From Somniosus microcephalus (taxonomy: Eukaryota): a stretch of DNA of 64,000 bases. The notes under the pieces are model-generated. The model saw only the letters and a program-made list of their open reading frames with translations, was not told the DNA's origin and searched no databases. This document shows, one piece after another, positions 1-64,000 of the stretch. Each line of letters starts with the position of its first letter. Position 1 is the stretch's first letter. The position numbers and the translations under genes are program-made. The stretch is from contig CM126232.1 of assembly GCA_052327205.1 (NCBI GenBank), positions 25,420,001-25,484,000 of the forward strand, given 5' to 3'.

Positions 1-452
1 CTAGGTGGTAGAGCTCGTGGGTTTGGGAGGTGCTGCCGAAGAAGTCTTGGCGAGTTGCTGCAGTGCATCTTGTAGATGGTACACACTGCAGCCACGGTGC
101 GCCGGTGGTGGAGGGAGTGAATGTTTAAGGTGGTAGATGGGGTGCCAATCAAGTGGGCTGCTTTGTCCTGGATGGTGTCGAGCTTCTTGAGTGTTGTTGG
201 AGCTGCACTCATCCAGGCAAGTGGAGAGTATTCCATCGCACTCTTGTTCCTTGTAGATGGTGGAAAGGCTTTAGGGAGTCAGAAGGTGAGACACTCACCG
301 CAGAATACCCAGCCTGTGATCAGCTCTTGTTGCCACAGTATTTATGTGGCTGGTCCAGTTAAGTTTCTGGTCAATGGTAACCCCCAGGATGTTGATGGTG
401 GGGGATTCGGTGATGGTAATGCCACTGAATGTCAAGGGGCGGTGGGTTTGTG
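1..452 (-). mobile_element. Non-LTR retrotransposon ORF2 C-terminal fragment (CR1/L2-group LINE)
   Basis: Minus frame reads ..ESPTINILGVTIDQKLNWTSHINTV..RLGILR, typical post-RT LGV.ID..L.W..HI motif. Confidence 0.8.
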
Positions 453-504
453 TTAGTGAAGGGGCAGAAAGTTGCAGCATTCCTGGTCACTGGGACTACC
501 AAGG

Positions 505-985
505 CGGTGTAGTCTTGAGCTCATCCAAAACTCTGCTGCCCATATCCTAACTTGCATCAAGTCCAGTTCACCCATCACCCCTGTGCTCATTGACCTACAT
601 CGGCTCCTGATTTAGCAATGCCTCAATTTTAAAATTCTCATCCTTGTGTACAAATCCCTCCATGGCCTCACCCCTTCTCCCTGTAACATCCACCAGCCAT
701 CCAAGATCTCTGCTTTTCTCCAATTCTACCCTCTTACACATCCCCGATTTTCATCGCTCTACCATTGACGGCTGTGCCTTCAGCTGCCTAGGCCCCAAGC
801 TCTGGAATTCCCTCCCTAAACCTCTCCACCTCTCTTTCTTCCTTTAAGATGCTCCTTAAAACCTACCTCTTTTACCAAGCTTTTGGTCACCTGTCCTAAT
901 ATCTCATGTGGTTCGGTTTTGTTTGATAACGCTCCTGTGAAGCGCTATGGGAAGTTTAAAGGAGCAATATAAATACAAGTCGTGT
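505..985 (+). mobile_element. L2-type LINE 3' fragment
   Basis: ..AFSCLGPKLWNSLP.. then tail gctcctgtgaagcgct..tataaatacaagt; same tail at 8330-8535, 16555-16925 and (minus) 39255-39470. Confidence 0.8.
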
Positions 986-1457
986 TTACAACCTCTGGTG
1001 CAACGCACTGTGCTGCAATACCAACAAGCTGTGCCCAGGAAAACGATGTTAATCTGAATCCACGATTCACCACATCACAGGCTGGTCTCGACCCACTAGG
1101 TGATAAAGAAGGATGGGTTTGGGGAGGTGAGTAAGGCACAGGTGAGACTCTTTCCCAGAGTGTGGAGGTGGGAAAAGAGGCAAGTTACACACATCACGCT
1201 GCAGCCCACTCAAGAGCAGCTTTGACAAATCCTGGGAGCAGACTGTCCGCTCTCTCGATTTACAGAGTGGAGTGTGGCGGGAGGGAGGGGTGCTTAAAGA
1301 GGAAGAGAAAGGCTTTTAACTGGAGTGGTTGAGAAGGAGAAGTTTCTACCCCCCTGCAAATACTGCACAAGTTTTCAAATGATTATTAAGTTAGAATGAA
1401 TATTTCACACATTCCATTTACTAAACAAAACACAGCTACTAAGTTAACATGCAATAC

Positions 1458-1589
1458 CTGATTCGAAATTTTGTTAAAAGCATCCTGTAGTTTTCCATGG
1501 ATTGTTGCCAGTTTCTTACTGTCCCGGTTGGCCTCATGGATTGGGATCAGGATCTTGTACACTTCATTTACAGCTTCGTACATCCCAGC
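1458..1589 (-). CDS. DOCK6: DOCK6 exon [44 protein letters not shown]
   Basis: 132 nt, cag/gtattg. Confidence 0.96.
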
Positions 1590-1919
1590 CTGGTGGAGAA
1601 AAGTCACGCAATTAACATTCGAACTGAACAGCAGGACAGAAAGGCTCCTGCCGCGACACCTTCGTCAGTCCACAACTGATCAGCAGCATCAGCAGCACCA
1701 CTGGTGTCGCATCCTTAGGCCGACTCGGCATCCTCCACCTATCTGTGTCCTAATGCAGGAGACCCGCTGTGAAGTTAGATTCACATTATGCTGTTACAGC
1801 TTGGTCCTACAGAGCAAGCATTTCATGCTTTACTGATATTCCCTGAGGATTTCTCCTGTACAGCTGTGCATAACATTCCTCTTAAAAATATACACACTGG
1901 TAGCTTGGACAATACTCTG

Positions 1920-2316
1920 TGGGGGTGGGGGGGAGAGAGAGAGGGGGAGGAGGGGAAGAGAGGGGAGGGGTCGGAATGAGGGGGGCGGAGAGAGGGGGGA
2001 GGGAGGTCGAGGAGGCGGGGGGGGGTCCGAGAGCGGAGGGGGGGGGGGCAGAGAGCGGGGGTGTCCGAGAGCTTGGGGGGGGGGGGGGTGTCCGGGAGCT
2101 GGGGAGGGGTCCGAGAGCTGGGGAGGGGGGGTCTGAGAGCGGGGGAGGGGGGGTTACGAGAGCGGGGGAGGGGGAGGGGGGGAATCCGAGAACGGGGGGG
2201 GGGGGGGGGTCCGAGAGCTGGGGAGGGGGGTTTACGAGAGCTGGGGAGGGGGAGGGCGGGGGTCCGAGAGATGGGGAGGGGGATGGGGGTCCGAGAGATG
2301 GGGAGAGAGGGAGAGA
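1920..2316. repeat. G-rich degenerate tandem repeat (core ggggtccgagagctggggagg)
   Basis: Repeated gtccgagag cores separated by G runs; explains the Gly- and Pro-rich ORFs. Confidence 0.9.
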
Positions 2317-2337
2317 TGTATTGTCATATTTGTGTAC

Positions 2338-2481
2338 CATCGTAAAGGAGGCTGCTGCTTGCTCCAGCAATCCCACCAGGCCAGCTTCTGTGAAATATTT
2401 CCCAGCACAAATTCCTTCTTCATCAGGAGAAAGAACGTCATCCGATACAGCTGATTCCTCAAGAACGTTCGATGATATGTT
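2338..2481 (-). CDS. DOCK6: DOCK6 exon [48 protein letters not shown]
   Basis: 144 nt, aag/gtacac. Confidence 0.95.
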
Positions 2482-2797
2482 CTTTGGGGGAAAAAATGTA
2501 CAGTATTATAAAAATGAAATGAAACAAGATTCTTGCCCCCAACCCAAACTGAATCAATTAACAGGCCAAAGTATTTCACATTCACCATTATTTTATGGAA
2601 AGTGATGCACTGGTACTCTGCTCCCACCCTCCCAAAAGATCCTATGGTTATCAAACTTTCATCGGCTGGGAGGGTAGATGAGATAATTTCAGTCCAAAGT
2701 ACCATGCTCACTTGATCTGCCGGCAAGGAGCTGTCATAGAAACATCGAAGATCGGAGCAGGAGTGGGCCACACTTGCCGAGTGTTTCCAGCATTTTA

Positions 2798-3028
<231 letters not shown>

Positions 3029-3143
3029 TCAGGGCACAGTGTTAGTTCAAAGCAGCCAGGCTTGGGCTGCATTTCTACACTCTCATCGTTCTTGGAACAA
3101 GCAAAAAATAAGCGTCAGTAAAGAGAGAGAAACACGTCCTTTA

Positions 3144-3284
<141 letters not shown>

Positions 3285-3537
3285 TTATATAAATGTTCCA
3301 GAAGCCAATAATAAGGGAAAGAGGAGTGAGTATTTCCCACTTGCTTTCATTTAAAAATATATGCATTCACTTAAATCTGCCTTGATGTATATTTAACGTC
3401 AGTTCTCTATCACCATCATCAGTTTGATTTGGTCCTTGTGACTTGTGCATTCAGTGGCTTTATTGATGTTCGCCTTGTTATTTGGCTTACTAAGCTTTGT
3501 TGAAAAGCATTTTTCCATCTCCTCTTTAGTTAGAGGA

Positions 3538-3821
<284 letters not shown>

Positions 3822-4339
3822 CTAAAGGAAGACAGAATGCTTGGTTCAGTCTCATCAAACTCGAGGTTAAAGTATTAAGCGTGCGAGGCGAACTCCCAGT
3901 AAAGATTATGCTAGAGTAAGGTGTACATACAATCACCAGGAGTGGATTATCAAGGTTAGTTTCTTTTGTTAGCACTACAATTCTGGGATGAGTTTTTTCT
4001 GTTCTTACCAGAACAATGGTCTCTGTTGTAGAATAAAGGTCATTTACCCTTGTACAGTGTCCCCACCGGCAGCCTCTGTGTAACAGAACAGGGTAATAAT
4101 GAACCGTCAGTGGTGTGACCACTGAGCTGCAAGAGATGAGCTCACTCTAGGATACGGGTTATTCCCTGTGTTACTGTTTCCTCTCCAGGCCAATAAGACT
4201 ACACGATTCAAACTAAACCCCCCCCCCCCTACTGACTTGGGAACTCATTTGTGTTTAAACTTGTCCAGGTTCGTGATCAGTTCACCAATTCACCCGAAAA
4301 CAGAACAATTCTGTTTGGCCAGTGTGCAAACACACTGCA

Positions 4340-4612
4340 TCATCGACTGGCCACTCAATCTATCATTCATCATCAACTTGGCCACTCAATACTCGATTTA
4401 TCGGCCGCGTACCCACTGAGCGCACCACTGTCACCTCACCTGCTCAAGCCACGATTCATCACCACTTCGGCCACTCAATGCACCATACATTGCTACCTCG
4501 GCCACTCAATGCACAATTAATCCCCGCCTCGACCATTCAGTACACGGTTCATTGACAAATAGCCACTTAGTGCATTATTCATCGCCACCTTGTACACTCA
4601 ACGCACCATTCA
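4340..4612. repeat. Degenerate tandem repeat, unit about 31-37 bp (gccactcaatgcaccattcatcgccacctcg)
   Basis: gccactcaat-like motif recurs about 8 times. Confidence 0.7.
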
Positions 4613-4976
4613 GTTGAAGTATTTTATATGCGAGTACTCCTCTGGAAATTTCGCGCTTATTGGAAACCTGAAAACTGTGCACGGTGAGCAAGCAGACGTG
4701 TGATATTGGACTGTACAGGTATGGTTTCCCTTTAGAAATGATGATGATAAATACCTGCCATAGGACGTTTCAGGAATAATAAACCAAATTATTGCCTGGT
4801 AATCTTGCAGTAGTGTATCCTTCAGAGTGATCAGTCTCGCACATTAAAACTTGCAGTCAGACCCCACGTTAAGGTAAGGATTGTCAGTGCTGCAGAAATT
4901 GTCACGTCATGCCAGCGCCGTCAGGTTAGAACAGCACGGGGAGATGCTGAGTTAAATTCCCTCGAATGACGAACAA

Positions 4977-5379
4977 ACTTGCAATTATATAGCGCCTCAG
5001 GACGTCCCAAAGTGTTTTACAGCCAATGTAGGACAACGCAGCAGCCAATTTGTGCACAGCAAGCTCCCACAAACAGCAAAGACATGCTGACTAGATAATC
5101 TGTTTTAGGTGATGTTGGTTGAGGGATAAACATTGGCCAGGACACTGGGGAGAACTCCCCCGAACCCCGCTCTTCTTCCAATGACGCCATAGGCTCGCTA
5201 ATGTCCACCTGAGAGGGCAGACGGCCTCGGTACAATGTCTCATCCAAAAAAACAGCACCTCCCTCAGTACTGCACTGGAGTGTCAGCCTAGATTTTGTGC
5301 TCAAGTCTCTGGAGTGGGATTTGAACCCACGACCTTCTGACTCGGGCGAGAGTGCTACCCACTGAGCCACAGCTGACAC
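4977..5379 (-). mobile_element. SacSINE1-like DeuSINE (tRNA head, Deu core, L2-type tail)
   Basis: Reverse complement reads gtggctcagtgggtagc..ggttcaaatccc (A/B boxes) and Deu core gtgtcctggccaat..tttatccctcaacc. Confidence 0.85.
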
Positions 5380-5672
5380 CTCAACGTTGTCCCAACAGTG
5401 TGAACTAATCCCAACAATTAAAAGTGCACACCTTGCTGTGCCAATATTGCATTTTTGCTATTTCACCCATTAGCCCATCCTTATGGCCTCTCTAAGTGAC
5501 AATGCCATTCAAGGGCAGTTTTGTGCTTTAGGCCCATGCCAACTAGGAATTGAGTGAGGTGAACACAAGTCATTTTACATGTAGATAGAGGCAACTTTTA
5601 TTCAATAAGTCTGGTTGAATATGAACCCAGCTCCAGACATAACCCCATCGTACCACCAGATTACTGCCCTTA

Positions 5673-5925
5673 TCATAGAATCATAAAAATTTACAGCATA
5701 GGAGGACGCCATTTGGCCCATCGTGTCAGTGCCGGCCAAAAAAGAGCTATCCAGCCTAATCCCACCTTCCAGCTCTTGGTCCGTAGCCCTGTAGGTTACG
5801 GCACTTCAAGTGTATATCCGAGCACTTTTTAAATGTGATGAGGGTTTCTGCCTCTACCACCCTTTCAGGCAGTGAGTTCCAGACCCCCACCACCCTCTGG
5901 GTGATAAAATTTCTCCTCAACTCCC
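5673..5925 (-). mobile_element. CR1 LINE 3' end
   Basis: ..[17 protein letters not shown].. and (attctatg)-type tail. Confidence 0.85.
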
Positions 5926-5986
5926 CACACTCATCATTAGCGCCTGCTCTCCAATATTCTATAATAGAAAAGACACAAGTACTTAC

Positions 5987-6139
5987 ATTGCCAATCTCAA
6001 AGTTCTGCCTCATCAAGAGGTAGAGTGAGGCGCTGGCGTGAGCTCGAATGGTCCCCACGCTGCTGCTGCAGTGTCGCAGAAGTCTTAAACACAGATCGGC
6101 GCAGAGCTCAGTGTCCTCCTCAAACAGCATTTCGGGAAA
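5987..6139 (-). CDS. DOCK6: DOCK6 exon [24 protein letters not shown]...[11 protein letters not shown]
   Basis: 153 nt, cag/gtaagt. Confidence 0.96.
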
Positions 6140-6398
6140 CTGCACAAAGACAGTCAAAAGACCAATTAACCAGCAGAGTAAAGGGATCAGCTCAACACCT
6201 TCAGACACAGGGCTGAGCCACAGTTACACAGAGTGCTAACGCAGGAGTGGGGAATAAGTTAACCAGAGTAAACTTCAGTGAAAAAAATACGTTACCGATT
6301 TCTGCCTGTTTAAGAAATATTTCAAATAAAGTAATTTGTTTTTGTTGAATAATCCGAAATTCAGGATGATACACCATCAGCTTACAGCACACATACTA

Positions 6399-6754
6399 CA
6401 GGAAACTCTCGATTTACCGGCACCTAAATAACCGGAAATCTCTCTCAACCGGCAAAATTCAGGAGTAGGTTCAGGTAGGTTTTACTTCATATTAGCGGCC
6501 GTGTAACCGGGGTTACCGGATCTGTGGCCGTGTAACCGGGGTTACCGGATCTGTGGCCGTGTAACCGGGGTTACCGGATCTGTGGCCGTGTGACCGGGGT
6601 TCCTGCACCTGTTGCCATGCAACAGGGACGCCTGGATCTGTGGCCGTGTACGGGGCTCTCATACCTTGGTAAGTATACCTCTCTGTAATCCGGACTTTTT
6701 GATCAACCGGCACCACACCGGTCCCGTCGGTGCCGGATAAGAAAGAGTTTCCTG
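6399..6754. mobile_element. Tc1/mariner (pogo/Tigger-like) MITE
   Basis: TIR caggaaactct/agagtttcctg, TA on both sides (6397-98, 6755-56); internal 29-bp tandem expansion. Confidence 0.85.
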
Positions 6755-7004
6755 TACATTACAAATTCCATGGTGTTTAAAGATGCACGTGTGAGTGACA
6801 GTGCTCTGTGGCAGGGCGAGACTCTGACTGTCAGCAGGAGGGGTGGATCAGAAGGCCCTCTGGCTTTTGGCCGTACATGGTCCCTATGGGTGCTGAGGGC
6901 AGAAAAGAGTTGGTGGTGGTGGTGGTGGGGGGGGGCGGGGAGAAGTAACTTTAAACTAAAAACAGTTGCGAACACGATTAACAAAGGTGGGTCATGCTGC
7001 TTAC

Positions 7005-7139
7005 CTTGAAGACCAGTGCCCGCTGGGTGGCAAAGCAGTGCTGCAGGAAGAGGGCACTCTGGTTACAGGCCATGCCGTGTAGAATGACCTTCAGTACTCC
7101 ACTCAATACGCTCTCTTTAGACTCCGACACCATAACTGT
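7005..7139 (-). CDS. DOCK6: DOCK6 exon [45 protein letters not shown]
   Basis: 135 nt, cag/gtaagc. Confidence 0.96.
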
Positions 7140-7328
7140 CTGCACAACGGAAAACAACATAACCAATATCAGACACGCTCTGCTCACTGAGCGATAGCTT
7201 CAAACACTCCTGAACTACGAATTGGATCCATTTCCAGCCAGGTGCAATCAAACTCGATTATTTCATTTATTTATTTACAGTCGCAACTGTTTCGATGGAA
7301 TTCATTTGTATGTTATCTATCCTGTTCT

Positions 7329-7547
7329 TGTCGCTATTGACTAAGAAAACTACTAAGCACTTGATTTGAGTATAAAACAAGGCTTTAATCAACTGTTTCA
7401 CAACCATGAGATTCTAGTTACATCACTAGTTCCTGGTTACAGAAACATCCTGAACAAGCTGGGCCCACGCCCGAGTATTTATACTCCTTGGACGGCGCCA
7501 CCAGCTGGCCGCCCAGTGTTATTTCATGAATGATAAGATTCATGACA
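7329..7547 (-). mobile_element. Putative short solo LTR
   Basis: TGTC...GACA termini; on minus strand TATAAATA then ATTAAA in LTR order; no clean TSD. Confidence 0.5.
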
Positions 7548-7609
7548 ACTTCATTTCATTCTCTCCAGCCTAACCCACTCGTACTTATTCAATGCTTCTG
7601 ATTCATTTA

Positions 7610-8148
7610 CAGGAAACTCTTTGGTATCCGGCACCGACGGGACCGGCGTGTTGCCGGTTGATCAAAAACTCCGGATGACGGAGAGGGTTATCTACTGAGG
7701 CTATTTTTAACAAAGAAAAATTAAAAAATCAAGAAATGTGCAGTATACAGTAATTGGGTACTCACCTACAGAATGCTGTGTTAAATGGATGGTGGAAGAT
7801 GCTCGATTAAGTACAGTACTGCCAGTTGAGGGTAATGCAATGCAATGACTACCAGCAGCGTGGGAGACACACAGTACCCCTGTAAAATGGCGGATCAGAA
7901 GAGACTACCGGCAGCGCGGGAGAGTCAGACTCCTGTTACAGGGGTATTGAGGTGTTCCGGCTCCTGACAGCGCCAAGAAGCCGAGCAGTGGCAGTTTGGA
8001 GAACTACCCCCACTGACTAACTCGGCCACCGCGGGAGACTCGGACTCGGCAACATTGCCGGTTATTAGGTGTTGTTTTCGGAGTTTGAATTTTGCCGGTT
8101 AATAGAGAATTCGTGATATTTAGGTGCCGTTTAAACGAGAGTTTCCTG
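7610..8148. mobile_element. Tc1/mariner-type MITE, same family as 6399-6754, opposite orientation
   Basis: TIR caggaaactc/gagtttcctg with TA flanks; left end is the reverse complement of the right end of 6399-6754. Confidence 0.85.
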
Positions 8149-8736
8149 TACTTCATTCTGGTCCACGACATGGTACTCAGAATTCATTCCTTCCTCCTCT
8201 CCAGACACTGGCCCCCAACCCCCAGTGCGTCACAGGTAAGACCCAAACCGTCCAGCTCTGTAATCTATGCTGCAGCAGATTCACTGAACGCAACAATCCA
8301 TTCTGTCCTAGCCGCTGCGCTGCTTCTGTTCTCCAACACATCCTGACAATGTCACAGCAGATCCTCCAATATTTTTCTTAAAAATCAAACTGCTGTGATT
8401 CTTTGACCAAGCCCTGTCCTAATATTTCCTTTCCTTATGTGGCTCGGTGTCAAATTTTGTTTGAGAATGCACCTGTGAAGCGCCTTGGGATGTTTTACTA
8501 TGTTAAAGGCGCTATATAAATGCAAGTTGTTGTTGCGATTCCAACAACCCTCAGTGGTTTTCGGCCAGCTGACAGTATGAGATGAAGGTTGTTCCCAGCT
8601 CTACTTTACTCTCATGTAACCCAAGCGTCTGAGGTTCTTTTCTTGACACTAACAGGAGCTAATCATGCCGGAACTACTGCTTGTACTGGTGTACACTCAG
8701 CCACCAGCTCAGACACAATAGGCCTTGCTGCTTTAC

Positions 8737-8833
8737 CTGAACAACAATTTCAAGTATGTCCAAAACCACGAGGTTAGCTTCAGTAACCAGGTTCCCATCT
8801 ACCAGGGCATCATGTTCCATTTCAGCCTTTGTC
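8737..8833 (-). CDS. DOCK6: DOCK6 exon [32 protein letters not shown]
   Basis: 97 nt, cag/gtaaag. Confidence 0.95.
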
Positions 8834-9104
8834 CTGAAACGGGGGGAGGGGAAGCGGGAAAGAGAGAGAAGCATCAGTCTGTGTCTAACAGCTCGACCCA
8901 GATGGACACATCAAGCAGTCAGCCAATAGGAACACGGAAACAGAAGAAAACTATTTGGTCCATCGCGCCTACTCCAGCATTCTGTTAGCTCCAACAGCTC
9001 TTTACAATCCTGATTCCTTGCCGTTTCTCCATATCCTTTAATATACGTACTTCCAAATTAACTATCTTCCTTTTAAACACCTTGATTGACGTTGCATCTG
9101 TGGA

Positions 9105-9870
9105 CAAGGAAAAGGAGGGGGGAGGGGGGTCAGAAGCAGCTGAATGGATGGTCTTAGTCTTCGTGACAAAGGAATTCATAAGCTCCTTGCACTTTTTGTT
9201 GGAGGCAGCAGGATGGAGGAATTTAAGGAGGGCTGGTAGTGAAGAAAAGAAGCTGGGGTAATTTTTGCTCTCAAAGATGATCCTGGAGTAGGGGGAGGTT
9301 TTGGAAGAGGAGAGCGAGCTCTGATAGCATTCAAACTTTAGATGGATAACTAAATCAATTGTGCACCAGAAACATTCAAGTCTGCACTTGTTGAACTTAA
9401 GGGAGCAAAGATGGGGAACCAACCAGATGGGAGAGAGTGCAGGTATTGTTGGGGGGACGGACATCACGGGTGGAGATAAGGGAGCGGTTGAGCAAAGCGA
9501 TGGCTGCAGAGGTATTCTGGTAAAAGAATAGCCAAAGGCTAAGCAGTTGGGAGTCAGAAAGTACAGGGAGTTTGAATTATAAGGTTACGTGCTTGTTCTG
9601 GATTCCCCTACTAGAGCGAAGAGCCATTCCCTTTGTTATTTTAAACACCTCAATCAGTTCACCCCCAACCCCTTTCTCCACGGACAATAACCCAAGTTTA
9701 CCCATTATCTCATCAAAACTCAGGCTCTTCATCCCAGGTATCATCTTGGACTTTCCCCAAGGCCAGTGTATCCTTCCTAAGGTGGGGAAGTATCCAAACT
9801 GAACTCAGTATTCCAGATGCATCCTGGGCAGAGCTCTGCATAACTACAGTAGCACTTTTGTGCTTTTATT
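9105..9870 (-). mobile_element. Degenerate L2 fragment followed by degenerate CR1 fragment
   Basis: ..KKCKELMNSFVTK..IHSAAS.. (L2 ORF2-like) and CR1 3' region similarity. Confidence 0.55.
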
Positions 9871-10347
9871 GGCAAACCAATGCTGTCCTGATTCAAATTG
9901 GAGTTAATACCTGGTACAGCTATCAGGTAGATCTCTCTGTATAAGGCCACACATGAATCAGTTCGGTGCTAGTACTATTAAAAGCGTAATGGGGGCGGTT
10001 ACATAGAATATACAGCACAGAAACAGGCCATTCGGCCCTACGAGTGCATGCCGGCATTTATGCTCCACTTGAGGAAGATTTTTCACAGAAAGGATTACGC
10101 AAGTGCCTATCGAGACCGATAGATTTGAGGGAATGAGATTAATACCTGAATTGGTAAAATATTGAAGGAGACGGGTAAAAAGTATGAAAGTGGGATTTGT
10201 CTAGACTGGGAACTGCCCTGGCAAAGTAACAGTGGGCTGAATGGCATCCTTCTGTGATTCTATGTGAGATTATGCAGGGCTGTAATTGAACTGATAATTG
10301 GGGGGGTGTATGTGCAATATTCCTGATCTGTAGAAACAGCCACCTAC

Positions 10348-10432
10348 TTGTCAACCTTATCAGCATTCTGCCTCCAGTGGGTGATGTTCTTTCTCCAGCG
10401 AACATTTTCTTGGCTTCCATATGGGCTCCTCT
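10348..10432 (-). CDS. DOCK6: DOCK6 exon [29 protein letters not shown]
   Basis: 85 nt, tag/gtaggt. Confidence 0.94.
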
Positions 10433-11087
10433 CTACAATAGATTGGAGTACATTAGATTTTGATCAACTGCCCACGAACTGCTCTCTATACTTAATCAAA
10501 AACAGAACAGATTCACCGAAAATACACTCTTAAATGGGTTAGCCTACTTGAACCATATGATGGTTACAATGACGATTGAGATAGCTCTAGTTTGAAACAG
10601 GAGGCTACGAACTGACTGTACGAAGCAGTGGCTGGCCTTGTGTTTTACTTCCCCCCCCCCACCCCCCCCATTCTCCAGTTCAAACAGCCTCAAAATATCA
10701 GGCCACAGAATGTCTTCTGCAACTTTGTCCTTTTTGAACTGTCCAGACACCACAGAATGGAGATCAGAAGCAACTGCAGTTTGATAACATGCAGACACAA
10801 TAGTAGGTACTGATATTCCACCACTAAATGTCACAATCTCATGTACAGTACTAACTGCAGATCATATTTACAGATCACCCCATACATTCAGGAGAGGTGA
10901 CATCATAGCACTAGCATCTGCTGTAACCAGCCACTTGAATCCAATAAAGGCTCTGTGAATAAAGGGGTGGAAAGATGCACTTCTGGTTGCATCTAATCAA
11001 ACACAGGATTAACTGGGATTGAGTGAGTGTGCACTGATCTGCATGCATGTGACACTAATGTACAACCCACTTCCCTTCCCTCTCCCC

Positions 11088-11380
11088 AATGGCTTGGATG
11101 GTTAAGGCATTGAGTAGCTGAGCAATTCAGAACCAGTCAGGGTGCTGCAATTAGCCTCAGTGCTTCTGCACTACAGAATTGGTCAGGGTGCGAGATGACT
11201 ATCCAGTGACCTTTGCTAGAAGTGGATGGGTGCAGACGTTGGGTGAAGACACGCACTGTCCAGGCTCACACATGAAAAATAGCCAATTGAGCACGGCTCA
11301 GAAGGGCGACCAGTGCCTGTGGTACTTTACTGCAGTCGGAGGTAGGACCTTCGGGATTGAAGGAGGTAGAAAATTGGTCT
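11088..11380 (+). mobile_element. Ancient tRNA-derived SINE (core gctatccagtgacc)
   Basis: Shared with 18275-18520(-), 19518-19925(+), 26345-26600(-), 34480-34640(-), 46165-46455(-), 54262-54550(+), 56385-56630(+). Confidence 0.65.
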
Positions 11381-11418
11381 GAAGCCCCACGCCCAACAAA
11401 ACAATGTACAGACACAGA

Positions 11419-12252
11419 GGGCAGGATTTTCATTGGGCCATGGAGGCGGGGTTGGAGGCGTGCGGGGGTTAAAATCCTGAAATCGGGGGGGGCACGAACC
11501 CATCCCGCCCCCATGCCAGTTTCAAAGGAGGCGGGTACCCGACCCCTGCTGGGACCCGCCTCCCCGAGGCGGGAAGGGGATTAGTGCCAATTAACTGCCT
11601 GGTAACAGATAGTTAACAGGCAGTTTTGAGCCTAATCCCTATTTTCATTGGTGAAATGTGGGATTCCCGACGGCTCCAAACCACGCCAAGTTAGCGAGGC
11701 GGGCCGTCGGGATGAAGGGCTTGGAGGGGTCGAGATGTCCAATGTTCAGGTGAGTGATGGGTGCATGAGTGAAGAGGTAAGTGTGTTTGGTCTGTGTAAA
11801 GTGTTTAAAGAAGTTCTACTAACCTTTACTTACCTTTACAGCCTTCCTTCCTTCAGGTCTCGGGAGTCCCTCATCTCACCGGCACAGAAAGCAGAATGGC
11901 CGCGATCTGTCAAAAATTGCAGCATTCAGCTTTCTGTTCCGGGGAGATCTCTAAATCATCCGGAGAGGAAGGAATTAACTTGTAGTACACATTGTCAGTG
12001 TTTGACAGCTTCAAACAGCTGTCAAACGCTGATATTTCATCTGTCAAAAGGTCTTGACAGATGAAATGTCAATCTGTGATGTCACCTGTTGCCGGGTGGC
12101 CCTTAATTGGCCTGCTGAACCCGCTGGGCGGGCTCAACAAGGTCAATCAAGTCAAAATCGAGTGGGTTGGCTAAAACTCGATGGAGGCGTGACTACAACC
12201 CCGAAAGTTGTAGTCCCGCCTCCTACTCGCCTCCTAAATGAAAATCCAGCCC
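11419..12252. mobile_element. Non-autonomous TIR DNA transposon, PIF/Harbinger-like
   Basis: TIR gggcaggattttcatt/aatgaaaatccagccc; 3-bp TSD AGA (11416-18, 12253-55); second copy from 63394. Confidence 0.85.
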
Positions 12253-12345
12253 AGAATCTCTACCTTTGTCTATATGTGGCAGGTTAATGAGTGAATGCTG
12301 GAAACGCAGATCAATGGGAGAGAATTCAAACAGAGCTCTGCGTAC

Positions 12346-12472
12346 CTCGACTGCGCCGCACCATCTCTTGCCGAGCTCCTATAGTCCCGAGAATGGCCTC
12401 TTCCAGTCGTGCTTTCATATCCTGGGATTTCTTAAATGTCAGGCTGTTAATCCGCTCAAAAGCTTTCTTACC
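12346..12472 (-). CDS. DOCK6: DOCK6 exon [42 protein letters not shown]
   Basis: 127 nt, cag/gtacgc; not in ORF track, translated by hand. Confidence 0.96.
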
Positions 12473-12697
12473 CTGGAACCAACAAATCAATCGTCACATG
12501 AAAACCTTTTAATGGCCACCTGAGATTTCCTCAGCTCTTGGGGTGACTTGTCTTATTAAATCTGGAGAAACGCCAGAGCACCTTCTGCAGCAAGGGACCA
12601 ACTCTGACAGTGGATGAGGAGCTGAGCTCTCTTACTGTATCACCACATCAGCACCCCAATAGTGAGCCACTGTGCCAAAAAGCAGTCCCGCCCATAA

Positions 12698-13071
12698 ATT
12701 TTTCTTTTTTAATTCGCTCATGGGATGTGAGCATCGCTGGCATTTATTGCCCATCCCCAATTACCCTCGACAAGGTGGTGGTGAGCCTTCATGACTGGCT
12801 TGCTAGTGGCCATTCCAGAGGGCAGTTAAGAGTCAACCACATTGCTTTGGGTCTGCAGTCATATATAGGCCAACCCGGGTAAGAACGGCAGATTTCCTTC
12901 CCTAAAGGACATTAGTGAACCAGATGGATTTTTATGACAATCCGGTAGTTTCTTGGTCACCATTACTGACACCAGCTTTTTATTCCAGATTTAATTAATT
13001 AACTGAATTTAAATTCCCCGGCTGTTGTGGTGGGATTTGAACTCATGTCTCTGGGTCATTAGTCCAGGCCC
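12698..13071 (-). mobile_element. tRNA-derived SINE with LINE-derived tail
   Basis: Minus strand gagttcaaatccc B box; tail ..gcccacatcccatga..aaaaa also at 18064-18220. Confidence 0.7.
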
Positions 13072-14426
13072 CTAGCATGCCCTAATGCTGTTAGACAGAC
13101 ACAATTCGCTGCAAAGCTCACAGCAGAGTGGTCTGCGAGATCCTCAATTCTATTTCTAGATCCTCAAGAGGATTTTAAGCCCACACAGTTAAGCATCTGT
13201 GTGTTGTTCAGAAAACAGAGCCAAATGCTAATAGAATGCCAAACACGTGTCTCATGCCAGATCTACCTGGGAGGTTTCTCCACACCATAAGCTAAAGGGA
13301 TGACTGAGATGTCAATGACTTTATTAAGAAATCTAGGTTAAAAGTCATAGCCTGCAGTGTAGGCCACAGCAAGGGTGAAAACAGTGATGGGATGGGGCGG
13401 CACATTCGGAAGTGATGATTAGGTAATGATGCCAAGCTGGGGGCTTTTAAATCCGGACGATTATTAGAGGAAACAAAGACCGCAAGAGCCACAAGAATTT
13501 CTGATCCTCGACATAACCTGTGGATCACTATTTCAATCCTGAGACTGTTCCAACCAAGAGCTTTTACAACATTAAGGTTCGGACAGAAGGGACTGGCAGC
13601 ATTTCAGTGTGCACTCTGGCAACCTCACTCACCGTTTCACTAGTGTAGAGGTACAGGTCCTGACCCAAAGACAAACAGTCCACATATCACAGCTATCTTT
13701 GGCTCTTTCAGAAACCTCGCAGAGACACTTGAGCTGCTGTGTGAATGATTGGAGTCTAGCTTTGGTCGGGATGCAGTTACATGAATAAGCCTCTGGCACC
13801 AGTAAGTGAAATTAAAGTTTAAAAATATTAAGTTGTTTAGATCTTGTGGTAAATAAGTATCGTTCTTGTTATTTCTTGTTTGGATAAACTACAACAATAA
13901 TCTTTTAGATGGATGGGGTCTCAGAGAATCATGAGTTTGATGGGACAATACCAGTGAGAAAATGACAGGCATCTGAAAGAAGTCAAGGATTCCTAACAGA
14001 GTGCCAACTGCTGATGGTTACAGTTGAACAGCCCCTATCCTAGTTATTCAGCGTAAAACTCTTTTGTTGCGAGTTTGCTTTCCTGTTTTCTTCCCATAGC
14101 AAATGTGCTCATGGGGCTCCGTCCTAATCGCACCATTAAGTTTTGTCTAATTACGTTCGTGTTAAGCTCCCCGTGACGTTTTTACTATGTTAAAAGGCGC
14201 TATATAAATGCAAGTTGCTGTTGTTTGCCAACCTGTCACTCAGCAACAGAACTGCTATGTCACTGATTCGATGAGTTAGAACAAATACAACTCAACGCAC
14301 CTCAATGAACCCCATATCAGACTGTGGCAAAAGAAACACACAGCCCATACTGGAACCGAACTGTAGCCACAGGCACCCTCTCACACACCCCACAGGCTCC
14401 ATATCCCCACTGCTCTGTGTGCTTAC

Positions 14427-14609
14427 CTTGTATTCGAAGCAGGATATGCAGAGGTACAGCAAGTCTAGCAGTCGGTTTAGCTGGAAAACCGACAGGTCCG
14501 TGAACCACTTCTGCAGGATCTCCTCATCGGCGTTCTTCAGGATCCAGAGGAAACAGATGAGAAGGATGCGACTTGACTCAGCTGACAGGGTGGCATACTG
14601 CCGGCTGGG
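14427..14609 (-). CDS. DOCK6: DOCK6 exon [28 protein letters not shown]...[15 protein letters not shown]
   Basis: 183 nt, tag/gtaagc. Confidence 0.95.
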
Positions 14610-15429
14610 CTACAAAGGCAAGGAGCTTGCATTACAACTCACCCGGCTTCAGTACCTATTACATCAGAGTTCGGGAGCAATGTCTGCAGTTGGGCAAGTG
14701 GTACAGACCTATTTCAGAAGGGTTAGTATCACTTGATTCACCTGAGGTCAGAGAGGCTGGCTGAAATAGAAAACTTTTTCACTTAAAATAGTTTCTCCCC
14801 CTCAAGCAAAAATCAGCTAGCACCAATTCTTATTATATGTGGCATTGGTAAGCTAATATCCAGGGGTGGCATGGTAGCACAGAAGGTTGGTACCATGATA
14901 CCATGGAGTAGTAGGACAACGTTTCTACTGTTACAATGCCCTGTATGGCGGGTTTCCAATCTCACCTGCTGTCAGGAGAAGGGTGGGGCCAAGAACAATA
15001 TAAATATGGATGAGGAAGGTAATTCGGTCCCGCATCCATGTAGAAAAATCAACACTTCCCCCATTACAGAATCCAGGGGTTCGTCAACTGATTCCAGGTG
15101 TTTTGCCTCCATTGCCCTACCCAGAAGCTCATTCCTTGTGTCAATCACCCTGAAGAAATTCCTGGACTGGTTCAAAATTTCTCTTCTAACCAATCAAAGG
15201 GGAATCTTCGCACGTTTTACTAGCGTCACTCAAACAAAACCTTCACAACTGCAGGGTGACAGGAGGTTGGTGGTGGACCGGTCAGGCTGCTCAGCAGGGG
15301 AATGGTGTGCAGGGAGAATAATAAAAGGCAGTGGAGGGAGGGAAATATTCGCGTGAAACCTGATTCGATTTTTCTGCCTCTTTTCAGCAAAGATTTAATT
15401 CTAACAGTTTTTACAGGCAGTTCTCAGTA

Positions 15430-15721
15430 CAGGAAACTTTGTGTTATCCGGAGGCTAACTGTCCGGAATGCTCGAGCCACTGGCAAAAATCAGGAGCCGT
15501 TTTCGTTAGGTTTTTTTTCAACAGTCAAGCTCTGCAAGGTCTGCTGAAGCTGTTGCTAAGCTACAGAGACGCTTGGACTGTTTAGAATCTGTTGGGTTTG
15601 TTGACAGATACGGAGCTCAAAAGCTTCCGTATCTTTCAACATTAGCGCTGGTTTGTCCGGCAGTTTTGAGGGAACGGCAACAGCTCGGTCCCGTCGGTGC
15701 CGGATAGCACAAAGTTTCCTG
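15430..15721. mobile_element. Tc1/mariner-type MITE (third copy)
   Basis: 22-bp near-perfect TIR caggaaactttgtgttatccgg/ccggatagcacaaagtttcctg with TA flanks. Confidence 0.85.
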
Positions 15722-16038
15722 TATATATAAATATGTCACGATACCATAGCCATCTTGAGCTCGATACCAAATGCGTGAAGGACACATTTACTGGGACATA
15801 AATCACTCACAATGGGCGGCCGGGGGTGTGGGCAAGGGTAGCAGAGTCAGCTAGGGTTATGATCCGGCAGAGTCAATATAAGTCCGAGCAACGTTGGGTA
15901 TCTGATTTACTAAGGGGCCACCCAGCCTCCGGGCTTCTCTGCCCATGGAATTAAATGATGAAAAGAAATAAAAAATAAATAAGCTATCATTGGAACAAGC
16001 TCATTCAGCTGCTCCACCGTCACTGACTGGTGTCCTAC

Positions 16039-16193
16039 CATGACAGGAAGCTGGAATGGGGAGCTTCTGTTTGGGTGGGGCACAGGCGATCCTGCTATTG
16101 CCATGGCGATGGTCTGACTGATCATGTTGCTGCTCTCGGTGTCCACTTCATCCATCATTGAAGCAGCGAGACGCCCCTTCTGGTTGCCGTTTT
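16039..16193 (-). CDS. DOCK6: DOCK6 exon ENGNQKGRLAASMMDEVDTESSNMISQTIAMAIAGSPVP...LPVM
   Basis: 155 nt, cag/gtagga, AMAIAG motif. Confidence 0.9.
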
Positions 16194-16554
16194 CTGTTGG
16201 GGAGGGGAAGCAGCGAGTATTTGTTTAGAGCTTTGTGACGAGCTAAAGACAATTCTTCCAGTGACCAGCATTCGCGTCCCCGTCATGTTCCACACGCACC
16301 AGCATCTTCTTGCTGTGGACATGACATGGATGGACAGCACTCACCACTCCTGATCTCCGCTACCCCAGACACAAGAACACCAATCACCACCTCCACCTTT
16401 TTATCACTTATTTTAATCTTCTGTTTTTTCCTCTCCCCCTCCCCCCACAGCCTCTTTTCTTCCACTCAAGGTCTGAAATCCTTTTATTTTCTTCCCACTC
16501 CCCCCAGCGATGCCGATTGCTATTGACTGCTCCATGGTCTGTCGGAAGGCTGCT

Positions 16555-16925
16555 TTCAAGTCTCTCCATGGCCCTATCTCTGCAACCTTCCCCAGCCCTA
16601 CAACCCTCAGAGATCTCTGCGCTCCTCCAATTCTGGCCTCTTGCGTAACCCCGATTTTCTTCGCTCCCACCATTGGCTGCTGTGCCTTCAGCTGCCGAGG
16701 CCCTAAGCTCTGGAATTCCCTCCCTAAACCTCTCCGTCTCTCGAACTCTTGTTCCTCCTTTAATACGCCGATTAAAACCTCTCTCTTTGACCAAGCTTTT
16801 GGTCACACGTCCTAATATCTCCTTATGTGACTTGATGTCAATTTTTGTTTGCTAATGCTCCTGTGAAGCGCCTTGGGACGTTTGACTACGTTAAAGACGC
16901 TGTATAAACGCAAGTTATTGTTGTT
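16555..16925 (+). mobile_element. L2-type LINE 3' fragment
   Basis: ..AFSCRGPKLWNSLPKPLRLS..KTSLFDQAFGH and conserved tail. Confidence 0.85.
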
Positions 16926-17079
16926 GCTCTGAGCTTTTTATGAGCAAGTGCCTCGCCTGCACGGAGAAGATCAAACCCCTACATTACTGTGTGCTCCAAC
17001 ACACTGCTCCTTGAACTACGGTTAACCTAGGTCATTGCTGATGTTGCGAAACAGTCGACCCCGTTACGTTCTTTCCTAC

Positions 17080-17249
17080 CTGTGAAATCGTACAGCTGCG
17101 GCAGGGTGTCCATGACGATACCGATCAGCGGTAAATACAGCTTTGCGACGTGGGCTTTCACTTCGCAATCAGTGTACCGTGGGTCTGCATCGTGGCTGCA
17201 CATCAGGTTATGGATTGCGCCGATCGCCTTTTTATGCAGAAAGAACAAG
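17080..17249 (-). CDS. DOCK6: DOCK6 exon [25 protein letters not shown]...LPQLYDFT
   Basis: 170 nt, cag/gtagga. Confidence 0.95.
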
Positions 17250-18653
17250 CTGGAAAAGAAAAAGTGTGCACACCACACACACACACATAGGGTCAGCAAC
17301 ACTGCCCAACCTACCCACAGCCTGCTAATGCTCTACCAGTGCTGTCACGAATGGTGGGCGTGTGCCATTTTTAGATTGTGTCCACTTGAATCATGAAAAA
17401 TATCCAGCAGTAAAAACACTTGCAATTAAAAGAGCACTTTATTGCACTGTTATACAGGCAAACGTGGCGGCCATTTTGTGTCAGCGGTATCTCACAAACA
17501 GCAAAGAGACGACTGTCCACTTTAATCTGCATGGAGTTACCTGGTTCAGGTGAGCAGCAGTAAGTCACAACACTCCACGTCCCCAGGCATCACTGCCTGT
17601 AACAACTGACACACTGATACCCACTGCCTCAGCTACAGATTCTTTCTGTAGTACTCAACAGCAGCTTTGTGAGTAGCACATCTGTCCATTCAGTACAATA
17701 TTTAGCAATTCTGAAAAACGTGCATTTACATACTGCTTTATCACATGGATGTCCCAAAGTGCTTCATGTACAATGAATTACTTTGAAGTGTTAAATGGGA
17801 AAACAACCAGTTATTTTGCCTCGGGCAAGATCCCACAAACAGCAATGGGATGACTGTCTAGTTAATATGTTTCTGAAAATAAGGCCAGCCGTAGGATAAG
17901 TTTTAAGCATACCATGATTAGACTTGTACGTGAAGTGCTTTGAGGCATCCTGAGAGATGCGATGAGGTGCTATATAAATGCAAGTATGTACATTGTCAAA
18001 ATTAAATCAGCACAGTACAAGGACTGAACCGGAGACTTGGAAAAGGAAAACCCGGGCAGCCCTGTTTTTTTTAAAATTTGTTCACGTGATGTGGGCGTCG
18101 CTGGCAAGGCCCATTTATTGCCCATCCCTAACTGCCCTTGAGAAGGTGGTGGTGAGCCACCATCTTGAACCGCTGCAGTCCGTGTGGTGAAGGTACACCC
18201 ACAGTGCTGTTAGGGAGGGTTTTTTCCACCATACTGTACTTCTATCCACTCAGCATCTAGAGCAGCGATGGGGTGCTCCTTTCCTGAAGGCTTTGACAGT
18301 TATACTGAAGGTTACAGAGGCACTAGGCATCTTCCAATATCGTGCTCAGCTGGTTATAGCTCCAGTGAGCCTCGAGAGCGAATATCAACCATGGGGCTAT
18401 CTCAGCCGAGCCCGATGCTGTCCTCAGCCAATGTTCACACACTACGGTTTCTGGGTGGTGAATTGGGAACCAGATCCTGGGCCTGTTTCCCCGTCTCTAC
18501 CTGGGACACTGATACCAAATGTCTCACCCCTACTGAGAGCACGTAACAACACACACACCAGAGATCGCAAAGGGTCACCATTGTGAGCTTGCTTCCCCGC
18601 ACACTCAACATTGCCTGCTCTCTGTTTGGTGTACGAAAATGAGATGCTTTTAC

Positions 18654-18793
18654 CCTTCAACGTCGGGTTCTAGTATCAAGGCTAGCTCCGTCAATAGTAA
18701 CCCCACCAGAAAGTGCTGTTGTCGAAAAGGCACGGACATCTCAAACATGTTGGCTATCTTCTGATCCTGAAGGAGCGTGGAGAAGCCTGAACT
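18654..18793 (-). CDS. DOCK6: DOCK6 exon [47 protein letters not shown]
   Basis: 140 nt, cag/gtaaaa. Confidence 0.95.
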
Positions 18794-19517
18794 CTGCAGA
18801 ATGAAGGACAATCCCAGTCAGCAGCACTTCAGATACAGTTCACAAAACATGTCCTCACGGGACAATTTCACTTTCACACTTTTTTTTTATATACAGAAAA
18901 GTTTTTCTCTGCTCTTTAGTACCATTCCAAGAATTGTCACGGTAAGCAATTTTGAAATGAAAGCTTACATTTATCTAGCACTTTACCACTAGCTGGTTAA
19001 TAAGGTGTGCAGACAACATGCTCTTGGACCTCTGCCTGTGCTGCCGTCAACTCAGCTGCTAGTCGCATCAAAGGAGCAGCCAACGTCCACTTGGCACTTT
19101 ACCAAACCAGATCAAAATCAGGAACTCGCCATGTAAACGCATGCCCTCTAGGATGGGTTCACAGCACAGTGCAAAATACCAGTGGCCAAGGCAATTTAAA
19201 ATCTCTCCCATCTCCTTTTTATTTTCCACCCAAGGAAATCCAGAGCCATGAACCTGCCAACTGGATGAAGAAACCGTTGTGCCCAATGACTAGTGGGCAC
19301 TGACCAGTGCCCTCCAGAAGTGCACAGTGAATTGCTTACTTGCCACAGATTTGCAAGGGAGGGAAGGACCCAAGAAGTGTGTGGCTCAATCTGGTGGTAA
19401 AGGAACTTATAGACTGCGGTACCCTTTAGGATAAGGTCTCCGCCGGAGCTCAACACTGAACAGACCCAAGAGCAGTGGCCCTGATAAAGACTACACATTG
19501 TGATCTCCAAGGTCCCC

Positions 19518-19925
19518 AATAGCTCAGCTGTCAAGTGAGCTCAGCCTCAGAAAACAGTAGGGCCCCAGGTTCAATTCTTGCTCTGTGCCAAGCGAGCTGG
19601 TCTCAGCCGAGCAACTGACCCTGGGCAAGTGAGAAAATAAAACCAGCCAGTGCGCCTGCTCCTGACTGCTATCCAGTGACCCCCCCCCCGGTTGGAACGT
19701 GCCTACCTGGGCGTCAGGCGAGGACAGCATCAGCCAAAGGGCCTGCCCATGTGCACTGCCTGGGATCACCGATAATGAATTGCCAATGGGGTGAGGGGAG
19801 GGGGTAGAACTGGAGCCAGCATGAACCAGGTGCTCCTGTGATGCTTCTAGCAGCTGAATTGAGAGCTGCACAGGCAGAGGTCTGTGAGCACGTGGTCAGG
19901 AGAGATGAGGAGAAAATTAAAGGGG
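19518..19925 (+). mobile_element. Ancient tRNA-derived SINE, near full length
   Basis: tagctcag..ggttcaat head; gctcctgactgctatccagtgacc core; ggagaaaatt tail. Confidence 0.65.
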
Positions 19926-20182
19926 AAAAAATGCCTTAAAAAAAAGTGCAAAATAATCAGCTATGTTTTTTTTTAATCCAAGAATTTTAATAACAAACTA
20001 ACTTTAAAAAAATTGTAGATGACTGACAGGCTTCCAAACCTAGCAGGTCGTTTACACAGGAACTTTCAGTCAGATCTCTGCCTTTTAATAGTGTCAAAAC
20101 CTTGAATTATGATGCCCTCTCCCAATGTTACCAGAAAGAAACTAAAGCAAAGCTGCATTCCCTCGATACAGGTTAAGATCAG

Positions 20183-20470
20183 AGAATCTTACAGCACAGA
20201 AGGTGGCCACTCGGCCCATCGTGCCTGTGCCACCTCTTTGAAAGAGCTGCCCAGTTAGGCCCAGTCCCCCCGCTCTTTCCCCATACCCCTGCAATTTTCT
20301 CTACTTCACGTATTTATCCAATTCACTTTTGAAAGTTACGATTGAATTTGCTTCCACCACCCAGTGCATTCCAGGTCATAATAACTCGCTGTGTAAAACA
20401 AATTCTCCTCATCCCCCCCCTCTGGTTCTTTTGTCAGTTATTTTAGATTTGTGTTTAAACCTCTTGTTGG
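20183..20470 (-). mobile_element. CR1 LINE 3' end
   Basis: acagcacagaaggtggccactcggcccatc CR1 tail motif. Confidence 0.75.
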
Positions 20471-20530
20471 TGCCACTCTGCTCAAACCTATTAATGGGGT
20501 TTGAAGGGGCACCGTCAAGAAGGTGCTTAC

Positions 20531-20701
20531 CTGGGAGGTAGCTGAGGAGACCGATGGGGACGGGGATGCAGGGGGGGACAGTGTGCTGCACGGGAGATTC
20601 AGCGTGATGTAGTGCTCGTGGCTGCAGATAATGCGAATGAAGTCCAGTCGTAGAGCAATGAGGGCATTTGGGTTCTGCGCAGTCTGCAGTTTAATACTGA
20701 C
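20531..20701 (-). CDS. DOCK6: DOCK6 exon [11 protein letters not shown]...[32 protein letters not shown]
   Basis: 171 nt, aag/gtaagc. Confidence 0.95.
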
Positions 20702-20974
20702 CTTTAGATGGGAGAAGGGAAAGAAACACACAAAGAGCATTAACTCAGGCCTGGACCGACCCCGACTTAGCATCGGTATAACTAAGTTAATCCGATGTAC
20801 AAAATCCTCCCTCGTCACTGGAATGGAATCAATCGCCCAAAAGAGAGGCTGTGGCACCTAAGTCAGTTCCAAACCATAGCTCAGCATTCTTCAAGATCAG
20901 ATCCCCTCGCTTCCCCTGTGACAGGAGTTCAAATTCTGACCTACACCATACGTGGCAAGATCAGAGCAGAACGA

Positions 20975-21978
20975 AGAGGGAAGAATTGTCTGCAACTTTT
21001 CTTCCGTAGAAATAGAAACATTTGGATTGAAAAACGCTGCCTTTATAGGAAGGGACGTTAGGGGCACTTATTCTACCACAAGTGGGTGCTAGGCAGCGCT
21101 CATTTGGAAGGACACTCCATTTCCTCAATCTAATGGCCCAGTACTTCGGGTCCCAACGCGTGAGTACGGACGGGGCACTCACGCGTTGACCCGATGGAAG
21201 TGCCGGTTTCTTGCATGCACAGCGCATGCGCGGGAAACCGGCATTTCCTCCAAGGGGTTCAGAGGTCTAACGCGTGTGCGCAGGACTCTGCGCGCACGCG
21301 TTGAACGTCCTTCTTTTTTTTTACAGGTTTGCCCGTGTGTAAGGGCCTAACTTTTTAGAAATGTAAAAAGGAGACGTAAGGACTTGATTCTTTAAGGTAA
21401 GTGGTCTATTATTTAAAATTATAACATTTTTTCCACAGCTTTATTGTTTTTAAGGACTTTACAGTAAGGTAAGTGTATTTTTAGACCCGATTTTTTTTTA
21501 AATTATTTTTTTCAAAAATTTGATTAATTGTTTAAAATAGTTTTTTAAAGTTATTTATAGTTCATTTAATTAGTGGGATGTTTTTTAAAATTTTATTTAA
21601 GTTTAAGTAGTGTTTTGGGCGCCCGTAGTTTTCATGAGTTTGACAGTTCTTACTATCAAACTCATGAATGAAGTTTCCCCTCCCCTGATTGGCTGCCCAG
21701 TGCTCACCTGATCCCAGCCGGCACATCGAACTAACTACGCCGCTGGATCAGGTAAGCACAGCGCGCCAACAGCTGAACCGGGCCAGTGACAGGAATTCCA
21801 AGCAGGCCCAGGCTTCAGCTGTCGGCGCGCCGGTTAAGTGCACATCGGGGGCTTGCACGCGCGGCAAGCCCCCGAACCTAATTTCTGGGCCAATATCATC
21901 AAATATTCGGGCGACATAAGCTGCGGGGATCCCCTGCTGTTGTCTGTCAATCGGATTGGGAGCAATCTCTTCTCCTCT
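20975..21978. mobile_element. Hairpin-rich non-autonomous DNA element with imperfect TIRs
   Basis: agagggaagaattg / caatctcttctcctct ends; CpG-rich arms, AT-rich centre, several internal palindromes. Confidence 0.55.
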
Positions 21979-22090
21979 ATGTCTCGGCCATCGTTGTGCA
22001 AAAACTTGAAGAAAATTAGGTGAAATGAAAAAAAAAAAATGCTGGCAATGGATTTGGAAACAGACAAACTTTTAATCCGAACCGAAAATG

Positions 22091-22229
22091 TTCCAGTTCT
22101 GAGGAAAGGTCATCGAGCTGAAACGTGAACTCTGTTTCTCTCTCCACAGATGCTGCCTGACCTGCTGAGTATTTCCAGCAGGTTGTGTTTATATTTCAGA
22201 TTTCCAGCATCCGCAGTGTTTTGCCTTTG
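22091..22229 (+). mobile_element. Solo Penelope pLTR unit with hammerhead core (GUG triplet, likely inactive)
   Basis: ccagtt-CTGAGGA-a-aggtc.atc.gagct-GAAAC-gtg-aact, followed by full tail cagatttccagcatccgcag. Confidence 0.8.
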
Positions 22230-22455
22230 AACTATTAATCAAATCACCTGTCCTCAGTTGCACGCTCCTATCCGCCAGCTTCTTCATTCTTGCTGAAGTA
22301 CTGGGCATCCGTTCACAGCCAGTAACAGCGTCAAGGGCCAAAACACAAATATCCAGGGGTGAGAGATAAGCTTATTGTTGGAATGCACAAGGAGCAGACT
22401 GTATCAAAACATTCAGATCCTTGCGTATATTTTAGGCAAGCTTGGTGTTCTAATG

Positions 22456-23144
22456 CAGCGTTTCTCAAACTGGGGTCCTTCGAGATAGCGACTTTCCAGA
22501 GGGTCCGCGGCCAGAGGTAATTTCAAGCCTGCTCCTCTTTATAAAACCGACACTGATTCACTTCTTGCGAATTACTCTCAACGGTTGAGCCCGCCTCCTC
22601 ACAGAGGCCCACAGCTCTCACTCACTTTGCAACCACCGCTCCCTGCCGGTCGAGCCGATTCCTCTCCCTGGCGCCCCCGACACGTGATCAGAGCGCCTGT
22701 GGGGCCTTTCAAACACCTGCCTGAACGTGTTCGCGCAAAAACGCACAATCCCACAGTGCAGCTGTTACAGAACATGCCAGTGGGACAGTATGGCGGTGAG
22801 TCGTGCTTCCAGCAGCAACCCAGCATGTACATGGGCGCTCGTGCCCTCACTCACCTTGGCCAGCCTGCTGACGGCTTTAAAAACTGTCCAGCACTGAGTG
22901 ACTAATGGTGGCCATCATCTGTTGCTGCGGAGTACCCAGAACTGGTGTGAGAAGCAGGCACACCCATCTCACTGATATCTGTAAGTAAATACCTGTTTTC
23001 TTAAAAGCATTATTAAAACACTCTTTACATGTAGAACTTCCATATTATGATTATTGTATAGTATTATAATTTAGATGGGGGGGTCCGTGATTATTAATCG
23101 ATTTGAAAAGGGGTCCTTCAACCAAAATAGTTTGAGAACCACTT
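22456..23144. mobile_element. Non-autonomous hAT (Charlie-like) element
   Basis: TIR cagcgtttctcaaact/agtttgagaaccactt; 8-bp TSD ttctaatg/ctctaatg. Confidence 0.85.
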
Positions 23145-23375
23145 CTCTAATGGGCATCCACCACTAGAGACCCCCAAAAGCAATGGAAACCCTGTGGTGT
23201 ACTACAGCACCTGTTATCCAGTAGGATGTAGCAGCCCCAAGTCTCGGACAAATGGAAGTTCCCACCCAAGTGATATCATCCAGTGGCACGGAGATAACTC
23301 AGGGCTCGTGCATGCAACTCGTGAAGCAGAAACTCCACCCAGCTATTCTCGTGGCTTCAGTATGCAACACAGTAC

Positions 23376-23489
23376 CTGTTTGTAGTACATGCGGATGAGA
23401 CTGAAAACATATCCTCGGTCAATCAGGGAGAGTAAATCATTGAGGAAGAACGCCAAGCTGGTATTCAGCCGTTCCACCAACTCGATATC
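23376..23489 (-). CDS. DOCK6: DOCK6 exon [38 protein letters not shown]
   Basis: 114 nt, cag/gtactg. Confidence 0.95.
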
Positions 23490-23802
23490 CTGAAAAAGAT
23501 GTACACACACACACACAAGGTATATCATAAATATATCAAGACAAACAGCTCATAACACCAAAAGCATTCACAGCCTCAGAAGTTGATTTCCAAAAACAAC
23601 TGCCCACGTTATTCATTGCAGGCTGCAGTTACGGATACAGGAGCATCTGAGCTGTCCATAGGCTGCTGGAGCTGGCCGTATCCAGGAGCACCTCCCCCCA
23701 CACCCACGTCCGCCCCCCCTGCCCCCCACCTTCCCGGAGTTCTGTTGAAAATATTAACTGGTGTAAAATGTTAAATTACTTTAAGAATAGTTAAACCTTT
23801 AC

Positions 23803-23943
23803 CTTCTGGTACCTGCTGACAATGTCTACAGTGATCATGCTGGCTAAAGCCGTTATATCATCTACAAATCTCTCCGGGAATCTCATTTTCCGTAGGGTCT
23901 CAAGCCGGTCTGAAAGATGGAGGTGGTGGCCCATACTTTTCAC
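23803..23943 (-). CDS. DOCK6: DOCK6 exon [30 protein letters not shown]...SRYQK
   Basis: 141 nt, tag/gtaaag. Confidence 0.95.
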
Positions 23944-24162
23944 CTATTTCAAAACATACACAACAAAGTCAGCACATTGCGAGGGGGGGGGGGGGGGTCT
24001 CCAGAAGCATTCTTATACAAGGTTAAACAGAAGGATCGTTTTACTGCACATAACATTCACACTAGTCGATGAGAAACCACAATGCATTATGCACAAAGTG
24101 GTAGAATAGGGGTTGGCGCCCATGATGTTGCTAATCTCAGCAGGGCCGAGGGGGAGATGTTG

Positions 24163-26142
24163 ATCATAGAATGGTTACAGCACGCAAGGCGGCCATTCGG
24201 CCCGTGCCAGCTCTCTGCAACAGCACTTCAGCTACTCCCACTCCCTTTCCCTGTAGGCCTGCAATTTTTTTCCTTCAGGTACTTATCCAAATCCCTTTTG
24301 AAAGCTGTGATTGAGTCTGCCTCCCTTTCAGGCATTTCATTCCAGATCCTAACCACTCGCTGAGTAAAACAGTTTTTCCTCATGTTGCCTTTGATTCTTC
24401 TGCCAATCACCTTAAATCTGTGTCCTCTAGTCCTCGACCCTTCTGCCAATGGGAACAGTTTCTCTCTGTCTGCTCTGTCTAGACCCCTCATGATTTTGAA
24501 CACCTCTATCAAATCTCCTCTCAATCTTCTCTGCTCTAAGGAGAACAACCCCAGCTTCTCCAGTCTATCCACATAACTTAAGTCCTTCATTCCTAGAATC
24601 ATTCTGCACCCTCTCTAAGGCCTTCACATATTTCCTAAAGTGCGGTGCCCAGAATTAGACACAATACTCCAGTTGTGGCCGAACCAGTGTTTTATACAGG
24701 TTCTTCATAACTTCCTTGCTTTTGTACTCTATACCTCTATTCATGAAGCCCAGGATCCCGTAAGCTTTTTTAAATGCTTTCTCAACCTGCCCTGCCACCT
24801 TCAACGATTTGTGCACACATACCCCATGGTCTCTCTCTTCATGAACCCCCTTTAGGATTGCACCATTTAGTTTATATTTCCTTGTTTCATTCTTTCTACC
24901 AAAATGTATCACTTTACACTTTTCTGCGTTAAATTTCATCTGCCACGTGTCCGCCCATTCCACCAGCCTGTCTATGTCCTCTTGAAGTCTATCACTATCC
25001 TCCTCACTGTTCACTATACTTCCAAGTTTTGTTCCATCTGCAAATTTTGAAATTGTGCCCTGTACACTCACATTCAAGTCATTAATATATATCAAAAAAA
25101 GCAGTGGTCCTAGAACCAACCCCTGGGGAACGCCACTGTATTTTCCTCCAGTCCAAAAAACAACCGTTCACCACTACTCTCTGTTTCCTGTCACTCAGCC
25201 AATTTTGTATCCATGCTGCCACTGTCCCTTTTATTCCATGGGCTTCAACTTTGCTGGAAAGCCTATTATGTGGCACTTTGTCGAACGCCTTTTGGAAATC
25301 CATGTACACCACGTCAACCCTCTGTTACCTCATCAAAGAATTCGAGCAAGTTGGTTAAACACGATTTGCCTTTAACAAATCCGTGCTGACTTCCTTAATT
25401 AATCCACACTTGTCCAAGTGAGTGTTAATTTTGTCCCTGATTATTGTTTCTAAAAGCTTCCCCACTACTGAAGTTAAACTGACTGGCCTGTAGTTGCTGG
25501 GTTTATCCTTACACCCTTTTTTGAACAAGGGTGTAACATTTGCAATTCTCCAGTCCTCTGGCACCACCCCCGTTTCTAAGGAGGATCGGAAGATTATGGT
25601 CAGTACCTCCGCAATTTCTTCCTTCATTTCCCTCAGCGTCCTAGGATGCATCCCATTTGGTCCTGGTGACTTATCTACTTTAAGTACAGCCAGCCTTTCT
25701 AGTACCTCCTCTTCATCAATTTTTATCCCATCCAGTATCGCCGCTACCTCATCCTTCACTACGTCTATGGCAACATCTTCTTCCTTGGTGAAGGCAGATG
25801 CAAAGTAATCATTTAGCACCTCAATCATACCCTCTGCCTCCATGTGTAGGTCTCCTTTTGGTCCCCCATCGGCCCCACCCCTCCTCTTACTACCCGTTTA
25901 CTACTTATATGCCGATAGAAGACTTTTGGATTACTTTTTATGTTAGCTGCCATTTTATTCTCATACCCTCTCTTTGCCCCTCTTATTTTCTTTTTCACTT
26001 CTCCTCTGAACTTTCTATATTTAGCCAGATTCTCGGATGTATTCTCGACCTGACATCTGTCATACGCGCTCTTTTTCTGCTTCATCTTACTCTCTAGCGT
26101 CATCAAGGGAGCTCTGACTTTAGTTGCCCTACCTTTCCCCCT
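24163..26142 (-). mobile_element. CR1 LINE, about 2 kb 5'-truncated, frameshifted RT
   Basis: KSPGPNGMHPR, WRIANVTPLFKKG, NYRPVSLTS, YMDFQKAFDKVPH, LGPLLFLIYINDL, KFADGTKL, RPQLEYCV in several frames. Confidence 0.95.
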
Positions 26143-26944
26143 AGTGATCGATGTGGCAGGCATTTGCCCACATTGGCTAAGCTCCATGAGAATGAATGAG
26201 AACATCTAATGTGAATGGAGCCAGGAACGCAAGTACCAAAGTACAGCATTGCTAAGTGGTGGGACACAGTTCAATCACACGCTTCACCGAATTACCAATC
26301 TCATCATGCGAGTACTGAGAAAGAGGCGGGGGGGGGGGGGGGTGCGGAATAAGATGGCTAGAATCTACCAAGCTATTTGTGTGCCTCCTGCCATGTGGTC
26401 CAAACAATAACTGCAGCATCCTGTCAACGGAGAGGGTTGGCTGAGCCCAGCTTATCTTCAGCCAATGTCAACACATGCTCACCGCCCAGGAGAGGGTCAC
26501 CGGATAGCACCAAGAACAGGAACCAGCGCTGATTTATTCCTTCTCTAGTCCAGGAGGTGCTGAGGGCAATTGCAGCACCTTTACTGGGCGAGACTAGATG
26601 CAAGTTTAATATTTTGAATTTGAAGTTCAACTTTTTCTACTCCCCCTGCTCCCTCCACACCCCAGTAATGATCCATTCTGTGAGTAATCAGCCTGTGCTC
26701 TCACTGGTGATAAAGCGCTGAGAAAAGTTAAACAGGAATCTCCACAATAAATGACGTTTCACAAATCTCTTTGTCTGTCACACACGTCGTCTTTCATACA
26801 CCAAAGGTAGCTGGTCAGCTGTAGTGGCATCGCTCAACTGCTGTGGCATCAGGCAAATAGAAATGTAGCTTCAGTGAGAACCCCACTGTAACAGGGTGCA
26901 ATGCCAGTCAGTGACAGACTACAGTGCCAAGGTATTGCAGTATT

Positions 26945-28228
26945 GTCAGTCAGTGACAGTCCCTGTGTAATGGGGTGTTGTGTCAGTCAGGGACAGTCCC
27001 TGTGTAATGGGGTGTTGTGTCAGTCAGGGACAGTCCCTGTGTAATGGGGTGTTGTGTCAGGGACAGTCCCTGTGTAATGGGGTGTTGTGTCAGGGACAGT
27101 CCCTGTGTAATGGGGTGTTGTGTCAGTCAGGGACAGTCCCTGTGTAATGGGGTGTTGTGTCAGGGACAGTCCCTGTGTAATGGGGTGTTGTGTCAGGGAC
27201 AGTCCCTGTGTAATGGGGTGTCGTGTCAGGGACAGTCCCTGTGTAATGGGGTGTTGTGTCAGGGACAGTCCCCGTGTAATGGGGTGTTGTGTCAGTCAGG
27301 GACAGTCCCTGTGTAATGGGGTGTTGTGTCAGGGACAGTCCCTGTGTAATGGGGAGTCGTGTCAGGGACAGTCCCCGTGTAATGGGGTGTTGTGTCAGGG
27401 ACAGTCCCTGTGTAATGGGGTGTTGTGTCAGTCAGGGACAGTCCCTGTGTAATGGGGTGTTGTGTCAGGGACAGTCCCTGTGTAATGGGGTGTCGTGTCA
27501 GGGACAGTCCCTGTGTAATGGGGTGTTGTGTCAGTCAGGGACAGTCCCTGTGTAATGGGGTGTTGTGTCAGGGGCAGTCCCTGTGTAATGGGGTGTTGTG
27601 TCAGGGACAGTCCCCGTGTAATGGGGTGTTGTGTCAGGGACAGTCCCTGTGTAATGGGGTGTTGTGTCAGTCAGGGACAGTCCCTGTGTAATGGGGTGTT
27701 GTGTCAGGGACAGTCCCTGTGTAATGGGGTGTTGTGTCAGGGACAGTCCCTGTGTAATGGGGTGTTGTGTCAGGGACAGTCCCTGTGTAATGGGGTGTTG
27801 TGTCAGGGACAGTCCCTGTGTAATGGGGTGTTGTGTCAGGGACAGTCCTTGTGTAATGGGGTGTTGTGTCAGGGACAGTCCCTGTGTAATGGGGTGTTGT
27901 GTCAGGGACAGTCCCTGTGTAATGGGGTGTTGTGTCAGGGACAGTCCCCGTGTAATGGGGTGTTGTGTCAGTCAGGGACAGTCCCTGTGTAATGGGGTGT
28001 TGTGTCAGGGACAGTCCCTGTGTAATGGGGTGTTGTGTCAGGGACAGTCCCTGTGTAATGAGGTGTTGTGTCAGGGACAGTCCCTGTGTAATGGGGTGTT
28101 GTGTCAGGGACAGTCCCTGTGTAATGGGGTGTTGTGTTAGGGACAGTCCTTGTGTAATGGGGTGTTGTGTCAGGGACAGTCCCTGTGTAATGGGGTGTTG
28201 TGTCAGGGACAGTCCCCATGTAATGGGG
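26945..28228. repeat. Minisatellite, 33-bp unit (37-bp variant) cagggacagtccctgtgtaatggggtgttgtgt
   Basis: Roughly 37 near-identical units. Confidence 0.97.
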
Positions 28229-28239
28229 AGCAAGAATAA

Positions 28240-28465
28240 AAAAATAAGCTGGCAAATGCTAGAAATCCAAAATAAAAAGCAAAATTACTAGAGATCTCCA
28301 GATCGTCTGTCAGCATCTAGGACTTGAAAAGAAAGACTGGTTAACTTTTCGGGTTGGGGCCTACATCCATAGGCTCGTTGTGAGGAGAGTCATCTACTCG
28401 AAAAGTTAAAGAGTCTATTTTTTCCCTCTGGTCAGATGCTGATGGATTGCTGCGCATATCCTGCT
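28240..28465. mobile_element. Degenerate head-to-head pair of Penelope pLTR units
   Basis: ttaacttttcgggt vs actcgaaaagttaa; cagcatct vs agatgctg; both hammerhead cores broken. Confidence 0.55.
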
Positions 28466-28683
28466 TTTAGAACAGGTGGGATGTGAGTAAATGACAATGA
28501 ATCTGTCTAAACCACTGCAATTCTTGAAGAAAGCAGACAGTTTGCAGAATTAGATACACTCACAACGCCCTTGAATAGACTCGAAGCCGTCGGGATTTTG
28601 CGTCACCTTCTTCCCGCTCCCACTTCAGACTAATTGAGTGAATGTGTGTGACGAAGGGCTGCTGAATCATCGCCAACACTTAC

Positions 28684-28779
28684 CATCAGCTGAAAGAAAA
28701 ACCAGGCCTGCTGCAAGGCTGCCTCTCGCACGGTGCTGGTGCTGACGACCCACTGCAAGGCCAGCTCCTCGTGGAGCAG
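28684..28779 (-). CDS. DOCK6: DOCK6 exon [32 protein letters not shown]
   Basis: 96 nt, tag/gtaagt. Confidence 0.96.
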
Positions 28780-28878
28780 CTACACAATACAAACAACAGT
28801 TACTACACTGAAGAGACCAGTTGAAAAAGATACATACATCATTTATTCATTGATTAAAAGCAGGATGTTAACTCAAGT

Positions 28879-29343
28879 GTGAACCGTGGCTCCGTGGGCA
28901 GCACTCTCTCTCGCCTCTGAGTCAGAAGGTTGTGGGATCAAGTCCCACTCCAGAGACTTGAGCACAAAAATCTAGGCTGACACTCCCAGTGCGGTGCTGA
29001 GGGAGCGCTGCACTGTCGGAAGTGCCGTCTTTCAGATGAGACGTTAAACCTCAGCTGCTCTCAGGCGGACGTAAAAGATCCCAGGGCACTATTTCGAAAA
29101 GAAGTTGGGGAATTCTCCCCGGTGTCCTGGGCCAATATTTATCCCTCAATCACCATCACTAAAACTGATTATCTGGTCATTATCACATTGCTGTTTGTGG
29201 GAGCTTGCTGTGCACAAATTGGCTGCCGCTTTCTCTACATTACAACAGTGACTGCACTTCAAAAAGTACCTCATTGGCTGTAAAGCGCTTTGGGACTTCC
29301 GGTGGTCATGAAAAGCGCTATAGAAATGCAAGTCTTTCTTTTT
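28879..29343 (+). mobile_element. SacSINE1-like DeuSINE, full length
   Basis: tRNA head, gatgagacgttaaac..aaagatccc..ggtgtcctgggccaatatttatccctc core, gcgctatagaaatgcaagtctttc tail. Confidence 0.9.
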
Positions 29344-30636
29344 TCCCCCCAACAGAGGCCATCCTTTGGTACAGATCCAAAACAGCCTTAAAAATGCTGG
29401 GGCCTCTCAGCTGCAACTTTAAGCTGACAACTACACTCCAATCTGCAAAGTTCCCTGACCTCCGACTGGGTTTGCTTACAGCAATTTAGACTTTCTTGGC
29501 TTAAATGGGACAAACCAATTTACACACAGCTCCACCTCAGCAGCAGAATACTGCGTCGCCTGGTAGGATGTTCCTGCCATTATAAAACGCCGCATCACCG
29601 GACTTATTTTGTAAATACATTTTACAATTTATATTTCTTGAATATTTGGAGGGCCAGTCATTGGGACGGCTCCGAGACCCAAGTGAGTGCTGCTGGAAAA
29701 TGGTGCTTCTGTCCCTTCATCAAACCAGCACACTACTGGGCCGCAGTGGTGGGCGTTATATAAATGTAGCTGCCCCTGCAAGTATAAAGACCACCAAACA
29801 GTGATACGGAATGGGTGGACCCACAGTACTGAAATAGGAGCACTGCTCACCTGCATTCGAGATGTGGCTGATTAAAAAGAAAAGTTAAATATAAATATAT
29901 CTAACGGGTGTATCCAAATCTGAACATGCGGTGGAACACTGGCCTCCCATTAAGGAATCCATTAGGTCCTGTGGGGGAGTGTTGTACTCACATTCAGGAG
30001 ACCCACTAGCTGTTGCGCTGGAACACCGACTCCCACTCAAGGGGCTCAGGTTGGAGTTTGAATTCCGACAACTATTTTAACTCTGCTCTCCGCAGCTGGC
30101 GGATCGCCAGTTTTACAGGTGGGTGGAGGGAGCGCTGCGTGACGGCTTTGTTACATCTCGGGAACTGGCCAAACGATAAGCTCGGGTGGGATTTCCGAGT
30201 GACCTCCGTCACTTGTACTCAGGAGCAGTCACAGAGCGAAACAGTATAGTGCTGCAATAGGAGCACATGGGGGGGGGGGGGGAAGGATGAGACTAAAGAG
30301 GTCAGAGAGCATTTGGACATCAGAACCTCTCCTGTTCATCAGGCCAGTATAATCTTTGCCCTATGTCATTTGGAAACCAAAATACCTTCTTAATGGTCAT
30401 TTTAAATTGTGCGGATGCATCACCCTGACCTGAGCTCAGATCTATAATTGTCTGAAAGTGTCCCTCACAGCCCCGAGAGCATTTGGACAGTCACATTATT
30501 GAACTTACAGGAAAGCACTGGCTAAATATTTGGCAAGTACTCTCCTTACAAACCGTCACCATCTTAAACCTCACCATATGCAAGGGTATTCGTCACTTCG
30601 CCAATTTATTGCAAACCACAGACGTTTTTGGTCTAC

Positions 30637-30726
30637 CTTTTTTGTTGAAAATCTTGGTTGACCTTGTTGTGAATGAGTGAAGCCTTCCATAAATGCGGAC
30701 ATGCGGTTGGGACTCCGCTCATCTGC
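30637..30726 (-). CDS. DOCK6: DOCK6 cassette exon ADERSPNRMSAFMEGFTHSQQGQPRFSTKK
   Basis: 90 nt, phase 0-0, ctcatttcacag/gtagac; homologous to DOCK7 DRSCNRMSS...RLPTKK segment. Confidence 0.85.
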
Positions 30727-30975
30727 CTGTGAAATGAGGGGCGGGAGCAAGATGGCGTAGAACAGGTATTAGTGGATGGGGAAAAAATGAGATGGTGAGT
30801 ATAAGATAAACAGTCAGTATGAAACAGGAATGAGGGATGGAGATAACCCAGGCCCAATATATGCTTTCCTGCTGGTGTAATGCCAACAGAAGGCACTACT
30901 AAACTGATGAGCCGATTTTCATGGGGAGGATGTGGAGATTCTCTGACAGAGATGTTCCTGCTTTGTGTACATCTT

Positions 30976-31640
30976 GAACATTACACAGAAACAGGCCATT
31001 CAGCCCAACTGGTCTATGCCGGTGTTTATTCTCCACACGAGCCTCCTCCCACCCTACCTCCTCTAAACCTATCAGCATAACCTTCTATTCCTTTCTCACT
31101 TGTGTACTTATCCAGCTTCCTCTTAAATGTATCTGTGCTATTCGCCTCAACTACTCCCTGTGGTAGCGAGTTCCACATTCTAATCACTCTCTGGGTAAAC
31201 GCGTTTTCCTTAATTCCTTACTGGGTTTATTAGTGAATATCTTATATTTATGACCTCTAGTTTGGGATTCCCCCACAAGTAGAATCATCTCTATGTCTAC
31301 CCTATTAAACAAACCCCTTCATAATTTTAAAGACTTCTATGAGGTCACCCCTCAGCCTTCTCTTTTCAAGAGAAAAGAGCCCCAGCCTGTTCAATCTTTC
31401 CCGATAGGTATAACCTCCCAGTTCTGGTATCACCCTTGTAAATCTTTTTTTACACCTTCTCCCTCTATATCATTTTTGTAATATGGAGACCAGAATGATG
31501 CACAGTACTCCAAGTGTGGTCGAACCAAGGTTCGGTACCAGGATAACATTACCTCTCTTCTATTAAATTCGATTGCTCGAGAAATGAACCCACAGTGCTT
31601 TGCTTGCATTTTTTTTTATGGCCTTATTAACCTGCAGTGC
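30976..31640 (-). mobile_element. CR1 LINE 3' fragment
   Basis: CR1 tail plus cacagtactccaagtgtggtc (RPHLEYC reverse complement). Confidence 0.8.
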
Positions 31641-32550
31641 TACTCTGAATGAGTTGTGAAACAATCACCGACCATTGTTTATGGAATCTGAAACTATTAT
31701 TCCTGGCACACCCTGGTTTATAGGGATTGAACACCTGTCTCCAGGACTATACAGCCCTGTACAGGGATGCACAGATTCACTGACAGAATGGCATATGCTG
31801 GACTGCTGGGAGTTGGAGACGCACTCCAGTCCGTTGCAGGGTACGGCTCTGCTGCTCTCTTCCTATATTTTCTCTCACCGATATCATCCTTTACTCAATA
31901 ACAAGAGTCGAGGTTCGACTAGCTTGTTAGAGAGGCAAAAAGTTAATATCTCATAGGAGTTTCTATAACGCTCACCCATCCCCAGCCTGAATCAGAAGTA
32001 CACACTGGAACTAACACTACATTCAGGAGTACAGCAGCTACTGAACTGGTTTACCAGCCTGTTAAAATCATATTATTTGGAAATGACACCAGGTTCATGT
32101 TTGTGCATTCTCCCCATTCGAACCAAGTAACTCAGAGACTGGGAATTCTGATTCGACACAGATCCAGTTTGCCAGGCAATGTCAACTCTGGATCGTGACC
32201 CTGCTTGGTTTATGGTTTGCATATAGTTGAGCGATTGGGCAAATGGTACATCACAGAATGATGCTGAGACGAGGCTGGTGGATGTGGAGCTGCACCAGAT
32301 TGGCCTTAATTGGGTGGACAGAAGAAAGACGGCCTAGGGTTGGAATTGCGGCATTCTTTTCCTGAAGGCGCTGCCCCCATCACCTATCAGTGGAACGGAG
32401 GGAATGAAAACAAAACAAATGAATCAGATGTGATTTTTGGACTGCACTTGTCTGTCCCGGTAGAAAGTGGCAAAATGAGAAAGCAATCAATGTGTAGATT
32501 GATGATGATGCTTTGATGAATGCTTTAAGATGAAAACACCAGTTCTGCAC

Positions 32551-32655
32551 CTGCTTTAGATCACAGCTTGAATTGGGATGGTTTCTCCGCAAGACAGCCT
32601 TTGGCCCGCCGGGAGCGTAAGCAGAATTAACCCAGGAGTGAGAGCGATCGATCCC
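32551..32655 (-). CDS. DOCK6: DOCK6 cassette exon GIDRSHSWVNSAYAPGGPKAVLRRNHPNSSCDLKQ
   Basis: 105 nt, phase 0-0, cag/gtgcag; close to a recalled mammalian Dock6 alternative exon. Confidence 0.88.
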
Positions 32656-33499
32656 CTGGCAGGTAAAGGAGGCAGGACAAGGAGGAAACACAAAGTGTAA
32701 ACAAGAGTCTAGGTACAACAGTCATTCACAGTGAGAACAGGGGGCTCCCAGCAGGGATATCACGATACACCTTCCATCATGGATGTACGTAAAGAATGGC
32801 CAGGTTCATTTTGAATTCGCTCGAGAACCTCCTGCATCTCGTTTCTCCTGACCCAACTTACGCGCAGCGATTTGCCACATAGTGAAATACTAGAAAGTGA
32901 GCACCGATTTACATGTAACATCAAAATCCCAGCCAATAAACCACAATGAAAATACAGGATCTCTACTAATCTACGTGGCATCATTGGGAGTGCTGGGCAG
33001 ATAGCAGCAGAAGCCTGCCAGAATTAAAGCATTTGAAATTCATACATCCAAAAACGTATATAACCATTTAAAAGAAAACATTTTTGGAACAGGAATAGCC
33101 ATTAAGGCAAGCAAGCCTATTTCCTTTTTGTAGATCAATCCCATCTATCTATCCTCTTTCCGTACCTCTCTGTCTCTTCTCTGCAGAAACACATCTAGTT
33201 ATCGATTGAACCCATTTAGGCTGTCCTCGTCAACAGGTTTCCCAGTAACTTATTCCACAATTCGATTTCCCTTTGGGTGAGGACATTTGCCCCGGTTTCC
33301 CTCCTTGCTTCTAACTTCATTTTTACCCTATGTCCTCTGGGATTTATACCATTAACTGCAGTGCTCAAATTGCCTTGATTCATGTTTCATCTGGACTGGA
33401 GGTTTCATTGTATTCCACAGAGCTTGGTAACCTCGATCTGAATGGGTAGGGATGTTACAAGGTTCCAGACTAGAAAATGTCTGAGGCTGTAATCAACTA

Positions 33500-33822
33500 C
33501 AGGAAACTCTCGATTTACCAGCACCTAAATAACCGGAAATCTCGGTTAACCGGCAAAATTCAGGAGTAGGTTCAGGTAAGTTTTACTTCATATTAGTGGC
33601 AGTTCCTGGATCTGTGGCTGTGTAACTGGGGTTTGTGCACTTGTTGCTAAGCAACAGGGATATTTGGTCTGTGGCCGGGGTTCCTGCACCTGTTGCTAAG
33701 CAACAGGGAAGCCTGGATTTGTTGCTGTGTACGGAACTCTCGTACCTTTTACTATACCTCTCTAATCCAGACTTTTTGATAAACCGGCACCACGCTGGTG
33801 CCGGATAAAAAGGAATTTCCTG
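33500..33822. mobile_element. Tc1/mariner-type MITE (fourth copy, colinear with 6399-6754)
   Basis: caggaaactctcgatttacc..aatttcctg with TA flanks. Confidence 0.85.
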
Positions 33823-35824
33823 TAAATGGATAACGCAGGTTTTGGTTTCCTGATCTATTAGTATGTAAATCTAAGTAATAAGGAACGTTAACACATTCAG
33901 TGCAGTGGGATAGTAGACTGGGAAAGTAAGAGGGCTAGACGGCCAAGCTCTGATGGGGCAAATGGCCTTTCCTTGTCCTTGTCTGCTTCTATAATCTCAA
34001 ATTAAAATGAAATATCTAATTCCAATGTAATACTACACTAGTCTCTGTGTTCTGCTTTTATGCTCCCTCCCACTGTTCAGAAAGGATGTTCACTAGGATT
34101 TCAGTATTTCACTTACCCCCCCACCCCAGACTGGAGTACTTGGCTCAGCAGCAACATGAATCCAAATTTTTTCTAATTTTCTAAACCACTGATGAAACAG
34201 AGTCCGTAAAATCTTTTAAAAGGAAATGTGATTGTTTCTTGAAAAAGAAGAATGTTAAAAAGTATAGGGTGTGGGCAGGAGAGTGGGATTAGACTAGGTG
34301 GCTCACATCTAGGAAAACGCCAGAGACTTGATGGACCAAATGGCCGGTTTCCATGCTGTAACATACTATGATTCTAATCATAAAACACTAATCATGAAAT
34401 CTGAAAGACAGCTGGTCAGTAAATTTATAACTTCTCATTTTCATCTCAACTCCAATATCAAGATCTTAATTTGAACATGAATTGATGATAGAATGCTGTA
34501 CATCAGAGAACAGGCAATGTATTATCGTGATATCCCTCATTCCCAGAGCGGTCAATGTATCAAGGCTCAGTCCGTGGCCATCTTCCCACGTATGGACAAA
34601 CTTGCAGTCCCACCTGGGCACCCAGAACTGGCAGGTTGTCAGTAAAAGAAGGGCCACAGTTTTTTAAACCAGCAATGCCACCTTCTCTCCACGATTAAAC
34701 ACAATGTAACAATTAAGAATTTCAACATTGAGCCTTGAATGTTGACAGCCTGGAGACAGAAAGGTCAGAATTAAGCATCATTTGCAGCGTTCATTACCCC
34801 GTTCAGTGCTGGCTCATGTGAGGAATTCGCCCCAGTTGAAGATCACTTTGTTCAGGTACAGTCTGCACAACAAGCACACTGCAGAACAGAGCGCAATGGC
34901 TTCACTTCATCAGCAAAAGCTAACATCCAACATCTGGCTTACAACACCGGAGAAGATAACCACAAACACTGCACTCCTCTCAGCACACTGCTGCCTTTTA
35001 ACCCTACACAATACACGGGAACTTGACCTCATCGTTAGAAAACAAACGCTGAGACTACAATTTTAGTGGGCGTGGTTTTTTGTTTTTGCTTCCAGTGCAG
35101 CCCAGTCACCTGCAACATGCAACACCTTCGTGAAGAATTCAACCTTCAATCATTGAAAGGCATATGAAGTTACATGTGACATTGTTCCCGATAGAGTTTC
35201 ACAGTTCAGTAAATTCCTTTATCTTTTCGAATAAGACTATTAAATAAAAAGGTCATCCAAATTAACCAACTCATTCAACATCAGGACCAATCTGATCATT
35301 TCCTATTATTATTTTCCTACTAGTTATCAATATCCAATTTGCAGATTTCTCCTTTACCCCAAGATCTTTCACTTTACGATGTTGTAAGGTGCTTCGCCAA
35401 ATATTTCTGAATTTCAAGACACATAATATCTCCCCACACGACCACCAAACACTAATCTGGATATACCCTTAAAGAATTTCAAGACATTTATTAGACATGG
35501 CCTGCTTTCACCAGCCTGGCTGGCTTGCAATTATCATCTGTATTTTCTCTAATTACTTCCTTACAAACTGAGTCCAGAATGTTTATTAGTACAGATGCCA
35601 AATTAACCAGCTTATAATTCCCAGGGTCAGGTTGGAACAGAACCTTGACTTCCAGTACCGATCTGCAGTTAAGGAGCTGTGAAAAATGCCATTTCCTTTG
35701 GTGCCTCTGGCTTGGCTCCATCTGTTCCTATGGCTTTATGAATATTTAGTTCCATTTTCTTTTTAAAACAACCATTTCATCACTAAACTTTATTTTCTGG
35801 ATTAAACCAGAAAAATTAGTGTTC

Positions 35825-36182
35825 AACATAGAAGATAGGAGCAGGAGTAGGCCATTCGGCCCCTCGAGCCCGCGCCGCCATTCAATGCGATCATGGCTGA
35901 TCATCCAAACTCAGTACCCTGTCCCTGCTTTCTCCCCATATCCCTTGATCCCTTTAGCCTTAAGAAATATATCCAACTCCTTCTTGAATATATTTAATGG
36001 ATTGGCCTCAACTGCCTTCTGTGGTGGAGAATTCCACAGGTTCACCACTCTCTGGGTGAAGAAATTCCTCCTCATCTCTGTCCTAAATGGCATACCCTTT
36101 ATCCTTAGACTGTGACCCCTGGTTCTGGACTCCCCCGCCATCGGGAACATCCTTCCTGCATCTAGTCTGTCCAGTCCTGTCT
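35825..36182 (-). mobile_element. Young CR1 LINE 3' end
   Basis: ESRTRGHSLRIKG..RRNFFTQRVVNLWNS; highly similar to 39538-39890. Confidence 0.9.
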
Positions 36183-37392
36183 TAGACATTGCAACCTGAC
36201 GAAAACATGGGGCAGACAGTCTGAGTTTACACACAATATATTAAAATGTCTACAATCATCCATCGGGTCTCCACTTCAACAGCATTGTGACCCAACCCTC
36301 ACCCCTCGCCAAAATAGGTCCAGATGAAAACGAGCAGATGTTCTGTGAACACATCGGCATCGCATAAAAATCGGACTCCAATTCCCCTCTACCCCAAAAA
36401 CAGAAAAGCAACAGAACCTCCACAACCGTGATCCCTGCAACTCCTGAGCTGCTGAAGTGATCTCCGTGTTACAGCACTTACAGTAAAAGCTGCCGATGAG
36501 AGAGGATTGAATGTGTTGGGCTGCACAAGTACGGGGCCACAGAGCAAGCACAGAAGGGGCTAATAATCAGCCGTACTAAAATATCTTTAAAAAGAACCTG
36601 CAACCCTGTTGAAAAGCTTTCAAGAAATGAAGTAAACCACAAACAACACTGCACGTGTGGTCCTTGCTGTTTGTATTACAGCACTGCGCTGTTATCAGAA
36701 CAGATAACTCACCTTCCGTGTCCAACAATCAGAACTGGACCCCACCATCAATAAAAGAACTGAAAGCACGGACACTGGGTTACCCTCAATGATACCCCAA
36801 GTCTCTGTGACACAGATTGTCCTGCCCTCCTCCCAGGAATAGGGTGCAGGCATGCTGTGTGCTGCCAGTTACCCCCCCCACCACCCACCCAGAGACTCTG
36901 ATGCAGACAGCCTCTCTCCCCAGGATGCCATGAAGTGGGGATACCCTTCCCAAGACTCAGTGCCACCCTGATCTTTCTCTTACTTCTCCATCCCTCACGG
37001 AGACTTTGCGACGTGGGCACGCCCCATCCTCTCCAAAGACTGTCACACAGTCCTCCCCTTCCATGGTGGCGTTATAATGGCTTCCCTTATCGCAATATTC
37101 TTTTAAGTGGATTTACCACAGATTGGATAGCTGCGGATCAATCAATCCAGAACAGTGATATCTTCATGTAAATATCTGGTTGTCAAGATCCCTGTGTGAA
37201 GTCCATTATTCTAAAGTGACTCAGTTTTCCCCATCTGCATCATTACTGAAACATGTTCAACAGCGAGGACCCTACATGTAGCAGTGTTTATTGAGAAGAG
37301 TTTCTTGCTTCAAGCAACACAGGTCATTTAAATCAGCGAAAAGCAAAACAATCCTTAAACAGAAAGCAGTACAAAGCCTTTAGGGTCAGAGG

Positions 37393-37950
37393 TCTACAGG
37401 AACATACACACAGTGTTGCCACACATACAGCAGTCTGCGGGGAGAGTAATCTACAGGAACATACACACAGCGTTGCCACACATACAGCAGTCTGCAGGGA
37501 GAGTAATCTACAGGAACATACACACAGCGTTGCCACACATACAGCAGTCTGTGGGGAGAGTAATCTACAGGAACATACACAGCGTTGTCACACATACAGC
37601 AGTCTGTGGGGAGAGTAATCTACAGGAACATACACAGCGTTGTCACACATACAGCAGTCTGTAGGGAGAGTAATCTACAGGAACATACACACAGCGTTGC
37701 CACACATACAGCAGTCTGTGGGGAGAGTAATCTACAGGAACATACACAGCGTTGTCACACATACAGCAGTCTGTAGGGAGAGTAATCTACAGGAACATAC
37801 ACACAGCGTTGCCACACATACAGCAGTCTGTGGGGAGAGTAATCTACAGGAACATACACAGCGTTGTCACACATACAGCAGTCTGTAGGGAGAGTAATCT
37901 ACAGGAACATACACAGTGTTGTCTGTAGGGTCAGTAATCTCCAGGAACAC
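37393..37950. repeat. Minisatellite, 55/57-bp units (ggagagtaatctacaggaacatacacag..)
   Basis: About 10 units, decaying further to about 38160. Confidence 0.95.
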
Positions 37951-38197
37951 ACCATTAACAGCAGGATCTCTCTCCCTCACACACACACACACACACACAA
38001 GACCTATAGAATCAGTAATCTACTGGGGTAAGCACATTAAGCCGCCTGCAATCACTGAGTGATACTTGCAGTAATCGGCAGGAGCATACAGACACACGGC
38101 ATTATCTGTAGAATCGATAATGTAGAGGGGCGAACACATTGATGTCTGTATCGGTAATCTCGGTTTAGAGTTCCACTGCGTAAGCATTTGGACTTAC

Positions 38198-38373
38198 TTT
38201 GCAACCCATGATCTTTTTCACCTCATCATCGGGCGTTGTTGGGGTCGTGGCAAGGTCTGGATTGCTGTTGCTGATGCTCTTTGAGCGAGATAGGTTCAGG
38301 CTGCTAGGCCTGGTAGTGGCACGAGACAGGGTGGCGTACTGAATGGGGCCTCCATATGAGGGGCTGTTTGGTC
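38198..38373 (-). CDS. DOCK6: DOCK6 exon GPNSPSYGGPIQYATLSR...SRSKSISNSNPDLA...IMGCK
   Basis: 176 nt, cag/gtaagt. Confidence 0.93.
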
Positions 38374-38504
38374 CTGCAAAAGGAGAATAAATCAATATGC
38401 AGGATTGGCTAGTCACTTGAGTTTGTTTTGTGTATTGGTAACAATGCAATGTCGAAAAAGTTATACATAAGCAACACACTTTAACGTGCCATTCATCCCC
38501 TCCA

Positions 38505-38888
38505 AGGATTGAGCACAAAATCTAGGCCGACACTCCCAGTACAGTACTGAGGTGCTGCGCTGTTGGAGGTGCCGCCTTTCATTAAACTGAGGCCCTGTCT
38601 GCCCTCTCAGCTGGACGTAAAAGATCCCATGCCACGATGTTGAAGAGGAGCAGGGGCGATCTCCCGTGTCCTGGGCCAATATTTATCCCTCAACCAACAC
38701 CTAAAAACAGGTTCTCTGGTCGTTATCACATTGCTGTTTGTGGGAGCTTGCTGTGCGCAAATTGGCTGTCGCGTTTCCTACATTACAACAGTGGTACACT
38801 TCAAAAAGTACTTCATTGGCTGTAAAGCGCTTTGGGACGTCCCGAGGTCGTGAAAGGCGCTATAGAAATGCAAGTATTTCTTTCTTTT
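38505..38888 (+). mobile_element. SacSINE1-like DeuSINE, 5'-truncated
   Basis: Colinear with 28958-29343. Confidence 0.88.
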
Positions 38889-39526
38889 CAAATTGCTCCC
38901 ACCATTAGTGACAGACCTGTAACCACCAGTTCTTCATCTTAAAGCTGTGCACTTCAAAATGTTCTCTCCAGACACAAAACCAGATTGGAAGGCCAAAATC
39001 TGTCAGCTTGGCTCAACGTCAGCAGTCTTACCCCGTGACAGAAGATGGTGGTTCTGAGTTCCCCCACCAACTCTAGGACTTCCGAGTGCATAATCTATGC
39101 TAATACTTCAGTGCAAAGGGGGGGGAAAAAAAAGACTTTCATTTTATACAGTGCCTCTCAGAGATTTCTCAAACCACTCACATACGAGAAGTGTTCAACG
39201 CCACCATGCTAGAGCAACTAGGGGCAAAACATGGGGCTGTGAGCATCACCCACAAGAACAACTTGCATTTATATAGCACCTTTAACGTAGTAAAACATCC
39301 CAAGGAGCTTTATAGCAACATTAAACAAAATTTGACACCGTGCCACATAGGGAGATATACGGACAGATGGCCAAAAGCTTGGTCAAAGAGGTAGGTTTTA
39401 AAGAACGAGGAGAGGTTTAGGAAGGGAACTCCAGAGCTTAGGGACTAGGCAGCTCAAGACACGGCCAGAGAACAAAAAGAATTGCAGTGCAGTGACCTTT
39501 AGCAGCCATTTGGTGCACAGGATCCC

Positions 39527-40516
39527 ATAAACATAGAAACATAGAAGATAGGAGCAGGAGTAGGCCATTCGGCCCCTCGAGCCTGCTCCGCCATTTAATG
39601 AGATCATGGCTGATCATCCAAACTCAGTACCCTGTCTCTGCCTTCTCCCCATATCCCTTGATCCCTTTAGTCTTGAAATATATCTAACTCCTTCGTGAAT
39701 ATATTTAATGAATTAGCCTCAACTGTCTTCTGTGGTAGAGAATTCCACAGGTTCACCACTCTCTGGGTGAAGAAATTCCTCCTCATCTCTGTCCTAAATG
39801 GCTTACCCATTATCCTTAGACTGTGACCCCTGGTTCTGGACTCCCCCGCCATCGGGAACATCCTTCCTGCATCTAGTCTGTCGAGTCCTGTTAGAATTTT
39901 ACAAGTTTCAATGAGATCCCCTCTCATTCTTCTAAACTCCAGCACGGTGGCATAGTGGTTAGCACTGTTGCCTCACAGCACCAGGGACCCGGGTTCGAAT
40001 CCGGCCTCGGGTGACTGTCTGTGTGGAGTTTGCACATTCTTCCCGTGTTTGCGTGGGTTTTCTCCAGGTGCTCCGGTTTCCTCCCACAGTCCAAAGATGT
40101 GCGGGTTAGGTTGATTGGCTATGATAAATTGACCCTTAGTGTTAGGGGGATTAAATACGGGGATAGGGTGGGATATGTGTTGGTGTAGGGGTTACAGGGA
40201 TCGGGTGGGATATGTGTCGGTGCAGGCTCGATGGGCCGAAATGGCCTCTATCTGCACTGTGGGGTTTCTGTGATTCTGTGATCTGTGAATATAAGCCTAA
40301 TCGACCCAATCTCTCCTCATACGTCATTCCTGCCATCCCAGGTATCAGTCTGGTGAATCTTCGCTGCACTCCCTCCATGACAAGAACATCCTTCCTCAGA
40401 TAAGGCGACCAAAACTGCACACAATACTCAAGGTGTGGTCTCACCAAGGCTCTGTACAACTGCAGCAAGACATCCTTGCTCCTGTACTCGAATCCTCTCG
40501 CTATGAAGGCCAACAT
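39527..40516 (-). mobile_element. CR1 LINE 3' fragment interrupted by an HE1 SINE
   Basis: LYRALVRPHLEYCVQFWSPYL.. continues across the insert into LEFRRMRGDLIET. Confidence 0.9.
39941..40284 (+). mobile_element. HE1-type V-SINE (shark/ray)
   Basis: gcacggtggcatagtggttagc..ggttcgaatcc head; V domain gtgtggagtttgcacattct..ctccggtttcctcccacagtccaaagatgtgc; CR1-like tail. Confidence 0.9.
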
Positions 40517-42555
40517 ATGAGCACCAATGAGGTGGATGACCAATCAAAATGTTTTTGGTAGTGTTGGTTGAGGGAGGACATGTTTCCCAGGAGAATTCCC
40601 TGATCTTCAAATAGTGCCATAGGATCTTTAACAACCACCTAAAACACTGCAACAGGCTTAATGTCTCATCTAAAGACTGGCGCCTCTGGCAATCCAACAC
40701 TCCTTCAACATGACACTGAAGTGTCAGCCTAGATTGTGTGTTTAACTCCCTCGAGCAAGGTTTGGAATAGAAGGCAGTGTCAGAGGTGCTGTCAATCGGT
40801 TGAGATGCAAACTAAGGTCCTGTTTGCCTGTCCAAGTGGACAATAAAACAGCCGAAATGGGCAGATGGCAGGGTTGGTATTCTGCAAGCATAAGATCAAA
40901 TGGGCGAAACAGCTTCTGCATCCGAACCCATCTTGCAATCTATAATCATACGTAATCAGAGGTATTTTCACAGTGCAAATGGACACGTGATAAAAATTTC
41001 ACACATCCACAGTTACACGTCATTGAGATCCTTGTCACAACATTACAGGAATTCCAATTTTCGGGCATGCTGAAAGCAGGATACTACTACAATGTGTCCA
41101 GGTTATAATACTTCTTATATATAGAAATAATAATGGGTGCCCAGGAATAGCTGAAGGCTCAATAATCTAACTATGATGCCATAAACCACAGGAATGTTAG
41201 CACTCGTAGCCAAAAGATAAAATGATTGCCTTGAATACAAGAAGTGAATTTATTCAGCTGGAGGCCGTATTTTTGCCAACAGATAACAGTGTTGCCAATT
41301 GCCATTTAGCTGTTGAGCACTTTTTATTTATTTATGTAACTAAAGCAGGCATTGCATTATCTGATGAATCATTTAGGCCTGAAAATGCGCACGAGAAGCA
41401 AAATGTAATGTTTCTATGTTACTGCAGTAAGTGAGAAAATGATTAATTATTTATATATGATCAACTTATTGTTATTTCTTTTTTCATCGAAAAATATCAT
41501 GGGATGTCTGCGAGTTCAGGGGGCCTGAAATGACCGACCATGGTCCTTTTGGGTACCCAAGATCCAGGGTAGTGTGAGCACGGACCCGTCAGTTAGCCAA
41601 CCTTTGTTACACCCACAGAACACTTCTGCTACTGCCTGATCAGACCGTTAACAAAGCTCTTCGCTGCTAGTTTGCACGCGTGTCATTTGCCCAGTGGGGA
41701 CACGTCACAACCGGTGCAACCTTATCTTGACCAATCCCATCCTCAGTGGCCAGTTACAGCAACATCTAAATCAATTGCGTACCAAAGCTAAAATAAACTC
41801 CCCCATACAAGTCGAAAATGAAATTCAAGTTCACTTTTTGACAATAGATGAAGATAATTTTATAACTTAGAGGAATACAATTACTGAAATAACAACGTCC
41901 TTAACGGCCATTGCCTGTCAAACGTGCAGAGTTGCTCCCGGATCTTAGTGACATCGATGCCCGAGTGAAGTGGATATAGCTTGAATATAATTTGGGCTCT
42001 CTGCACTAGCGTATTGAAAAATAACTTGGAATGCACTGTCAGGGAAGTTCATGGCCAATGCACTGCAAGCGGTTTGTAATGTTCAGTTTCTTGATGTTAA
42101 ATCGCATTCCATTAAAAGCTGTACTACGCACCTGCCTGAAGCACTCATAACTTTTGTTTTCAAGGTTTACTTCTTGGGCTGCGAAAAATTAATCCAGATT
42201 GTGTGTACACGTACGCACGCACAGCACAGGCACACAAGTCCATCTCCTGTAGCGTCGCATGTGCATTCTTCAGGTGAAATGGGGTTTCGAGGACAGAGAT
42301 TATTGGTCCAGGGAGTGCACATGTAAATTCAGTCCTTATTTCAAAGTCAGACATTCGGCCCTTATTTTTATATTTCCATTATAAATTCCTGGTCCATGTT
42401 TAATAATGGATACTTCAAGTGCATATTGTAGGCTTAGGTTCTCACTGAACGGACTAAAATGATCTCGATTGTACGGAGGCGAGTGTTTCTCAATAGCCAG
42501 TAGTAATTTGCCCATTATGCCTGAACAAGCGCAGCATGCAGTTAGTTATACATAC

Positions 42556-42720
42556 CAGGGAACTGAGGACAGTGGTCAGTGTCTGGAAGATGGAACATAT
42601 AGTATATATAGGATACCAGCAGACTGTTGTGTCCATGCTGATCTTGATTTCCTTCCAAATTCTTGTGGATCTGATTGACGAGCTGAGCCATTGCCTCAAA
42701 AGCAGCTCGACCCAGGTTTA
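42556..42720 (-). CDS. DOCK6: DOCK6 exon [31 protein letters not shown]...PQFP
   Basis: 165 nt, cag/gtatgt. Confidence 0.93.
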
Positions 42721-43164
42721 CTGAAATATAAAAATTCAGAGGCTTTATCTTGATTTCTAAGTTCCTACGGAGTGAAATCATGCTGTTTGATATCAGCATG
42801 GGACTATGTTAATGTGCTGCTTTGAAATGCCTCTGTCTAACTCATTTATGAAGAGTTTAACCTTTAATTAAAACTGCAAAGATTGCGTGCTGATATGGTA
42901 CAGTGTGATTTCACCCCACTCGAGCCTTTAAAACGGCCTCAGCAACTCTCAGATCATCACTGCACGTGGAAACTCATCCAGGTCGTATAGCACTTGGTAG
43001 AATTTGAATGCTCCAGTGCGTGGGATTCACCAGCCCTTACTTTCATTGCAAGGTTTTTGTCAGTGTGACCTTGGTACAAACCGAATTGTGACACGAACAG
43101 CAATGGTCTTCGATTCAGGCCTTCCACTAGATTAATCAGCTGTGATGATACTTTAAGAGTCCAA

Positions 43165-43510
43165 GGAGGAAAAATTTGGTTGCTTTGTGCCTCCCATTAG
43201 CACCTTAAGAGGGCGCAAAGCAACGAGCGCCCGGGTGCGGCGATGTTTGCGCCACTCGCAAAACTGACCAGACATTTTGCGGCAGCGCTAAACTCTACCG
43301 CCACGATCTCCTGCACCCGCAGATCGTGACGTTAGTCAAGCGTGCAACGCCCCGGACCGGATATTGAGTGGCGCCCCCTGCCTTACCGCCTGCCGCTAGC
43401 AATGACAGGTTGAGGGGAGCGTTTTGCAGTTGGAAAGGGACTGGGAGAGCGCTATTTAAAGGCGACACTTCCTGTCTTTTTTTGTCGGCGACATTTTTGC
43501 ACCACGCATT

Positions 43511-43545
<35 letters not shown>

Positions 43546-44035
43546 CTGGAGAGATTCAATGCTGTGTGTAGGAGTTTTGGGTACTGTGCTGCACTTTGCA
43601 GGTTCATTTTGATTTGTCCTTCCTTGCATTGATTTAGAAGAGAGTATGGGGGCTGCACTCTGAGCTCTTTCCCTGGGTCTCTTCATTGTTCTTTCCAGCA
43701 GAATTGATGTACAGGTCTGTCCAGGCCGAGTTTCAAGGCTGCAATGAGCAGGGTGTGGCTGGAGAGCAAGATCGACCCTCCCCTTTAAGAACTGGCCGGC
43801 GCCAGTGTGTCTGTGTTCCATTGCTGACTGACATCACATGAGCTTCGCCCGCGCATCGCTCCTCGGCGTTAGCGCCTTAAGAGAGGTGTGTAGCGCCTGA
43901 TTTAGCGCTCCAATCACCTCCAGGGTCGATAGAAGTCAAGTTTGCAGTCGGAGGCGATAATTAGCGCCAGGTGCTAAACTTTGTGCCCGGCCGATAATTG
44001 TGCCCCAAACGGGGCGACACCGAATTTCTCCCCCC
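43165..44035. mobile_element. GC-rich non-autonomous TIR element (ttagcgcc family) with internal (GA)n
   Basis: ggaggaaaaatttggt / accgaatttctccccc ends; arms similar to 47963-48655. Confidence 0.75.
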
Positions 44036-44314
44036 GTCTTTTTATAAAATCTTTTTTGTGAAATTAACCTGGTAACAGCCAGAATCCTGATCAGAGCCCC
44101 CAATTTTAGCCCCCTTTCTGAGGCCTGTTGCCGAGATGGGATATTTCAGCATTTGGCTGTGGTCTCCCACCAGCTTCTGCTGCTCCCATAAATGCTCTTG
44201 TGTTTCATTACTTTACAATTGATGAAAACTCCACCAAGTTTTTAGAGACGTTTTCTGTGGAAGAATAAATGAGGAGCAGCTCACGCTGACTTCAGAGGGA
44301 AAGCCTGCTCGTAC

Positions 44315-44546
44315 CTATTTGCCCGCTGATAACTGGAGGCCGCACGATTAGGAGGATGAGTTTGTTGAGGACATGGTGCACGAAGCGAAGCAGCGGCTCC
44401 ATCCTCGCTGACCGCAAGTTGGTTATGCTGGCCTTCAACTCGGTCTCCACGTTATTCTCCGAGATGATCACATCCTTCAGCCGAAAAGGGAACGAATACT
44501 CCTCCAGAACGTGCACCAGAGTGAAAAACTTATCCAGAAATTGGTC
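44315..44546 (-). CDS. DOCK6: DOCK6 exon [25 protein letters not shown]...RPPVISGQI
   Basis: 232 nt, tag/gtacga. Confidence 0.95.
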
Positions 44547-44786
44547 CTAAGGATAAAAGCAGAATGGCTGGTTAGACAAGCAGTATGCAGAAATCTTGCA
44601 ATTAATCCTCCAAGCATGGAGGGCCCTTCACTGTTTTGATGTCATGCACTTTTCTCACTTTCCCTGCGCCAGATTAGAGAAACTGAGGAGGGAATGGCTA
44701 GTACCATCATCACTCTGGTGTTCCCCATAGCCTCATATATATGCGTTTTCCCCCCCACCAAATGTCCTCCTCCCTCCTCTGGCGAA

Positions 44787-46140
44787 AGCTCCTGGTCAGG
44801 GCATGGTTCCACAGCTCCTGGTCAGGGCATGGTTCCACAGCTCCTGGTCAGGACATGGTTCCACAGCTCCTGGTCAGGACATGGTTCCACAGCTCCTGGT
44901 CAGGACATGGTTCCACAGCTCCTGGTCAGGACATGGTTCCACAGCTCCTGGTCAGGACATGGTTCCACAGCTCCTGGTCAGGACATGGTTCCACAGCTCC
45001 TGGTCAGGGCATGGTTCCACAGCTCCTGGTCAGGGCATGGTTCCACAGCTCCTGGTCAGGGCATGGTTCCACAGCTCCTGGTCAGGGCATGGTTCCACAG
45101 CTCCTGGTCAGGGCATGGTTCCACAGCTCCTGGTCAGGGCATGGTTCCACAGCTCCTGGTCAGGGCATGGTTCCACAGCTCCTGGTCAGGGCATGGTTCC
45201 ACAGCTCCTGGTCAGGGCATGGTTCCACAGCTCCTGGTCAGGGCATGGTTCCACAGCTCCTGTTCAGGGCATGGTTCCACAGCTCCTGGTCAGGGCATGG
45301 TTCCACAGCTCCTGGTCAGGGCATGGTTTCACAGCTCCTGGTCAGAACATGGTTCCACAGCTCCTGGTCAGGACATGGTTCCACAGCTCCTGGTCAGGAC
45401 ATGGTTCCACAGCTCCTGGTCAGGACATGGTTCCACAGCTCCTGGTCAGGACATGGTTCCACAGCTCCTGGTCAGGACATGGTTCCACAGCTCCTGGTCA
45501 GGGCATGGTTCCACAGCTCCTGGTCAGGGCATGGTTCCACAGCTCCTGGTCAGGGCATGGTTCCACAGCTCCTGGTCAGGACATGGTTTCACAGCTCCTG
45601 GTCAGGGCATGGTTCCACAGCTCCTGGTCAGGACATGGTTCCACAGCTCCTGGTCAGAACATGGTTCCACAGCTCCTGGTCAGGACATGGTTCCACAGCT
45701 CCTGGTCAGGACATGGTTCCACAGCTCCTGGTCAGGACATGGTTCCACAGCTCCTGGTCAGGACATGGTTCCACAGCTCCTGGTCAGGACATGGTTCCAC
45801 AGCTCCTGATCAGGACATGGTTCCACAGCTCCTGGTCAGGGCATGGTTCCACAGCTCCTGGTCAGGGCATGGTTCCACAGCTCCTGGTCAGGACATGGTT
45901 TCACAGCTCCTGGTCAGGGCATGGTTCCACAGCTCCTGGTCAGGACATGGTTCCACAGCTCCTGGTCAGGACATGGTTCCACAGCTCCTGATCAGGACAT
46001 GGTTCCACAGCTCCTGGTCAGGACATGGTTCCACAGCTCCTGGTCAGGACATGGTTCCACAGCTCCTGGTCAGGACATGGTTCCACAGCTCCTGGTCAGG
46101 GCATGGTTCCACAGCTCCTGGTCAGGCCATGGTTCCACAG
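44787..46140. repeat. Minisatellite, 26-bp unit agctcctggtcagg(g/a)catggttccac, about 52 copies
   Basis: Direct inspection. Confidence 0.98.
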
Positions 46141-46551
46141 GTGCCAGTTATCCTTTTGTAACCCCCCAGAAAGACCTTTATCATGTGTGATCGTGGACAC
46201 TGAATGTTGACGGACTGTTCAACTGTGGGGGTCATCACAGCTGACCCACTCCTGCCTTCCACACATATGCACTTACAACAAGGGTCACTGGATAATGAGG
46301 CTCAGGTCAATTTTCCCTTCACTAACCCAGGGAGCGCTGCTCTCAACTGGAGTGGCCCATGCTGCCACCTTGGCTGAGATCAGCTGACTCTGTAGGGCCT
46401 GGGATCAAACCCAGCACCTCCCTTGTTTGTACGGCTCACCCTATTCACTCAGCCAAGGTGTGAGTATTTTTTTTGTTGAGAATACCAGGTGAAGGGTCAA
46501 GGCCAAGTGCAAGGGTCAAGGCCAAGTGCAAGAAAACAATAATGCAGGGAG

Positions 46552-47790
46552 AAGGAAGGGCAGGTACTTAGGAGAAGTGATGGGGAAGGTAGGAGGGGCG
46601 ATGGGGTAGGTAGGTAGGAGGGCGATGGGGAAGGTAGGTGGGGGGGGGTGATGGGGAAGGTAGGTAGGGGGGGCGATGGGGAAGGGAGGTAGGAGGGGCG
46701 ATGGGGAAGGGAGGTGGGAGGGGCGATGGGAAGGGTGGAGGGAGGGCGATGGGAAGGGAGGAGGGGCGTTGGGGAAGGGAGGGAGGAGGGGCGATGGGGA
46801 AGGGAGGGAGGAGGGGCGATGGGGAAGGGAGGGAGGAGGGGCGATGGGGAAGGGAGGGAGGAGGGGCGATGGGGAAGGGAGGGAGGAGGGGCGATGGGGA
46901 AGGGAGGGAGGAGGGGCGATGGGGAAGGGAGGGAGGAGGGGCGATGGGGAAGGGAGGGAGGAGGGGCGATGGGGAAGGGAGGGAGGAGGGGCGATGGGGA
47001 AGGGAGGGAGGAGGGGCGATGGGGTAGGGAGGGAGGAGGGGCGATGGGGAAGGGAGGGAGGGGGGGCGATGGGGAAGGGAGGGAGGAGGGGCGATGGGGA
47101 AGGGAGGGAGGAGGGGCGATGGGGAAGGGAGGGAGGAGGGGCGATGGGGAAGGGAGGGAGGAGGGGCGATGGGGAAGGGAGGGAGGAGGGGCGATGGGGA
47201 AGGGAGGGAGGAGGGGCGATGGGGAAGGGAGGGAGGAGGGGCGATGGGGAAGGGAGGAGGGGCGATGGGGAAGGGAGGAGGGGCGATGGGGAAGGGAGGA
47301 GGGGCGATGGGGAAGGGAGGCGGGGCGATGGGGAAGGGAGGCGGGGCGATGGGGAAGGGAGGCGGGGCGATGGGGAAGGGAGGAGGGGCGATGGGGAAGG
47401 GAGGAGGGGCGATGGGGAAGGGAGGAGGGGCGATGGGGAAGGGAGGAGGGGCGATGGGGAAGGGAGGAGGGGCGATGGGGAAGGGAGGAGGGGCGATGGG
47501 GAAGGGAGGAGGGGCGATGGGGAAGGGAGATGGGGCGATGGGGAAGGGAGGTGGGAGGGGCGATGGGGAAGGGAGGAGGGGCGATGGGGAAGGGAGGAGG
47601 GGCGATGGGGAAGGGAGGAGGGGTGATGGGGAAGGGAGGCGGGGCGATGGGGTAGGTAGGCGGGGCGATGGGGAAGGGAGGTCGGGGGGGCGATGGGGTA
47701 GGTAGGTAGGAGGGGCGATGGGGAAGGTAGGTAGGAGGGGTGATGGGGAAGGTAGGAGGGAGGGGAGAGGCAGGTAGGAGAGTGAGGGGT
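46552..47790. repeat. Purine-rich minisatellite, 25-bp then 21-bp units (ggggaaggg[aggg]aggaggggcgat)
   Basis: Direct inspection; explains the Pro-rich and Gly/Arg-rich ORFs. Confidence 0.97.
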
Positions 47791-47962
47791 AGGAGCGAGC
47801 AGGAAGGTTGCCATATTTGGTGCTTAGGAGGATCAAAATAACAAGAGTTCAGAGGGGCACTATCCACAGTGTGTCATCAAAATAGCAACAAGTTAGCAGA
47901 GAAGGTGTGGGCGTGCCATTCCAAATCAGAATACACAGGGGCTGGGAATGTTAATAGACCAT

Positions 47963-48655
47963 GGCCTAAAAATTCGGTTGCTTTGCGCCTCCCTAAGAGG
48001 GCGCTAACAGGGCGCAAAGCAACTAGCGCCTGGGCACGGCGTCACCAACACCTCCCGCAAAATTCAGCGGGAGGTTAGCGGCAGCGGTAACCGTTAGCGC
48101 CCCGCGGCGCGTCATCGCCGTGCGCAACGCCCCACTCGCGATTTTCGGTAGCGCCCCCTGACCTACTGCCAGACGCTATGTCCGACGCAGTCAGGGGGCC
48201 TATCTGTGGCCGGGCGGCGCTAATTAAAGGCGAGGTGCCGGGCGACCATTTTTGTTGCTGGCCGCCTGCCAGCACCTGCCCCCCGTTGCCGTCCCCGGCC
48301 TCCTGACCAGTGCCCCTGTGGAGTGCCGGCTGCGCTCCGTGAGCCCGGCACTTCTCTTGAATGCCGGGCTCTTTTGTCGGTACTCCGATCCCTGGTGGCC
48401 CAGCTGGGCCCTGGGTCGCGCTGCACAAGGGCCCTCCCCTTTAAGGAGGGGAGGAAGGCCTGCAGTACCGCAGCGCAACGTGCAGCGCTGCGATATTCCC
48501 TCTCAGCGCTCCAAGAGGGAGGCGAGGTGTTTCCAGTAGCACCCCGCTTCCCTCTTGGGGTGCTACCGATGAATTTCGGTCGCGGGGGCGCTAATTTTTT
48601 CGGGGCGCTCCGGCGAATTTAGTGCCCCAAAGGGGCCGCGACTCAATTTTCCCCC
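47963..48655. mobile_element. GC-rich non-autonomous TIR element (ttagcgcc family), Harbinger-like
   Basis: Imperfect TIRs; CAT on both sides; empty site preserved in local duplicate at 49020-49040. Confidence 0.85.
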
Positions 48656-49076
48656 CATAAGTTCAGAATAATTCCAGGTCTCTGTATGCTCCCCTCATTC
48701 AAAGAATCACACAGCACAGAAGGAGGCCATTCAGCCCATCGTGCCTGTGCCAGCTCTTAGGAATGGACAGAGAAGAATAGAGCTGAGGGCAGGGCCACTT
48801 TCAGCCAAAAAGCTTTGTCCTCTAGCTCATCTAGAAGCGACAGGTGTTAGAACACGTCCCTAGATTCGAGAGCTGTGTACAAGTCTCGAGTGGACTTGGG
48901 CTTTAAAGAGAGTGAGTTTTTGAGGGAAGAAGGGAGACTGAGCTTCTCGAAAGCACTGCTAGCAGAGGAGAAGGTGTGGGTGTGCCATGCCTAATCAGGA
49001 TATACAGGGGCTGGGAATGTTAATAGGCCATAAGTTCAGAATAATTCCAGGTCTCTGTATGCTCCCCTCATTCAAA

Positions 49077-49350
49077 GAATCATACAGCACAGAAGGCGGC
49101 CATTTGGTCCACCGTGCCTGTGCCAGCACTTTGAGAAAGAGCTCTCCAATTAGTCCCACTCCCCTGCTCTGTCCCCATAGTCCGACAAATGTTTCCCCTT
49201 CAAGTATTTATCCAATTTCCTTTTGAAAGTTACTATTGAATCTGCTTCCAGCACCCTTTCAGGGAGTGCATTCCAGATCATAAGTACTCGCTGTGCAAAC
49301 AAATGCTTCCTCATGTCGCCTCTGGTTCTTTTGCTAATTACCTTGAGTCT
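49077..49350 (-). mobile_element. CR1 LINE 3' end
   Basis: MRKHLFAQRVLMIWNALPERV..FKRKLDKYLK. Confidence 0.85.
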
Positions 49351-49883
49351 GCTTTCAATTCCAGGTGAAATTACTCCCAGAAGAGGCATGGTTCACTTCT
49401 TGATACAATCCAGAGTTTGTACTTCTGCCATGTTTGTGCATTCCGCCTGAAGCTAAATAAACATTGGGAGCAGAGATGGTTCCAGGTGCTGCTCCCAGCT
49501 GAGTTTACTGTGTTACAAGGGCCAGTTTGAGGGGCAATAAAACAATAACAGCTCCGAATGGCCTATACGGGTTACACAGCCTTGTCGATGGCAAGAGTAT
49601 ATAATAACGGTAATCTTCATTCAGGGGATTTTGTGACAGTACTGCCTTAGAACCTCTTCAACAACATTGTTGTAAAAGATCACAGTGGTCTGGCATTTAC
49701 TCTCCTGCTCCCTTGGACACTGAAAATTGCCTGCATTTACAAACGCTGTGTCTGCTCAGCCAGATTGTCTTGCGAGCTAGAAATTTCTGGCCAAAATGCC
49801 TCTTTCAAAAGGGTGCTGAGTTTTGCCAGAGTGGTTTGGAGAGCTTACAGGGTTGCAGGCTCGCCCAAGCAAGGTGCACGTAC

Positions 49884-49970
49884 CTGGGTATGGACTGATG
49901 ATGCTGCCAATACTTCCACATTAAAAACTCCTTTGTGGTTGTCGACCCACTTCATACCAGGCAGCTGGAC
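49884..49970 (-). CDS. DOCK6: DOCK6 exon [29 protein letters not shown] (end of DHR-1)
   Basis: 87 nt, tag/gtacgt. Confidence 0.95.
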
Positions 49971-50199
49971 CTATTGAAAGAGAAATTAAAAGGAAGACAT
50001 TTATAAACATATAGATTCGATCACAGGCATTTCTCAGACGTCTACAGGACCCACGGCAAGAACTGATCATTTAAAAACAGCCCCTTGTGCGGTACCTGGT
50101 CGCCTGTACTAGGAAGTCTGCATTGTCCCGTAAACCACACATTCCATAGTTTCCTCTGTAAGTCAGTTCTCCAACTATACTAATAGCAAAATACTGCGG

Positions 50200-50898
50200 A
50201 TGCTGGAAATCTGTGTCCGTTCCATTTCCCGCATTTCTGCTCTCACCCCTTCCCCTCCCTCCCAGAACCACGATAGGGTTCCCCTTGTCCTCACCTTTCA
50301 CCCCACCAGCCTCCACATTCAACGGATCATCCTCCGCCATTTCCGCCACATCCAACGTGATCCCACCACCAAACACATCTTCCCCTCACCTCCCCTTTCA
50401 GCATTCCGAAGGGACCGCTCCCTCTGTAACACCCTGGTCCACTCCTCAATCACCCCTAACAGCCCTTCCCCTTCGCCTGGCACCTTCCCGTGCAAGTGCT
50501 GGAGATGCAACACATGCCCTTTTACTTCCTCCCTTCCCACTGTCCAGGGTCCCAAACACCCCTTCCAGGTGAAACAGCGATTTACTTGTACTTCTTGCAA
50601 TTTAGTATACTGTATTCGCTGCTCACGATGCAGTCTCCTCTACATTGGGGAGACCAAACACAGATTGGGCGATCGCTTTACAGAACACCTCCGTTCAGTC
50701 CGTAAGGGGCACCCGGAGTTTCCGGTCGCCTGTCACTTTAATTCTCTGCTTCACTCCCACTCTGATCTCTCTGTCCTCGGCCTATTACATTGTTCCAATG
50801 TAGCTCAACGTAAGCTCGAGGAACAGCACCTCATCTTTCGATTAGGCACTTTAAAGCCTTCTGGCCTCAACATTGAGTTCAACAATTTCAAACTATAA
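50200..50898 (+). pseudogene. C-terminal Penelope ORF: thumb end, Cys-rich linker, GIY-YIG endonuclease; RT absent
   Basis: CKCWRCNTC linker; NLVYCIRCSRCSLLYIGET..RFTEH..VACHF..RKLEE..LGTLKPSGLN; the ATG comes from the inverted tail. Confidence 0.9.
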
Positions 50899-51056
50899 CC
50901 CCTGCCCCCATTTTTCATGCTGTATGATTTTGCCATTCCCATTTGCAACATTTTATCTTTCCTGCCTCTTACAAAAGCACAGTATGTTCCTTCAATTCCT
51001 TCCTCCCCTCCTGTCACTGCACCTGCTTAATATCTGTTACATCTCCAGCTTTTTCC

Positions 51057-51093
51057 AGTTCTGATGAAGGGTCCCAGACCTGAAACGTTAACT
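51057..51093 (+). ncRNA. Minimal type I hammerhead ribozyme motif in the Penelope pLTR
   Basis: Stem I agtt/aact, CTGATGA, stem II ggtc.cca.gacc, GAAAC, GTT triplet; palindromic AACGTT in place of stem III. Confidence 0.75.
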
Positions 51094-51569
51094 CTGTTTC
51101 TCTCTCCACGGATGCTGCCTGGCCTGCTGAGTTTCTCCAACTATACTGTTCCCCTTGATCAGGAGGGTAGTGTGCTCTAGGCTGCAGATAACTCCACAAC
51201 CAACTTCCTCTGAAAAATCTGCCATGGGCACCTTCCCACAGCGAGGAACGACCTTCCTCTCTCCCACAACATTCTACCTTCCTCCCAGAGAAGAGTCAAA
51301 ATGGCAAAGCACACCTGCTGGGAAAAGCCAGCTTATGGTTGCCCTAATAACGCAGTGCAGTGTAACGTCAGCTGGTAGAGGGGGTTCGGCCAACTAAAAT
51401 ATCGTGAAGAGATCACAGTAAACAAGCGACTGAGATTGGTCTAAGTTCACAAAAATGTTTGTGTTTCATATGCATTGCCTCTGAAAACTGTATAGCCAGA
51501 ACATGTTGCCAATAATAACGTGGATTGCCTTTAATAAAGCCCATTACAGGTATGCCACCAATACCACGA

Positions 51570-51918
51570 TAGGGGGCATAGTCTCAGGGTAAGGGGTCGG
51601 CGATTTAAGACCAAGATGAGGAGGAATTTCTTCACTCAGAGTTGTGAATCTTTGGAATTCTCTACCTCAAAGGGCAGTGGATGCTGAATCATTGCGTATA
51701 TTCAAGGCTGAGATAGGAACATAGGAACAGGAGTAGGCCATTGAGCCCCTCAAGCCTGTTTGACAGATAGATTTTTGGACTCTAGGGGAATCAAGGGATA
51801 TGGGGATTGGGTGGGAAAGTGGAGTTAAGGTCGATGATCAGCCATGATCTTATTGAATGGCGGAGCAAGCTCGAGGGGCTGTATGGCCTACTTGTGCTCC
51901 TAATTCTTATGTTCTTAT
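51570..51918 (+). mobile_element. CR1 LINE 3' end with small inverted CR1-tail insert
   Basis: aggggcatagtctc..gaggaggaatttcttcactcagag..tcttatgttcttat. Confidence 0.8.
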
Positions 51919-52524
51919 ATCACTGCTGGAGTGGTGCAGTGCTGTAAAACGTAAATTGAAAAGGTTTAGGGAAATAAATGGAGGGTTTTAGGGATGCTGT
52001 CTGCTAACCCTGCTCTCTCCCATCAGGTTCCTTGGACACTGTTGGACCCACTCTCAATTACAAAGTGTGCTCATTACACTCACGTCTCAAAATTGAAAAT
52101 GCAGCTCCAAAGCCTCAAGTTCCTCAGCCCCAATACCATGCGCTCAATTCCACTCCACAACTGTAGGTTCAAAGCTTCCCGTCCTGAGTCAATGAAGCCC
52201 AAGACCTCAGCTTCACTAAACCTTGTTTTGATTGGGAAAAAAAAATAGGTGACGGCCAAGGTCCATAATGCAGGACATCACCAAGGCCAACAAGGGAAGA
52301 CGAGGAAAATCAGGAATTAGCGATTAGGTGACATATCAAGTATGGGTTTTAAAAAACCCGACTTGTAGAAGGAACGGTAGACTGAGGTTGAGGGGCTGAG
52401 ACAGAATTAGCACAGGAGACGGTGCAAAGGGTCATTATTTCAACACAGAATGCAGGGAGGAGGAGGAGGAAGTGATTCAAACACCCAGAGGGGTGATGTC
52501 ATGCAGCATATAGGTCATACTTAC

Positions 52525-52626
52525 ATCAGGAGTGAGCACGGAGTAACTGGGAGGCGGCTTGTCCACTGACACTGGGAGGCTGAATTGTCCGGTGCGGAGG
52601 CGGCCGTGTTGCATCAAAGGGATCCA
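52525..52626 (-). CDS. DOCK6: DOCK6 exon [34 protein letters not shown]
   Basis: 102 nt, tag/gtaagt. Confidence 0.95.
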
Positions 52627-53958
52627 CTAAGTGAGTGGGGTACAAGATTAAAGATTAGAGACTGTATAGTTGGCACCGGCACAGGGCAACCACTCCAACT
52701 CGGGAGCTCTCAGGCTGCACTACTGCACTCAAATGTCCATCATCGTCAGGAGGGTTGGAGGAAGTGACTGTGGACAACAGGCTCAAATTGAAGTGATTCA
52801 CAAACTGAGGTGAACCCCTGCTTCGAAATGCAGTTTATTCCCTCAAACCGTCAGATCGCAGGGAAACTCAACTCCGTGCTTGGGTCAAATGGAGAAGAGT
52901 GGATCGGTTCTCCAGCAGGCACAGTGTACCGAGCTTTCCTAGGGCCAGGCATCTCGAGATCGATTCCCAGACCTATCGGAGATAGCCACCCCCATTGCAA
53001 AGAATGGGGTCACTCCAGGGAGCACGGGGCTCCTCCCAGTCACCCAAGCAGCCGGAAAAAAGGAAGCCAGACACACGAGACTGCTGTAAAAAAAATATGC
53101 TTTTTCTTCAAACAAGCAAGCAATATTATTAATATAGAATACTGAATGCACAGCGGGGAATAAATACTTGAATCAGAACTTACTTCCCATGGACTTAATT
53201 TCTCTTTTAAGCAATGATAAAACGCACTGGAGTACGGTATATTGTAATTGCAACTTGTCACAAGGCTTTTAATTATTCATTGTCCTTAATTGTAACCTGC
53301 AGCATGATTGCAAGTACATTACGGTGTTCAGTTCAACCTATTCTGAGCTTAGTATCTCTGTGGGTTTGGATGGTGTCTGCCACTGTTCAGTGAGGAGCTA
53401 ATCCCCCTCATCCCACCTGCTGTCTCATGCATGACTCGGGAGGCCCGAGGCTGCTTCACAGTGATGGGGATATAAAACAGGGATAAAATGTCTGGCCGCT
53501 CTTAGGGGCTGAATTGCAAGTTAAATGTAAACAGTACGTTGTAATTTGTAATGATAGTGTTAAAACTATAGAGCCCATAGCTTTAATAGGACTTTCACTA
53601 TTGCTGCGAGTGCTGGGATAGGTCCAGCTCCACAGCCTTATCTTGTTTCTCTGACTTAGTAGTAAGCAAAAGCAAGAGAAATGCCAGGGAATCCCAGCAG
53701 GATCATCAGTAGAAAGCTTATGGTCCCTTAACATCCAGTATTTCTGACAAGAATCCAAAAGGAAATGTTAATTTGGGAATAGCTCCAAGTAGATTTAATT
53801 CCCAAGTTCAACAGATTAAGTGATAAACACCACCCAATATTTAATTAACACGAGAGACCAACATTAAGGCCTTTGTTATAGTACCACACCTGAAAAACTC
53901 CCCTTTGGGGTTCTGTACTGACTCTCATGGACCAATTTATTGATTCCCTGTTACTTAC

Positions 53959-54097
53959 TGTGTAGCCAACAGGTGTCTCCAGTGCTGCACTCGGCTTCTG
54001 CTGACAGCTGATGTGGTAGAAGGTGAAGAGCAGGTGATGGTTATCGGTCAGGTTAGCTGGGACCTTCATTTTTATTTCCTCATAAAACTCTGGCGAT
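53959..54097 (-). CDS. DOCK6: DOCK6 exon [46 protein letters not shown]
   Basis: 139 nt, cag/gtaagt, hallmark DHR-1 [11 protein letters not shown]. Confidence 0.96.
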
Positions 54098-55374
54098 CTG
54101 CAAAGGTCACACATTGTGTCAGATTTAGCTCCGATACTGTTGGCAGAGCTCGCCAGCCAGTGTGCACATACAATTATCATTCACTCGCTCACTTTCATTC
54201 CAACACTTTGAAAAATTCTTCTCTCCCCGCCTGTCCCTTAAAAAGGTACCTAACTCCTCAATTAGCTCAGTGGGTCAATGCAATCATCTATTGTGGCTCA
54301 GTGCTACACTGAACTCATACATTGGACTCGGTGTGATACTGGGCCACATAGAAGGTGCCATTCCTCATCACTATCCAGTGACTCTTGGTGGGGCCAGGAT
54401 TGGGCTCAGCAGTGATGCCCTTGATGGCCAAATAGCCAGCTGACACTCACGGTCTAGGCTCATACATAAGGAATGAGTATTTTGGCCCTTGGAAACACAC
54501 CGCCAAGCAAGGAGGCAGCTGCACCTTTAGGAAAGAAGGGAGTAACTTAAAATTTTCTTCTAAAATGGAACATGGGACTGTCATGAATTTACCCCTGTTC
54601 ATGTGTCTTATCTATTCCCTATCTGTCCCTTATTCAATGACAGCGTTCATTTATCAATTCATCCCCATGAAGCAAGCCCATTGATTAATCACAACCCAAC
54701 TGACTAGCACTGGAATGAAGATGACGCACAGAGTAATGGAGAGGAGACGGCGACCCTTGAGCAGCTGATAACTGAGTGCCAAGATTAGATTGGAGCCGTA
54801 AAATCACTTTCTACGGTCAGAGTTTATGTGAAGGTTGCAGGCGGTGCCATTAGGATTGTCAGTTTTATCGTTTCATCTTGTGGTGCTGTGTCTGTGAGCT
54901 GAGGGTAGCAGGCCACATTTCATGCTTGTAGTGCTTGTAAATGTGATTTAGTTTTCACATCAGTGATAGTACTACAAGGCCGACAGAGGCGAGGGCTTAT
55001 TTTGTTACGGCTTGCGGTGCTGCTGTTTTAGCTCTTTACAGGATTTCAGACAACTGCCAGTTTATAGCAGCGTACAGATTCATGGCGTTTGTTTATGCGA
55101 TGTGGGAACACACAACTTGCAGTGCCATGCTCACTCCCCATTTCTCAGCTGCACTGCTTCAGGGACGCACCAAGCACACAACAGGGCCTTTCCACGGGGG
55201 GAAAAAAAAACTGAAGGAAGATCTTCCCTGGGCTATTGGCAAAGTGGCACTGGCAAAAGCCTAGGAGCAGGTTCGCAGCAGGGTGTAGCTGAGCCGTGGA
55301 GGCTGCGGGAGACAGCGGACAATGGGTTTGGGTTTGTAAGAAATAATCTAATTGCCTGCAAACAGCAGAGCCAG

Positions 55375-55545
55375 CCTTTCACAACCTCAAAGCGCTTTTG
55401 AAGTGTAATCACTGTTGTAATGTAGGAAACGCGGCAGCCAATTTGGGCACAGCAAGCTCCCACAAACAGCAATGTCGTTATGACCGGATAATCTGTTTTT
55501 AGTGATGTTGGTTGAGGAATAAATATTGGCCCCAGGACCCCAGGG
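55375..55545 (-). mobile_element. SacSINE1-like fragment
   Basis: Matches the 3' half of 28879-29343; older copies at 40520-40770(-), 57420-57765(+), 58440-58757(-), 59385-59830(-). Confidence 0.8.
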
Positions 55546-55662
55546 ATATGTACTATAATATAACATGATGACGATTATCCCGAGTTGCAGAATAACAAAC
55601 AGGCACAGGAAATGTCTGCACGGTCTCCATGGCTCTGGCGAGACTTGTCCTTGATAACTCAC

Positions 55663-55733
55663 TTGTTGTGGTACACAACGGCAGAGTACGCTTCTCTTGA
55701 AAAATCAGCACAGCTGGACTTGCCGAAGATAAC
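55663..55733 (-). CDS. DOCK6: DOCK6 exon VIFGKSSCADFSREAYSAVVYHNK
   Basis: 71 nt, cag/gtgagt, DHR-1 motif. Confidence 0.95.
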
Positions 55734-55924
55734 CTGCATTTAAGTGGAAGGAAGAAGCAGAAATAAATCACTACAGGCAAGCGCTGGGCAAGAGAAGCAC
55801 GCCGACTGACGCACATCGGATTACAGAATCTAAACCACCAGGGTTCAAGTTCCGGCATGGCAAGTTGTGACATTGAATCTGATCATTGTGGGCTAACACC
55901 CGAAAAAAGCTGCTGTATTGTCAG

Positions 55925-56350
55925 AGGGCCAAGTGGATGCAAAGCGGGAGGAGGTTTAGAGATAGAGGGTGGGGGCCAAGGCATGGAGGGATTTAAAAAC
56001 AGGGAGGAGTATTTTAAATGAATGCATTGGGGCACGAGAAGCCAATGTAGAACAGCCAAGAAAGGAATGAAGGGTAAGCAAGACTTAGCACGGAGAGAAG
56101 TTTTGGACCAGTTGGAATTCATGGAGGGTGAAGGATGGCCAGCGAGGATAAAAAGGGGTCAAATGTGGCCTTTTTGAGGAGGGGTGATGACGGCAGTTCT
56201 GAAAGGAAGAGCAAAGGGAGCTATTGCCAACAGTTGGGGCAGGAAAGGTAATTATGTGGTCAGAGAGTTGGGTAGAGAGGGGATTGAAGGAGCAGGATGT
56301 GCGACTCTTGGAAGAGGTGAGCTTAGAGAGGGTGAGAGAGAGAGAGAGAA
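55925..56350 (-). mobile_element. Degenerate L2 fragments
   Basis: ..PFLAVLHWLLVPQCI.., ..FQLVQN.. L2 ORF2 motifs. Confidence 0.6.
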
Positions 56351-58041
56351 AAACTATAGCGACAGGGACTGGGGTGGAGTAAGTAGGGGCTGGGTTCCTG
56401 CTCCTGATCACGATACAGTGACAAATACTGGAAAGTCTATGTTGGGCAAAGACAGGACGGGACTCGGTTGTGAGGCCTCCCATGGTCAAATAGGATGACA
56501 ACACTCACTGCCTAGGCTCATGTGTACAGAACAAACACACTTGGATAGAGGTTACGGTGCTGCTGGTGACCACTGAAGTGTACCCCAGTTAAGAGCCAGC
56601 ATCTTCAGCGGAAGAGACTAAAATGGAAGGAACAAATCCTGACCTGTACAAGAACAGAGATTTCAGTGCAGACGGACTATCCAATATGGACATTAAGCTC
56701 TTTCAAAAACTGAGGTGGCACACTGACTTCCACTAGTAAATGTATGATAATAAGGGTGATCGGTTAAGTGGATGCATTTGTTGTCTCACCCACACAGCCA
56801 TCTACAATCCAGTATCGTGTGGGAGTAAGCAGCTACTAAAAGCTCCTGTAATTGCCTCAACTATCAATTATTGTGTACTTTAATATATTTTGGTACTACA
56901 GCAAGCACAATGCGTACTTCTGTTAAGTATCTATTCTTCAAAACTGCACAAATGCAGTGGAAAATCAGTTATATAACTCCCAGTATCAAGTGGTGTCAGA
57001 CTGGAATGTGTGTGAAAGGAACATATTGACTCTCAGTAGATGTGGGAGATTCGCAGACTTGGACTTGGTGTTCGACACAAAAGGAAAAAATCATTCCCCA
57101 AAACATACTTCAATCTCCATAAAATCTAACCCATTCCAGGCAAACACTTTAATCTCCATAAAATCCAACCCATTCATACAAACACTGTCTCTCCCATTAT
57201 CTGGGACTAGCCCTCGCTCTAAACAGCATACAACAAATAAGTGATCTCTCACACCTCCATCGCAACCTTTCTTGCCTTTGTTTTATTGATATTACTATGT
57301 TTGTTGATCTTTGAAACTTTCCTCTCTTTCTTCTGAGCTGTAGATACCCCACGCCACACACTCCTCCTCCTCCTCCTCCCTGTCTTCAAATCATGACTTT
57401 ATGCACTGTCCCGTACGTATTCTTTCCCAGCACCTCAAAGCTTCAGGGCAGTACTGAGGCAGCGTTGCAGTGTTGGAACTGCATTATCCTTTAGATTAGG
57501 CATTAAACCAAAGCCCCGTCCCCCTGTTTGTGGCGACATTAAAGATTCCCTGACACTATTCTAAGGGCAGGGAGTTTCTCACTGCATCCTGACGACATCC
57601 CTCCTTCAACTAACACCAACAAAAACAGATTCATTGCTCACTCATCACCTTGCTATCTGTGGGCACCTTGCTGGCGTGCAAAATGTTATACGGTCTAAAG
57701 CAGCAGCCAATGACTCTACTTCAAATTAATGAATTGCACATAAAGCAGTCTGGGGACATTTGTGAGACCAGACACTAAAGAAATGAAAGCTTTTCTTCTT
57801 CCTCCAGAGTCTTCTGGCTTTTGGAACCGAACTTTGATATCATCAATTCCTGATTTACCTCATAATATCCTTTAGCTGTGGTGGTGTTCTCTATTGTGGC
57901 CCCTTCCCTTCTATAATAAGTAAGAACTGCATTGCTTTGTGCGATATGTGCATCACCAGTACGGCTAAACAGGTATGGCACTAGCATATGCTTGAGGAAC
58001 AACAGTGGCTGCACTCCACATTGATGTAAGATGTTTCTCAC

Positions 58042-58159
58042 CGGCATGGCACTGTTGGGGTCCTCTCCGCCATGAACTGGACTTTCACTGTATATATCCG
58101 CACAGACCCCTGGCGGCTGCTGAAGTTCAAACTCTTGTGGGTAGACGTAGAGCAGATTC
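58042..58159 (-). CDS. DOCK6: DOCK6 exon, start of DHR-1/C2 (NLLYVYPQ...GEDPNSAMP); contains compensating frameshift pair
   Basis: 118 nt, ag/gtgaga; ends are in frame while the conserved middle SLNFSSRQGSVR..TVKVQFM lies in a shifted frame. Confidence 0.9.
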
Positions 58160-58883
58160 CTAAGAGGAACAATGAGAGTGGGTCAGCGCAGACAACACAC
58201 ATTCAAAATACAGCCACAAGCCAGGCTCATAGTGGCTGGCTGTCCTGATGTACTAACTCATTTACTTGTCTACCAAATAAATGGATGAAAGTGGACCTCA
58301 GTAATAGAGGTGGGGGGGGGGGGGGGGGGGATTCCCATCTATTGTGACATCTCTTCAGACTGGGATATGTTACCTGTAACAGAAAGTAAAAGTGTTCATT
58401 TACCTTCCTTCAGTCTCCTGCATCATACAAAATCATCAAACGAACCTGCATCGGTACAGCATCTTTCACATCCTCAGAATGCCCCAAAGCGCTTCACAGC
58501 CGATTAATTACTTCTGAAGTGCAGCCACTGTTGTTTTTTTTAATCTAATATAGCAGCCAATTTGCACACAACAATGTCCCACAAACAGCACCAACCAGTT
58601 AATCTGTTTTTGGTGGTGTTGATTGAAGGACACGCAGAGAATTCCCTGCTCTTGTACAAACAGTGCCATGGGATCTTTAATATTCCACTGAACAAGCAGA
58701 TGGGGCCTTGGTTTCATGTCTCATCCAGAAGACAGCGCCTTCGACAATGCAGTATTGCAGAGCGTGGGCACACAAACTTCTCCTGGGTCTCTGCACTCGG
58801 TGGGATTGATGATAGGTTAAAGTTTCAGATGGGACCTATTGCCCGGATAGCTATTGACCTGCTGCATATTTCCAGCATTTCAC

Positions 58884-59370
58884 AGAATCATAGAATGGTT
58901 ACAGCACAGGAGGCCGTCATTCGGCCCGTCAAGCCCGTGCCAGCTCGCTGCAAGAGCACTTCAGCTAGTCCCACTCCCCCTGCACAGTTTTTTCCTTCAG
59001 GTACTTATCCATTTCCCTTTTGAAAGCCACAATTGAATCTGCCTCCACCACCCTTTCAGGCAATGCATTCCAGATCCTAACCACTCGCTGCGTAAAAAAG
59101 TTTTCCCTCATGTCGCCTTTGGTTCTTCTACCAATCACCTTAAATCTGTGTCCTCTGGTTCTCTCTATCTACGCCGTCTAGACCCTTCATGATTTTGAAC
59201 ACCTTTATCAAATCTCTTCTCAACCTTCTCTGCTCTAAGAAGAATAACCCCAGCTTCTCCAGTCTATCCACGTAACTGAAGTCCCGCATCCCTGGAACCA
59301 TTCTTGTAAATCTTTTCTGCATCCTCTCGAAGGCCTTCACATCCTTCCTAAAGAATTGGACACATTGTCT
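58884..59370 (-). mobile_element. CR1 LINE 3' fragment
   Basis: RKDVKAFERMQKRFTRMVPGMRDFSYVDRLEKLGLF. Confidence 0.9.
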
Positions 59371-59956
59371 CTTCTTAGAGAGAACTTGCATTTATATAAT
59401 GCCTCACATCCTCAGGACATCCCAAAGGGCTTCATGGCCAATGAATTGCTTTTGAAGTGTAGTCACTGTTGTCTTAGACAAACATGGCAGCCAATCTGCA
59501 CACAGGAAGGTCCCATAATGTGAGAAATGATCAGTTAACCTGTGTGTTTGACGGTGGTAATTGAGGGATATCTGTTGGCTAGGACACTGGGTGAACTCCC
59601 CTTCTCGCCTTTGAACGGTGCCTTGGCATCTTTCACATTCACGTCAAATGGTAGATGAAGCCTCAGTTTAACGTCTCATACAAAAGACGGCACGGCACCT
59701 CCGAGAGTGCAACGCTTCCTCAGTACTACAATTAATTGTCAGCCTAGATTGAGCTCAACCTTGAAGTGTGATTTGAACCCACAGCCTTCTGGCTCAGAGG
59801 CCAGAGTGCAACCATTGTGCCAAACTGACACTTGCCGTACTTTTTCCCCCCACCTGCAATGGAAGAGCAAGGCATTCGAGGAAAGCCTAGATTCTCTGTT
59901 TGTTCCCTGGCCTTGCTATGAATTTATCCAGATATCACAGCAAGTGAAAACACTCA

Positions 59957-60597
59957 AGGGGAGAATTTCCCCTCGAGGGCCGTTTGGGGCGCTCAGTGAA
60001 AAATGTTTGGAAAGTTAGCGCCAAGCTCCAAGAGGGAAGTGGAGCACTAAATCAAGCAATGTCCCGGGGTGAGGTGCTCAGCAGCGCAACGTGTGGCCAC
60101 ACGTGGCGCTGCCTCTTTACAGGGGCTCTTCCCTGTATTAAAGGGAAGGGCCACACGCTGCGAGCTCTGCAGGTTTCAATGTAGATTTCTAGGCCACCAG
60201 GGAGCAGGAATACCGCGCGATCGACCGGTGGCCGAAAATAAATTTTTTAAAATTCGGCATTTTTTTTTGGCCGGCCGCCAACCGCGCCTTCAAGTTGCGC
60301 CCCCGAGCGGCTAGCCTCACTGTTTGCAACCCCTGCGGCAGTCGGTAACATCTAACGGTGCTGCTGCGGGGCGCGAGTGCGGATTTTTCTCCCGAGGCGC
60401 TACGCCCGGAGGTGACGTCATCATAGTCTCTGGGCGCAGAAGGTCGGGGCGCTACCCGGTAGTGCCGCCACTAAGCTCCTGTGGAATTTCGCAGGAGGCG
60501 CGGTTATCGCCTTGGGGGGGGGGGGGGGCGGCGAAAAGCCATTTGTGCCCCGTTAGCGCCTTCCACCGGAGGCACAAACGAGGGGAATTTTGGCCCG
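59957..60597. mobile_element. GC-rich non-autonomous TIR element (ttagcgcc family), reverse orientation
   Basis: ggggagaatttcccctcg / cgaggggaattttggccc; TCA flanks both sides if one mismatched terminal base is included. Confidence 0.8.
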
Positions 60598-61289
60598 TCA
60601 CTTTCAGAGAGCTAGGACATATCTATGAAAGTTGTCTGAAGCATGGAAGCAAACCGTAACTTGAATAGCAAAGAGAATGAAGAAACCCTCAAAAAAGTAA
60701 CAGGCATCTCAACGAAAGCAGTCAACAAAGTCTAACTGGCGATCACTTGAATCACTCACATGACACAGTGTCACCTACAATCATGAAGTTTGGCTGTACC
60801 TGGCTTCCCCGATCAGAAACCCACAGCAACAAGGGTATTGAATATATGGAATATATTGTAGTGGAGGCGAACGGCGTTGCCAAATCAAGAGGGGTACTGG
60901 AGAGAGATGTATTTTTCAGTGAAGGCCATTGTGCGGGATGAGAGATAGAGGAGTGCATGGTATTTATTGAATGTTGGGACTGGCCAGATACACTGCAGTG
61001 GTATCTTCAGGTTCTGTACATTCCCATGGCTATAATGCTCTAAGAATTTTGGCAGCACTATAAAGGCCTGTCCCATTCAACATCACACGAATGTTTTGCC
61101 GGATCTCTTCCTTTCAGGCACTTGGTTACATCACCTTAATCAGGGTCAGGTCAGGTTCAACTGTCCTTCGCCCAACTATCAATCATTGTCAGTGATTTAC
61201 TGAAGAGACAGACAACATGGAAAAATAAGGGAACATTTTACTAAGTGGATCACACACACAATACCAACCTAAAACAAGCCCAACATCAA

Positions 61290-62015
61290 CTCCCTTACAG
61301 TAAATCCTGATTAAACTAACCATTTCCCTGTCACTTGAGACCATCCTTTTAGCTGCCTCTGCTGCTTCCACCCCCCCCACCCATTTCCCTTATGCACCGA
61401 GAGAAACCTCCCCCCAAGCTCCCCCTGCCGTAGTCCTGAATCCACATCATTCTCTCGTTTCTGCCCTCATGTCCTCTCCAAGCTCACCTTGTCCATGAGA
61501 CCCACCTCCCTTGAACGCATTCCCACTGAACTGCTGACCACCCAACTTCCCTTCCTGGCCCCCATTATAAATGGTTCCCTCTCCTCAGATACTGCCCGGC
61601 TCTCTTTCAAAACTGCAGTCATTAACCCCTCAGCAAAAAAAAAAAAACCACCTTCAACCCCTCTGTTCCAGCAAACTTCCACTCAATCTCCAATCTCCCT
61701 TTCCTCTTCCAAGCTGCGAACGATAGTCTCCATAACTGTGACTGAGGTGCGTGATCCCTCCTCGACCTCTCTGCTGCTCTGACACAATCAACTCCAGCAA
61801 TGGCTTCACTTCTTGCCCACGCACCACAGTCCGCCAAGGATCTATCTTTGGTCCTTTCCTCTTCCTTCGACGACACCATCCGAGACGAGGCGTCAGCTTC
61901 CACGGTCCGCCGACGACAACCAGCTCTGCCTCGCCACCACCTCTTTTCACCCCTCCACTGCCCGTGTCATTGTACTGCTCCTCTCACATCCAGTCTTGGA
62001 TGACCTGCAATTTCC
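61290..62015 (+). mobile_element. Degenerate L2 ORF2 fragment
   Basis: SMRPTSLERIPTELL..PIINGSLSS..FKTAVINP; VRQGSIFGPFLF. Confidence 0.75.
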
Positions 62016-62972
62016 TCCCTTGGCCTGTAAATTAACTGACGCTATGCTTTCCCAGTTTTGCAGGTGTAAAATGGGCGCCTTATCATCCAATATGGCAGGT
62101 AGCATGCGCGCACAAATTCCACGCCAGAAGTGCGCCATCCAGCGTATCGGTGAACGCCCCAGTATAGGTGTCCAGGGCCCGCTCCTGAAATGAGCATTAG
62201 GCCCTCTGCATGCAAATAAGGACCCAACGCCCGCTTGAGACCGCCCCCCCCCTTCCCGAAATCGGGCTGCCCTGATCGCAGCTGGCACCAGCTATTTAAT
62301 AAGCATCGACCCAAATCTTTTGTCGTTTGGCTACAAACCCCTCTCGTCTTAATGTAGCTGAAGTTAAACTTTAATACAGCACCACGGTTTAAAAACATAT
62401 TTCTGTTGCATACATGAAGCTGTAAGTTAATTGCCGAAAATGGCAAGGCAATGACTAGTCGTGGCAACAATTAAGGCATAAATTAATCAGAATCTTATTA
62501 CCAGGAAGAGTAACAGAATAGCGGAGATTGTGTTTTGAGGGTGTAACTCCAACTCATTCTTGGGCCGTGACTGTACACACAGCGGCCAAGATTCAGTTTA
62601 GCACATCACGTCATTGTGGAAACCCCACAAGAGTAATGCCCTGGCAGCCACTGATGTCCTCCGTAGAAAATGTGCTCACCAGGCTGGCCATGTTGGCTCC
62701 CTGCCCTCTGACCCGCTTCTTGTTTTGACAAGTGGGAGAGTGCTATGATGGACCAGGAGCCACATCCTGAAGTACTGCTTTACCTCGGCTCCGAAAAATG
62801 CCTTTATTAACCACTCTCCCTGATTAAACTATGCATAGCAGCTGCAAAGCAACTGCACAGTGTAAATTAACAGCATGGTGTGGCGTGACATTGAAGTGTT
62901 TCTTTGTCACAGTCACGACCCAAGAATGAATTCCGCCCTTCAACACATTCTCAGCTCTTCTATTATTCTTCC

Positions 62973-63104
62973 AGTTCTGACGAAAGGTCATCGATCTGAA
63001 ACATTGACTCTATTTCTCTCTCCACTGATGCTGCCTGGCCTGCTGAGTTTTTCCAGCGTTTCCTGTTGTTATTTTGGATTTCCAGCATCCGCAGTATTTT
63101 GCTA
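62973..63104 (+). mobile_element. Solo 132-bp Penelope pLTR/hammerhead unit with its own TSD
   Basis: 15-bp direct repeat ttctattattcttcc (62958-72, 63105-19); CTGACGA..GAAAC core. Confidence 0.85.
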
Positions 63105-63199
63105 TTCTATTATTCTTCCTGTTAGGAAGATTCTATCTGAATTATGCCGTTAGTGTTGTCACTACCAGTTATTGCCTTGATGTTTTAAGCTATTAATTT

Positions 63200-63393
63200 G
63201 CATGGATATACTTGCCTTAGAGGTGGTGCAACAAAGGTTCAGTCGATTGATTCCTGGGATGAGAGGGCTGTCCTAATGCGGAGAGATTGAGTAGATTGGG
63301 CCGATACTCTCTGGAGTTTAGAAGAATGAGAGGTGAACTCATTGAAACATACAAGATTCTGAGGGGGATTGACAGGGTAGATGCCGAGAGGTT
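63200..63393 (+). mobile_element. CR1 fragment, interrupted by TIR element
   Basis: ggagtttagaagaatgagaggtga..gaaacatacaagattctgagggg. Confidence 0.8.
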
Positions 63394-64000
63394 GGGCTAG
63401 ATTTTCAGTGTGCCGTGAGGCGGGCTTTCAGGCGTGCGGGGGGGGCAAAAATCCCAAATCTGGGGGTCCCGACACCATCCCGCCCAAAACCCGCCTCCAC
63501 GTAAGTTTCAGAGGAGGCGGGTACCCGCCCCGCACTGGGACCCGCCGACCCGAGGCGGGAAGGGATTAGTGCCAATTAAGTGCCTGTTAACAGGTAGTTA
63601 ACAGGCAGTTTTTAGCCTAATCCCTATTTTGAGGGGTGTCGTGTGGGATTCCCGACGGCTCCAAACCACGCCAGGTTAGAGCAGGCGGGCCGTCGGGTTG
63701 AAGGACTTGGAGGGGTCGCGATGTCGGTGTTCAGGTGAGTGATGGGTGCATGAGTGCAAAGGTAAGTGTGTCTAAAGTGTGTAAAGAAGTTTAAATTACT
63801 TGTACTTACCTTAACAGCCTTTCTAGGCGTCGGGAGTCCATCACTCAGCCGGAACTGAAAGCTGAACGGCTGCGATCTGTCAAAAGTGACAGCCTTCCGC
63901 TGTCAGTGCCGGTGACAGTTCTAACTGAGTCTGCGTAGAAGGACTCAGGTTAGAAGTCAGTCTGACAGTGTTTGACAGCTTCAAACAGCTGTGAAACACT
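63394..64000. mobile_element. Second copy of the 11419-12252 Harbinger-like element, cut by window edge
   Basis: gggctagattttca start; colinear internal hairpins and splice motifs. Confidence 0.85.

What the first reader, a model, noticed from the sequence alone, without database searches (positions are those of the whole stretch)
58068..58136. Compensating +1/-1 frameshift pair inside the first DHR-1 (C2) exon of DOCK6
Seen: the 118-nt exon starts and ends in frame but reads NLLYVYPQ-EFELQQPPGVCADIYSESPVHG-GEDPNSAMP with no stop. The conserved DOCK6/7 peptide SLNFSSRQGSVR..TVKVQFM sits in the shifted frame, between an extra base near 58135 (CCA CAAG AGT) and a missing base near 58068 (ATG GC_ GGA). 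RIYT in place of RNIT (tatatat, 58091-97) suggests further local indels. It is the only such anomaly I saw in 28 exons. Inference: either a consensus error (favoured, since the old frame is almost undiverged) or a recent compensatory frameshift replacing 22 residues of the phosphoinositide-binding domain.
Basis: partly seen in the sequence, partly recalled or inferred. Interest (0 to 1): 0.7.

Follow-up and report, generated by a model that had tools for sequence, protein, structure and literature searches.

The report
Assembly typos in shark DOCK6 exon
The odd frameshifted stretch in this DOCK6 gene is very likely a cluster of single-letter errors in the genome assembly, because every RNA read and genomic contig laid across it shows the ordinary, conserved reading frame.

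Summary
The 118-nt minus-strand exon (58042-58159) of DOCK6 is open, and its middle 22 codons match a shark homolog at only 2 of 22 residues. It is the only one of 37 exon loci that switches frame. Reads from four public runs all disagree with the window. The extra base at 58135 is absent in 10 of 10 and 4 of 4 RNA reads and in both genomic contigs. A further +1/-1 pair lies at 58091-58096. Both contigs supply the missing base behind 58066, which no RNA read covers. With these four changes the segment matches the shark protein at 22 of 22. The contigs show more one-base indels in the flanking introns (58263, 58266, probably 57806) and no substitution in 595 bases. Six of seven are run-length slips, typical of long-read consensus error. 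Whether the runs include the assembled individual is unknown, which leaves about 2% for a private allele. No earlier scan note concerned this.

The parts
58042..58159 (-). Coding exon of DOCK6 at the start of the DHR-1 (C2) domain, 118 nt, ordinary in the reads
   Evidence: AG/GT ends and length; homolog alignment; spliced RNA reads join it to the upstream exon in the neighbouring stretch L002
58135..58136 (.). Window has TT where reads have T: extra base, starts the apparent frameshift
   Evidence: Left out in 10 of 10 X21 reads (2 start sites), 4 of 4 X22 reads (2 start sites), and contigs of X1 and X2
58091..58097 (.). Second +1/-1 pair inside the AT stretch: one A of a run missing and one stray base (two equivalent notations)
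   Evidence: 5 of 5 X21 reads and 2 of 2 X22 reads (1 start site each), contigs of X1 and X2; both notations give the same sequence
58066..58068 (.). Window has CC where contigs have CCC: missing base, ends the apparent frameshift
   Evidence: Contigs of X1 (depth 4.2) and X2 (depth 14.1); no RNA read covers it
58261..58267 (.). Two further extra T's in short T runs of the upstream intron
   Evidence: Left out at 58263 and 58266 in contigs of X1 and X2; run lengths
57806..57806 (.). Probable seventh slip: one A missing in the downstream intron
   Evidence: Inferred: both contigs stop aligning at 57806, and the X2 loose end equals window 57777-57806, implying AA for A
58312..58330 (+). G19 run, longest homopolymer of the window; one base shorter in X1 and about 8 shorter in X2
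   Evidence: gap bookkeeping (the X2 figure is inferred)

Best explanation
The window carries four single-base insertions and deletions in this exon that are absent from every RNA read and genomic contig covering them, so they are very likely errors in a short, poorly supported patch of the assembly consensus, and the animal likely makes an ordinary DOCK6 C2 domain. Shown: the differences between window and reads, their indel-only nature, and restoration of the conserved peptide. Inferred: a stretch of at least about 460 bases (57806-58267) was probably called from few noisy long reads and not corrected by polishing, so short runs were over- or under-counted by one base; two gains and two losses fell in the exon and cancelled by chance. 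The sequencing technology and depth behind the assembly are unknown.
For:: no read or contig among 4 runs supports the window at any of the exon sites it covers (58135: 10 of 10, 4 of 4 and both contigs; 58091-58096: 5 of 5, 2 of 2 and both contigs; 58066: both contigs). The two contigs span 57806-58400 in one piece with 0 substituted letters and 7 and 14 gap letters; six of seven single-base differences are one-base changes in run length, and three of seven lie in introns, where no frame selection acts; the read version matches the Scyliorhinus protein P0004 at 38 of 39 residues (window version 18 of 39), and 110 of 110 homologs with this segment are closer to it (mean 20.2 against 2.0 of 22); 36 of 37 exon loci are in one frame, so the gene is not decaying; one copy in the genome, so the reads are not from a duplicate held in the assembly; the RNA loose end matches the upstream exon exactly (29 bases). 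PMC7893821 (passages): DOCK6/7 have Ser, Arg, Arg at the positions of the DOCK8 lipid-binding residues R570, K576, R581; the window frame would put Glu, Pro, Ala there.
Against: The runs are coded, and it is not known whether any comes from the assembled individual or even the same species; two organism labels (A, B) both show 0 substitutions. RNA support rests on few independent molecules (1-2 start sites per run and site), and 58066 has DNA support only. Contigs drop rare variants, so a heterozygous allele in those samples could be hidden. The homolog set is redundant (mostly teleost isoforms; one named shark). The extent of the error patch was measured by reads only over 57800-58400.
Confidence: 0.97

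Rival explanations
1. A real, very recent compensatory-frameshift allele private to the sequenced individual, population or species, which would replace 22 residues of the phosphoinositide-binding loop.
For: The exon keeps its length, splice sites and an open frame. The runs laid may come from other individuals, so they cannot exclude a private haplotype. True pairs of compensatory frameshifts exist in vertebrates (PMC8935012, section 5).
Against: It needs seven separate one-base indels, three of them intronic, with no substitution in 595 bases: 1e-7 to 2e-4 if indels make up an assumed 10-30% of true variants. 0 of 4 runs carry it. All three predicted lipid-contact residues would be lost. In PMC8935012, only 5 of 468 vertebrate candidates survived filtering.
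Confidence: 0.02
2. The genome has the shifted sequence, and RNA editing or splicing restores the frame in the transcript.
For: RNA reads differ from the window at three of the four exon sites.
Against: The intron-spanning genomic contigs of X1 and X2 show the same corrections as the RNA, so DNA and RNA agree. No joint inside the exon was reported.
Confidence: 0.003
3. The window holds a decaying duplicate of DOCK6, and the reads come from an intact second copy.
For: Several indels in a coding exon can mark a pseudogene (general knowledge).
Against: One match only in the genome; 36 of 37 exon loci intact; contigs identical to the window at every aligned letter, introns included.
Confidence: 0.005

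Closest known systems
Residual indel (homopolymer-length) errors of long-read assemblies (PMC8812927 and PMC12007338, abstract starts seen in the listing; both concern small or bacterial genomes)
   Same: One-base changes in run length, no substitutions, a frameshift in a conserved gene, absent from accurate short reads
   Different: Here the errors cluster in one patch and cancel inside an exon, so they mimic a compensatory pair instead of giving a stop codon; the assembly's technology is not known
[quoted passage not shown]
   Same: Short indels of opposite effect in one exon, an open shifted segment between them, total length preserved
   Different: High-confidence pCFMs are shared by several species and backed by several databases or by mRNA or protein; this one is in a single assembly and is contradicted by mRNA and by DNA
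DOCK6, DOCK-C subfamily, DHR-1/C2 domain (PF14429; PDB 9vm2; DOCK8 DHR-1 7clx)
   Same: Read-supported exon peptide matches shark P0004 at 38 of 39 residues; another exon matches human DOCK6 at E 1e-28; a downstream exon hits PF14429 above its cut-off
   Different: Nothing in the read-supported sequence; DOCK6 against DOCK7 was not tested with a tree

Membership tests
True compensatory frameshift pair (pCFM) | Two or more short indels that restore the frame, with no stop between them | tested here: met
   Net zero over four indels, open frame in the window
True compensatory frameshift pair (pCFM) | Indels present in independent genomic data | tested here: not met
   Absent from contigs of X1 and X2
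True compensatory frameshift pair (pCFM) | Derived state present in mRNA or protein | tested here: not met
   0 of 10 and 0 of 4 RNA reads keep the base at 58135
True compensatory frameshift pair (pCFM) | Shared by more than one species | tested here: not met
   0 of 110 homologs with the segment resemble the window frame (at most 3 of 22 identical); both organism labels A and B lack it
True compensatory frameshift pair (pCFM) | Present in raw reads of the assembled individual | not testable with these tools
   Runs are coded; the source sample of the assembly is not known
Long-read consensus error | Differences from accurate reads are indels, not substitutions | tested here: met
   0 other letters, 7 and 14 gap letters over 595 bases
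Long-read consensus error | Indels sit mostly in homopolymer runs | tested here: met
   6 of 7 single-base differences change a run by one base; one of the seven (57806) is inferred from a loose end
Long-read consensus error | Indels fall in coding and non-coding DNA alike | tested here: met
   4 in the exon, 3 in the introns
Long-read consensus error | Low or poor long-read coverage at the site | not testable with these tools
   The assembly's own reads and quality values were not available
DOCK6 (DOCK-C GEF) | DHR-1/C2 domain (PF14429) | tested here: met
   Exon 53950-54096 scores 60.6 bits, cut-off 33.6; the two frames of the affected exon gave no Pfam hit on their own
DOCK6 (DOCK-C GEF) | Orthology to DOCK6 rather than DOCK7 | tested here: inconclusive
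   Best or only PDB hit is DOCK6 and most named homologs are called DOCK6, some DOCK7-like; no tree was built

The most novel reading that the evidence does not exclude
The sequenced shark carries a real, newly arisen DOCK6 haplotype in which a burst of small indels has swapped 22 residues of the DHR-1 lipid-binding loop for an alternative-frame peptide, removing all three predicted phosphoinositide contacts while keeping the rest of the protein in frame: a compensatory frameshift caught as a polymorphism.
Probability: 0.02. Interest if true: 0.6.

Novelty: not a real feature. Interest (0 to 1): 0.04.

Why it matters
As biology it very likely does not matter: the gene reads normally in RNA and DNA. 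As a caution it is useful. A patch of assembly indels can cancel inside an exon, pass every stop-codon check and be annotated as a divergent peptide, so single-assembly 'compensatory frameshifts' in this genome need a read check. Had it been real, it would have been a rare case of a conserved lipid-binding loop replaced in one step.

Tried and rejected
RNA editing or DNA/RNA difference: rejected, because genomic contigs carry the same corrections as the RNA. Duplicate or pseudogene: rejected. The G19 run at 58312-58330 as the sufficient cause: weak. It is the longest run in the window and lies 153 bases from the exon, but exons 40, 114 and 137 bases from other G or C runs of 10-16 bases are intact; PMC10519405 (abstract and outline only) reports raised indel errors at such motifs, not hundreds of bases away. 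Pfam scan of the two frames of the affected exon: no hit for either, uninformative. No indexed holder of the stretch was on record as RNA; the RNA came from two raw-read runs added by species label. A missing 18-residue piece of P0004 in the tblastn survey proved to be in frame at the end of the exon near 20528-20588. The paper search for 'compensatory frameshift' + 'sequencing errors' + 'vertebrates' gave one paper (CESAR, listing only). No search was made for a published report on this locus, so no claim of absence from print is made. The look-up of earlier findings showed 8 of 21 notes, none on this gene or on assembly errors. No structure was predicted, since the reads settle the question.

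Full report
What is in the window. The exon lies on the minus strand at 58042-58159, is 118 nt long and has ordinary AG and GT ends. Read in the frame set by the upstream exon it has no stop. That frame aligns to the DOCK8 DHR-1 structure (7clx) at its first 8 and last 9 residues but not between. The neighbouring frame aligns in the middle to human DOCK6 (9vm2, residues 562-589). A downstream exon hits Pfam DOCK-C2 at 60.6 bits (cut-off 33.6), and another exon matches DOCK6 at E 1e-28. The nearest named protein is from the catshark Scyliorhinus torazame (P0004). The 400 bases around the exon occur once in the 6.4-Gb genome. tblastn with seven homologs gives 28 exon loci in the window and 9 in the next 20 kb; 1 of these 37 needs two frames, and it is this exon.

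What reads show. Of 24 listed runs, four were laid on 57800-58400: two raw RNA-seq runs (X21, X22; 24% and 31% of each read) and the contigs of two runs with the largest word share (X1, label A; X2, label B). The X1 and X2 contigs run through exon and introns in one piece, so they are genomic. The base at 58135 is left out in 10 of 10 X21 reads, 4 of 4 X22 reads and both contigs. At 58091-58096, one base is put in and one left out in 5 of 5 X21 reads, 2 of 2 X22 reads and both contigs; X1 is written in a different but equivalent notation. A C is put in behind 58066 in both contigs, and no RNA read reaches that site. The RNA support comes from few molecules (1-2 start sites per run and site), but none supports the window. 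The RNA loose end behind 58161 matches, at 29 of 29 bases, the end of the upstream exon about 11.6 kb away, so these are spliced transcripts of this gene.

The restored frame. With the four read-supported changes the exon keeps its 118 nt and matches P0004 at 38 of 39 residues, against 18 of 39 for the window; in the 22-residue core the figures are 22 and 2. Of the 120 homologs listed (of 207 found), 110 contain this segment and 10 lack the anchor motif used to find it and were dropped. All 110 are closer to the read frame (mean 20.2 of 22, minimum 14) than to the window frame (mean 2.0, maximum 3). The set is redundant, mostly teleost isoforms with one named shark.

Why this is an error rather than an allele. 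Over 595 aligned bases the two contigs differ from the window by no substitution at all, only by gaps (7 in X1, 14 in X2). Besides the four exon indels there are two in the upstream intron (58263, 58266), a probable third at 57806 (inferred from a loose end) and a shorter G run at 58312. Six of the seven single-base differences lengthen or shorten a run by one base. Homopolymer-length slips are the commonest residual errors of long-read assemblies (PMC8812927, abstract start in the listing, for bacterial genomes). Seven true indels without a substitution would have a probability of 1e-7 to 2e-4 if indels are an assumed 10-30% of real variants. The apparent compensation is cheap: four random one-base slips cancel 6 times in 16 (my arithmetic), and 22 random codons are stop-free 35% of the time. 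The other 36 exon loci are intact, so the fault is a local patch (about 1e-5 under uniform scatter, with assumed coding lengths). That the patch arose from few noisy long reads left unpolished is inference. The neighbouring G19 run may have contributed, but exons 40-137 bases from other G or C runs are intact, so it is not a sufficient cause. How far the patch extends beyond 57800-58400 is not known.

Comparison with real cases. A survey of 100 vertebrate genomes found 468 candidate compensatory pairs, of which 15 were shared by several species and 5 passed all filters; the authors name sequencing, assembly and alignment errors as the source of noise (PMC8935012, section 5 and passages read). 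This case fails each of those filters that could be tested: it is in one assembly, absent from independent DNA, absent from mRNA and absent from homologs. Function also argues against a tolerated allele. In DOCK8, K576 and R581 are required for PI(4,5)P2 binding and R570 contributes; DOCK6 and DOCK7 have Ser, Arg, Arg at the positions of R570, K576, R581 (PMC7893821, passages). By the alignment these are exon positions 9, 15 and 20, which the reads give as Ser, Arg, Arg and the window as Glu, Pro, Ala. No supplements were read; none bears on the verdict.

Limits and verdict. The runs are coded, so it is unknown whether the assembled animal is among them, and contigs can hide a minor allele. 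A private haplotype is therefore not formally excluded; I put it at 2%. Editing (0.3%) and a decaying duplicate (0.5%) are contradicted directly. Verdict: a local assembly error in an ordinary DOCK6 gene (97%); not a real feature; interest 0.04.

Noticed in passing
window 58312-58330: G19 run, the longest homopolymer of the window; G18 in the X1 contig and about G11 in the X2 contig (inferred from gap counts), so either a length polymorphism or a further assembly error.
   Followed up: partly
window 57806, 58263, 58266: One-base indels in the introns flanking the exon, same in both contigs; the error patch is wider than the exon.
   Followed up: partly
window 46500-47870: About 1.3 kb of G-rich tandem repeat in an intron, open in all three minus-strand frames as Pro/Ser-rich low-complexity peptides of 426-458 residues and matching a G-quadruplex pattern; probably a minisatellite, not a gene.
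   Followed up: no
window 37425-37974: Intronic tandem repeat with at least six similar units seen in translation.
   Followed up: no
window 58968-59391 (minus strand): Broken reading frames resembling the 3' end of a CR1-type LINE reverse transcriptase, with a similar piece at 49153-49392; the label is recalled, not tested.
   Followed up: no
window 14427-14633: An exon matched by the gar protein P0086 but absent from the catshark model P0004; probably a gap in that gene model or a skipped exon.
   Followed up: no
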